Positions 1-64,000 of a stretch of DNA of 64,000 nucleotides are shown here, in pieces. The DNA lies in contig JAPDFW010000065.1 in the NCBI GenBank assembly GCA_028826165.1, positions 463,107 to 527,106 on the forward strand, given 5' to 3'. The notes under the pieces are model-generated. The model had not been told where the DNA came from, made no database searches, and saw only the letters and a list, made by a program, of their open reading frames with translations. The stretch's first letter is position 1. Each line of letters opens with the position of its first letter. The stretch comes from Anaeramoeba ignava BMAN. Taxonomy: Eukaryota; Protista; Anaeramoebae. A program made the translations under genes and the position numbers.

Positions 1-620
1 TTTATTTGATTTAAATATTTATTTGATTTAAATTAAATATTGATTTGAATTAAATATTTGATTTGATTTGATTTGATTTAAATTAAATATTTATTTGATT
101 TGATTTGATTTAAATTAAATATTGATTTGATTTGATTTGATTTGATTTGATTTAAATATTTATATATTGATTTGATTTAATTATTTATTTGATTTAATTT
201 AAATATTTATTTGATTTAATTTGAATTAAATATTTATTTGATTTGAATTAAATTAAATATTTATTAGATTTAATTTAAATATTGATTTGATTTGATTTGA
301 TTTGATTTGATTTGATTTTAATTAAATATTTATTTGATTTAAATTAAATATTTATTTGATTTTAATTAAATATTTATTTGATTTGAATTAAATATTGATT
401 TGATTTAAATATTTATTAGATTTGATTTGATTTAAATTAAATATTTATTTGATTTAATTTAAATATTTATATATTGATTTAATTTAAATATTTATTTGAT
501 TTGATTTAAATATTTATTAGATTTAATTTTATTTGAATTAAATATTTATTTGATTTAATTTAAATATTTATTTGATTTGATTTGAATTAAATATTTATTA
601 AATTAAAGATTTATAAGATT
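1..620. repeat. Low-complexity (ATTTG/ATTTA)n tract, probably part of PFO intron 2
   Basis: Degenerate 5-mer repeats downstream of the PFO exon 2 donor, like other repeat-filled introns in this window. Confidence 0.75.
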
Positions 621-640
621 TGGAAAATAAATTGATGATT

Positions 641-1613
641 CATTGGTCGATTTTGCGAATAGATGATCGAAAAATTGGCCAAAAATCATTTTCTTTAATA
701 ACACATCTTTTTGAGCCATTTCTTTTGTTTGTTGTTGAGAAGAAAGGGGTCGAGAAAGTTTATAATACTGATAACAAAAATAAAACTTCTCAAATTTATT
801 TTGCTTTTTTTTTCTTTTATTTGAATAACTTCTTGCAATTTTGAAATAACCATTTTATTCTCAATAAGTTTTATATTTGTTTTTTATTTTTAAATTTGAA
901 TCAATTTAATTTATAGTTGAGATATAAGGAGTTCTTTTTCAAAACTATTAAAATTTATATGTTCTCCCATTTTGGTAAAAAAATCACTCTATGCAAAAAG
1001 TTTGAAATTATATTTTATTGATGAAAAAGATATTCTTTTTTTTACCAAAATGGGAGAAGATGTCTAAAATACTCAAATAAAAAATGAACAAGAAAATTTC
1101 CATTGTATGTAATTGACATCTAAAAGAAATCAATAAAGAATTGTTGATAACTTTTTGAAATATTTTGTCATTGTAATGAAATTAAAAACAAAGATCCTTT
1201 CATACAATGAAGAAAGAATAATCTGAAGAGATAATTTATTTTCAAAATCTAATGAAAAGATTATTCTATTCTCTTAATTCATTTGTTAGAATAAAAAATC
1301 CAAAATCATTTGTCAAAGAAGAGAAAGAATCAAGAAGAGAAATTGAATTGAATTGAGAGATTAGATGAGAAAAGAAACTATTGATTCAAATTGACAAAAT
1401 CGATTCAAAATATGAAGAAAAAGAAAAAGAAAATTTTAATAAAGAATGAAAAAAACAATAAAAAATTTTGAATTTGGTTATTTCATTTTTAGTCAAAAAA
1501 TCTCTTCTTTGTTTTTATCAGAAAAATAATCGATAACAAAGGAAATTATTTCATATATTATCAATAACTCTCAAATTTAGAAAGATAGCATCTTTTCGCA
1601 AAATCGACCATTG
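641..1613. mobile_element. Non-autonomous DNA transposon / MITE-like element with ~25-bp terminal inverted repeats, inside the PFO intron
   Basis: Left end CATTGGTCGATTTTGCGAATAGATG (641-665) vs reverse complement of right end CAATGGTCGATTTTGCGAAAAGATG (1589-1613): 23/25 match, CA...TG termini. Interior is complex sequence without a long ORF. Confidence 0.7.
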
Positions 1614-1660
1614 TTATTTTAAATAAAATTAAATAAAATTAAAAAAATAGAAACACTTAC

Positions 1661-1915
1661 GTTGCTGGAGTAATTGGATATAAAAAAGCTACATCACTCA
1701 TCATATAACCAATATAAGCAGCTGCTGTGTTTCCATCCATTGGTTCTTTTGTCTAATTTACAAAAAAAAAAAGAAGAAAATTAACAAAAAAATTATTTAA
1801 TAAAATTTTTATTGATTTTTTTTTTTTGATTTAAAAAATTTTTTTTTACTGAAAACATTTTAAAAAGTGAATTACTTATGATCTTCTTCTTAATTTTTTT
1901 TGTTGTCTGTAACAT
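1661..1915 (-). CDS. PFO: Pyruvate:ferredoxin oxidoreductase, exons 1-2 (gene continues left beyond the window)
   Basis: Exon 1 1850-1915 MLQTTKKIKKKIISNSLFKMFS; GT-AG intron 1753-1849; exon 2 1661-1752 TKEPMDGNTAAAYIGYMMSDVAFLYPITPAT, the PFOR N-terminal DGN..YPITP motif; donor GTAAGT at 1660. Confidence 0.9.
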
Positions 1916-2039
1916 TTTTTATGTTGTTTTTATTTTTAAAATAATCAAAATAAATGAAAGAAAAAAAATGAAAAAAAAAATAAAAAAAAAATTTTTTTGA
2001 TTTAAATTTTTATTTAATTTTTTCATTTTTTATTTTAAA
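1916..2039. promoter_or_regulatory. Short bidirectional promoter (PFO/URB2) with TTTCATTTT initiator-like motifs on both strands
   Basis: AAAATGAAAA toward PFO and TTTTCATTTT ~15 nt before the URB2 ATG; 124 nt between divergent starts. Confidence 0.55.
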
Positions 2040-5000
2040 ATGGAAAATAAATTTAATCAACTTTATTCAAAAAATTTAAATTCAAATGAAAAAATCGAAT
2101 TAGCTAATAATATTTTTAAAGATGAAAAAGCATTTCTTATTAATAAAAATCAAGTTTTATTAACATGGATTATAAATATATTAATTAAATCATTAAAAAC
2201 AGAAAAATTCAAATCAAAATTCAAATCAAAATTCAAATCAAAATTCAAATCAAAATTCAAATCAAAATTCAATTCAAAATTCAAATCAAAATTCAATTCA
2301 AAATTCAAATCAAAATTCAAATCAAAATTCAAATCAAAATTCAATTCAAAATTTAGAAAAAAATTTAGAAAAAAATGAAAACCTCAAAATTTCATATTGG
2401 GATTTCCTCATCTTAATACTTAAAACAATATCAACTCAAAATATCTCATCCCCAAAAATATCAATACATCCAAAACTCCTCTCTTCAATCTCATACGCAA
2501 TAACACACTCAAAAGACACAAAACTCCTCAATATAATCAATAACTTGATTTCTTTATTATCATCAGAACTCAGAAATTATTTCAGAGTATCTCTCTTCCA
2601 AATAGCGCAATTCATTGAAGATACTACATCACACTTCATCACAAACTCACCACAAAATAACATCCTAATAAATACCCATTTACTTATCATTCAAAAAGCC
2701 ATTTTTCTCTTTAACAAAAAATACGAAGAACAATCAAATCATAAAAGTGTTTATTTAATGTTCCTCAAAAAACTCTTTTGGCCACTCCTCAAATTCAATT
2801 ACTCCCTTCTTTCACTCATCCCAAAACCCCAAAATTCTTGTGCACTTTCCTCTCAAATCAAGGATCTCATTTCAAATGTTCTTTTCCATAAAAATCACAT
2901 TTATGAATACCAAATTTCAATTAAAAATATTCACAAAGAAAACAAAAAATCAGAATCATATCCTTCCAAATTCTTCCAAAAATTATCCCAATTTTCTCAA
3001 TCAAAAGAAATCAAATCACTTCTTCCCTTTTTCCTCAAAACCTTCATTACAAAATACCACAAATACATCTCAAAATCATCACTAAAATTACCCAAAAAAT
3101 ATGCAAAAAATCAAAAAAATCAAAAAAATCAAGAAAAAGAACAATCACCAATCGAGTTTGCATTTTTCATCCAATTATCAAATACAATCCCTAAAATTGA
3201 GGAAAAAAACTTTGAAAAAAACGATAAAGAATCACTTCTTTTTGATCTTGAAATCACAAACGAATTATTATCAACTTTGATACACTTCCAAATATACAAA
3301 ATCGCACAGGATAATCTACTTTATAATAATTTCCAATATAATTTCCTTCTTCAAACATTTGTTATCCCAATATCTCGGATATTGCTCCAAGAAACAATCC
3401 CCAAATTAAATCAACCATTAATATCCTCAATATTCCAATTGATGAAAAAATTATTTTCAATGAATCACTTACTTTTTTCTCAAAATCTTGAGCAATTTTT
3501 CACTACAAATCTCTCTCAAAATACAATTCATTCCGCTACTTTTTTTTACAATAAGATCATCAAAACTTTTTCTCAATTATCCCAAATGGACAAAATTCTC
3601 CAAATCATTCTTTCTGCAAATCTCAGCAATTTTCAAACACCCTCACATTTATTCAACTCTTTGAAATTCAAACAAAAACTCTCAAAGTTATTTCTTGATC
3701 TTTCTGAAAATCAAATTTTCACCATTTGGCAAATGTTCCTCGACCATATCAACTCTAGCTTCACAGAATATAAATCTTCACAATCACTTCTTGTTGCAAT
3801 CCAATATTCTAGCTTTTTTCTCACTTCAATTTCCCAAATCACACTTAAAAATTACCAAAATATTCATCACTTACTCACTCAATCTTTCAATTCAACACTC
3901 AAAACTCTCTACAATAAATTCACTTCCTCATATTTGATTGACTACGGAACCTCTTTTTTTCTCCTATTCATTTCTCTCTGGAAAATTTTAAGAGCTTATC
4001 AATCAATACAAAATTCTTCATTAATTCAAGAACTCAAAATTGTTCCTCAAAATTTTATTCAGGAAATTGATCCTCATTTTTCAATTAAAAAATTACGTTT
4101 GTTTTCCAAAAAGAATCAATCATCAACCACACAAAAATCCACTGTTCCTTTTTCCAAAGATCTTTTCTCTTTTTGCTTACTTGAATTTGCGACTCTCTGG
4201 CTTGAATTGAGTTGCAATTATCAAAAAAGCACTGAAAAAACTGGAAACGGAAATGGAAATTGAAGAAGAAAATGAAAATCTCATAAAAATCAAGCAAAAC
4301 TTATCCAAATTCATCTACCATCAAGTTTTCAATCTTATTTCATTACTTTCTACCAACCCAATTGCCAAAATAAAATCTTTGGATCAACAATTTCTTACCA
4401 ATTATTTCCTCATTTTCTCATCAAATACTTATATGATTAGTGAAAATATTCCTTCAAAATATATTGCCAAAATTCTCCAAAAACTTCTCCATTTAATTTT
4501 GCAAGATGATCAACAAAATCAAAATGATTCCTCTCAAATTCTATCCCAATTTGCTTTGTCAATTTTCAGCAGTGATTTATTTTATGAGTCAAGAAATATC
4601 CAACAAAATTTCACAAAAATAATCCAAAAAAACATCCAATCAAATCAAAAAAACGCACAACAATTATTCCAATTTATAACCAGAATTCCTATCGAATTTA
4701 TTGATCATAATTTAGCAACTTTATTGATTCAATCATTTATTAATGATTTGCTTGATTTTTTAAATGGAAAAACAAATTTATCAGCACCAATTTCTTTAAT
4801 TATTCAATGGATCAAAAAATTTTCACAAATTTTCTCAGTGGAATTTTCACAAGAAATGAAAGGAAGTAAAATTATCCAAATGACAAATTTGTTCAAAAAT
4901 GAACCTATCAATAATTCCCTTGAAAAAAATCAGAATGACTCAAATATCAAACTCGATATTTTTTCTTGGCTATGCAATCACTTTCTGAAAATTGAATGTT

Positions 5001-6736
5001 TTGAAAAAAAAGAAACGGATCTAAAACAAATTTACGAAATTATCACAAATGATTTGGCGAAAAAAAAGAAATCAACCGATAAAAACAAAAACCCTGAAGA
5101 AATTGCATTTTCTCAAGAATTAAAAGTGTGTTCAAAAATTTCAAAATCAGCAGTTGAAATGTTGCGAAATCTTGAAGAAGAAATTTCTCATCAACAAAGA
5201 TCAAAATCCAAATTATTTGTTCCTGAATTTGTTTATGAATTCTTCGCACAGATTTATTTAAATACAAGAAGAGTGTTTCATGGGTTAGAAAAGGGAAAAT
5301 ACGATCAAAATGCAAATAAAAGTGATTTGATCGATATTATGTTTGATTTGTTTCTTTCTCAATTTGAATTTTATCAAATCATTTCAAATTCAAAATTGAT
5401 TGAATTACCTCAAAAAATATGGAGTAAAATAACTGATATAAGAATATTCAAATATTTCAACTATTTTCTCAAAATATCAACCGAAAAATTAATGCAGAAA
5501 AACATTTCTTCTCAAACAAAAGACATTTATTTAGAATTTATTCGCGTTTTTTGTGAAAGAATCAATTTGATTTCTCCCAAAGTTCCTGATCTTGTTTATT
5601 CCAAATTATTCGCATTAATTTTCTTTTGTTTTACTCAAAATTACAGAGAAATTTTCGAAAATCAATCAGAAAGGCAAAATTCACATCAGGAACAAGAACA
5701 AAAACTGAAATACATTTTTGGATTACTTGTTCAAAAATCAAGCAAGGAAAGTATTCAAATGCTTGTTAATTTTCTGAGTGCAGAGCTCCGAAGCTTTTCA
5801 ACTCCTTTTCATCAAATTGAATCACTTTCTCATTTATCACAAGATTTTCAGTCTCAAATTTTTCTTCACATTTCAAAAGGAGCTTCTGTCATTACTGCCT
5901 TACAAATATTACTATTAAAATCATTCCATAAAAATTTCATTTCGGTACAAAATATTTTGAAATTGTTCATTTCACTTGCAAACGAAATATCCGCTTTAGG
6001 ATCTTCAAGTTGTTCAATTCTTAACTGGAAAAAATCAAAAGAATCAAATCAAATCCATCACTTATTAATTTCAAGCTTTGTTTCTCCAGGAATGAAGACA
6101 ATATCAACATTTTTGAAAAAGAATTCAATTTCTCATTTCGATCCACATTTCATCTCAATTATTTTGGCTTCAATAAATCCTTATTTAAAAATGAACCGAT
6201 TGAGCGATCCAATTTTAATCAAAAAAATTGGAATTTCCTCAATTTCATCTCAAGAACCTGAAGTTTTCAAACAAATTGAAATGATTCTCTTCTCAATTTC
6301 TCAATATCATCAAGAACAGGCTTTCCAAATCATTTCCTCTTTGATTTCTTGTTTGAATTCTTTAATGGACTCTTTTTTCCATCGTTTTCGTTTATTTGAT
6401 TTAAAATTAATCTCTTTTGAAGATCGTTCAAATGTTTGGGATTTGAAAACAACAAGAAATTTACATAAAATTTTTCAATCAATTTCTCGTGAACCAAAAT
6501 TTTTCAGAAAATATTCCGTTTATCTTATCAAACAATATCTTTGGAATATTCAATTTGTTGATCTTCCTTCAATTCATAAACGTGTTTTACTTCAAGCTAT
6601 TTTTTCTATTCTTGATTCTTGTTCTGAAGTTGAATTTAAATTGGTTCATCAACTTTCAAATGATACTGAAAAATTATTATTTAAACAAATTTATGAAGAA
6701 TTTTTACATTCTTGGAAATGGAAAGGAAAGAATTAA
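2040..6736 (+). CDS. URB2: Nucleolar pre-ribosomal protein URB2/Npa2-like (two apparent +1 frameshifts at A-runs, ~2205 and ~4225)
   Basis: N-terminal FLINKNQVLLTWI and C-terminal Urb2-like LLQAIFSILDSCS...LFKQIYEEFLHSWKWKGK. ORFs 2040, 2545 and 4253 join after removing one A at each run. Confidence 0.7.
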
Positions 6737-6958
6737 ATTTTAAAAAGAAAATAAAATAGATTTTTTAATTAAAAAAAAAAAAGTGGAACAAAAAAATTTT
6801 TTGTTTTTTTTTATAACTTGAATTGATTTGAAGAAAAAAAAAATTTCCATTACTTGCAACTTATTAATTATTTAGAAGTTTAAATTTTTTTGTTATAAAA
6901 AAAAAAAAAGGAATAACAATTAATTTCTTTTTTCTTTTTTTGAAGATTAATTAAAAAT

Positions 6959-9526
6959 TTAACAACAACCATTTCTTTTTGGAGTTTCTGTCAAATTGTT
7001 TTCATCTAAAGTAATTTGAGTATCTAAAAAGAAATATAAATTAAATTTAATTAAAAAATCAAAATTAAAAAATTTAATCGAAAAATTTTTACTTAAAATT
7101 TGATTTTGTTGAATCATTTGAGAATTTTCTGGTTTTTCTTGAGAACTAATTAAAATTGAAGAAATTTTACGAAATAAATCTTTAACATTTTCACCAGTTT
7201 TTGCACTAACTTCAAAAAATGAAAAATTATTTTGTTGTGAAAATTTTTCAAGTTCTTCTTTTGAAACTTGTCTTAATTCATTTAAATCTGTTTTGTTTCC
7301 AACAATAAAAATTGTAAAATCTTCTCCATGTTCTTCTTGAATAAATTTTAACCAAATATTCAAATTTTCGAAGGATTGTTTTTCTTTTTGAATATAAAAT
7401 ATAAATATAAATATAATTTTGAATATAAATATAATTTTGAATATAAATATAATTTTGAATATAAAATATATATTGAATATAAATTATATATTGAATATAA
7501 AATATAAATATAAATATAATTTTGAATATAAATTTAATTTTGAATATAAATTATATATTGAATATAAATTATATTTTGAATATAAATTATATATTGAATA
7601 TAAATTATATTTTGAATATAAATTATATTTTAAATATAAATATTTTGAATATAAATTATATTTTGAATATAAATTATATTTTGAATATAAATTATATTTT
7701 GAATATAAATTATATATTGAATATAAATTATATATTAAATATAAATTATATTTTGAATATAAATTATATATTGAATATAAATTATATTTTGAATATAAAA
7801 ATATATTGAATATAAATTATATTTTGAATATAAATTATATTTTGAATATAAATTATATTTTGATTATAAATTATATTTTGAATATAAATTATATATTGAA
7901 TATAAATTATATATTGAATATAAATTATATATTGAATATAAATTATATTTTTGATTATAAATTATATTTTTGATTATAAATTATATTTTTGAATATAAAT
8001 TATATTTTGAATATAAATTATATTTTGAATATAAATATAAATATTTTTGAATATAAATATTATTTTGAATATATTTTGATTATAAATTATATTTTGAATA
8101 TAAATTATATATTGAATATAAATTATATATTGAATATAAATTATATTTTGAATATAAATTATATATTGAATATAAATTATATTTTGAATATAAAATTATA
8201 TATTGAATATAAAATATATATTGAATATAAATTATATTTTGAATATAAATTATATATTGAATGAAAATATATATTGAATATAAATTATATTTTGAATATA
8301 AATATATTTTGAATATAAATTATATTTTGAATATAAAATATATATTTTGAATATAAATTATATTTTGAATATAAATAAAATTGAATATAAATATTTTGAA
8401 TATAAATTATATTTTGAATATAAATTATATATTGAATATAAATTATATTTTGAATATAAATTATATTTTGAATATAAATAATATTTTGAATATAAATTAT
8501 ATATTAAATATAAATTAAATATATATTATATTGAATATAAATTATATTTTGAATATAAATTATATATTGATTATAAATTATATATTGAATATAAATTATA
8601 TTTTTGAATATAAATTATATTTTGATTATAAATTATATTTTGAATATAAATTATATTTTTGAATATAAATTATATTTTTGAATATAAAATTATATTTTTG
8701 AATATAAATATATATTTTGAATATAAATTATATTTTGATTATAAATTATATTTTGAATATAAATTATATATTAAATATAAATTATATATTGAATATAAAT
8801 TATATATTGAATATAAATAATATATTGAATATAAATTATATATTGAATATAAATAATATATTGAATATAAATAATATATTGAATATAAATTATATATTGA
8901 ATATAAATTATATATTGAATATAAATTATATATTAAATATAAATATTATTTTGAATATAAATTATATTTTGAATATAAATATTATTTTGAATATAAATAT
9001 TATTTTGAATTGATTTTGAATTGATTTTGAATTGATGTTGAATATAAAAGGTGTTAAATATAAAAGGTTTTTGATTTAATACTTGAAATATCAAAAACAA
9101 CAATTGCAACAGATGAATCACGAATATATGTAGGAAGTAAACTTCTAAATTTTTCTTGACCTAAAAAAAAAATATTTTTTAAAAAAAATTTTTTCAATTC
9201 AATTCAAAATAAAAAATAATTCAAAATAAAAATTAATAAACTAACCAGCAGTATCCCAAAGATGTAATCGTATAATTTGATCGTCAATTCTCATAGTTTT
9301 TGAAATAAAATCAATTCCAACAGTTGCCTTTTAAATTTATTAATAAATTTATTAATAATTTTTTTTCAATTTGATTTTTTTTCAATTTGTTTTTTTTTCA
9401 ATTTACTTGTTGAGAAATGTCAAAAGAATCATAAAGGAAACGAGTTATTATGGAAGTTTTTCCAACTCCATAATCTCCAAGAAAACAAACTTTAAAATTG
9501 TTATTCAAAAGATCATTTTTTTGCAT
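6959..9526 (-). CDS. RAB6: Rab6-like small GTPase, 5 exons
   Basis: Spliced: [78 protein letters not shown]-terminal CC. Large intron 7384-9082. Confidence 0.9.
7384..9082 (-). repeat. Rab6 intron filled with ~18-bp minisatellite (TTGAATATAAATTATATT/A)
   Basis: Visible tandem repeat between GT and AG; source of spurious ILNINY ORFs. Confidence 0.85.
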
Positions 9527-9639
9527 TTTTTTTTGTTTGTAAAAAAAATAAAAGAAAATAAAAAGAAAAATGAAAAAATGAAAAAATGAAAAAATGAAAA
9601 AATGAAAAAAAATTTATTTTGAATTTATTTTGATTATAA

Positions 9640-10330
9640 ATATAATTTAAATTGAATTAAATTAAATTAAATTGAATTGAATTGAATTAAATATTGAATT
9701 AAATTAAATTAAATTAAATTGAATATTGAATTAAATATTAAATTAAATATTGAATTGAATTGAATTAAAATTTTATTGAATTGAATTAAATTGAAATTGA
9801 TTAAATAAATTGAATTGATTTTAAAATTGAATTGAATTAAAATTGAATTAAATTAAATTGAAATTTGAATTAAATTAAATTAAATTGAATATTGAAATTG
9901 AATTGAATTAAATTGATTATTGAATTAAATATTGAATTGAATTGAATTAAAATTAAATTAAATTGAATATTGAATTGAATTGATTATTGAATTGAATTGA
10001 ATATTAAATTGAATTAAATATTAAATTAAATTAAATTGAATTGATTTTAAATTGAATTGAATTAAATATTGAATTAAATTAAATTGAATATTAAATTGAA
10101 TTAAATTAAATTAAATTGAATTGAATTGAATTGAATTGAAATAAATTGAATTAAATTGAATTAAATATTGAATTAAATATTAAATTAAATTAAATATTGA
10201 ATTGAATATTAAATTAAATTGAATTGAATTGAATATTGAAAATTGAATTGAATTGAAAATTGAATTGAAATAAATTGATTTTAAATTGAATTGAATTAAA
10301 TTTTGAATTGAATTGAATTGAATTTCAAAT
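9640..10330. repeat. Intergenic (TTGAA/TTAAA)n low-complexity tract
   Basis: Direct inspection. Confidence 0.85.
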
Positions 10331-10343
10331 TTTGAATCGATTT

Positions 10344-13300
10344 TCATTTTTTCTTTCGATTTTTATTTCGATTTTTGTTTTTATTCTGATTTCGATTTTT
10401 GTTTTGGTTATTTGATTGAGATTTATTTTTTGAATCACTAAGAGAAACAGTAAAATAATCAGGAATACTAAAAGTCTGAGCAATCAAATCCAAATTTCCA
10501 TTTAAATTAATACACAACAAACGAGTAATAACCAAAGATTCATCTTGAAGAGTAAAATAATAAACTTTTTTTCTCAAATCAGGAATATTAACAATTTCAC
10601 AAATAGCAAGACAAGACATTTGAGAACTGTCTTCATTAAAAATAGAATTTCCCCAAATTTGACCTGGATAACCATAAGCAATGGAAGTAGCAGAATTTCT
10701 AGCAAAATAAATACCAGAACCCATAGCAGCTCCATGAATCATCATTTTAGTATGAGAATAATTTTTAAGACCCTTTCTTAAGATACTATGCCAATTCCGA
10801 AGTGGCGAACCATGAAACGCAAAAAACGATCCATGGATTGCTTTCTGCCGTGCAAAGGCTTCTTCTTTTTCTGGTGGAGCTGTGAGCATTAAGAACTGCT
10901 CTTGACAATCCAATTCCTTAATCCAATGTTTTGTTAAAGGTATTAAATGTGCTCTATTGCTTGTTAATAACCATCTTAATACTAAATATGCTTGTGGATG
11001 AATTTTTTCCAGTTTCTTCTTGATTAATTCATCATCTTTTGATTTCATTGCAACCGATTTTAGTGATTTAACTGACGGCAATTGAAGTAAAATGTCTTTC
11101 AATTCTAAATATGGATCGTTTTTTGATTCAAATAAAAATGATGGTAAAGGATCGAAAATTTCATCGTAATTTTCTTTCGGATTTTCAAATGCTGAAATTG
11201 CAAGTGTAATTAATAAATCTACAATTTTGATGTTTTTTTTAAGCTCCAAATAAACTGGTAAACTCATTCCAAGTTCTTGATATCCAAATAAACACAATAC
11301 TTTTGAACAGCAAGTCGGTTTATATAATCCTTTGATTTTTAATTCATCTCCACAAACAAAACAATAATCTCCAATATGAAGAACTCGATCCGTCAAAAGA
11401 TATATCATTTCTGAAAATATATTTTCTGGAAGAGGATATTTTTTTGGTTCAATAATTTCATCCTCTTTTGTTTCACTGTTCGAAACTTGATTTTGGATTT
11501 TGTTGAAACGATCCTTTATTTTTTGCTTTCTTTCTGCTCGTTTTTTTTCTAACGCTTCCCGCTTTTTTTGTTTGTTCGATTTCTTCTTTTTTGGTGTTTC
11601 GTCTTCTTTTTTGGAAACAATTTCTGTATCTTTCAAAATTTTAATTTGTTGATCTTTTTTTTGAAGTAGTTGACTTTCTATAATTGGTTTTTTTGATTCT
11701 TTATTTTCTAATAAAATTGATAAAGCTTTTTCAAAATCATTATGAGTATTTTGGAGAGTATTTATAATTAAATCTTCATCAAACCCCAAATTAGATAGTT
11801 GAGAAAAATGATCAACAAATAATTCATCATTTTGATTTTGATTTTGATTTTCATTCAATTTTTGATTTTCATTTTCATTCAATTTTTGATTTTCATTTTG
11901 ATTTTCATTTTGATTTTCATTCAATTTTTGATTTTCATTTTGATTTTCATTTTGATTTTGATTTTGATTTTCATTTTGATTTTGATTCAATTTTTCATTC
12001 AATTTTTCATTTTGATTTTGATTTTGATTTTCATTTTGATTTTCATTTTGATTTTGATTTTGATTTTCATTTTGATTTTCATTTTGATTTTGATTCAATT
12101 TTTGATTTTCATTTTGATTTTCATTCAATTTTTCATTTTGATTTTGATTTTGATTTTGATTTTGATTTTCATTTTGATTTTGATTTTGATTTTTATTCAA
12201 TTTTTCATTTTCTTTTTTTCTTTCCATATGTTCATGAATAAGATTTTTTATTTTACTACAAAAAGCTTTCCATACATCACGAATATAATCTTCAAGAAAA
12301 CGTTTTAAATGCAAACAAATTGGAGACACTTTTTTAGTTGGTTTTTTTCCATCTCTATATTGAATAATATTAATACTTGGAAATTGTGATTCATTCAAAA
12401 AATCTCCTAAAAATTTGAATGTAACTTCAAGAACTACATCTGAATCTTTTCCCATATTTTCATATGGATGAATTATCAAATGAACTGAATTTTCAGAATT
12501 TTTTAGATAAATTGATTTGCGAGAATAAATTCTTTGACAATTTTTGATTAATTTCTTTAAAACTTGATCTTGATAATCAAAAAAAATAAAAGAAGTTTGA
12601 AATTGATAATCATCTTCATCTTCATTATAATCTAAATCTGAACTTTCATTAGAACTTTCATCAGAATTTGAATTTGAATCTGAATTTGAATTTGAATTTA
12701 ATTTTTCAATTTTTTGAGAATTTAATTTTGTTTTTTCTTCTTGTTTAAATAATAAATGATTTTTCAAAGAAGGAAATTTTTCTGAACATTTTAAAATGAT
12801 TAAATTAATTAAAGATTCAAAAGACAATTTTTTTTCCCCAAATTGATTTTTAATTGATTCTAAAATGGATAAAATTTGTTCATTTTCTGATTGTGTAGTA
12901 ATTATTGGGTTTTCTTTTGTAATATCTTTGTTAACAATAATATCAAATTCAATTTTCTTTTTTATTTCTAAAATTTCCAATCGAAGGACAAGAGAATAAT
13001 TATCTTGAATTTTTTCAAAGAAAAGTTTGAGAGAATTATTTTTATTGAAAAATTTTTCTTGGAATTGTTTAAGAAATTGAGAAGAGATCTTTTTTTTTTT
13101 TTAAAATTTGAATTAAATATTAAATATTGAATTAAATTAAATTGAATATTGAATTAAATATTAAATATTGAATTAAATTTTTGAATTAAATTGAATTAAA
13201 TATTGAATTAAATTGAATTAAATTAAATTAAATATTGAATTAAATATTAAATATTAAATATTGAATTGAATTGAATTAAATTAAATATTGAATTGAATAT

Positions 13301-14662
13301 TGAATTAAATTAAATTGAAATATTGAATTAAATAAATTAAATATTGAAAATTAAATTAAATTAAATTAAATTGAATTGAAATTGAAATTAAATTGAAATT
13401 GAATTAAATGAAATTAAATTAAAATTGAATTAAATTGTATATTTAAATATTAAACTAAATTAAATTGAATTAAATTAAATATTGAAAATTAAATTAAATT
13501 GAATATTGAATTAAACTGGAATTAAATTAAATATTGAATTAAATTGTATATTGAATATTAAACTGGAATTAAATTAAATTAAATTGAATTGAATATTGAA
13601 TTGAATTGAATTGAATTGAATTGAATTAAATTGAATTAAATATTGAATTGAATATTGAATTGAATTAAATATTAAATATTGAATTAAATATTAAATATTG
13701 AATTAAATTGAATTGAATGAATTGAATTGAAAATTGAAATTAAATTAAATATTGAAAATTGAATATTAAATTGAATTGAAATATTAAAATTGAATTGAGT
13801 GAATATTGAATATTGAATTAAATTTGAATTGAATATTGAATTGAAATTAAAATTAAATATTGAATTAAATATTAAATATTGAATTAAATATTAAATATTG
13901 AAATAAATATTAAATTAAATTGAATGAAATATTAAAAATTAAAATTGAAATTGAATTAATTTGAATTGAATTTGAATTAAATTTGAATTGAATTGAATTG
14001 AATTAAATTGAATTGAATATTAAAAATTAAATTGAATTGAATATTGAATTGAATTAAATATTAAATATTGAATTAAATATTTAAATTAAAAATATTAAAA
14101 TATTGAATTAAATTAAATTGAATTGAATTGAATTGAATTGAATTGAATATTAAATTGAATTGAATATTAAATTTGAATTAAATTAAATTAAATTAAATTG
14201 AATATTGAATTGAATATTGAATTAAATATTAAATTAAATATTAAATTAAATATTAAATTAAATAAATTAAATTGAATTGAATTGAATTGATTATAAATAT
14301 TAAATATTGAATTAAATATTGAATTAAATATTAAATTAAATATTGAATTAAATTGAATTAAAATTAAATTGAATTGAATTGAATTGAATTAAATGAATTG
14401 AATTAAATATTAAATTGAATTGAATTGAATATTGAATTAAAATTGAATTAAAATTAAATTGAATTAAATATTGAATTGAATTGAAATTGAAATTGGAATT
14501 GAATTAAAATTGAATTAAAATTGAATTAAATATTGAATATTAAATTGAATTGAATTGAATTAAATTGAATTGAATTGAATATTGAATTGAATTAAATATT
14601 GAATTAAATATTAAATTGAATTGAATTGAATTAATTTTAAAAAAAATTACGTTATAAGTCAT
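10344..14662 (-). CDS. PARP6/8-like mono-ADP-ribosyltransferase with UBA domain, Cys-rich region and NQ/NE tract
   Basis: Catalytic FAFHGSPLRNWHSILRKGL...GSGIYFA...CLAICEIV; CFVCG..KPTCCSKVLCLFGY as in PARP6/8; UBA-like LSNLGFDEDLIINTLQNTHNDFEKALSILL. 12-nt exon 1 (14651-14662, MTYN), intron 13089-14650, exon 2 in frame with ORF 12980. Confidence 0.85.
13089..14650 (-). repeat. 1.56-kb PARP intron made of (TTGAA/TTAAA/TATTG) repeats
   Basis: GTAATT donor at 14650 and A-tract AG acceptor at 13089. Confidence 0.8.
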
Positions 14663-14801
14663 AATTAAAATAAGAATAATAATTAGAATAATAATTAGAA
14701 TAATAATTATAATAAGAATAAATGGGAAAAAAAATGAAAAAAAAATGAAAAAAAAAAAGAGAAAAATTTTTTTTCATTTTTTTTCATTTTATTTTTTTAA
14801 A

Positions 14802-15677
14802 ATGTCTGAAAACCCAGATGTTCTTGCTGATGAATTACTTACTTTAAATGTTCACCTTGGATATGAAATTCAAGAATACGATAAACAAATTAAAGCAATT
14901 CAAGACAAAATCTCACAAAATCACCAACAAATAACAAAATTAAAAAAAAAAGAAAAAACATCAAAACAAAAAAAATTAGAAGAAAAAAAATCTCAACTTC
15001 ATAAAAAAATTCTTCAACAAGAAAAAAAAATGAAACAAAAAGTAAATGAATTGGGAAAAGCTGCTTTTGAAAATGATAAATTGATGGAAAACCAAAAAAT
15101 AATGAATAAAAAAATTGATGATATTCAAAAATTAACAAAAAAAAATAAAAAAAATCGTGAAAAAAAAGAAAAAGAAATCAATCAAAAATTAGAAGAAGAA
15201 ATTCAAGAAATGAAAATCCAAAACGAAAAAGCAAAAAAAGAAATCAATTCAATTGAAAACGAACTGAAAGAAAAAAAAGAAGAAAAGCAAAAATTTTTAA
15301 ATGAATTGGAAAAATTGAATAAAAAAATCAATTTGAATCAAGATGAGGTTTTTCAAGATTTAGCAAAAATTTTCAGTCAAATCAATCAATTATATAAAGA
15401 ATTTAGAGTTCTTTTAACTCAAGATTATGAGGTCAACCAAATCAACAAAGATATTGAATTACTTAAAATGAAAAAATTGTTTTTAGCTAAAGAACAAACT
15501 TTGGAAGCAAAAGAAATTGATACTGAAATCCAAAAATTTAATCAACAAATCCAAAATATTTTTCAAAATTCTGATGATAAAAATTCTTTAAAAGAAAAAA
15601 TGCAAAAAAACCAAAAAAAACTTCGTGATTTAAGAACAGAATTTAAAAAAAAAATTCTTCAATTTTCTGAAAATTAA
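14802..15677 (+). CDS. Coiled-coil protein, unknown function
   Basis: K/E/Q-rich heptad-like ORF; start taken at MSENPD after TTTCATTTT motifs. Confidence 0.7.
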   Translation: MSENPDVLADELLTLNVHLGYEIQEYDKQIKAIQDKISQNHQQITKLKKKEKTSKQKKLEEKKSQLHKKILQQEKKMKQKVNELGKAAFENDKLMENQKIMNKKIDDIQKLTKKNKKNREKKEKEINQKLEEEIQEMKIQNEKAKKEINSIENELKEKKEEKQKFLNELEKLNKKINLNQDEVFQDLAKIFSQINQLYKEFRVLLTQDYEVNQINKDIELLKMKKLFLAKEQTLEAKEIDTEIQKFNQQIQNIFQNSDDKNSLKEKMQKNQKKLRDLRTEFKKKILQFSEN

Positions 15678-15836
15678 ACTTTAAATTTTTTTTTTCTTTC
15701 TTTAAAATCAAAATTTAAATCAAAAAATGAAACAATTTTAATTTTGATTTTAATTTTGATTTTAATTTTAATTTTAATTTTAAATTTGATTTTAATTTTA
15801 ATTATTTTAATTTTGAATTTAATTTTAATTATAATT

Positions 15837-17652
15837 TTAATTTTGATTATCAAATTTGTTAATTAATAAATCAAATAAATTTGGATTTGTTTGATTTAAT
15901 TGAAAATAATCAATTCCAATTTTAATTTCATCAATCATTTCTTTTGTAATTTCAATTTCATCTTTAATTTGATTTGAATAAATCCAATATTCAAATATTT
16001 GAAATGATTTATTACTTAATTCACTATAATCTGTAACTTTATTAGATTTATCTTCAGTTACAGATAAAAACATTCCTCGATATAATTCACTTCTCATTAT
16101 TAATATTAATTTGGGAAATTTATATTGTTTTTCTTTTCTTTCAATTATAAAATCTTTTTCATTTTCATTTTCATTTTCATTTAAATAAATTCTTTTCATT
16201 GTTTCTTCTATTTTTTCATTTAAATTTATAATTTCTTTAATTTCAGAATATAATTTTGGATTTATTATTCTGTTTGAATAAATCATTTCAAATATTTGAT
16301 TTGATTCTTTAATTGATTTTTTTGAAATAATTTCTTTAAGTTTTTCAATTTGATTTTGATTTTGATTTAATCTATATTTCAATATTAATTTATGAGCTTT
16401 GATTATTTCTCCATTTTCTGTTTTAAATGAAATATCACAAAATTCTTTTCTTTCAAATAATTTTATCAAATCTTCTTCAAGATTAGAAAAAGAAGAAAAG
16501 AAAGGAGAATAATAAAGAAATGATTTTTCATATCCACAAGAAAGATGATAATTAGAAATATTTTCATTAAATCTTAATTTAGGAAGTTTAATTTGAATAG
16601 GAATTAATTGATTTGATAGATTTCCAGTTCCTAATTCACCCCAATCATTTTCTCCAAATACTATAATCTTGCCTTTGGAAGTTAAAATCAAATTATGAAA
16701 AGTTCCAACAGAAAAATCAAGAATATTATTATCATTTTCAAATAAAAATGATTTGATTTCAGTAAATTCATAAGTATTTTGGTATTTTTTGCCAAGTCCA
16801 TTATCTTCCCAAGAACCACATGAATAAAGTTTTCTTTTTGGATTTTGATTTTGATTTTGATTTTGATTTTGATTTTGATTTTCATCTTCAATCAACATTA
16901 TTGAACGTAAATATCCAGATTGAATATCAATTATTTTGCCTTTTGGAATATTTTGTATTTTGGTTAATTTTTGGATTTTTTCTTCTTTTCTTGATTCTCC
17001 TAATCCAAGTTGACCATAAATATTATCTCCGCATCCAAATAATTCTTGATTTGAATTTAAAAGAAAAATATGATGAGAAGAATTTCCTGAAAATATTTTA
17101 GAAACATTTTTCATCATTAAAATTGGTTTTTCTGTTTTTGGAAGTGTTTCAGAATCAAATCCAAGTTGACCATATTTATTTGAACCAATTCCATAAACAT
17201 TTTGATTTGAAGTTAATAAATAAATTGAATCAGATCCAGAAACAATATCTTGAATTATTCTATCATTTGTATCTTCAATTAATGATGAAATATTGATAAA
17301 TTTATTTGGATTATCTGGATTAATATCTATTCCTTTGGCAAATACATTTCCTTCTATTGTTAAAATAGCTTCATTTTGAAAACCAATAGTTACTTTTTGA
17401 ATATTTTCTTCAATTTGGATTTTTGAAGGATTTTGTTTTGAATCATTTTCTTTTAAATATTCTATTGCTTTTCCATTTTCAAAAAGGAAAATTGTTGAAA
17501 AATAACCTGTTGAAATTTGTTTAATTTGTTTTTCATTTTTCATTTTCATTTTCATTTTCAAATTTAAATTGAATTGGTTTTTTTATTGAATTTGGTTCAT
17601 TTTTGATAAGTTTTGGATATTTATTTTGACCAAAAAATATAATTTCATTCAT
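15837..17652 (-). CDS. RCC1-repeat + tandem BTB protein (copy A, no CAAX)
   Basis: RCC1 repeats (GSNKYGQLG, GCGDNIYGQLGLG, GENDWGELGTG); BTB FCDISF..IKAHKLIL and RSELYRGMF. Start MNEIIFFG matches the paralog; one extra A near 17540. Confidence 0.85.
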
Positions 17653-17687
17653 TTTTGAAAAGTAAAAAAATGAAAAAAATAATTAAA

Positions 17688-19547
17688 TTAAAAAATAAAA
17701 CATTTTTCTTTTTTTTGAATCATCCTTTTTAGATTTTGATTTTGATTTTGATTTTGATTTTGATTATTAAATTTGTTAATTAATAAATCAAATAAATTTG
17801 GATTTGTTTGATTTAATTGAAAATAATCAATTCCAGTTTCTAATTCATTAATTATTTCTTGTGTAATTTGAATTTCATCTTTAATTTGATTTGAATAAAT
17901 CCAATATTCAAATATTTGGAATGATTTATTACTTAATTCACTATAATCTGTAACTTTATTAGAAGTATCTTCAGTTACAGATAAAAACATTCCTCGATAT
18001 AATTCACTTCTCATTATTAATATTAATTTTGGAAATTTATATTGTTTTTCTTTTCTTTCAATTATAAAATTTTCATTTTCATTTTCATTTAAATAAATTC
18101 TTTTCATTGTTTCTTCAATTTTTTCATTTGAATTTATAATTTCTTTAATTTTCAAATATAATTTTGGATTTATTATTCTGTTTGAATAAATCATTTCAAA
18201 TATTTGATTTGATTCTTTAATTGATTTATTTGAAATAATTTCTTGAAGTTTTTCAATTTCATTTTCATTTTGATTTTGATTTAATCTATATTTCAATATT
18301 AATTTATGAGCTTCAATTATTTCTCCATTTTCTGTTTTAAATGAAATATCACAAAATTCTTTTCTTTCAAATAATTTTATCAAATCTTCTTCAAGATTGG
18401 AAAAAGAACAAGGAGAATAATAAAGAAATGATTTGTGATATCCACAAGAAATATGATAATTGAAAATATTTTCATTAAATCTTAATTTAGGAAGTTTAAT
18501 TTGAATTGTAATTCTTTGTAATTTTCTATTTCCAGTTCCTAATTCACCATAAAACTACTCCAAATCCAATTAATTTGCTTTTGGATGTTAAAATTAAAGT
18601 ATGAGAATCTCCCTAACAGAAAAATCAAGAATATTATCATCATTTTCAAATAAAAATGATTTGATTTCAGTAAATTCATAAGTATTTTGGTATTTTTTGC
18701 CAAGTCCATTAAATAGATAATTTCCACATGAATAAAGTTTTCTTTTTGGATTTTGATTTTGATTTTCTTGTTTAATCAACATTATTGAATGGGGATTTCC
18801 ACATTGAATATCAATTATTTTACCTTTTGGAATATTTTGGATTTTGGTTAATTTTTGGATTTTTTCTCCTTTTCTTGATTCTCCTAATCCAACTTGACCA
18901 TAAGCATTATTTCCGCATCCAAATAATTCTTGATTTAAATTTAAAAGAAAAAAATGATGAGAAGAATTTCCTGAAAATATTCTAGAAACATTTTTCATCA
19001 TTAAAATTGGTTTTTCTGTATTTGGAAGTGTTTCAGAATCAAATCCAAGTTGACCAAATTCATTTGAACAAATTCCATAAGCATTTTGATTTGAAGTTAA
19101 TAAGTAAATTGAATGAGAACTGCAAGCAATATCTTGAATTATTCTATCATTTTTACCTTCAATTAATGATGAAATATTGATAAATTCATTTGGATTTTTT
19201 GGATTAATATCTTTTCCTTTTGCAAATACATTTCCTTCTTTTGTTAAAATAGCTTCATTTTGAAAACCAATAGTTACTTTTTGAATATTTTCTTCAATTT
19301 GGATTTTTGAAGGATTTTGTTTTGAATCTCTTTCATTTAAATATTCTATTGCTTTTCCATTTTCAAAAAGGAAAATTGTTGAAAAATAACCTGATGAAAT
19401 TTGTTTAATTTGTTTTTCATTTTCATTTTCATTTTCATTTTCATTTTCATTTTCAAATTTAAATTGGATTGGTTTTGTTATTGAATTTGTTTCATTTTTG
19501 ATAAGTTTTGGATATTTATTTTGACCAAAAAATATAATTTCATTCAT
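17688..19547 (-). CDS. RCC1-repeat + tandem BTB protein (copy B) ending in CAAX (KKEKCFIF); compensating indels at 18550-18615
   Basis: Tandem duplicate of copy A; ORFs 18594-19547 and 17688-18383 are parts of one gene. Confidence 0.8.
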
Positions 19548-19588
19548 TTTTAAAAAGAAAAAAAATGAAAAAATTTAATTTTTATTTT

Positions 19589-22500
19589 TTAAAATTTTGA
19601 TTTAAATTCTTGTAAAAATAAATCTAAAATTGAATTTTGATTTAATTGAAAATAATCTTTAACATCTCCAAATTCTTCAATGATTGGTTTTGAAATTGTT
19701 TTTGTTTCATCAAATTCATCATTATAAAGAAAATAAATTAATTGATTTAATGTTTCAAATGATTTGCCTGAATAATCATGAACTTGATTAGATTTATCTT
19801 CAGTTACAGATAAAAACATTCCTCGAAATAATTCACTTCTTAAAAATAATATTAATTTATGAACTTTGATCTCTATTTCATCTTCATTTTGAATTTGATT
19901 TTGATTTTGATTTTGATTTTGATTTTCATTTTGATTTTGATTTTCATTTTGATTTTCATTTTGATTTTGATTTTGATTTTGATTTTGATTTTGAATTTTA
20001 TTTTGATTTTGATTTTCATTTTGATTTTGATTTTGATTTTGATTTTGATTTTGATTTTGATTTTCATTTTGATTTTGATTTTGATTTTGATTTTGATTTT
20101 GATTTTGATTTTGATTTTGATTTTGATTTTGATTTTGATTTTGATTTTGATTTTGATTTTGATTTTGATTTTGATTTTGATTTTGATTTTGATTTTGATT
20201 TTGATTTTGATTTTGATTTTGATTTTGATTTTGATTTTGATTTTGATTTTGATTTTGATTTTGATTTTGATTTTGATTTTCATTTTGATTTTGATTTTGA
20301 TTTTGATTTTGATTTTGATTTTCATTTTCATTTTGTGAATAAATTATCTTAAAATCTTTTGTTGATTCATTTCCATATAAACCACGAAGATCTGATAATA
20401 TTCCTTTTCTTCCTTTTTTTGTTTCAATCCATTTGGAATCTAATCCAATTTCTTTGAAAAATTCTTCATTTTGGATCTCTTCTTGATCAAATGAAGGAAA
20501 TTGATCATTATCTAAAGAATTGATTAATTTTACAAAGATATCAAAATAGGGAAATCCAGTATAAAGAAAATTTAAAGCAATTCGGACATCTTCTCTTGAT
20601 TTCCGTTTGCAAATATTGATAAATTGTTGCAAAATTAAATGATCATTGTTTAATCTTGTTAATAAAATCAATCTATGAACAGGAAATTTAACAGAATCTT
20701 TTGAAAAGATTTCAAAATCAGAAAAATTGTTATTTGAGTTGAATAAATTGCTTAAATCTTGGTTCACTGAATAGATTTGAAAAAATGATTCGATAAAATC
20801 TTGTGTGTAATATTGTTTATCTAAATTGTGGAAATTTATATCATTCAAAAATAAAGCTTTGATTGCATTCTTATTTTGTTGTTGGATTGAAAGCAAAAGA
20901 GGAGTTTGTTTGTATTTTGTTATTGCATGAATATCAGCACCCTTTTCGATTAGATATTTAAGCACTTCAAAAGATGTGATATTTTGACAAGCCTTATGGA
21001 AAGCTGTTTCTTCTGTGTATTCTGTTTTGGTGTTGATATCAATTCCTTTTTCGATGAGAAATCTTACTGTTTCAAGTGGAGTATTTTTATTTCCACAAGC
21101 AAAATGTAAAACTGTTTGGTTCATTTTTGTTTTTGCGTTAACATCAGCACCTTTTCCCACTAAATACTCAATCACTTGAATTTTTGGATTTTTTTGGCAC
21201 ATTGTGTGTAAAACTGTTTGATTCATCTTCGTTTTTGAATTAATTTCACAACCTTTTTCAATTAAATACTGGATAATCTCAAACGGAAAGTTTTTTTTGC
21301 AAGCAAAATATAAAGCTGTTTCATTTCTTTTTGTTTTTGCATTGATATCGATTCCGTTCTCAACTAAATATTGAATTATTTCCAACGAGGAATCTTGTTG
21401 ACAAGCATAATGTAAAGCTGTTTCATTTTCCATGGTTATTGCATTTACATCAATTCCTTGTTCAACCCAAAATTTCACATTTTCAAGCGATTTATTGAGA
21501 CAAGCAAAATGGAGTGCTGTTTCCTTTCTTTTTGTTTTTGCGTTGATGTCCAAGCCTGATTCGATTAGAAATTTTATGATATCAATGGATAAATTGTTTT
21601 GACAAACAAAATGCAAAAGACTTTTGTTTTGGAATTTTGTCTTTTCGTTAATATTAATCCCTTGTGAAATTAAAAATTTTATTAGTTTAATTGATGGATT
21701 CTTTCCACAAGCAAAATATAAGGCTGTTTCATTATTCATTGTCTTTATATTGAGATCAGAACCCTTTTCAACTAAATATTTGACAGTTTCCAATGAATTT
21801 TGTTGGCACGCATAATGCAATGGGATTTGGTTAATCTTTGTTTTTGCATTCACATCAGCACCTTTAGAAATAAGATATTTAACAACTTCGATATTATCAA
21901 TATTTTTGCAGGCATAATGCAAAGCTGTTTTTTTCAAAAATAATTCTTGTGTATTAATATCAATTCCGTTTTCGATTAAATACTTAATAGTTTCAAGTGA
22001 TGATCCATGTTTGTTCAGGCAAGCATAATGCAGCAATGTTTCGTTTTTGTTTGTTACTGAATTGATATTGATTCCCTGTTCAATCAAATATTTTATAACT
22101 TCAAATGAATTGTATTGACAAGCATAATGCAAAACTGTTTCATTTTGATTATTTAAAGAATTAACATCAACTCCCTTTTCAATCAAATATTTTATAACTT
22201 CAAGTGAGTTATATTTAGAAGCAAAATGCAGAACTGTTTCATTTTGATTATCTAAAGAATTAACATCAACTCCCTTTTCAATCAAATATTTTATAACTTC
22301 AAGTGAGTTATATTTACAAGCATAATGCAGAACTGTTTCATTTTGATTATCTAAAGAATTAACATCAACTCCCTTTTCAATCAAATATTTTATAACTTCA
22401 AGCGAATTATATTTACAAGCATAATGTAAAGTTGATTTATTTTTTCTAGCTTTTGCATAAATATTCGCTCCATTTTCAATTAGATAATCAATAATATCAA

Positions 22501-22852
22501 GTGAATCTTTTGTTTTTAAATAGATTAATGAATAATGAAGAATTGTTTTATCTTTTTTATCTTTTGAATTAATTTCAACTCCATTTTTCAACAAAAAATC
22601 TATCATTTCAATATCTGAATTCTTCATAATTGCAATATGTAATGAGTTTCGTTTCCAATTATCAACTGAATTTGGATTTGCTTTTTTCTTAATTAAGACT
22701 TCAATAACTTCTTTTGAAATTTGTTTTTCAATAGCAAAATTTAAAATTGGTTTTCCTTCATTTGTTAAATTTTCATCTGAAAAATTTTCAAATTGGTTTA
22801 ATAAATCAATTTCATTTTTTTGGATAATCTCAAAAATATTATTCATTATCAT
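19589..22852 (-). CDS. Ankyrin-repeat (~18-19 repeats) + tandem BTB protein with a long (NQ)n insertion
   Basis: ETVLHYAC..NSLEVIKYLIEKGVDVN repeats; BTB FSDFEI..FPVHRLIL and KVHKLILFLRSELFRGMFLSVTEDKSN. Confidence 0.9.
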   Translation of the reverse strand: MIMNNIFEIIQKNEIDLLNQFENFSDENLTNEGKPILNFAIEKQISKEVIEVLIKKKANPNSVDNWKRNSLHIAIMKNSDIEMIDFLLKNGVEINSKDKKDKTILHYSLIYLKTKDSLDIIDYLIENGANIYAKARKNKSTLHYACKYNSLEVIKYLIEKGVDVNSLDNQNETVLHYACKYNSLEVIKYLIEKGVDVNSLDNQNETVLHFASKYNSLEVIKYLIEKGVDVNSLNNQNETVLHYACQYNSFEVIKYLIEQGININSVTNKNETLLHYACLNKHGSSLETIKYLIENGIDINTQELFLKKTALHYACKNIDNIEVVKYLISKGADVNAKTKINQIPLHYACQQNSLETVKYLVEKGSDLNIKTMNNETALYFACGKNPSIKLIKFLISQGININEKTKFQNKSLLHFVCQNNLSIDIIKFLIESGLDINAKTKRKETALHFACLNKSLENVKFWVEQGIDVNAITMENETALHYACQQDSSLEIIQYLVENGIDINAKTKRNETALYFACKKNFPFEIIQYLIEKGCEINSKTKMNQTVLHTMCQKNPKIQVIEYLVGKGADVNAKTKMNQTVLHFACGNKNTPLETVRFLIEKGIDINTKTEYTEETAFHKACQNITSFEVLKYLIEKGADIHAITKYKQTPLLLSIQQQNKNAIKALFLNDINFHNLDKQYYTQDFIESFFQIYSVNQDLSNLFNSNNNFSDFEIFSKDSVKFPVHRLILLTRLNNDHLILQQFINICKRKSREDVRIALNFLYTGFPYFDIFVKLINSLDNDQFPSFDQEEIQNEEFFKEIGLDSKWIETKKGRKGILSDLRGLYGNESTKDFKIIYSQNENENQNQNQNQNQNQNENQNQNQNQNQNQNQNQNQNQNQNQNQNQNQNQNQNQNQNQNQNQNQNQNQNQNQNQNQNQNQNQNQNQNQNENQNQNQNQNQNQNQNENQNQNKIQNQNQNQNQNQNENQNENQNQNENQNQNQNQNQIQNEDEIEIKVHKLILFLRSELFRGMFLSVTEDKSNQVHDYSGKSFETLNQLIYFLYNDEFDETKTISKPIIEEFGDVKDYFQLNQNSILDLFLQEFKSKF

Positions 22853-22989
22853 TTTAAAATAATCAAAAAGAAAAAGAAAAAAATGAATTTTTGTTTTTGA
22901 AATGATTATTTTTTTTTTTAATTTTTTTATTTTTCCAAAAAAAAAAAGTGAAAAATTGTTTTGTTTTTCTTTTTTAAATTTTTAATTAT

Positions 22990-25212
22990 TTAATTATTTA
23001 ATAAATCTGCTAAAATAATTAAAGCTAATAAATCCTCTACTTTTATACCTTCTGCTAATCTTCCAACATGTTCATAAGGACAGTCAGGATTATCACATTT
23101 TCCATGTTCAGCAAATTGTTTACAAGCTAATTTAAAAAATAAATAAAAATAAAAATAAAAATCAAAATCAAAATCAAAATCAAAATAAAAATAAAAATAA
23201 AAATAAAAATCAAAATCAATATAAAAATAAAAATCAAAATCAATATAAAAAAAGTGGATCAAATTGTTTTTTTATTGATAACTTACTTTCTTTGATTCTT
23301 TTAGGTCGAGAATCTCGATAAAAACTATGAGTTCTTTTTTCATCAAATTCTTGTTCAATTCCTTTGAAATTTTTCCAAGCTTTTTTGAAATCTTCTCTCA
23401 TAGGATTTGGATGATTATAACGACATTTTGGATATTTGTCACATTTATACCCTGAAAAACAAATGCATTGATCAACTGGATGAAGCCAAGGTTTTGAATA
23501 TCTATCATTCCAGTGTTCTTTTGAATAACACCAATTGATTTTTGGATCTAAAAAATATTTACAAGTTTCTTTTACTGGTTTTTGGACAGAAACTTCTTTT
23601 GGTTGATAAACAGATTGAGGTTGATTAACAAATTGAGTTTGGTTAACAAATTGAGTTTGATTATTTGATTGATTATTATTTGGTTGATTATTAGATTGAT
23701 TATTTGGTTGATTATTATATTGACTATTTGGTTGATTATTATTTGGTTGATTATTAGATTGATTATTTGGTTGATTATATGGTTGATTATATGGTTGATT
23801 ATATGATTGATTATATGATTGATTATATGATTGATTATATGATTGATTATATGATTGATTATATGGTTGATTATATGATTGATTATATGATTGATTATAT
23901 GATTGATTATATGGTTGATTATATGGTTGATTATATGGTTGATTATATGGTTGATTATATGATTGATTATATGGTTGATTATATGGTTGATTATATGGTG
24001 AATTATGTTGAGAATATTGTTGAGGATATTCAGGGTTATCTGCTGAACTATCACTATCATCGTCACTATCATCGTCACTATCACTTGTGGTTGAATTTGA
24101 ATTTGAATTTGAATTTGATTTTGATTTTGATTTTGATTTTGATTTTGAATTTTGATGATGTTGTTGATGTTGATGTTGATGTTGATTTTTGTTTTGGTTT
24201 TGGTTTTTTTTTCAAATTCGAAAATAAATTTGCTATTGATCTTTGCATTTTTTTAACTTGATTTCTTAAATTATCCTTTTTTTTCTTCATTTTTTTTGTA
24301 TCTATTTTTTTTGCTTTATTTAATTCTGTTTGGGCTTTTTCTTTATCATTTCTAAAAAGACTTTTAATTAAATTTAAATCTTTTTTGCATTTGGTACATT
24401 TTCCATCATTTTTTTTGAGTATTTCAGAAATACAAGAAGTACAAAAAACAGCTGCATTTTTTTCACAACTTCTACATTTTGCTGTTAGTAAATAGGGTGT
24501 TCTTTTTTTGCATTTATAACATTTGGGGAATAAATCATTAATTGATTTTACAGTAAACTAGATATAATTAATATTAAAATTAAAATTAGAATCAAAATTA
24601 GAATTAGAATTAGAATTAAAATTAAAATTAGAATTAATATTAGAATTAGAATTAGAATTAAAATTAGAATTAAAATTAGAATTAGAATTAGAATTAAAAT
24701 TAGAATTAGAATTAGAATTAAAATTAGAATTAAAATTAGAATTAGAATTAGAATTATTAGAATTAGAATTAAAATTAAAATTAAAATTAAAATTAGAATT
24801 AGAATTAGAATTAGAATTAGAATTAGAATTAGAATTAGAATTAAAATTAGAATTAAAATTAAAATTAGAATTAGAATTAATATTAGAATTAGAATTAAAA
24901 TTAAAATTAGAATTAGAATTAGAATTAAAATTAAAATTAAAATTAAAATTAAAATCAAAATTAAAATTAAAATTAAAATTAAAATTAGAATTAAATTAAA
25001 ATTAGAATTAAAATTAGAATTAAAATTAGAATTAGAATTAATATTAGAATTAATATTAGAATTAGAATTAGAATTAGAATTAAAATTAGAATTAGAATTA
25101 GAATTAATATTAATATATTTACATCTTTAATTTTTTGAATTTTTCCAGAATCAACCTGTTGTTGAAAAGCAATTATTGCTAAAGTTTGTCTCTTAAAAAA
25201 AAATGTTTCCAT
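22990..25212 (-). CDS. RING-like (four CxxC) + (QPYN)n low-complexity + CCCH zinc-finger protein
   Basis: Spliced (introns 24558-25122 and ~23127-23286): CYKC..CRSC..CTSC..CTKC; CAACCATATAAT repeats; CKYFLDPKINWC, CFSGYKCDKYPKCRYNH, CKQFAEHGKCDNPDCPYEH. Start uncertain; homopolymer frameshifts present. Confidence 0.65.
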
Positions 25213-25642
25213 TTCTCTTATTTTTCCATATGTTTCATATTTTTTAATAATTTTATCTTCTGTAAACTAATAAAAAAAAAAGGAAAAAAAAAAGGAAAAA
25301 AAATATTTGTTTGTAAAATTAAAATTAAAATTAAAATTAAATTTAAATTTAAATTCTTATTTGAAAATAATTTAATTTTTACATTTTTTGAGGTTCGAAT
25401 ATAAAAATTCTTTTGTTTTGGCATTTTAAATAAAAAATGGAAAAAATGGAATAAATGGAATAAATGAAAAAAAATGGAATAAATAGATTGAGTAAAAAGG
25501 AAAAAAAGGAAAAAAATGAAAAATTAAAAAATGGATTTTATTTTATTTTTTTCCTTTTTTTTTCTCCATTTTTTTTTTCATTTTTTTTCTCCATTTCCTT
25601 TTATTTTCTTTTTTTCTTTGTTGTGTTTTTTTTTAAATTAAA

Positions 25643-28600
25643 ATGAATTATAGAATTCCTTCTTTTTCTTCTTCTTTAGGAATTTTTAAAAAAATTTTAA
25701 TTGCAAATCGGTTTGATTTTAGTTTTAAATTTTAAATTAATTTTTAAAAAGAATATTTTTGTAAAAAGTCAATTAATTTCGAAATTTTATTTTTTTTTAG
25801 TGGAGAAATTGCTTGTAGTATTATTAATACAGCAAAAAAAATGAAAATAAAAACAGTTGCAATTCATTCCCCAATTGAATATAATTCACTTCATGTTAAA
25901 CTTGCTGATGAATCAATAAATATTGTAAATCAAATTTCAATTGAAATTTCAAAATTAAATTAAAATGGAATTAAAATTGAAATTAAAATGAAATTAAAAT
26001 TAAATTAAAATTAAAATAAAATTAAAATGAAATTAAAATTAAATTAAAATTAAATTAAAATGAAATTAAAATGAAATTAAAATGAAATTAAAATTAAAAT
26101 TAAAATGAAATTAAAATGAAATTAAAATGAAATTAAAATTAAATTAAAATTAAATTAAAATGAAATTAAAATGAAATTAAAATTAAATTAAAATGAAATT
26201 AAAATGAAATTAAAATGAAATTAAAATTAAATTTAAAATGAAATTAAAATGAAATTAAAATCAAATTAAAATTAAATTAAAATAAAATTAAATTAAAATG
26301 AAATTAAAATTAAAATGAAATTAAAATTAAAATGAAATTAAAATGAAATTAAAATGAAATTAAAATGAAATTAAAATGAAATTAAAATGAAATTAAAATG
26401 AAATTAAAATGAAATCAAAATGAAATTAAAATGAAATTAAAATGAAATTAAAATGAAATTAAAATGAAATTAAAATGAAATTAAAATGAAATTAAAATGA
26501 AATCAAAATGAAATTAAAATGAAATTAAAATGAAATTGAAAAATGAAATTAAAATTAAAAATGTAAAAATTGAAATAAAAAAATTAAAATGAAAATAAAA
26601 ATGAAATTAAAATGAAATTAAAATGAAATTAAAATGAAATTAAAATTGAAATTAAAATGAAATTAAAATGAAATTAAAATGAAATTAAAATGAAATTAAA
26701 ATGAAATTAAAATGAAATTAAAATGAAATTAAAATGAAATCAAAATGAAATTAAAATGAAATTAAAATGAAATTAAAATGAAATTAAAATGAAATAAAAA
26801 TGAAATTAAAAAATTAAAAATGAAATTAAATAAAATTAAAATTAAAATGAAATTAAAATGAAATTAAAATGAAATTAAAATGAAATTAAAATGAAATTAA
26901 AATGAAATTAAAATGAAATTAAAATGAAATTAAAATGAAATTAAAATTAAATTAAAATTAAATTAAAATGAAATTAAAATGAAATTAAAATTAAATTAAA
27001 ATGAAATTAAAATGAAATTAAAATGAAATTAAAATTAAAATTAAAATGAAATTAAAATGAAATTAAAAATTAAAAAAATTAAAAATTAAAATTGAAATTA
27101 AAAATTAAATTAAAATGAAATTAAAATGAAATTAAAATGAAATTAAAATGAAATTAAAATCAAATAAATGAAATTAAAATGAAATCAAAATGAAATTAAA
27201 ATGAAATCAAAATGAAATTAAAATGAAATTAAAATGAAATTAAAATGAAATTAAAATGAAATTAAAATGAAATTAAAATTAAATTAAAATTAAATTAAAA
27301 TGAAATTAAAATGAAATTAAAATGAAATTAAAATGAAATTAAAATGAAAATAAAATTAAAATTAAAAATGAAATTAAAATAAAATTCTAGGAATTAAAAT
27401 TGAAATGAAATTGAAATTAAAAAAAATTAAAATTAAAATTAAAATGAAATTAAAAATGAAATTAAAATGAAATTAAAATGAAATTAAAATGAAATTAAAA
27501 TGAAATTAAAATGAAATTAAAATGGAATTAAAATGAAATTAAAATTAAATTAAAATGGAATTAAAATGAAATTAAAATGGAATTAAAATGGAATTAAAAT
27601 GAAATTAAAATGAAATTAAAATGAAATTAAAATGAAATTAAAATTAAATTAAAATGAAATTAAAATGAAATCAAAATTAAATTAAAATTAAATTGAAATT
27701 AAAATTAAATTAAAATTAAATTAAAATGAAATTAAAATGAAATTAAAATGAAATTAAAATTAAAATTAAAATGGAATTAAAATGGAATTAAAATTAAATT
27801 AAAATGAAATTAAAATGAAATTAAAATTGAATTGAAATTAAAATTAAAATGAAATTAAAATTAAATTAAATTGGAATTAAAATGAAATTAAAATTAAATT
27901 AAAATGAAATTAAAAATTAAAATCAAAATTAAAATTAATATCAAAATGAAAATGAAATTAATATTAATATTAAAAATAAATTCAGGATTCTTATGATCCA
28001 AAAAGTAGTTATATGGATATAAACAAAATTATACAAGCTGCTAAGAAAACAGGCGTTCAAGCAATTCATCCAGGATATGGATTTTGGAGTGAAGATCCTG
28101 AATATGCACAAGAAGTTTTAAATAATGGATTTGCTTTTATTGGACCAAATACTAAAGCAATGTCAATAATATCATCTAAAAGTCAATCAAAACAATTTGC
28201 TCAAAAATTGAAAATTAATTTTGTTCCTGGAAATTTGGAAAATATAACATCAGTTGAACAAACTGTTAATTTTGGTACAAATTCATCTTCAAAATGATCA
28301 AAATAAAAATTATCAAATTGGATAATTTATTCTCTTTTTTTTTTTTTGGAAAAGCAAATCAAATTGGATTTCCTATTATGATGAAATGTAAAAATAGACA
28401 AGGAAGCATTTTTCATGTTGCAAGAAATGAAGATGAAGTTTATTCATCTTTTCCTTTAATTCAAGACGAATTAAACAGTGTTTTTGGAAATTGTGAATTA
28501 GTTGTTGAGAAATTAATTGAAGACACACACCACATTTCTATTCAAATTATCGGTGATAATTATGGGAATGTTGTTTATTTAAATGATTGTGATTGTTCGA

Positions 28601-30095
28601 TTCAAAGAAGAAACGGTAAATTTGTTGAAGAATCACCTGCTTTTGTTCTTGATGAATCAACAAGAAGAAAACTTGGATTTGAATCTGTTTTATTAGCAAA
28701 GGCATTAAATTATAATTCAGCAGGTAAAATTAATTTTGAACTAGCAAAAAAAAATAGGAATAATTTTGGACAGGCAAAATATATATAAATAATAAAAATT
28801 TCTTTCTTTCTTTTCTTTTTTTTTTTTTGATTTTTAAGGAACTTGTGAATTTTTATTTAATTCAAAAACTAAAGAAACAATGTTTTTGGAAATGAACCCA
28901 AGAATTCCTGTTGAGAATAATTTAACTAAATTTACAACAGGAATTGATCTTATTGAGTTAATGATTCGGATTTCAGCTGGAGAAAAATTACCATTTAATC
29001 AATCACAAATTAAATTAAATGGATGTGCTTCTGAGGTTAGAATTTATGCCGAAGGTAATGATTTTATTTTTGTCTGTTTCTGTTCTTTTTGATCAATTTA
29101 TTATTCTCTTTTTTTTTTTTAAAGATCCTCAAAAAGGTTTTCTTCCTTCAATTGGGACAATTATCAAATATAGTGAACCAGATCCTCGAAATAAATACCT
29201 ATTTTGCCAATCAGGAGTTGTAGAAGGAGATGAAATTACAACACATTATGATCCACTTTTGTCGATTTTAGTGACTTTTGGAAAAACAAGAACTTCAGCT
29301 TTAAAAGAAATGAAAATAGCACTTGAAGATTACGTGATTGAAGGAGTGAATCAGAATATTTCTTTTCTTCGAGCTCTTTTGGATCAAAAGGATTACAATT
29401 CAGGCAATTTCTCAACACAATATATTGAAAAATATTGGCCAGAGGGTTTTAAAGGTGTTGAACTGAAAGAAGAATCAAGTATTCATTTAGTTGCTTCTTC
29501 TGTTGTTATTGATACAATAAGAAAATTAAGAGATTATACAATAAGTGGGAATTTGGAACCATCCAATTTTCGAAATGAGGAGATTGTGGTTCAATTAATG
29601 AACAAGGAATATTCGTGCTTTGTTCTTGATTTTTCTGATAACGCTTTTGTTGTTGAGATTGATAAGAAAATCATTTACGTTGATGATGTTGATTGGACTG
29701 TTGACGGATATTTATTCAAAGCTTTTGTTGATGGAATTCCTGTAACTGTTCAAGTTGTAGAAAGTTTAACTCATGGTTATATTATTAGATATATTGGAAC
29801 AAAATTTCAAATTTTGGTTGGATCAAAAAGAATGTTTGAATTATTGAAATGGATGCCTCAAAAAAAAGAGATTGACCAACTCAAATTTATTGCTGCTCCA
29901 ATGGCTGGTAAAATTTATTCAATGACTCAAAAAAAAAGTGGAGATTCTGTTCATAAAGGTGAAGAATTGTTTGTTATTGAAGCAATGAAAATGCAGAATA
30001 GATTAGTTGCTAAAAATTATTCAACAATAAAATCAATTTTTAAAGAAACAGGAGATAAAGTTTCAGTTGATGAAATTTTAATTGAATTTTATTAA
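25643..30095 (+). CDS. PCCA: Propionyl-CoA carboxylase alpha-like subunit (biotin carboxylase + BCCP), divergent, 6 exons
   Basis: [50 protein letters not shown] biotinylation motif; short N-terminal extension; 2-kb intron 25925-27985. Confidence 0.85.
25925..27985 (+). repeat. PCCA intron 2 composed of (TGAAATTAAAA)n 11-mer
   Basis: GTAAAT...TTCAG, phase 0, joins ESINI to [12 protein letters not shown]. Confidence 0.85.
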
Positions 30096-30213
30096 AGAAA
30101 AAGAAAAAGAAAAAGAAAACATTTTTCTTTTCGTTTCACAATAGTTTTAATAAAAATAATAAAATTCTTTTTTTTTAAAACTTTAATTTGATTTTTGATT
30201 TTTGATTTTTGAT

Positions 30214-33200
30214 TCATCTTTTTCTGAAAAGAATTCTTCTTTGATGAATATATTCTAATTCTTCTCTTTGTAACATAATTTGAATTGCTTTTCTAACTGC
30301 AAATTCTTTATTTCCTGATTGAACCAAAATTTCAATCATTTTCTTTTCAGGAAATGAAGAACCAATTGCTAATCTTCTTCTAATAGAGTTTTCTATTTGG
30401 TCAATTTGCTTAATCATTTTCTTAGTTAAAACACCTTCGCCAGACATATTTGTTGAATTTGCAGCATCCAAAGAAGAAACTTTGAAAATACGAACAGCTT
30501 CTTCAACATGAGATTCATTTGCAATTGGAGAAAGTGACATTTTAGCAAGAGCTTCAGCCATTCTAATTATCCCTTCAAGTTGGCGAACAGTAATCGGAAT
30601 AGCGCCGCTTTGTCCATATTGGTCTTTCATTTTGGCTTGAGAACGAATAGAGATGTAATGATTCTTTAGCAATTCGCTCGCTTTATTTGATAGTTTTGGA
30701 TAGCATGTTGATCTGCAGAAACTAATGTATCTTTTCAGAATTTTGGGATCAATTTCTGACTGTGGATCCTTTGTATTTTTGCTCATATGCATCCTTAGAA
30801 TATGCTTTGCAATGGCTTGATCTCTCTTTTCATTCTTGATATCTTTTATTATGAAGATCAAATCAAATCGAGAAAGAATACTCATTTGGAAATCAATATT
30901 TTCAAATGGTGATTTCAGATCATCATATCGACCAAAAACAGGGTTTGCTGCCGCTAAAACAGCTGTTCTTGCATTGAGAACGGCGGTTATTCCTGCCTTG
31001 GATATAGAGATTGTTTGCTGTTCCATTGGCTCATGAATTGCCACTCGATCATTTTCATTCATCTTGTCAAATTCATCAATGCAAACAACTCCATCATCAG
31101 CAAGAACCATTGCTCCTCCTTCAAGATAGAATTCTCGGCTTGTTGGATCTCTGTTCACTGATGCTGTTAGCCCAACTGCTGAATTGTGAACAAAAATCAT
31201 GTTGCTTAACATGAACGTCTCGTTTTCAACACTGAAATCATAAACTTGATTTTGCTTCTTTTTTTCCTTGTTTTTCTTCCTTTTAATTTCAACAACTTCA
31301 TCAAAATCAATCTCAAATCCATCTTTTTGATTTATTTCTTCTCCTTCTTCTTTTTCTTTTGAATCCAAATTTAAATTGTTCAAAATTCCACAAAATTTCA
31401 CAAAATCTTTTTTAATTATTTTGAGCCCATTTTCTTCAGTTTCATCATCAAAACTGTTTTTAGTTTTGATATCAAACCGAGAAAGAATTATTTGAATCTG
31501 ATTATGAAATATACTTGGTGTATTTTCTGTTGAAATGAAAAACTTCTTTTCTTGATTTGAATCATTAATAACAAAATTATTTGCTTGATACATTGAAGTG
31601 ATCAACCCTTCTAAAAATATTTTTTGACTTAGAATCAAATCTCCGTTGAGTTGAAATGGTTCCTTAATAATAGAATTCTTGAATAATTGGATTAAATTAT
31701 TATCAAATATATTGATTTGAAAAAATTTCTTATTGATTTGATTATTTTCAATAATTTGAATATTTTCGAGATTGAAATTGGAACTCAAAATATTTTTGAT
31801 TTTCTGAATGAAATGAATGTTTTTGTTTTTAAATATGAGCTTGGGCTGATTTTGTGAATAAAGTTTTTGAATAACTAAATTTTCAGAATCATTCAAAACA
31901 GTGGAAATAAATGAACCAATTAAATAACCAAAATCCTTATTCAAATTATAATTGAAAAATTGCTTTTTCGTTTTTTTAAACGGAATTTGTAATTTTTTCA
32001 GAATTGGAAGTAAAGTTCCAATTTGAATATCACTTCCTTTAATTGGCACAAGAATATTTTGTGCATTTTCTTGCTTTTTTTGTGTAAGTAATGAATGATC
32101 TTTTGTTACAACAAATTTTTTGCCTAATTTTGTTTTGATTTGCAATAATTCTTCTTTTGGTTGATGACGCAATACATAATGAACTTTTTTAAATTTAACT
32201 TGGTAATTTAATTGGTTAACTGCCAAAACTTTGAGGTTATCAAAGGGTTTAATTTGGATTGATTGATTTTGGTTTTTTTTGTTATTGTTAATATATTGGG
32301 AGTATTTTTTAATTTGTTCATCAATGATATTTCCTATTGAATCAAATTTTATTTTTCCATTTATTTTAACAATAACTGGTTCTTTATGATGAACTGAAGA
32401 TCCTTTTCCAGATGCATAAACACCAACAGGAGCAACAGCTTTTTTTTTTTTAAATTTAAATTTTGATTTTAATTTTAAATTTTGATTTTAATTTTAATTT
32501 TAATTTTAATTCTGATTTTAATTTTAATTTTGATTTTAATTTTAATTTTGATTTTGATTTTGATTTTGATTTTGATTTTGATTTTGATTTTGATTTTGAT
32601 TTTGATTTTAATATGAATTTTGATTTTAATTTTAAATTGAATTTTGATTTTAATTTTAAATTTTAATTTTGATTTTAATTTTAAATTTGATTTTAATTTT
32701 GATTTTAATTTTGAATTTTAATTTTGATTTTGATTTTAATTTTAAATTTGATTTTAAATTTTAATTTGAATTTTAAATTTTAATTTTAATTTTGATTTTA
32801 ATTTTAATTTTAATTTTGATTTTGATTTTGATTTTAATTTTAATTTTAATTTTGATTTTAATTTTAATTTTGATTTTAAATTGAATTTTTACCTTCAATA
32901 AATTTCAAAAACTGACTCTTTGATGTGGATGGATCTCCAAGTAATAAAACATTGATCTCACCTCTCAACCTCATTTTATCAAATAACTTTTTACGAACAC
33001 CACCAAATAACTGAATAGCTAAAGCCTTTTTGATATCAGAATAACCATAAATAGCAGGAGCAATACTTTTTGAAATAAAATCATAAACATTTGGTAATTT
33101 AGCAATTTGTCGAAATTTCTCCTCTTCTTCTTGGGTAAATTTGGAAGTTGTTCTTCCTTGACCTTCAAGATCTACTTCAATTCCAATAACTCTAATAAAA

Positions 33201-34168
33201 GGAGTTTTGACAGCTATAGATTTTTTGGCATCTGACTGGAAAATTGAGAAAATACCAGTTACTGCAATACGTGTGCCAGGTGAGACTTTTTCAACAAGAT
33301 ATCTATCAAGATAAAGAAGAACATGTCTGGGAATTTCGCCTGTCGGAATATTCTCAGGGGTCTCTTGAAGCTTCATCAATTGGCGGTCGATAAACTTGCA
33401 TTTATCAGGTAAAATCACATAAGGATCTAAAGGACATTCCACATTTTGTTGAGCGCCGATTCCTGATTGTCTCCCGCATGTTCTGGGCAAGATCAACTTG
33501 TTTCCGTTTTCTGTTTCCGATCGGATCCATATTTTATGACCGCAATTACGGCATTGGCAAACAAGTATTCGTGCTTTTGCTTGATTTGGTGTTGCTGAAA
33601 CAACAATTCCTGAAATGCGAACTATTTTTGATATCAAATCGGAATTTAAGTTCCGAATTTCCTTTCTTTTCCCTCCTCCTGTTAATAAAATCTGGATCTC
33701 ATTCAAATCAGGCAAAACTAATTCATCTTGATTTTCATTTTCAATATCTAATTGTGTATTTTTTGGATCGGCAAAAAAATCCGATTCAAAAGCTAAACTT
33801 TGATCTTGTTCTTCTTGTGTTTGTTGATTATTTTGCGTCGTTTTTTTCTGTTCTGTTGTTAGTAAGGATAAACATTCAAATGCTGATGATTCAAATAGTT
33901 TTAAAACTCGATTTGGATTTTGCATTAATTCGTTTAATAAATTTTCATCAAATACTCCAATGTCTTCTAAAGAAATATTGAGATAATATTGTTTTAAATG
34001 AAAATTGTGAAGAAGTTGATCTCGATAAATGTAAGAATTTTGTTTTCGGAATTTTCTTATGAATTGAATAAAATTTTGTTTTATATTAATTGTTTTTCTT
34101 TGAATTTCATCATTTGTAGTTAAACCTTGATTACTAATAAAAACTGAACCAGTATCAAAACCACTCAT
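30214..34168 (-). CDS. MCM5: DNA replication licensing factor MCM5 containing an intein
   Basis: MSGFD start, CPLDPYVILPDKC, Walker A LLGDPSTSKSQ, MVLADDGVVCIDEFDKM, SRFD finger, PITVRQLE. Intron 32439-32892. Confidence 0.95.
31183..32397 (-). mobile_element. Intein (405 aa) in MCM5 with degenerate LAGLIDADG homing endonuclease
   Basis: Interrupts ASGKGS|SAVGLTASV. Block A SVHHKEPVIV, block B VTKDHSLL (TxxH), block F VYDFSVENETF, block G IFVHN followed by Ser+1; 1215 nt in frame. Confidence 0.95.
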
Positions 34169-34343
34169 TTTTATTATAAAAATTTTTAAAAAAAAAAAAG
34201 AAAAAAAATGATTTAACGAATCAAATTAAAAAAAATAAAAATAAAAATTTTATTAACGGTTCTTTTTATTAATTTTTAATTTTGAATTTTGAATTTTGAA
34301 TTTTGAAAAATTAAAATTAAAATTTTCTTCTTTTTCTTCTTTC

Positions 34344-35946
34344 TTAATTTTTCATTAATTCTTTAATCATATTTTCTAAATCAACTGTGTTTTGTGAAAA
34401 AACTCGAATTCCTTCTTCTAACTATTATAAATTAAAATTAAATAAGTAAAAAAAAAGTGGAACAAACAAACAAACAAAAAAAATTTATTTTTCTTACTTT
34501 TTCTGTTGCCATTTGATCTTTTTCAAGCATTTCTCTAAATGTTTTTTCATTCATTTCAACCTTTTTAATATCCATTTGTTTTGTTTTTTCAATATCTAAT
34601 TTTTTTTCGATTGTATCAAAATTATTTTTTAATTCAGCAAGTAAACCTGGAGAAATAGTTAATAAATCACAACCAGCTAATTGGATAATTTCACCTAAAA
34701 ATATTTAAAATTAAATCAAATTAAATATTTAAAATTAAATTAAATATTTAAAATTAAATCAAATATTTAAAATTAAATCAAATATTTAAAATTAAATTAA
34801 ATATTTAAAATTAAATAAAATATTTAAAATTAAACCAAATATTTAAAATTAAATCATTTAAAATATTTGAATATTTTTTTAAATTTTTACCAATATTCCT
34901 GAATGAAGCTCCCATAATCTCAGTTGAATATCCAAATTTCTTGAAATAATTAAAAATATCAGTCACAGAACGAACACCAGGATCTTGATTTGGTTCAAAT
35001 TCTGTTGTTCTTTGTTCTTTTTTATAATACCAATCACGAATTCTTCCAACAAAAGGTGAAATCAAAGTAACACCTGCTTCTGCACATCTTATTGCTTGTC
35101 CAATATTAAATAATAATGTAAGGTTTGTGTGAATTCCTTCTTTTTCTAATTGTTCTGCTGCATTAATTCCTTCCCAAGTTGTTGCTATTTTTAATAATAT
35201 TCTTTCTTTTTTGATTCCTGCTTCTTCATATAATTTTATCAATTTTTTGGCTTTTTTAATTGTTGCCTAAATTATTTGAATATTTAATTTAATTTAATTT
35301 AATTTAATTTAATTTAATTTGGATTTAATTTGGATTTAATTTAATTTAATTTAATTTAATTTGATTTAATTTAATTTAATTTAATTTGATTTAATTTAAT
35401 TTAATTTAATTTAATTTAATTTAATTTAATTTGGATTTAATTTAATTTAATTTAAATTTGATTGGATTTAATAATTTAATTTAGTTTAATTTAATTTAGT
35501 TTAATGATTTAATTTGATTTAATTTAATTTAATTGGATTTAATAATTTAATTTAGTTTAATTTAATTTAATTTAATTTAATTTAATTTAATTTAATTTAA
35601 TTTAATTTAATTTAATTTAATTATTTACTTCAGTATCAAAACTCATTCTTGCATCAATTTCAGTTGAAACACGACCAGGAATAATTTTCAAAATTTCCAA
35701 ACCAAAATTAACAGCAACTTTTTCCATAGCAAGTTCCAAAATATCAGATTCATTTTGTGCATTTTTTTTAGCATAATCAATTGCATCAAGAATAAGTTTC
35801 TTATATTTTTCAATTTTAGAAGCAAGAAGAATAAGCGTTGGATTAGTTGTACTATCTTGTGGTTTGAATTCAGAAATTTTATCAAAATCTCCTGTATCTG
35901 CAACAACTGTTGTAAATTTTTTAAGTTGATCTAAAACAGAAATCAT
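34344..35946 (-). CDS. TAL1: Transaldolase, 4 exons
   Basis: [33 protein letters not shown] (catalytic Lys), [27 protein letters not shown]. Confidence 0.95.
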
Positions 35947-36390
35947 TTCTTTTGTTTTGAAAGCAAAAACAAAAAAAAATGAAAGAAAAAAAATGAAAAA
36001 AAAAAATTTTGTTTAAAAATTTGTTTTTTTTTCTTTCCACGTGTTTTAAAAAAATATTTCCTTTTGCTTTTTCTTTTAAAAAAATTAAACAATCCAAAAT
36101 AATCTAAATTAATTAAATAAACTAAAATTAATAATCTAAATTAATCTAAATTAAATTAAATAATCTAAATTAAATTAAATAATCCAAAATAAATAATCTA
36201 AAATAATTAAATAATCTAAAATAAATTAAAATAAATAAATAAATCGAATTAAATAAAATTAAATTAATTAAATAAACTAAAATTAAATAATCTAAATTAA
36301 ATAAAATTAAATAAAAATAATCCAAAATTAAAATAAATCGAATATATTTTATTAAAAAAATTTTTTTGTGTAGAATTTAAAAGAATTGTT

Positions 36391-38041
36391 TCATAAAATC
36401 TTGCATTTCTTTTCATTCTTATCTTCTTTTTTTTTGGGAATCAATTTTAATGTAGTAAGCAATTTTGGATTTAGATGAAAATAATCAACACATTGAGATA
36501 ATTCATCATAAATTAAATTTCTTAAATCCTTTGGGATATCATCTGTATAAAAAAAATAAATCATTGCTCGAATAGTTTCTGTTTTAAAATGACTATAATC
36601 ATAAACAGAATTTGATTTGTCTTCATTTACAGCTAAAAACATTCCTCGATATAATTCACTTCTTATTATTAACATTATTTTATGAACTTTGATTCTTTCT
36701 TTATTTAAAATGATTTCAAAATCTTTACTTTCTTCATCATTCATTATTTTTTTAAAATCATTAATTAATCCTTCTGTTCCTATTCGAAAAGTTGTTTCAC
36801 AAACTTTGGAAAGTTTTTCTTTCAAATTTTTAAATATTGAATAATTTGAATTAATTTCAATTCTTCCAAAATAAATCCATTCTAATAAAATATCTATTTT
36901 TTTCTGTGATTTTTTTGATAAAAGTGGTTTTATTTTCTTTTGGAAAATATTATCATTTATATGTAATCTATTTTGAATAATAAATTTATGAATTGGAATT
37001 TTGATTTTTTGATTGTTTTCATCATAGCATTCAATTTCATCATCACAAAACTCTTTTCTTTCATAAAATTTTCTCAAATCTTCAATTATTGAACCAACAT
37101 CATAAAGTCTTTCAACAATTTCAATATTTTCAAATGAATAAATATTGCTAATAATATCATTTGCCATTTCAGTAAAAGATTCATCAATATTAATATTTTC
37201 TTTTGAAGAAACTTCGTAAAATTTTAATCCAAATTGATCAGCAAAATCTTGAGCTCTTTGTTTTGATATTTGTCTTTGATTTTCTAATTCACATTTTGTT
37301 CCAATTAAATATTTTATTGCTTTTTTAGGAAGTGATTTTTTATTTTCGAGTAATTCAAGAAGACTTCTAAATGAATTTTCATCAGTAATATCGTAACAAA
37401 TAAAAATTCCATCTATAATTCTTCTATGATCTTTTTTAATTTTAATTTTGATTTTAATTTTAATTTTAATTTTGATTTTAATTTTAATTTTAATTTTGAT
37501 TTTGATTTTGATTTTAATTTTAATTTTAATTTTGATTTTAATTTTAATTTTAATTTTGATTTTAATTTTAATTATGATTTTGATTTTGATTTTGATTTTG
37601 ATTTTAATTTTAATTTTAGTTTTAATTTTAATTTTAATTTTTATTTTGATTTTAATTTTAATTTTGATTTTGATTTTAATTTCTAAAAGAGAAAATACTT
37701 TTGATATGATCTTCAAAAGATACTAAATGAATTTAAATAAAATAGAATAAAAGAAAATAAAAAGAAAAGATTTCTTTTGTTAAAATTTTTTTTTAAAAAA
37801 ATTCTTTTCAACTTTTTAAAATTTAAACAAAAAAATATAACAAACAATTTCCAGGATGATCCAAAAAATCAATTTGATAATCTTCATTTTTAAATTGGAA
37901 ATATTTTTTTTGTGAAGGAGAATTACTTTCAAAAATTCCAGTATCATTAAAAATTCCAGTATAAATTCTTTCAATTAAACAAGTTTTCCCAACAAAATTA
38001 TTTCCAATAACAAAAATTTTAATATGTGGTTTGCTAATCAT
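36391..38041 (-). CDS. Rab/Ras-like GTPase + tandem BTB fusion with CAAX (CKIL), copy 1
   Basis: GNNFVGKT, DHPG, 24-nt microexon 37699-37722, ICYDIT, GTKCE, EVSSK; BTB FCD..IPIHKFII and KVHKIMLIIRSELYRGMF; ends KKCKIL*. Confidence 0.85.
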
Positions 38042-38210
38042 TTAAATTTATTAAAACTTGGAATAATGAATTTATTATTTAAAATTTCAAATAGTGAAAA
38101 AAAATGAAAAAAAATGAAAAAAAAATGAAAAAATTTTTTGATTTTTTATTTTGATTTTTTTTGAAAATAAATCAATTTTGTTTATAAATCAAACGATAAA
38201 ATTGAATATT

Positions 38211-39761
38211 TTAAAAAATAATGCAAGTTTTTTCATTTGAAGTTTCAATTTCTTTTTGGATTGGACTCAAACATTTTGGATTTAATTGAAAAAAATCAAC
38301 ACATTCAGATAATTCTTCATAAATTGTTTTGTTTAAACCTGTTTGGGATATCATCTGTATAAAAAAAATTAATCATTGCTCGAATAGTTTCTGTTTTAAA
38401 ATGACTATAATCATGAACAGAATTTGATTTATCTTCAGTTACAGATAAAAACATTCCTCGATATAATTCACTTCTTATTATTAACATTATTTTATGAACT
38501 TTGATTCTTTCTTTATTTGAAATGATTTCAAAATCTTTACTTTCTTCATCATTCATTATTTTTTTAAAATCATTAATTAATCCTTTTAATCCAATATCAA
38601 AAGTTGTTTGACAAACTTTGGAAAGTTTTTCTTTCAAATCTCTAAATGTTGAATAATTTGTCATACTTTGAGTTCTTCCTAAATAAACCCATTCTAATAA
38701 AGATTCTACATCTTTTTTATTATTTTGTGATAAAATTGGTTTTATTTTCTTTTGGAAAATATTATCATTTATATGTAATCTATTTTGAATAATAAATTTA
38801 TGAATTGGAATTTTGGTTTTTTTGTAATTTCCATCATAACATCCAATTTCATCATCACAAAATTCTTTTCTTTCATAAAATTTTCTCAAATCTTCAATTA
38901 TTGAAAAAGCATCTTTTTTTATATTTGATGTTGGATCAATTAAATCCCAATTATCCAAAATATCATTTGCCATTTGATTAAAAGATTCATCAACATTAAT
39001 ATTTTCTTTTGAAGAAACTTCGTAAAATTTTAATCCAAATTGATCAGCAAAATCTTGAGCTTTTTGTTTTGATATTTTTCTTTGATTTTCACATTCACAT
39101 TTTGTTCCAATTAAATATTTTATTGCAGCTGAATTTCCATTATTTTCAATTTCATCAAGGAAATCTTTAAGGAATTCAAATGAGTATTCATCAGTAATAT
39201 CATAACAAAGCATATAACCAGAAGTTCCTCTGTATAAAACTGCTAACACAATTCATATTTATTTTAATTTTAATTTTAATTTTAATTTTAATTTTAATTT
39301 TGATTTTAATTTTGATTTTGATTTTAATTTTAATTTTAATTTTAATTTTGATTTTAATTTTAATTTTAATTTTAATTTTAATTTTAATTTTAATTTTAAT
39401 TTTAATTTTAATTTTAATTTTAATTTTGATTTTAATTTTAATTTTTGAATTTAAAAGAAATGTACAAGTTCTACTTTGACGAAAACGATCTAAAAATAAA
39501 ATGGAAAAAAAATTATTAAGAAAAAAAGAATTTTTAAATCAAAAAAAAAAATATTTCAAACCCAAATAAGGATACCAAATTTGAAGTTTTATAGTTCGAT
39601 TTTGAATATAAATATTTTTTATTTTAAATTCAACTCCAATAGTAGACCCATAACTAGAATTATAAATTCCATCACAATATCTTGTAATCAAAAAGATTTT
39701 TCTTGATGAGAATGACCTATAAGTACAATTTAAAAAGAAAATCATATTCTGTATTTTGCAT
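38211..39761 (-). CDS. Rab1/8-like (pseudo)GTPase + tandem BTB fusion with CAAX (CIIF), copy 2
   Basis: MQNTEYDFLFK, STIGVEFK, KLQIW, 24-nt microexon 39466-39489, YRG, GTKCE, EVSSK, BTB cassette. After an indel near 38330 the frame ends EKTCIIF* at 38211. Confidence 0.8.
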
Positions 39762-39929
39762 TTTGATGTTTTTTTTTTTTTGCTTTTTTTAAATGAAAAA
39801 TGAAAAATGAAAAATGAAAAAACGTTTTTTCTTTTTTTAATTAATTTAAAAATTAAAAACGTTTTTCTTTTGGAATTAATTTAAAAATTAAATTAAATAA
39901 AATAATTTGTTTTCTTTTTATTGAATCAA

Positions 39930-40222
39930 ATCAAAAAGTGGAATAAAATAATTTAAATTGGAATTAAATTAAATTAAAAAGTGGAATAAAATAATTAAAT
40001 TTGGAATTAAATTAAATTAAATCAAAAATTAAAATTAAAAATTAAATATAAATCAAAAAGTGGAATAAAATAATTTGTTTTGTTTTTGAATTAAAAATGA
40101 AATCAAAAAGTGGAATAAAATAATTAAATTTGAAATTAAATTAAATTAAATCAAAAAGTGGAATAAAATAATTTGTTTTCTTTTTATTGAATCAAATCAA
40201 AAAGTGGAATAAAATAATTTTT
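39930..40222. repeat. Six copies of (TC)AAAAAGTGGAATAAAATAATT separated by ~25-55 nt AT-rich spacers
   Basis: Direct inspection; lies just 3' of the copine gene. Confidence 0.8.
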
Positions 40223-40226
40223 CATT

Positions 40227-42387
40227 TTAAAACTTCTCTGTAAAATTCAACCATTTGATCTGGAAGCTATAAATTTTAATTTTAATTTTAATTTTAATTT
40301 TAATTTTAATTTTGATTTTAATTTTTAGTTTTACCTTTTCAAACGTTTTTTTTGCAAAACCAACTGGTGAAAGATTTGGATGTGATTCATGAACTAAAAA
40401 ATTCAAAATATCTCTTTTGGGAATAATATTTTTAGCAGATTTTCTTAAATAACCATAATCTAAGTTAAGAATTGTTTTAAAAAAATCACGGTGATGATTT
40501 TTTCCATGTTCTTCAATAATTCTTTTTCCCATCTAATTTTTAAATAATTAAATAATTGAATTTTTGGATTTTTAAATAATTGAATTTTTGGATTTTTAAA
40601 TTTTTGAATTTTTACAAGAATAAAAATAATTGAAACTGGTAAATAAGACATCTCGTAAACTTTTCTTTGTAAAAGTTTTGCTTCTTCCATATTTCCTCTC
40701 AAAAAAATAACCAAAACATGATATTTAGAAGTATCTTTTGCAACTTTTGAAATATTATCTTTAATTTGTTGAATAAGTGGAACAATATTACGACATTCAA
40801 CTCTTTTAAATTTTGATTTTGATTTTGGATTTTGATTTAATTTTGATTTTCATTTGGATTTTGATTTAATTTTAATTTTAATATTGATTTTGATTTTGAT
40901 TTTAATTTTGATTTTAATTTACTGTTTGAATTTTTTGTTTGATAATAATTTCTCATATTCTGTCATAATTGTATCAACTCCAGAAATTCCAGGATTATCA
41001 GGATTTCCATTCAAAGGAAAACAATATTGATTTAAACGCTGAAATTTTCCACCAAAACCATAAGTAAAAATTGGAGTATCACCAAGCCAATTCTCAGACA
41101 TATAAAGACAATTTCGAATAGCATTCTGATAAATACTTCTTTCGTGTGTTTTTGGATTGATATAATGCAAAGATTTTTTCTTTCTCCTTCCTTTATTTGA
41201 ACTTGAAAAATCAATAGCAACATGCAAAGTGATTGAATGATCAGTTCGAAGTAAAGAATCAAAAGTGGGTTCATTCAAAATCATTGAGTTTAAGATATGT
41301 AATACACCCGAGTTCTGGTATTTCTTCTTGTTCTGGTTCTTTGGGTTAATGAGACTCAAATCAATTTTTGGATTTCGAATCAATTCTGAAAATAAAATTT
41401 CATTTTCACCAATAAAATCGGGCTTCCCTGATTTGTTCCAGTCATAGCACTCAATTCTAAGTGCCTCGGGCGGATCACCTCCGAGAAAAGAATGTATTCT
41501 GATCGAAACAGGCACCCAAACAGGATCTAGTGTTTTCATATAAGTTTCTGTTCGATGAACAGGAAACCAATCAGGATTATCAACTCCTTTTGAATAAAAA
41601 ACTAAATATGGATCACTTTTCCCGAAAACATCTTTTTTATCCAATTTACTCGCTGATATACTCATGTTTAATGACGCACCCTCGTTTTTTACATACCACC
41701 CTCGCACTGTGCAAATTGCTGGTGGTTCTTTTGAATATTCTTTTTTTTGCACTATTTGCTTTTTTAATGTCAAATCTGGTTTTTGGAAAATTTCATATAA
41801 TTTAAACTCAATTGACCCATAATAAACTTGTTCTGCTAGTGATTGTGAATCAGAATGAACACTATATACTTGAACAGTCATGCTTTGATTTTGTTCAATA
41901 TCAAAAATGATCTTTTTAAATTGGGGGAAAAAAAGCAAAAAAAAATTTTTTTTTATTTTTAGGGAATTTTTTTTTTAATTGAAATTTTTTGGAAAATTAA
42001 AATAAATCAATACTTGAAATCTTTTCATAAATTTTGGATTTGACATTTCTAAAAATTTGATCAAAAAAAAAAAATTTATTTTTTGAATACAATTTTACCA
42101 TTTTTAAAAATGTATAAAAATCAAAATAAAAATCAAAATGAAATTTGTTTTTTTTTTTTTTAATTTTTTTTAATTACTTTTGCATGATTCAGTTCTTCCA
42201 ATTTCTTCATTATTTTGAAAAAGAACAACCATTGGATTACTTTGACTAAAAAAGAAACAAAAATAATAAATTTTTAAATGATAAAATTTTAAATTAAAAA
42301 ATAATACTTTTTCTTTTCATTTTTTGTAATATTTTCACATGATATTGCAAGAACTATTAATTTTGCTGTTGAAATAAATTGATTCAT
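40227..42387 (-). CDS. Copine-like protein (C2-C2-vWA), multi-exon
   Basis: SKLDKKDVFGKSDPYL, KTLDPVW, CYDWNKSGKPDFIG, VAIDFSSSN, SLHYI, YGFGG, CFPLNGNPDNP; start MNQFIST at 42387. Confidence 0.85.
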
Positions 42388-42462
42388 AATAAAAATAATA
42401 AAAATAATAAGATAAAAAAAAAGAGAAAAATGAAAAAATTTTTTCCATTTTTTTTTTAATAA

Positions 42463-42540
42463 TTTATTCTTCTTAATTTTCAAATAATCACAATCAAAAT
42501 AGATTTTAAGTGAAAATTTTCATTTATCAAGAAAAATAAT
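42463..42540 (-). promoter_or_regulatory. Eukaryotic type II SECIS element in the selenoprotein 3' UTR
   Basis: Minus strand: TTATTTTTCTTGAT-AA-ATGAA-AATTTTCAC-TT-AAA-ATC-TATTTT-GAT-T-GTGATTATT-TGAA-AATTAAGAAGAATAA, giving helix I, an AUGA/GA core, helix II, unpaired AAA 11 nt above the core and an apical mini-stem. Confidence 0.75.
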
Positions 42541-42584
42541 TTCTAAAAAAAAAATAATAAGAATGAATTTAATTATAATTATAA

Positions 42585-42989
42585 TTAAATTTTTCGTTCT
42601 CTTTCTTGAATATCTTCTAAAGTTGGTAATTTTTTTTCTTTAAAATAAGACCATAAATATTTTCCATTTCCAAGATGTACATCAAAAGTAGTTAATGGAT
42701 TAGCAGAAAAAGAATCAATAATAACTGAATATCCTTTTTTAGATAAATCATCTTTAATTCTTTTTGAAAGTCCATTTTGTCGTCATCCTTTTTATAATTG
42801 AAATATTAAATTGAAAAATTTTTTTAATTCAAATTTTTAATTGAAAAATTTTTTTTGAAATTTTTTTTTACCAGAAGTATAATGAATAAAAACATAAGGT
42901 TTTTTTGAATTTTCTGTTTCAGTTTTAATTGAAATTAGGAAAGAAAGAAAAATCAAAATGAATAATAAAAAATTTAAATTCTTTTTCAT
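42585..42989 (-). CDS. Rdx-family (SelW/SelT/SelH-like) selenoprotein with signal peptide, 106 aa, Sec at residue 41
   Basis: Exon 1 42872-42989 plus exon 2 42585-42787: MKKNLNFLLFILIFLSFLISIKTETENSKKPYVFIHYTSG-U-RQNGLSKRIKDDLSKKGYSVIIDSFSANPLTTFDVHLGNGKYLWSYFKEKKLPTLEDIQERERKI*. In-frame TGA at 42783-42785; Rdx-like FDV..GNG..LWS; downstream SECIS. Confidence 0.8.
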
Positions 42990-43261
42990 TTTGAAAAATG
43001 AAAAAAAAAAAATAAAAAAAAATAAATAAAAAAATTATAAATTACTCATTTTTTAAAATGTTTACTCATCTTTTTTAAATTTTTTTTAAAAGGTTTTTTT
43101 CTTTAATTTTAAATTAAAAATAATAAAAATGCCAATCAAATTAAATTTAAAAAGTTTATTTCAATTTTAATTTAATGTTTATTTTTGGTTTTAAATGAAT
43201 TTAAAATTTTATTTTTAGGAACTAAATTTGAAGAAGTTAAAATTTCCAAAATTTATTATTA

Positions 43262-43831
43262 TTAATTGTCATTATCCAAAGGAACATAATCAATATTTTG
43301 TTCTCTTAATTGTTGTATAATTTCTGGTGGCAATCTTCCAGTTAAACGCATTGCATAACATCCAGGAATACGATCAACTTTTTTAATAAAAAAACGAAAA
43401 AAAACGAAAAAAAAGGTTTTAAGAAATTATTTTTTTGGAATAATTTTTAACATAAATAAAACAAGATACCAAATCCTTTCCATTTTGCAACCCAACTTTC
43501 CTGGGGATTAATTAATGCAATAAGTCTAAAAAACGGATAAAAAAAATGCATTTAAAATTTGTTTTTTAAAAAGGAAGAAAATTTTTGAAAATTAATTTTT
43601 AGAATAATAAGTTGATTTTTAATAAATAAGAAAAAATATCAACCCTTCAAATGAAGGTGTAGTGCATTCGTTTATGCCTTCTTTGTTATTTTTAAGGCTT
43701 AGAAATGGACAATTTTCACATCCATCTTGATTAAATTGTTCAAATGTTTTTACTAATCCGCACGATAAACAAGCTCGTGCAGTATGTGAATTAAGTGGTA
43801 CAATTGTTTTAACTCTTTCTTCTTGTTCCAT
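43262..43831 (-). CDS. SPT4: Transcription elongation factor SPT4, 3 exons
   Basis: RACLSCGLVKTFEQFNQDGCENC, CTTPSFEG, SWVAKW, PGCYAMRLTGRLP. Confidence 0.95.
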
Positions 43832-44329
43832 TTATTGAAAAAAGAAAATGAATTTAGAATAAAAAGAAAGAAAATGAAAAAAATGAAAAAAATAAAAAAA
43901 TGAAAAAAATAAATTTTAATTTTGATTTTAATTTTGATTTCAAAATAAATTTCAAAATAAATTTTAATTTAAATTCCAAAATAAATTTTAATTTAAATTC
44001 CAAAATAAATTTTAATTTTGATTTTAATTTAAATTCCAAAATAAATTTTAATTTTTATTTCAATTTAAATTTCAAATTAAATTTCAAAATAAATTTTAAT
44101 TTAAATTTAAATTTCAAAATAAATTTCAAAATAAATTTCAAAATAAATTTTAATTTTGATTTTAATTTTGATTTCAAAATAAATTTCAAAATAAATTTTA
44201 TTTTTGATTTCAAAATAAATTTTAATTTTGATTTCAAATTAAATTTTAATTTTGATTTCAAAATAAATTTCAAATTAAATTTTAAAATAAATTTTAATTT
44301 TGATTTCAATTTGAATTCCAAATTAAATT

Positions 44330-47311
44330 TTAATTTTTGATTAAATTTTGATTTAAAATTTTTTGTGTTTCATCATCAGTTGAAAATTCAGTTGTTAATT
44401 CAAGTGTTTTTTGAGTTTTTTGAATAGCTTGAATTTGAGAAATTCTATTTAAAAACAAAGTAATATCATCAAAATTAAGAAATAAAAATTGTTTAATTTC
44501 TGTATTTCTAAAAGAAATTCCACAAATTAAATTATTCTTGAAATTAATAGAAATTTGAGTATCATGTTGAATATGTTCTGCATATCTTTTATCTAAATTA
44601 TCATAATTAACAAATATTTGTCCTTGTGAAATTTTAACAGTTCCTTCATGTTTTTTATCAATAAAAACTGGAAAATTCACATTTTCTTTTGATGGAATAA
44701 TTTGTTTACTTTTTTCTGTTAAATTCTCAAAAAATTTTGAATTTGATTCATCTTGAAGAAAGAATATAATTTCATCCTTTGGAAAAACTATTTTTTTTGT
44801 GGATTTGTTATCTTTAAAAGAAAAAATCTAAAAAAAAAAAAGTGGAACAAAAATATTCAAAAAAGAAATATTTTTAATTATTTTATGAAATGGATGTTTT
44901 ACCTTCACTTTTTGTTGAAGAGAAATTCTTTTGATGTGTTTTGGAAACACAAATGAGACTGAATATTCTCCAAAAACAATTGTTCCATGATATAAATGAT
45001 TTTTATAAGTTATAATAGTTGGATAAAATTGAAGTAATTTTTCTTGAATTTGTTTTTGATAATTTTTCAATAATTGTAATAAATCAAGAAAAAGTGAGAT
45101 TTGATTTCGATCTTTAAATTGAAGAATATAGGACTTTGATTCTGATGTAGCGAGTTTAAATAATGGAAATTTTAAATTTGAAAATTGGAAAAACTATTTA
45201 TCAAATTTTTGATTTAATTTGAATTTGAATTTGAATTTGAATTTGAATTTGAATTTGTATAATTTGAATTTATATACAGAAACTTGTGAATCAATATTAT
45301 GTATTGAAAATTGAAAATGTGGTTTAAATATAATAATTGTGGTTTTTGTAAAAGTGATTTTGTGATCAATTCTTTCCATTGTAATTGGATCAATAATAAT
45401 TTCAACATTAAAAAATGCTTGTTTAGGAATAAAACGAAATTGTTCTTGAAGAAAAATGGGTTGAATAGGTAAAAATTCGAAAATATCTTCCAAATCTAAA
45501 TCTTGAAAATTTTCAATTAATTCTTGTTCATTTTGCTGAGACTCAATTAAACTTTGTGGTTTTATAACAACTTCATGAAGTTTATTCTCTTTTTGTTGAT
45601 AAAATTTCTGTTGACTTGTTGTTTCAATTAATGGATTTGATGAATCATTTTGAAAATAATTTTCATGAAAAAAATTCAATGTTTTAATAATTAATTTATA
45701 AATTTGATTTTGATTTGAATCACATCCAATACGAATATTATTTCCATCCTTGAAAAATATTGTGAAATAATCTGAATTCGTTGAACCCAAAGCACACTTT
45801 TTTTTTAAATTTGAAATTGAATTTGAATTTGAATTTGAAAATGAATTTGATTTATTTTTGATTTTGAAAATTTTGTTACAATCATTGAATCCCAATTATA
45901 AATTTTTTTGTTATTATCCAAATAAATTGAGAAGTATTTTTTTTCAATATTAAGTTCAACTTGTTTTTTGTTATATTTTCCAAAATTTAATAAATTAACT
46001 AAAAATTTCACAGTTTCTTTTGTAAAGAATCTTGCTGACAAACAATTAATTTCTTGATTTTCTAATCGAATTAAATTTTGGATTAAATTAATAAAATAAT
46101 AAAATAATAAAATAATCATTAACTACCATTTAAAATTGTCCCATCAATTTGAAAATTATAATCAATTATATCAATATTTGGATATTTTTTATACATCAAA
46201 AAAGTTGTAAAAATTTCTGATCTTTGTGTTTCATTTCTTGTATAAAAAAGAAAACATTTATCTTGAGAAATATCTAAACGAAAAAGATTTTGTTCTTCTG
46301 TTGATAAAAAAATCTATTTTGATTTTGATTTTGATTTTGAATTTTAATTTTGATTTTGAATTTGATTTTGATTTTGATTTTAATTTTGATTTTGATTTTA
46401 ATTTTGATTTTGATTTTAATTTTGATTTTGATTTTAATTTTAATTTTGAATTTGAATTTGAATTTGATTTTGATTTTAATTTTGATTTTGATTTTGATTT
46501 TGATTTTGATTTTGATTTTGATTTTGATTTTGATTTTGATTTTGATTTTGATTTTGATTTTGATTTTAATTATTTTAATTTTAATTTTAATTATTTAAAT
46601 TTTGAATTTGAATTTGATTTTGATTTTGATTTTAAATTTGAATTTGATTTTGATTTTGAATTTTAATTTGATTTTGATTTTGAATTTTAATTTTAATTTT
46701 TATTTTGATTTTTATTTTGATTTTTATTTTGATTTTGATTTTGATTTTGAATTTTAATTTTGATTTTAATTTTGATTTTGAATTTGATTTTTATTTTTAT
46801 TTTGATTTTGATTTTGAATTTAATTTTGATTTTAATTTTAATTTTAATTTTAATTTTAATTTTGATTTTGATTTTGAATTTGATTTTGAATTTGATTTTG
46901 ATTTTGATTTTGATTTTGATTTTGATTTTGATTTTGAATTTGATTTTGATTTTGAATTTAAATTTGATTTTGAATTTGATTTTGAATTTGAATTTGATTT
47001 TAATTTTGAATTTGAATTTGATTTTGATTTTAATTTTAATTTTAATTTACTTGTAATTCTTTATAATTAAAATTTTCTTTTAATTTTTCATTATGAATTG
47101 TTATTCCTTTTTCATTCATTTCAAGAAAACAAAAAATTTGGTTATCTTTAAATTGAAGAAAAACCTGTTAATTTTTGATTTTAAAATAAAAAAAACAAAT
47201 TTTGAATTTAAATTTTTTCTTTTATTTTTTTCTTTTTTTAACTTGAAATTTTGCATTTCCAGTAATAAAATAATTTAAAACAGAATTTTCAAAAGATAAA
47301 TTAGAAATCAT
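44330..47311 (-). CDS. Unknown multi-exon protein, possibly repeated PH-like beta modules
   Basis: Series of coding-like exons linked by GT-AG introns (e.g. ~46314-47050); no recognisable motif; 3' end uncertain. Confidence 0.45.
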
Positions 47312-47413
47312 TTTCTTTTTCAAACAAAAAAAGAGAAAAAAAATGAAAAAGAAAAAAATGAAAAAAAAAGTTTTTCATTTTTTCACTTTTTATTTTTTTA
47401 ACAAAAAAACAAA

Positions 47414-48817
47414 ATGAATCAATTCAATCAATTCAATCAATTCAATCAATTGAATCAAAAACAAACTGATCTACTCAATATTTCATCAGAAGAAGAACAA
47501 CTTCTTTCAGATACAAGTTTAGAAGAAAATAGTCAAGAAAATTTAAATTTTTTAATAAATCCTTTACAATTATCAGAAGAACTTTTTAATTTAGGATTAA
47601 TTGAATCAAAAGAATCAATTAATTTTGCAAATTTTAATAAACAAATTTTAATGATCATTTTAAATTTACTTCAAAAAATTAAAGTGAGAAATGAATTAAA
47701 TTTTAATTTTAATTTTAATTTTAATTTTAATTTTAATATTAATTTTGATTTTAATTTTAATTTTAATTTAAATTTTAATTTTAATATTGATTTTAATTTT
47801 AATTTTAATTTTAATTTTAATATTAATTTTAATTTTAATTTTAATTTTAATTTTAATTTTAATTTTAATTTTAATTTTAATTTTAATTTTAATTTTAATT
47901 TTAATTTTAATTTTAATTTTAATATTAATTTTAATTTTAATTTTAATTTTAATTTAATTTTAATTTTAATTTTAATTTTAATTTTAATTTTAATTTTAAT
48001 TTTAATTTTAATTTTAATTTTAATTTTAATTTTAATTTTAATTTTAATTTTAATTTTAATTTTTAATTTTTAATTTTAATTTTAAAGCAACTTGATGTAG
48101 AAAATAGTGAATTTCAAAAACAAAAAAATCAAATTTTTGTTTTAAATCAAAAAATTTTAGAAAAAAATTCGGAAATTGAAAATCTTGTGAATGAAAATTT
48201 TCAACTTAAAAAAGAAATGAAAGAAATTCAAGATTTATTTCTTGTATAAATTTTTTATATTTAAAAAACAAGAAAAACAAAAGAAAAAATTTTATTTAAA
48301 AACAAATTTTTTTTTTCAATATTTGATTATGAATTAAAATAGAATCAAAAAAATCAAAATCAAAAAAATCAATTTAAAAATCAAAATCAAAATAAAAAAG
48401 TATTTGGAGATCAAAAGGAGAATAATCCGTTTAAATTTCTTGATAATAAAGAATCTCGTTTAAGATATTCTGATATTTATTCAGAAATTAATTTATCAAA
48501 AAAACAAAAAGATTTTTTTGATAAAGAAAAAGAATTAATTGTAGATTTGAATAAGAAAATGAAAAATAGAAAAAGTTTTATTGATGAAAATGATTTAATT
48601 GATGAAGATTCTGAAGAAAATGAAAATGAAAATGAAAATGAAAATGAAAATGAAAATCAAAATGAAAATCAAAATCGAAAATCAAAATCAAAATGAAAAT
48701 ATTTTTATGGATTCAATTTTAGAAAAAGTTAAACAAATTGAAAATCGTGCAAGAAGAAGAAGTAGATTATTATTTTTAGCAAGAAAAAGCTTACCATCTT
48801 CTCCAAAAAATCAATAA
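47414..48817 (+). CDS. Unknown coiled-coil protein with introns
   Basis: ATG after TTTCATTTT motifs; intron GTGAGA(47684)...AAAG(~48087) filled with (TTTTAA)n; ends LPSSPKNQ*. Confidence 0.5.
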
Positions 48818-48859
48818 ATAATCTAAAAAACAAAATCAATTAAATCAAACATTTTAATT

Positions 48860-49830
48860 CCAGAATAAATTTAATAAAATAAAATGGAATAAATTTAATA
48901 AAATAAAATGAAATAAATTTAATAAAATAAAATGAAATAAATTTAATAAAATAAAATGAAATAAATTTAATAAAATAAAATGAAATAAATTTAATAAAAT
49001 AAAATGGAATAAATTTAATAAAATAAAATGAAATAAATTTAATAAAATAAAATGGAATAAATTTAATAAAAATAAATTGAAATAAATTTAATAAAAATAA
49101 AAATGAAATAAATTTAATAAAAAGAAAAATTGATTAAATTAAATTTAATAAATTAAAAATGGAATAAATTTAATAAAATAAAATGAAATAAATTTAATAA
49201 AAATAAAATTAAAATTTAATAAAATAAATGAAAAATAAAATTGGAATAAATTTAATAAAATAAAATGAAATAAATTTAATAAAATAAAAATGGAATAAAT
49301 TTAATAAAATAAATTGAAATAAATTTAATAAAATAAAATGAAATAAATTTAATAAAAATAAAATGGAATAAATTTAATAAAATGAAAAAATGGAATAAAT
49401 TTAATAAAATAAAATGGAATAAATTTAATAAAATAAAAATGAAATAAATTTAATAAAAATAAAATGAAATAAATTTAATAAAATTAAAATGGAATAAATT
49501 TAATAAAATAAATTGAAATAAATTTAATAAAATAAAATGAAATAAATTTAATAAAATAAAATGAAATAAATTTAATAAAATAAAATGGAATAAATTTAAT
49601 AAAATAAATTGAATAAATTTAATAAAATAAAATGGAATAAATTTAATAAAATTAATTGGAATAAATTTAATAAAATAAATTGAAATAAATTTAATAAAAT
49701 AAATTGAAATAAATTTAATAAAGAAGAATTGATTAAATTTAATAAAGAAGAATTGATTAAATTTAATAAAATAAAATGGATTAAAATTAATAAAGAAGAA
49801 TTGATTAAATTTAATAAAGAAAAGTTGATT
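48860..49830. repeat. Intergenic ~24-bp minisatellite (GAAATAAATTTAATAAAATAAAAT)
   Basis: Direct inspection. Confidence 0.85.
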
Positions 49831-50017
49831 AAATATTGATTACGTGTTAAAAAAAAATAAAAAAAAATTTTTTTTTTTAAATTAAAAAATTTCATTTTTC
49901 ATTTTTTTTTGTTGTTTGTTTTCAAAAATATTTTTATTATTTTAGCGAATTTTGTTATTAAAAAACAAAAAAAATAAGATTTTCTAAGCAAAAAAAAAAG
50001 CAAAAAAGAAAAAAGAA

Positions 50018-51539
50018 ATGGAAAAAATAATAATAATTTTAATAATAATATGTTTAACACGAGGAGAAAAAACGATAAAAAAAGGAGTTCAAGCGGAGCC
50101 AACACCAATGTGTGTATGGGAAGGAGCTCCACCAAACGGGCCTGTGATATATAAACGACCGCCACAGCAAGCAGACCCACCAGTGCAGGACTGTATTCCA
50201 ATACAAAATGGCACTTTGGGCGGTTGTTGTAATTATACTCAAATGCTTTATTTTACTGAAAAATTCAAAACTGCTATTTCTTTCTTTGGTGGTTGTCCTG
50301 CTTGCGTAAATAATATTCATACTACTTGGTGTCATTATGATTGCGATCCTTATCAAGGTTTCTATTTTATTCTTTCTCTTTTTTCAACAAATTTAAAATT
50401 CATTTTAAAATTAAAATTAAAATTCAAAAATTAAAATCAAAATTAAAATTAAAATTAAAATTAATATTAAAATTAAAAATTAAAATTAAAATTTAAATTA
50501 AAATTTAAATTAAAATCAAAATTAAAATTAAAATTAAAATTAAAATTAAAATCAAAATTAAAATAAAAATCAAAATTAAAATAAAATTAAAAAATTAAAA
50601 TTAAAAATTAAAAATTAAAAAAATTAAAATTAAAATTAAAATTAAAATTCATTTTGAAAATTAATATTAATATTAATAAAATTAAAATTAAAATTCATTT
50701 TTTGAAAATTAAAATTAATATTAAAAATTAAAATTAAAATTAAAATTAAAATTAAAAATTAAAATTAAAATTAAAATTAAAATTAAAATTAAAATTAAAA
50801 TTAAAATTAAAATTAAAATTAAAATTAAAATTAAAATTAAAATTAAAATTAAAATTATTTAAAATTAAAAAAATTAAAATTAAAATTAAAATTAAAATTA
50901 AAATTAAAATTAAAATTAAAATTAAAATTAAAATTAAAATTAAAATTAAAATTAAAATTAAAATTAAAATTAAAATTAAATTAAAATTAAAATTAAAATT
51001 AAAATCAAAATTAAAATTAAAATTAAAATCAATATTAAAATTCATTTTGAAAATTAAAAAATGAAAAAATAGCATCATTTGTTTCAACAACAAATCACGA
51101 AGATGGACAACCACTTTTATATCCTAAATTAACAATGTGTAGAAGATGGGCGAAAGCAGTATATGAATCATGCCAATGGGTTCATTTTGTATCATCAATG
51201 TGGCCAACATACGAAGCATTTTGGATAACTCAAGGAGGAGATACATTACCAATTGCAGTTGAAGTACTTTATCCAGAAAATGATGATGATCCTTTTGCTT
51301 TATGTCCTTTAGATGAACTTGAAAAATGTGAAGATAGTTGTGATTGCTTAACTTGTCCTATTGCTTGCCAATCTGGTCAAATGCCTCCTTATGAAAATGA
51401 TGAAAAAAAAGTCGGCGCTATTTCCCAATTTAATTTTTGGATGATTATTGGTTGCTCTTTAATTGGAATTATGTTCTTATTTGTTATTTTTAAAAGATCT
51501 CAAGAATTCTTTAAAGAAAAGAAATTGCAAACTTTTTAA
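50018..51539 (+). CDS. Stand-alone NPC1 N-terminal (sterol-binding) domain protein with signal peptide and one TM helix
   Basis: CVWEG, CCNYTQM..FFGGCPACVNNIHTTWCHYDCDPYQASF, VYESCQWV, CDCLTCPIAC, TM FWMIIGCSLIGIMFLFVIF, then stop. Intron 50358-51072. Confidence 0.8.
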
Positions 51540-51668
51540 GAGATTTTTCCTTTTCTTTTTTTTTTCCTTAATTCAATAATTCCAAAAAATAATCAAAATT
51601 CAATAAAAAATCAGTTTCAAATTTCAATTTTCTTTTATTTAATTTTTTTTTGAATTTAAAATTTTTGA

Positions 51669-54600
51669 TTAATTTTGTTTCAGTTTATCTAAACAAAGAA
51701 GATAAACTGAAACAGAATATTTAAGTGTTAAATTTTGAGGAAAATGTTTTTGAATAGTTTCTGATTCTGTTTTAAGATTCAATAAATCTCCAATATTTAC
51801 TAAATTATTTAAAAGTTCTTGTTCTGGAGAATAATTTTTTTGAATTAATTCTTTTGAAAAGAAATTTTGGAAAATTAATATCAAATTTGTAATTGAAATT
51901 TTTTCAAAAAAGGAATCTAATTGATTTAAGAAAGTTGTTGGAATTTGATTTTTATATTGATTATCTAATTTATCCATAATTGATTCAAAATGCTGTGGAA
52001 TATTATTGTGAATAAATCTTAAATGTTGAATTTTAAGTTTTCTAATTGATTTAATATTTTCTAATTCAAATGGAATCATGTTTTCTTTTGCAAATTCAAT
52101 AAGTGTTTGATCAACTTTAATTAATTTTTCATCTTTTAAATTGGAACAAAATTGGATAATATTTTGATAAAATTTTTGGAAAATAGGAATAGCAAATTTT
52201 TCTAAAAGATCTTTAACTATTTCATCCCATGTATCTTGTGAAAGATTAATTTGTTTCCATCTTGATTCATCAAGGAATGAAGTATTTAAAATGATTTTAT
52301 CTTTAAATTGAAAATTATTGATAATAATTGAAATATTTTCAGTTTCAATAAATGTTTGAAAAACTTCACTCATCTTTTTTTCTAATTCATCAAAATTATC
52401 TTTTATATTATGAAATTTAATATAATCTTCTATTCTTTTCAAATTAAATTCAAAAGATGAATCAATCATTCTTCTAAATGGGTTATTTAATCCTGTTTGA
52501 AATGGGAAAGATATTTTTATTTCATCTTCATTTTGATTTTGATTTTGATTGAATAATTTTTGTATTTCATTCTTTAATCTTCTTTTTTCTTTCGAAATAT
52601 ATTTAATTAAATATCCAATATTTAGTTTTTTTTCTTGATTTGAAAGAATTTCTTTAATAAATGATTTTCTTGTTATTGGTTCAATTGTATCAATAATTTG
52701 TGGAATTTGATTGTTTTCTTGATCAAGTTCATTTAAATTATTTATATTGAATTTCTTGACTTTATCATTATTGATTTGACTTAATGAAATTATCCAACAT
52801 TCATTAAAATCATCTTCCCAATTTTCTAATATCTTAATTTCTTCTTCATTTAATTTTTCAATTTCTTTTTCTTTTGAATCTTTAAATAAATCTTCAATAT
52901 TAATTTTTTGTGATTGTTTTAAATTAATTTTCCCATTATATTTGATATTGATAAAACTTGAAAATTTGATAAATGATGGGAATAAATAAATCATTTTAAA
53001 TTTCAAATAATTTTGAATAAAAAATGAAATTAATGGATATTTTTGAATGTTATTTTCAATATTTTTTGGTTTTTTTAAGAAATTTGAAATTAAATTTGAA
53101 ATTGAAATTGGATTTGTTAATAATAAATTTGTTGCTTTAAATGGTTTTTTGAATGTTGAAATTTCAATTTTTGAAAGAATATTTTCATGTTTTTCTTTGT
53201 AAATTTTATATAAAGCTTCTTTCCAATTATCAATTTGTTTACTAAGTCTTCCAAGTTGAATTTGTTTATCTTGAACTTTGATAATTTCTTTTAAGAAAAG
53301 AATATAATAAATTTTTGTATTTGTTATTGATAAATTTAATATAATTGATAAACTTTTAATTTCATGATAAATTAATTTTTCATTTAAATTTTTTAAATTT
53401 GTTTCATTTGTTTCATTTTTTAATAATAAAAATAATAATGAATAATGAATAATTCTTGCAATTCTTGTTGGAATAATAAAATTAATACCAGATAAAGTAA
53501 AAATTGGATTTGGTTCTGGATAATTGTTAATTCCTAAAATATTTTCACAAATCATATTTCTGTTATTTGGGAAATTATTCATTTCATCATTAAATATTGG
53601 TAATGCAATATTTTTATTCATTAAATATTTTTCTGCTGTTTCTATAATAATAATTAGAACTTTTTCAAAATCTTCATTTATTGTTTCAATATCTCTGCAA
53701 ATTTTATAAACAGAATTCTTTATATTTTTTTGTTGATCTACAATTTTTTTATCATTTGTTAATTTAGAAGTAATCCAATTAAAAATTCTTGTTAAATCTT
53801 CTACTTGATTATTTAAAAAAGAAACAAAATATTCATAATAATATCCATCTGGATTTAATATCTTATTTTGTTCTTCATTTTCTTGAATATCCATTTTGAA
53901 AATTTTAACAAATTTCTTTTTAATTTGTTCTTTTTCTTGAATATTTTCCAAATGTTTTATTGTAAAAAAATCATATTCTTGAAATATTTGTTCTGAAATA
54001 TATTTTTGAATTTCTTCATTTTTAATTTTTGAATATTTGTTTGAATCTTGAATAATATAATGAATATTTAAAATAAAATTTTGATATTCTTCAAATAAAT
54101 CATTTATATGTTCAATTTCTGGAAAGAATCTTTTTTCATTGATAATAAATTTGTTTTGTTTTTTTGTTAAATCAAAATCATTTGTGTATTGGAAAAGAGT
54201 TAATAAAAATGTGAAACTCATACATTTTAAATCATTTTCTTTAAATGTAAAATAATCTTTTAAATAATTGAAAATATCTTTTCTTAAATTTTCATCTTTT
54301 TCTAATAATTTGAAAATATAACTAAATAATATTGAAAATAAATTTGGAAATTGAAATTCATTTTGATCTATTCCAAAAATTTCATTTTGATTTTGATTTC
54401 GATTTTGATTTTGATTTTGATTTTGATTTTGATTTTGAATTTGATTTTGATTTTGATTTTGATTTTGATTTTGATTTTGATTTTGATTTTGATTTTGATT
54501 TTGATTTTGATTTTGATTTTGATTTTGATTTTGATTTTGATTTTTGATTTTTGATTTTTGATTTTGATTTTGATTTTGATTTTGATTTTGATTTTGATTT

Positions 54601-57600
54601 TGATTTTGATTTTGATTTTCAAAGATTTTGATTTTGATTTTGATTTTGATTTTGATTTTGATTTTGATTTTGATTTTGATTTTGATTTTGATTTTGATTT
54701 TGATTTTGATTTTGATTAATTAATTTTTTTGTAATAATTTTGAAATTGTTCAAGAATGAATTTATTTTTCCTTTTTTTTGAATTTGTTTTATAATAATTT
54801 GGAAATAATTTTCAAATAAATTAATTTTTTCATTTTGATTTTTACATAATTGATAAATATCAATAATAGATTCCGAATGTTTATCATTTTTGGAAAGTTT
54901 AAAATTTTGAAATAAATTTTGAAATTCTTGAGTTTGATTAATTTCTTGTAAATTATATTTGTTGAGAAATAATATGTAAATTTTCATCCATTTATCAAAC
55001 AATTTTTTAAAATCTTTTTTAAAATCTTTTTCAAAATCTTTCATTTTTTTCATTTCAATTATAAATTCATAAATTTTATCAAGTGGAATTGAAATAATTG
55101 TTAAATCATTTGATAAATTGTGATTATTTAAATAATTTTCAATAATTTCAATTTGTTTTTTGATAAATTTTGAAATTAGATTTTCTTTTTGATTTTGATT
55201 TTGAATTTGATTTTCTATTTCAATTTCTTTCTTTTTTAAATCTCTTTTATCAATATTCAAACAATATTTATAAATTTCATAAATTTTTTGAAATATATTC
55301 CAATTAATTTTTTGTGAAATTTCTTTTAATGATAAATTTGTTAAATCTTCATTTTTTTCAAATTGATAAATGAAATCAGAAATATTTCCAATATATTCTT
55401 CTAAAAACTTTTGTTCTTCTTTTGTAAAAGATATTTTTGTAAAATCACTCATAAATGCTTTTAGAAATATTTGTGAACCTATTTTAGGATTAGTTGAATA
55501 TCTTTCAGACCATTTAATAATAGGTTTTTCTATAATTTCTTGAATTATTTTGTTTTCTTCTTCTTGTTGTTTTGTTTCTTCAAATAATTTGAAATAAAAA
55601 TATTGGAAAAATGGGAAATTTGAATTATTAAATTGATAAGTAAGAATATTTTGGAAATGTGGAATTTTTAAATTTTTGAATATCTTTTCCCATAATTTTT
55701 GAATTTCATTAATGTTTTTTTGATTAATAGGAAAAAGTTTGAAATTATCATTAATCATAATATTACTGAATAAAATAGCAAATATAGTTTCTAATTTTTC
55801 TTTAAATTTAAATTGAATAAATGAAGTTAATGATTCATTTCTTCTTTTCTTTTCAAATTTTTCATTAATTAATTCATTAATATTCCATTCATATAATTTG
55901 ATATTTTCATTTTTTCCTTTTTGGATCATTTCTCTTATTTTTTTCATTAAAATTTTTTTGTTTTTTAATAATTTCATTTCTTCAAAAAATGTTTTGGTTT
56001 TTTCAATTTTTTTCTTTGAATTTAAAAATTTAAGAATAGAAATTGGAATAATTAATTTAAATATTTTTTCCCATTTTTCTTCAATAACTTTTTCTAAATA
56101 ATTTCCAGGGAATGTTGTTTTCAAATCAATATTCATTTCAAAATCATATTGGAAAATATCATCAATATAATAATATTCAAAATTTTTTTCAAATGAAAAA
56201 TGGAATGTATTTGTTTCTTCTTGATTTGATGAAATATGAACAATAAACATAAGAAAGCATTTAATTTCTTCTTTTTCTTTTTCAATTATATTTTCAATTA
56301 AATGTTTGAATTGATAAAATATTTTTTCTGATAAATTTCTTGTTGGTGTAAAATGAATAATTAAAATGAAATTTGGATCTTTTTTTCTTTGATTCTTCTT
56401 ATCCATTTGATGATTTTGATTTGATTTTTGAGGAAATATTCCAAGAATATCTTTAATTTTCTTTTTGAAATCTTTTTCATTATCAAATTCAGAAATATTT
56501 AATTCTTCAATATTAAATCCTTTAATTTCAATATTTTTTGATTTTGATTTTAATGATGATAATGTTAAAATGATTGATTTTTGAATTTTCTTTGGTTTTA
56601 ATTCATTTTGAATTAATTCATTTAAATTATTATGATATAAACTATTATATCTTTCACAAAAATATTTTAAATATAAATATTCATTTATCCCCATTTCTAA
56701 TTCAATTTCAATTTCAATTTCAATTTCATTTTCTTTTTGATTTTGATTTTGATTTTTATTTTCTTTTTCATTTTGATTTTCATTTTCAATTTGATTTTCA
56801 TTTTTTCGAATTTTGGATTTAAATTGTTGAATTTTTTGTTGTATTAAAAAAATATTTTCAAAATTACAAACTCTCATCCACATATTAACTCCTTCAAAAA
56901 TCAAAAATTGTTTTATTTTCCTTTCATTCTTATTTTCTTTTTTTTTTGAAATTATTTCTTGAAGTTTTATTGCAAGTGATGGAAATAATCCAGAATGATA
57001 AGAAACAATTAAATCTTCTTTTTTAATTTTTGAATATTCACAAATTTTTTTGATTATTTCTTTTTGTTGTTCATAAAATTTTCGAATAATTCCAAATTCA
57101 ATAAATTCATCTAATTTCAATAAATATTTTTCAAATCTATTTAAAATAGCTGGTGTTTCATTATGATAAGCATGACTTTTATCACAAATTGAAATTAATC
57201 TGAAATTAGGATCAATTTTAATTAAATTTTCAATATTTCCCATTGAAATTTGTGCATAAAGATTATTTCCTTCTTTGATATAATTTTGATTTAATAAATC
57301 ATATAAAGGTAGAAATAAATCGTTATTATTATATAAAATAATTATTCCTCCTTTTCTTATTGAATTTTCAACTTTATGTAAATCTTTTAATAATTTTAAC
57401 TTTTTGTTTGATCTTTTGGGAAAGAATTTCCAAAAACAACACTAATTTTTCTTCCTTCTTCTTCAATTAAACTTTCAATAATTTGTAAAATAATTGGTAA
57501 ATTTAAAGTTTCATCAATTAAAATCATCATATTTCTTGAAAAATCTGAAATTTTATTTGGATTATTTAATCCATAATTTTCAAATATTCTTTTTTGAATA

Positions 57601-60600
57601 TTTTGAGAAATGAGTTCTTTTGTTGTTATTTTTGTTAATGATATTAAATTTAATGAATTGGATTCATTTTGAAATTGAGAAATATTTTGAATAATTTCTG
57701 GTTTGGAATTAAAATTTCTTAATAAAGCATTTGAAATTAAATCTGGATTATTATAAGAAATGTTATGAGTTATATAAGAATACCCAATCATTTTAACAAA
57801 ATAATAAAAATCTCTAAGTCCAAAATAAGGTTTCCATTCTGAATCTTTTTCTTTTTCTTTTTGATTTTTGATAATATTTTTGTAAATTCTTGAAAGACTA
57901 TCTGCAAATAGTTTTGGGATTTTAGAATTAATTCCTGTATTTTCTGAACATAATATTTGTTGAGCTGTTGTTTCAATTTCTGTTATTGAATCTCTATAAA
58001 TAAGAATTCCTCTATTCATATTACTTGGATCTAAAATCCAATTTGATATTGAAACAACTGAAACTGTTTTTATTTCTTTTAAAATATCTTCTAATTTTTC
58101 ATTTTCATTTTCATTTTCATTTTGATTTTGATTTTGATTTTGATTTTGATTTTGATTTTGATTTTCATTTTCATTTTCATTTTGATTTTCATTTTGATTT
58201 TCATTTTGATTTTCATTTTGATTTTGATTTTGATTTTGATTTTTGATTTTGATTTTGATTTTGATTGTGATTTTCATTTTGATTAAATCTTTTTTGAAGT
58301 CTTTTTGATAATTCTTTTTCTGATTCTTCAAGTTTTGAATGAAGTGTTTGAAGTGGAAATTCAGAACTCCATTCTGCAAGTGCAATTTCATCAAGAACAA
58401 CAACTCCTAAATTATTTACATTTTTTGTATTTTGTTTAGCTAATTTGAAAACTTCTTCAATTTCTTTATTTGTTGTTATTTGTGAACATTGAATAAAAGA
58501 TTGATAAAGAGATCTAAGTTTAAGTTTTCTTAATAATTCATTAATTTCAAATGGTGGTTTAAAAGATTTTAAAATGACTTCAAGAGAAATTGATTTTGAA
58601 GTTCCTATTTATTATTTAATTAATTTAAATTTTTAATTTTAAATTATAAATTATAATTTTTAATTTTAAATTATAATTTTTACCTGGTTTCCCAATAATA
58701 AATAAAGGTATTTGAGTATAAATTGAAATATAAAGCAATAAACAATTTTCTTTTAATGCTGTATTTTTTGCAATCATTTTTTCTTTAAAATTATAATCTA
58801 AATTTTCAATTAAATTTGTTTTAGCATTTTCAATCATTTCTTTATAATCTTTTGATTTTCCATTTCCAAAAATTTTAATTGAGTATTTTTTTCTTTTTTT
58901 TTGATTTTTTTCTCTAACTTCATAACAAACAAAAAGAGATAAATAAATTGCTTTTTGAATTATTATTCCATCTTCTTCTTTTTGTTCTTCAATCTGTTTT
59001 AAATTAATTTGTTTTAAATCAATTTTATCTTTTAATAAAATTATACCAGCTCTTGATCTTGATTCATAAATCCATCTAAATATTCTAAGAGTTCTTGAAA
59101 TATCTCTAAGTGAAACTTTTGAAGCTAAATTCTTTTTTTCATTTTCATTTTCATTTTGGTTTTGATTTTGATTTTCTTCTTCTCTAATATATTGATGAGA
59201 TTTTTGAATATATTCAATAAAATTTTCCATAAATTCTTTGATTCTTTTAATATCTTCTTCTTTTTTAAAAATAGAATCAAATGTATTTTTAACCATTTTT
59301 TGAATATAAGGTAATTCTTGTTCTTTTTGAAGTGAATTAAAATTTAATATTTCTTTTTGTAAAGAATCTGGAAGTTTTTGAACTCTATAAACTGATTTTT
59401 GAATTTTCTTATTTTCTTCATTTTCATCATCTTTTTGATAAAATAATCCAAATCTTTCATATTCTTTTCTATCTATTTCACTTCTTTTTCTATATGGATT
59501 AATTGCTGCTATTAATCTTATATTTGTTGATATCTTTTTCTCATTAAACATTTTATCAATAAATAAATATTTGAAAATTGGAATAAAAGATTTTGGAGCT
59601 GTATTTAATTCATCAAAAAGTATTATAAATGGTTTTGGAAAATATTTTTCTCCTTCTTCAATTAAATTTTGAATATCTTTTTCTTTATAGAATTATTAAC
59701 ATTTAATGTTTTGATTTTTTGTTCCAAAATAGTTTCAAATAAATATTCAATTAATGAAGTTTTTCCACATCCAGTTTCTCCACTTATAATTGTTGGAAGA
59801 TTAACAAAATTTCTGAATTGAAGAAATAACATTTTAGAAACATTATCAAAAGTAAGAACATATTTTGATTTTCCTTTTTTATGTTCTTCAATTAATTCTT
59901 TATCAATTTCTTTTGGATTAAGAGTAGAGAAAAATTCGAAAATTCTTTCAATTTCTTCTTTAGAATTGAAAGTATCAGAAAAATTTTGATTCTACTAAAC
60001 CTAAATTTATTGTTATTTTTCAGGATTGTATAATAAGGGAGAATTTTTGAATATTTTTATAAATATTCCAAATCCTGAAAAAAAATGATCTAATTTTTGT
60101 TCGTTTGTTGATTTAATTGAAATTGGAATAATATTTTCATTTTCATTTTTAAATTTCAATTTGGGAAGAAAAGTATAAAAATTATCAAAAATATTTTTGT
60201 TTTCTGATAATAAAGGAAATAAAATAAATCTTGAAATTGAAAGAAACCAACTTTTAAGGATTGATCTTGTTAATTTTTTCGATTTCTTTTCTTTGACTTT
60301 TAGAAAATCCCATTCTAATATTAAATTAATAAATACTTTTAGTGAATTCCAAAATTGTGATAATAATCTAAATGTGTAAATATTTTTCATATTTCCTCTA
60401 TTAAATTGATTTAAAATAATAGAAATATTTTTTTCAATTAATTCAATAAATCTTTTTGGATTTGGTTTATCATCTTTTTCTAATATTTCTTTAATATTTT
60501 CAATTCTATCTGGTTCATTTAGAATTTGTTTATCTTCTAATTTTATCATTAAATTTGCAACTTTTTAATTTTTCATCTTCTTTTTCAATTATTTTTTGAT

Positions 60601-63600
60601 TTGAATCAATTTTATAATTTTGGAAAACAAAAGAATCTTTGTTATAATTTAAATGATGTAAATTAAATTGATAAAGTGGATAAAAAGAATTCCACATTTT
60701 TCATTTCGATTTTCATTTTGATTTTTTTGATTTTGAATTTTGATTTTGATTTTGATTTTGATTTTTTTATTTTTGATTTATTTTTTGATTTTTGATTTTG
60801 ATTTTGATTTTGATTTTGATTTTTGATTTTGATTTTGATTTTGATTTTGATTTTGATTTTGATTTTGATTTTGATTTTGGTTTTGATTTTGATTTTGATT
60901 TTGATTTTGATTTTGATTTTGATTTTGATTTTGATTTTGATTTTGATTTTGATTTTGGTTTTGATACTTTTCTTGTTTATTAGGAATTTCAAATAAAAGA
61001 ATTATGTTTGATTGAATATTCCAACAAAAGAGATTTTGATGATTTTGGATTTGAATTTTCAATAGATCCCCACATTGTAAGTTGCCAAATTGCATCTGAA
61101 ATTTCAATAGAGCATTTATTTGGAAATTCAATATGAATGAATATTGTTTCTTTTTCTTTTTCTTTTTCTTTTAATTGATTTGTAATTTGATTTAATTTAG
61201 AAATCATTTCAAAGAAATTGTTCTTTTTATTAAGTTGAATAATTTGATATTTATAATTATTTGTTTTCCTTTAAAATCAAAACAAAATTTTCTAATTTGA
61301 AAACTTTTTCCTTCACCTGTAAAATTTGAATAAAAACATAAATATTGCGATAAATTGGTGAACATTCGATAATTTGTTTCAGATTTTTGTTAATTTCATC
61401 TCCAAAATCAATATTTAATTCTCCTTCTTGAAGTAAAAGAAGATAAAAATGTTTTTCTTGTTTTTGATAAAATTCAAATATTATCATTGGTATTTTTGTA
61501 ACGAAATCAATTGAATTTGTTTCAGAAATTAGAATATTTTGACATTTTTGAGATAATCTATCAGCATGAATTATTGAAAATAATAATGAAAATGAATCAT
61601 TATTTTCTTGTATTTCATTATAATATTTATAAATTGAGAAAAAATTAATTATATCTTCAGGTTTTGTATTTGAATTACAAATCAAAATTTGTTCTCTTAA
61701 TGGAAAAGATTTTTGAAATATAAATAATAAGTCATTGTAACATAATTCAATATTTTTGAATCTTCTGTAATTTTTATAATAAATATTTTTGGATTTCAAT
61801 TGATCCATCTCTTTTTCATCGATTTGTTTTTCAATTTTAAATTGGATTTTTGAAGATTTATGTTTTTTTCTATAATTGATAAATTTATTTTGGAAATGGA
61901 ATCTTTAATAAATTTTAAGGAGAAACCTTCTTCAATTTTTGAAAAAGATTTTGAAAAATCAATTAAATCAATTTTTCAAATTCTGGATTTATATATTCCA
62001 TAAAATTTGTTTTGTTAGTTCTTTTTCTCTATTAATTAATCTGATAATTGATTTAAAAATTTCATTTTGATTTTTGATTTTGATTTTTTTGATTTTGATT
62101 TTGATAAATTAAAAAAGTTGTTGATTGGTTAAAATTCCTTTTAAAGGTATTTCTTTTAATTTTTCTTCATCTTCTTTCCATTTTTTAAGATTTTTTCAAT
62201 TTTGTTATTAAATTGGTTTAATTCTTCGGAATAATCAAGTTTTTTTTGATTTTTTTGAGTTTTTGCTTGATTTTAAAAGGTTTATCAATTTCTTGAATTT
62301 TTGATAATATTGAATTGAATAAATCTTTTCAAATTTTGATAAATTTTATCAATAGTTTTAAATAATTCTTCATATTGTTGAATTAAAATATATTCTTTTT
62401 CGATTTTTGATTGATTTTCTTGATTATCTCCGAAAATAATTTTTGGTTTTTTATCTAATGCAACACTTAACATATTGATAAAATCTTCAATATTTCTTTC
62501 ATTTGATTTTTCTGTTTGAATAATACATTTAAATAATGGTTCTTTCAAATAAAAATTAATTTGCATCCTTTTCAAAAATATTGGAAATATCTTGAAGTAA
62601 ATTTGTAGATGAATATGTAAATTGTTGAATATCGAGTAATGGAAATATTTTAACTCAATAATTTTACATCAATTTCTTCTTTTTGTTTTTCTTGAAATTT
62701 TATTTTTCTTGATTTTATTTTGTAAAGAATGAAGATCATTAAATTTTGTTTGATAAAAGTATTGGTTTAAAAATATTTTTGAGACTAATTAAAAATTTTT
62801 AAATTCTTTGTATAGAATAAAAATCAATTGATTTTAATTTTTCATTTCATTTTGAAATTTCATTTTCATTTTTGATTTTAACCAAATTAAGATTTCTTCA
62901 CTACTTGATATTTGTTGAGAATTATTATTTGATGGAAATAATTCAATGATAAATTCAAGAAGTTTATAATCAATATTAATTTTTTGATTCATTTCTTTTT
63001 CAAAATCATTTATTTGATTAATTTTCTTTTCTTTCCAAATATTTTGTAATTGTTCGATTTCTTTGGTTTGATTTGAATTAATTTCATTTCTTTCCAAAAA
63101 AATATTAAGGAAATTGGTAATTGAATTTATATTATTAATTATTTTTCTAATTTGGAAAAATTTCAAGATTTTTGATTTTTGAATTTTTGATTTCTTCAAT
63201 TTTTGGGAAATTGTTTTTTGTTAATAATTCAGAAATGAATTGTTCTTTGTTTAATGGGAATTTTTCATTTAATTCTTCCAATTTTGTTTCCATATTAATA
63301 CTATTTTTCCATTTTTGCCAATTTGATTCTACTTTATTACAAATTTTTAGAATTGATAATTTTTGATTTCTTGATTTTGGTTTTTGAAAGAAATTCTTGA
63401 AATTGTTCTCTAAAAATAAATTTTGATGAAATAAATCAATTGAATTGATTTTTCTGTTTTCAATATTTTGGAAAAATTTGAAAATTCATTTAAGGTTATT
63501 TCTCCTGATTTGATTTTTTCCCAATCTTTAAATTCTTCATTTATTTTTTCATCTTCAAAATTATCAAAAAATTCCTTCATTTTAGAAAATTTATGATTTA

Positions 63601-64000
63601 AACTATTCAATTCCTTTTTGTTTTTTTCAATTTCATTTTGATTTTGTTCTTTTGTTTCTTCAATTTCATTAAATAAATTGAATATTTCATTAAATTTATT
63701 TTCATTAATAAGATAAAAATTAAAATCAGATATTGTTAACTTTTTCAGGTGATTTTAATTTTTGGAAATATTGATATAATTCTTTTTGATAATTTTTCAG
63801 TTCTTCATGAAATTTTTGAGTATCTTTTGAAACATTAATTGGTAAATATTTGTTTATAGGTTTACTTTTTTGAAAGTTTAAAAACCAAATTATTGATTTT
63901 CTCCATAACTCTTGAAGTTTTCCATTTTCTTTTAAAAATATCAATCCAAGTAATTTTATTTTTGATTTTTGATCTTTTCTTTTTTCTTTTTTTCTTTGAT
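51669..64000 (-). CDS. Giant RNF213/mysterin-like multi-AAA+ protein (fragmented by indels; continues beyond the window)
   Basis: SGETGCGKT, FDELNTA, IAAINPYR, VYRVQKLPDSL, VSLRDISR, ALKEN..IPLFIIGKPG-TSKS, LDEIALAE, SISNWILDPSNMNRG, FGLRDFYY, GNSFPKDQ, LYDLLNQNY, PNFRLI, AILNRFEK: the RNF213 AAA core motifs in order. Confidence 0.85.

Follow-up and report, generated by a model that had tools for sequence, protein, structure and literature searches.

Selenoproteins of the Rdx family (SELENOW and SelW-like proteins; PF10262, TIGR02174) are defined by a CxxU motif, and their chemistry is poorly understood. SELENOT keeps CxxU, is larger and presents an inserted hydrophobic region. The C-terminal consensus of Rdx proteins was reported as tGxFE[IV] (PMC10650576). 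An incomplete search of the literature revealed SelW variants only with CxxU or UxxU, and TxxU only for a prokaryotic peroxiredoxin and a complex I subunit.

Anaerobic metamonads were already known to possess selenocysteine (Sec) machinery: Sec use was described for Spironucleus, including SelW (PMC2874811), and for Preaxostyla (PMC10703272), and a tRNA-Sec was published for A. pumila (bioRxiv 10.64898/2026.04.11.717937). The Spironucleus selenoprotein W1 is also of the SelW type in an anaerobic metamonad, but no canonical SECIS was found for it (PMC2874811), whereas the SECIS elements of Anaeramoeba ignava are canonical. Host selenoproteins are not mentioned in the main text of the A. ignava genome paper (PMC11550330).

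The A. ignava gene described here, hereafter the Sec41 gene, very probably encodes a Cys-free, presumably exported variant of Rdx/SelW, and not a new motif or system. It shares with SELENOW and SelW-like proteins the small size, the position of Sec right after strand beta-1, the F-[ED]-V strand, the N-G-x-x-L-x-S strand, a Pro before the last helix, a SECIS in the 3′ UTR and the intron of the CGGU paralogs, and differs from them by the lack of Cys at position -3 or elsewhere, by an N-terminal leader, by the motif TTFDV in place of GxFE[IV] and by scores under the family cut-offs. SELENOT is another Rdx protein with Sec, located in the secretory pathway (PMC10650576), with no specific similarity to the Sec41 gene shown. 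A signal peptide and a small thioredoxin-like domain with Sec are common to SELENOM and SELENOF (Sep15) (PMC10650576), whereas the Sec41 gene lacks a match to Sep15/SelM in Pfam, a signal for ER retention, a Cys-rich domain and any Cys. With the Sec-containing peroxiredoxins, which belong to a different family, only the Thr of TxxU is shared, and only by the Sec41 gene, since its closest paralog has Ile.

Gene structure and reading frame

All parts of the candidate selenoprotein gene were placed on the minus strand, and coordinates are those of the window, the whole 64-kb stretch of DNA that was analysed. The coding part of exon 1 (42989-42872, ATG at 42989) comprises 39 codons plus 1 nt and encodes a leader, a polar linker and strand beta-1, ending in H-Y-T-S-(G). 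It is followed by a predicted GT-AG intron of 84 nt (42871-42788) with 8% GC, whose sole AG is the terminal one. This intron lies in phase 1 in the Gly codon before the Sec codon, splitting Gly40 as G/GA, and the TGA comes directly next (42785-42783; predicted Sec41), in frame and at the position of the homologues' Sec/Cys. The coding part of exon 2 (203 nt, 42787-42585) encodes the helix, three strands and helix of a predicted Rdx-like domain, with 65 open codons between the TGA and the TAA at 42587-42585. The predicted product has 106 aa, with zero Cys anywhere in its sequence, as the preliminary description had proposed, and its mature domain spans about 85 residues, with Sec after strand beta-1. 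The gene does not overlap its neighbours, a Spt4-like gene (stop at 43262) and a copine-like gene (ATG at 42387).

TGA closes long ORFs in the window, such as a MCM5-like frame at 30214 and a Rab-BTB frame at 36391; therefore, UGA is not generally reassigned, in line with the earlier statement that TGA is a true stop elsewhere in the window. The positions previously assigned to exons, intron, TGA, 65-codon frame and SECIS were likewise all verified in the sequence. No annotated product was found for the Sec41 gene by a word search with exon 2 (sizes of 36-114 residues), and the annotation of its closest paralog, located on contig C143, places the junction past the UGA, so that the gene had indeed been missed by standard annotation.

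Two further features of the window were observed. The MCM5-like exon (30214-32226, minus strand) contains a long insert that resembles an intein with a homing-endonuclease region, ending in H-N-S. Rab-BTB genes lie downstream, and in the same orientation, of both Cys-free Rdx genes (window 36391-39249, minus strand; L016:3523-5244 at the C143 copy), which may be due to chance, given the great expansion of the Rab-BTB family.

The SECIS element

The preliminary description reported a canonical-looking SECIS about 45 nt past the stop, and its geometry bore this out. A type II SECIS was placed at 42539-42464, on the same strand as the gene, with a 14-bp helix I beginning 45 nt past the stop, an AUGA/GA core (AUGA at 42523, 3′ UGA at 42482), helix II, an apical AAA at 42507 that sits 11 nt above the core, and an apical mini-stem. 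The element lies within the 197 nt that separate the stop from the ATG of the next gene, 262 nt after the Sec codon, and its hairpin had a folding z of -3.64. A second SECIS-like pattern, 197 nt past the stop, was rejected as the start of the copine-like gene.

The Rfam SECIS_1 model gave this element only 21 bits, under the gathering score of 35, and for this reason a genome-specific model was built from six other A. ignava elements, those of four Rdx genes, a thioredoxin-reductase-like gene (end G-C-U-G) and the selenophosphate synthetase gene, leaving out both the 42539-42464 element and that of the C143 paralog. This model scored the element at 43.3 bits (E 2.5e-6 in the window, where the runner-up reached 21 bits), which also supports the earlier description. 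In the 42.8-Mb, 147-contig assembly, in which the window lies on contig C66, its E-value was 0.0015, and the nine matches comprised the six training elements, the 42539-42464 element, that of C143 and one behind a SelK-like C-terminus. The six training elements covaried strongly, with double changes in 24 of the 26 pairs and in none of 500 shuffles, a value that leans high as the structure was derived from the same six. Between the Sec41 gene and C143, the SECIS was conserved above the flanking UTR and helix I was retained, with three compatible changes, one of them double and two single, and helix II of the Sec41-gene element presented two U-U mismatches at positions that are paired in C143.

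The SelK-like C-terminus (Gly-rich, U then G-G-G-N-C; L045:1500-1800, minus strand, C15 about 53000-53300) adjoins the SelW gene of C15. The thioredoxin-reductase-like C-terminus G-C-U-G (L007:700-1571, on C2) has an animal-type ending, and its SECIS lies about 700 nt downstream, past a simple repeat.

Selenocysteine machinery in the genome

The A. ignava genome was found to contain a tRNA-Sec (70 bits, anticodon TCA), SepSecS (E 5e-120), eEFSec and selenophosphate synthetase (SPS). Among solved structures, the eEFSec on C24 matched human eEFSec best, with E 5e-31, other GTPases reaching 1e-5; a first eEFSec candidate (L017) was rejected as EF-1A. The SPS gene (L037; C64, about 1029000-1031640) starts with M-K-G-U-S-C, its in-frame TGA corresponding to Sec at residue 4, and has its own SECIS about 1 kb past the stop. 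These four components, with the TGA-containing SPS among them, supported the working Sec machinery that the preliminary description had implied, and the two others that it had named were recovered as candidates only. The PSTK candidate had an E-value of 1.6e-20 and scored far under the family cut-off, and the SBP2 candidate is an L7Ae protein matched at the L7Ae level only, whose exons presumably resemble those of SBP2.

Two side observations were made. Immediately upstream of the SBP2 candidate there is a frame that encodes a FANCM/Mph1-like helicase and an apparent intein (L036:3-3890), and an EF-1A copy scattered over several frames was found on C53 (L034:1956-3316, minus strand), probably owing to assembly frameshifts or to its being a pseudogene.

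These components, together with the SECIS and the TGA conserved in C143, sustain the earlier claim of a hidden selenoprotein, and the predicted, unannotated Sec-encoding gene is in all likelihood real.

Rdx/SelW ancestry

The CxxU/CxxC motif of Rdx/SelW is absent from the Sec41 gene, which has T-S-G-U where the C143 paralog has I-S-G-U, with zero Cys, and the Rdx/SelW family cut-offs (PF10262, TIGR02174) were not reached. Exon 2 had no match in Pfam or NCBIfam when searched alone, so that strand beta-1 is missing from the score, and the C143 piece reached 12.4 bits against an Rdx cut-off of 22.6 in an exon-wise search from which strand beta-1 is likewise absent. No match to the Sep15/SelM family of Pfam was found for the Sec41 gene or its paralogs, and the paralogs match Rdx.

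Homology to Rdx members was nevertheless detectable by several means. Exon 2 scored 7.9 bits with a profile built from 62 pieces of bacterial SelW (maxima of 4.5 among 569 window decoys and 7.4 among 1000 shuffles) and 18.6 bits with a profile of four A. ignava paralogs (maxima of 5.3 and 8.1, respectively). The alignment of profiles by hhalign to three Rdx-positive paralogs gave 92.7% and E 4e-7, and blastp of exon 2 to the C15 paralog gave E 1e-5. In terms of Atlas features, the clusters nearest to exon 2 were Rdx at 0.78, which serves as a lead only.

The region T-F-D-V-x-x-x-N-G-K-x-L-W-S (42689-42648) corresponds in the alignment to FEV-x-x-x-[DN]G-x-LI[YF]S, as found in the paralogs and in bacterial SelW. 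Compared with the consensus tGxFE[IV], its TTFDV retains Phe and Val, has lost Gly and has Asp for Glu. The Rdx-type motif FDVxxGNGxxLWS reported previously was overstated, the motif being degenerate and exon 2 having no Pfam hit.

AlphaFold predicted the order H-E-E-E-H for exon 2 in both six-row and two-row runs. For the six-row model, the top Foldseek rows were SelW-like (E about 0.5), VIA gave a Z of 4.3, tied with others, and the Atlas gave TM 0.67/0.73 to Rdx; all three matches to Rdx are partly circular, because the six-row alignment includes Rdx members. The two-row model kept the same helix-strand order, with no clear structural match. The origin in Rdx/SelW that had been proposed was thus upheld by the profile scores against decoys, by hhalign, by blastp and by an intron shared with paralogs, and the gene product is very probably a Rdx-derived, very divergent relative of SelW.

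Paralogs and family history

At least seven Rdx-like genes, each with a TGA and a SECIS, were found in the A. ignava genome. The gene on C71 (L011:1498-1906) is intronless and encodes a canonical SelW with C-L-V-U, a SECIS and 40-48% identity to bacterial SelW-like proteins. Those on C137 (L013) and C15 (L012/L015) are of a cytosolic type with C-G-G-U and repeat-filled introns, the former being annotated as M0811_03540 with the TGA skipped. The C-G-G-U of these A. ignava paralogs presumably recalls SELENOM. The C78 gene (L014:1326-2190, about 150640-151500, minus strand), from which the annotated model M0811_09024 removes the TGA by splicing, has a divergent E-L-G-U-C, with Sec beside Cys, and a SECIS. 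The gene on C1 (L117:1373-2088, about 510430-511147, minus strand) has three exons, a hydrophobic leader, C-G-G-U, the phase-1 intron, a second intron and a SECIS of 34.7 bits. The closest paralog of the Sec41 gene, on C143 (NCBI KAJ5066485.1, hypothetical protein M0811_13598), has a leader, I-S-G-U, the TGA and a SECIS.

Five Rdx genes (the Sec41 gene, C143, C137, C15 and C1) have the phase-1 intron that interrupts the Gly codon preceding Sec. As this intron fixes the register of the alignment to the C-G-G-U of C137, C15 and C1, Thr38 (codon ACT, 42878-42876) occupies the position of the CxxU Cys; the corresponding C143 codon is ATT (Ile). Exon 2 of C143 is 51% identical to that of the Sec41 gene, with the same exon lengths (exon 1 of 39 codons plus 1 nt, indel-free), TGA, frame and stop, and no indel or stop is present in the 106 codons of either copy, whereas the introns measure 84 and 120 nt in the Sec41 gene and C143, respectively, and the length of the 3′ spacer also differs.

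The helix-1 exon of C1 resembled the Cys-free pair (z of 4.1 and 4.7) more than the cytosolic C137 and C15 (z of 1.0 and 2.0), and a SelW piece can be recognised in its last exon. Between the leader and strand beta-1 of C1, near L117:1975, an A-run carries a frameshift of one base, which is either an assembly error or the mark of a broken gene. C1 is a plausible bridge between the cytosolic CGGU genes and the Cys-free leader pair, and its combination of leader, CGGU and intron suggests that the leader was gained before the Cys was lost. The likely history starts with a cytosolic CGGU gene with the phase-1 intron, followed by leader gain, Cys loss and duplication. In a tree of the post-Sec pieces, the Cys-free pair stood on a stem of 5.7 substitutions/site, in a placement that is not supported.

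A profile search of 1.84 billion representatives returned only the annotated C143 paralog and one repeat-rich chance match, and a six-row profile search only A. ignava proteins. Neither the JGI metagenomes nor a word search with exon 2, with look-up of the encoding contigs, yielded an outside homologue. This absence says little, because such genes are rarely annotated.

Leader and predicted destination

The Sec41 gene and C143 both encode a basic N-end and a 15-residue hydrophobic core, which in the former belong to a putative signal peptide or anchor (residues 1-21, 42989-42927), and the T-rich DNA of this genome readily encodes F/L/I. The Kyte-Doolittle mean was 3.11 over residues 7-21 of the Sec41 product and 2.83 for the C143 paralog. 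The leader makes it likely that the product enters the secretory pathway. The previous proposal of an ER or secreted selenoprotein stands as regards the hydrophobic leader and not as regards ER residence, as no KDEL-like C-terminal retention signal is present in the Sec41 gene product.

The symbiosome of A. ignava, a network of membranes that opens at the cell surface (PMC11550330), may possibly be a site at which the product acts. A more specific scenario, of an Anaeramoeba-specific, fast-diversifying exported Rdx subfamily, Cys-free and acting in an endomembrane or symbiosome lumen facing sulfate-reducing symbionts, with small thiols or sulfide recycling the selenol, is doubtful.

Proposed mechanism and alternative explanations

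In the proposed mechanism, splicing at the first AG would bring the UGA into frame, and the SECIS in the 3′ UTR would recruit an SBP2-like protein, eEFSec and Sec-tRNA, leading to the reading of UGA41 as Sec, a decoding suggested by the presence of these parts in the genome. The hydrophobic leader would route the protein to the secretory pathway. The mature domain contains no Cys, and therefore no intramolecular Se-S bond, as in the CxxU proteins, would be formed. Sec would attack a disulfide or an oxidised thiol, giving a mixed Se-S bond, from which an outside thiol, such as a small thiol, PDI or the CxxU-keeping secretory paralog, may free it. On the sequence evidence, a catalytic mono-selenol redox protein is moderately probable, and the whole account, of an exported SelW/Rdx-derived selenoprotein encoded by two exons and working by a mono-selenol cycle, is held with equally moderate confidence.

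The main alternative to the mono-selenol cycle is a lasting covalent trap: the gene would encode a real secretory selenoprotein without turnover, in which Sec stays bound to a partner through a lasting Se-S bond (retention or trapping), pairs up in a Se-Se dimer or binds a soft metal. The lack of a Cys available to resolve the adduct, the changes at two conserved residues of the Rdx motif, G and E, and the rapid protein divergence, consistent with a binding role, point in this direction, as does the binding of SELENOW to 14-3-3 via its Sec (PMC13437758). However, no partner protein was identified for such a trap, and redox enzymes with a single Cys or a single Sec that are recycled by outside thiols are common. 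Examples with a single Cys are the 1-Cys peroxiredoxins and the monothiol glutaredoxins. This alternative was considered unlikely.

A decaying pair of recent duplicates under relaxed selection, keeping TGA and SECIS by descent, was considered less likely still. The ratio dN/dS was 0.41 for the C137/C15 pair and, for the Cys-free pair, about 0.7 in exon 1 and about 1.1 in exon 2, a noisy estimate because GC3 is 0.02 and only about 42 synonymous sites are available; a ratio near 1 would fit relaxed or diversifying selection. Such a value at a dS of only about 0.3, the two helix II pairs lost in the Sec41-gene SECIS, the long branch of the pair in the tree, the frameshift of the related C1 gene in the assembly and the failure of the searches made to find an orthologue outside A. 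ignava would all agree with decay. On the other hand, the 106 codons of both copies are free of indels and stops while intron and UTR took indels, the SECIS is conserved beyond the flanking UTR with compatible changes, dS is underestimated at this GC3, and the long stem before the duplication implies a frame kept open over much divergence.

The preliminary description had read TxxU as a motif reminiscent of the peroxiredoxins, with Thr in place of the resolving Cys. Taken as functional, such a motif would have Thr activate the peroxide at Sec. Thr at position -3 in the Sec41 gene and the occurrence of TxxU in Sec-containing peroxiredoxins (PMC1088965) speak for this reading, and Thr would predate Ile if the codon had changed along TGT-AGT-ACT-ATT. 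Nonetheless, the reading fails because C143, with the same structure and a SECIS, has Ile at -3; C78 has Glu (E-L-G-U), and Thr is not fixed. Bacterial SelW-like loci had CxxU in all 62 that could be scored, in a sample biased by one peptide pattern. Exon 2 matched no peroxiredoxin family (AhpC/Redoxin) in Pfam, and the fold evidence favours Rdx over peroxiredoxin. The peroxiredoxin context consists of a PxxxTxxC loop and a catalytic Arg. As no peroxiredoxin family match was obtained, this context is absent, and no peroxiredoxin domain with a conserved Thr at -3 is found. A peroxiredoxin-like function of TxxU is very unlikely, and the feature common to the predicted products of the Sec41 gene and C143 is the absence of Cys, not the presence of Thr.

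Finally, the use of one of the in-frame downstream AGs (42752, 42734 or 42725) as the real acceptor, giving a Sec-free protein, is the least probable reading, for although the NCBI model of C143 (89 aa) splices beyond the TGA and such AGs are present in both genes, GenBank also skips the TGA in the plain CGGU gene C137 and in C78, which makes this a habit of the gene caller, the first AG met downstream of the donor is that at 42788, the 54 nt skipped are exon-like (26% GC; P 8e-5 under the intron composition of a genome with 80.65% A+T and introns with 91.86% A+T, PMC11550330), helix 1 would be deleted, and the SECIS would be purposeless.

Implications

The view that metamonads can use Sec, already published, is unchanged by the Sec41 gene. 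Members of the Rdx family are missed or wrongly spliced in the public A. ignava annotation: of at least seven genes, three were seen with UGA-skipping junctions. Moreover, the presence in one genome of a Cys-free pair and of a secretory sister that keeps CxxU provides a natural comparison for the role of the partner Cys, and the same comparison bears on whether a protein of the secretory pathway can manage with Sec alone.
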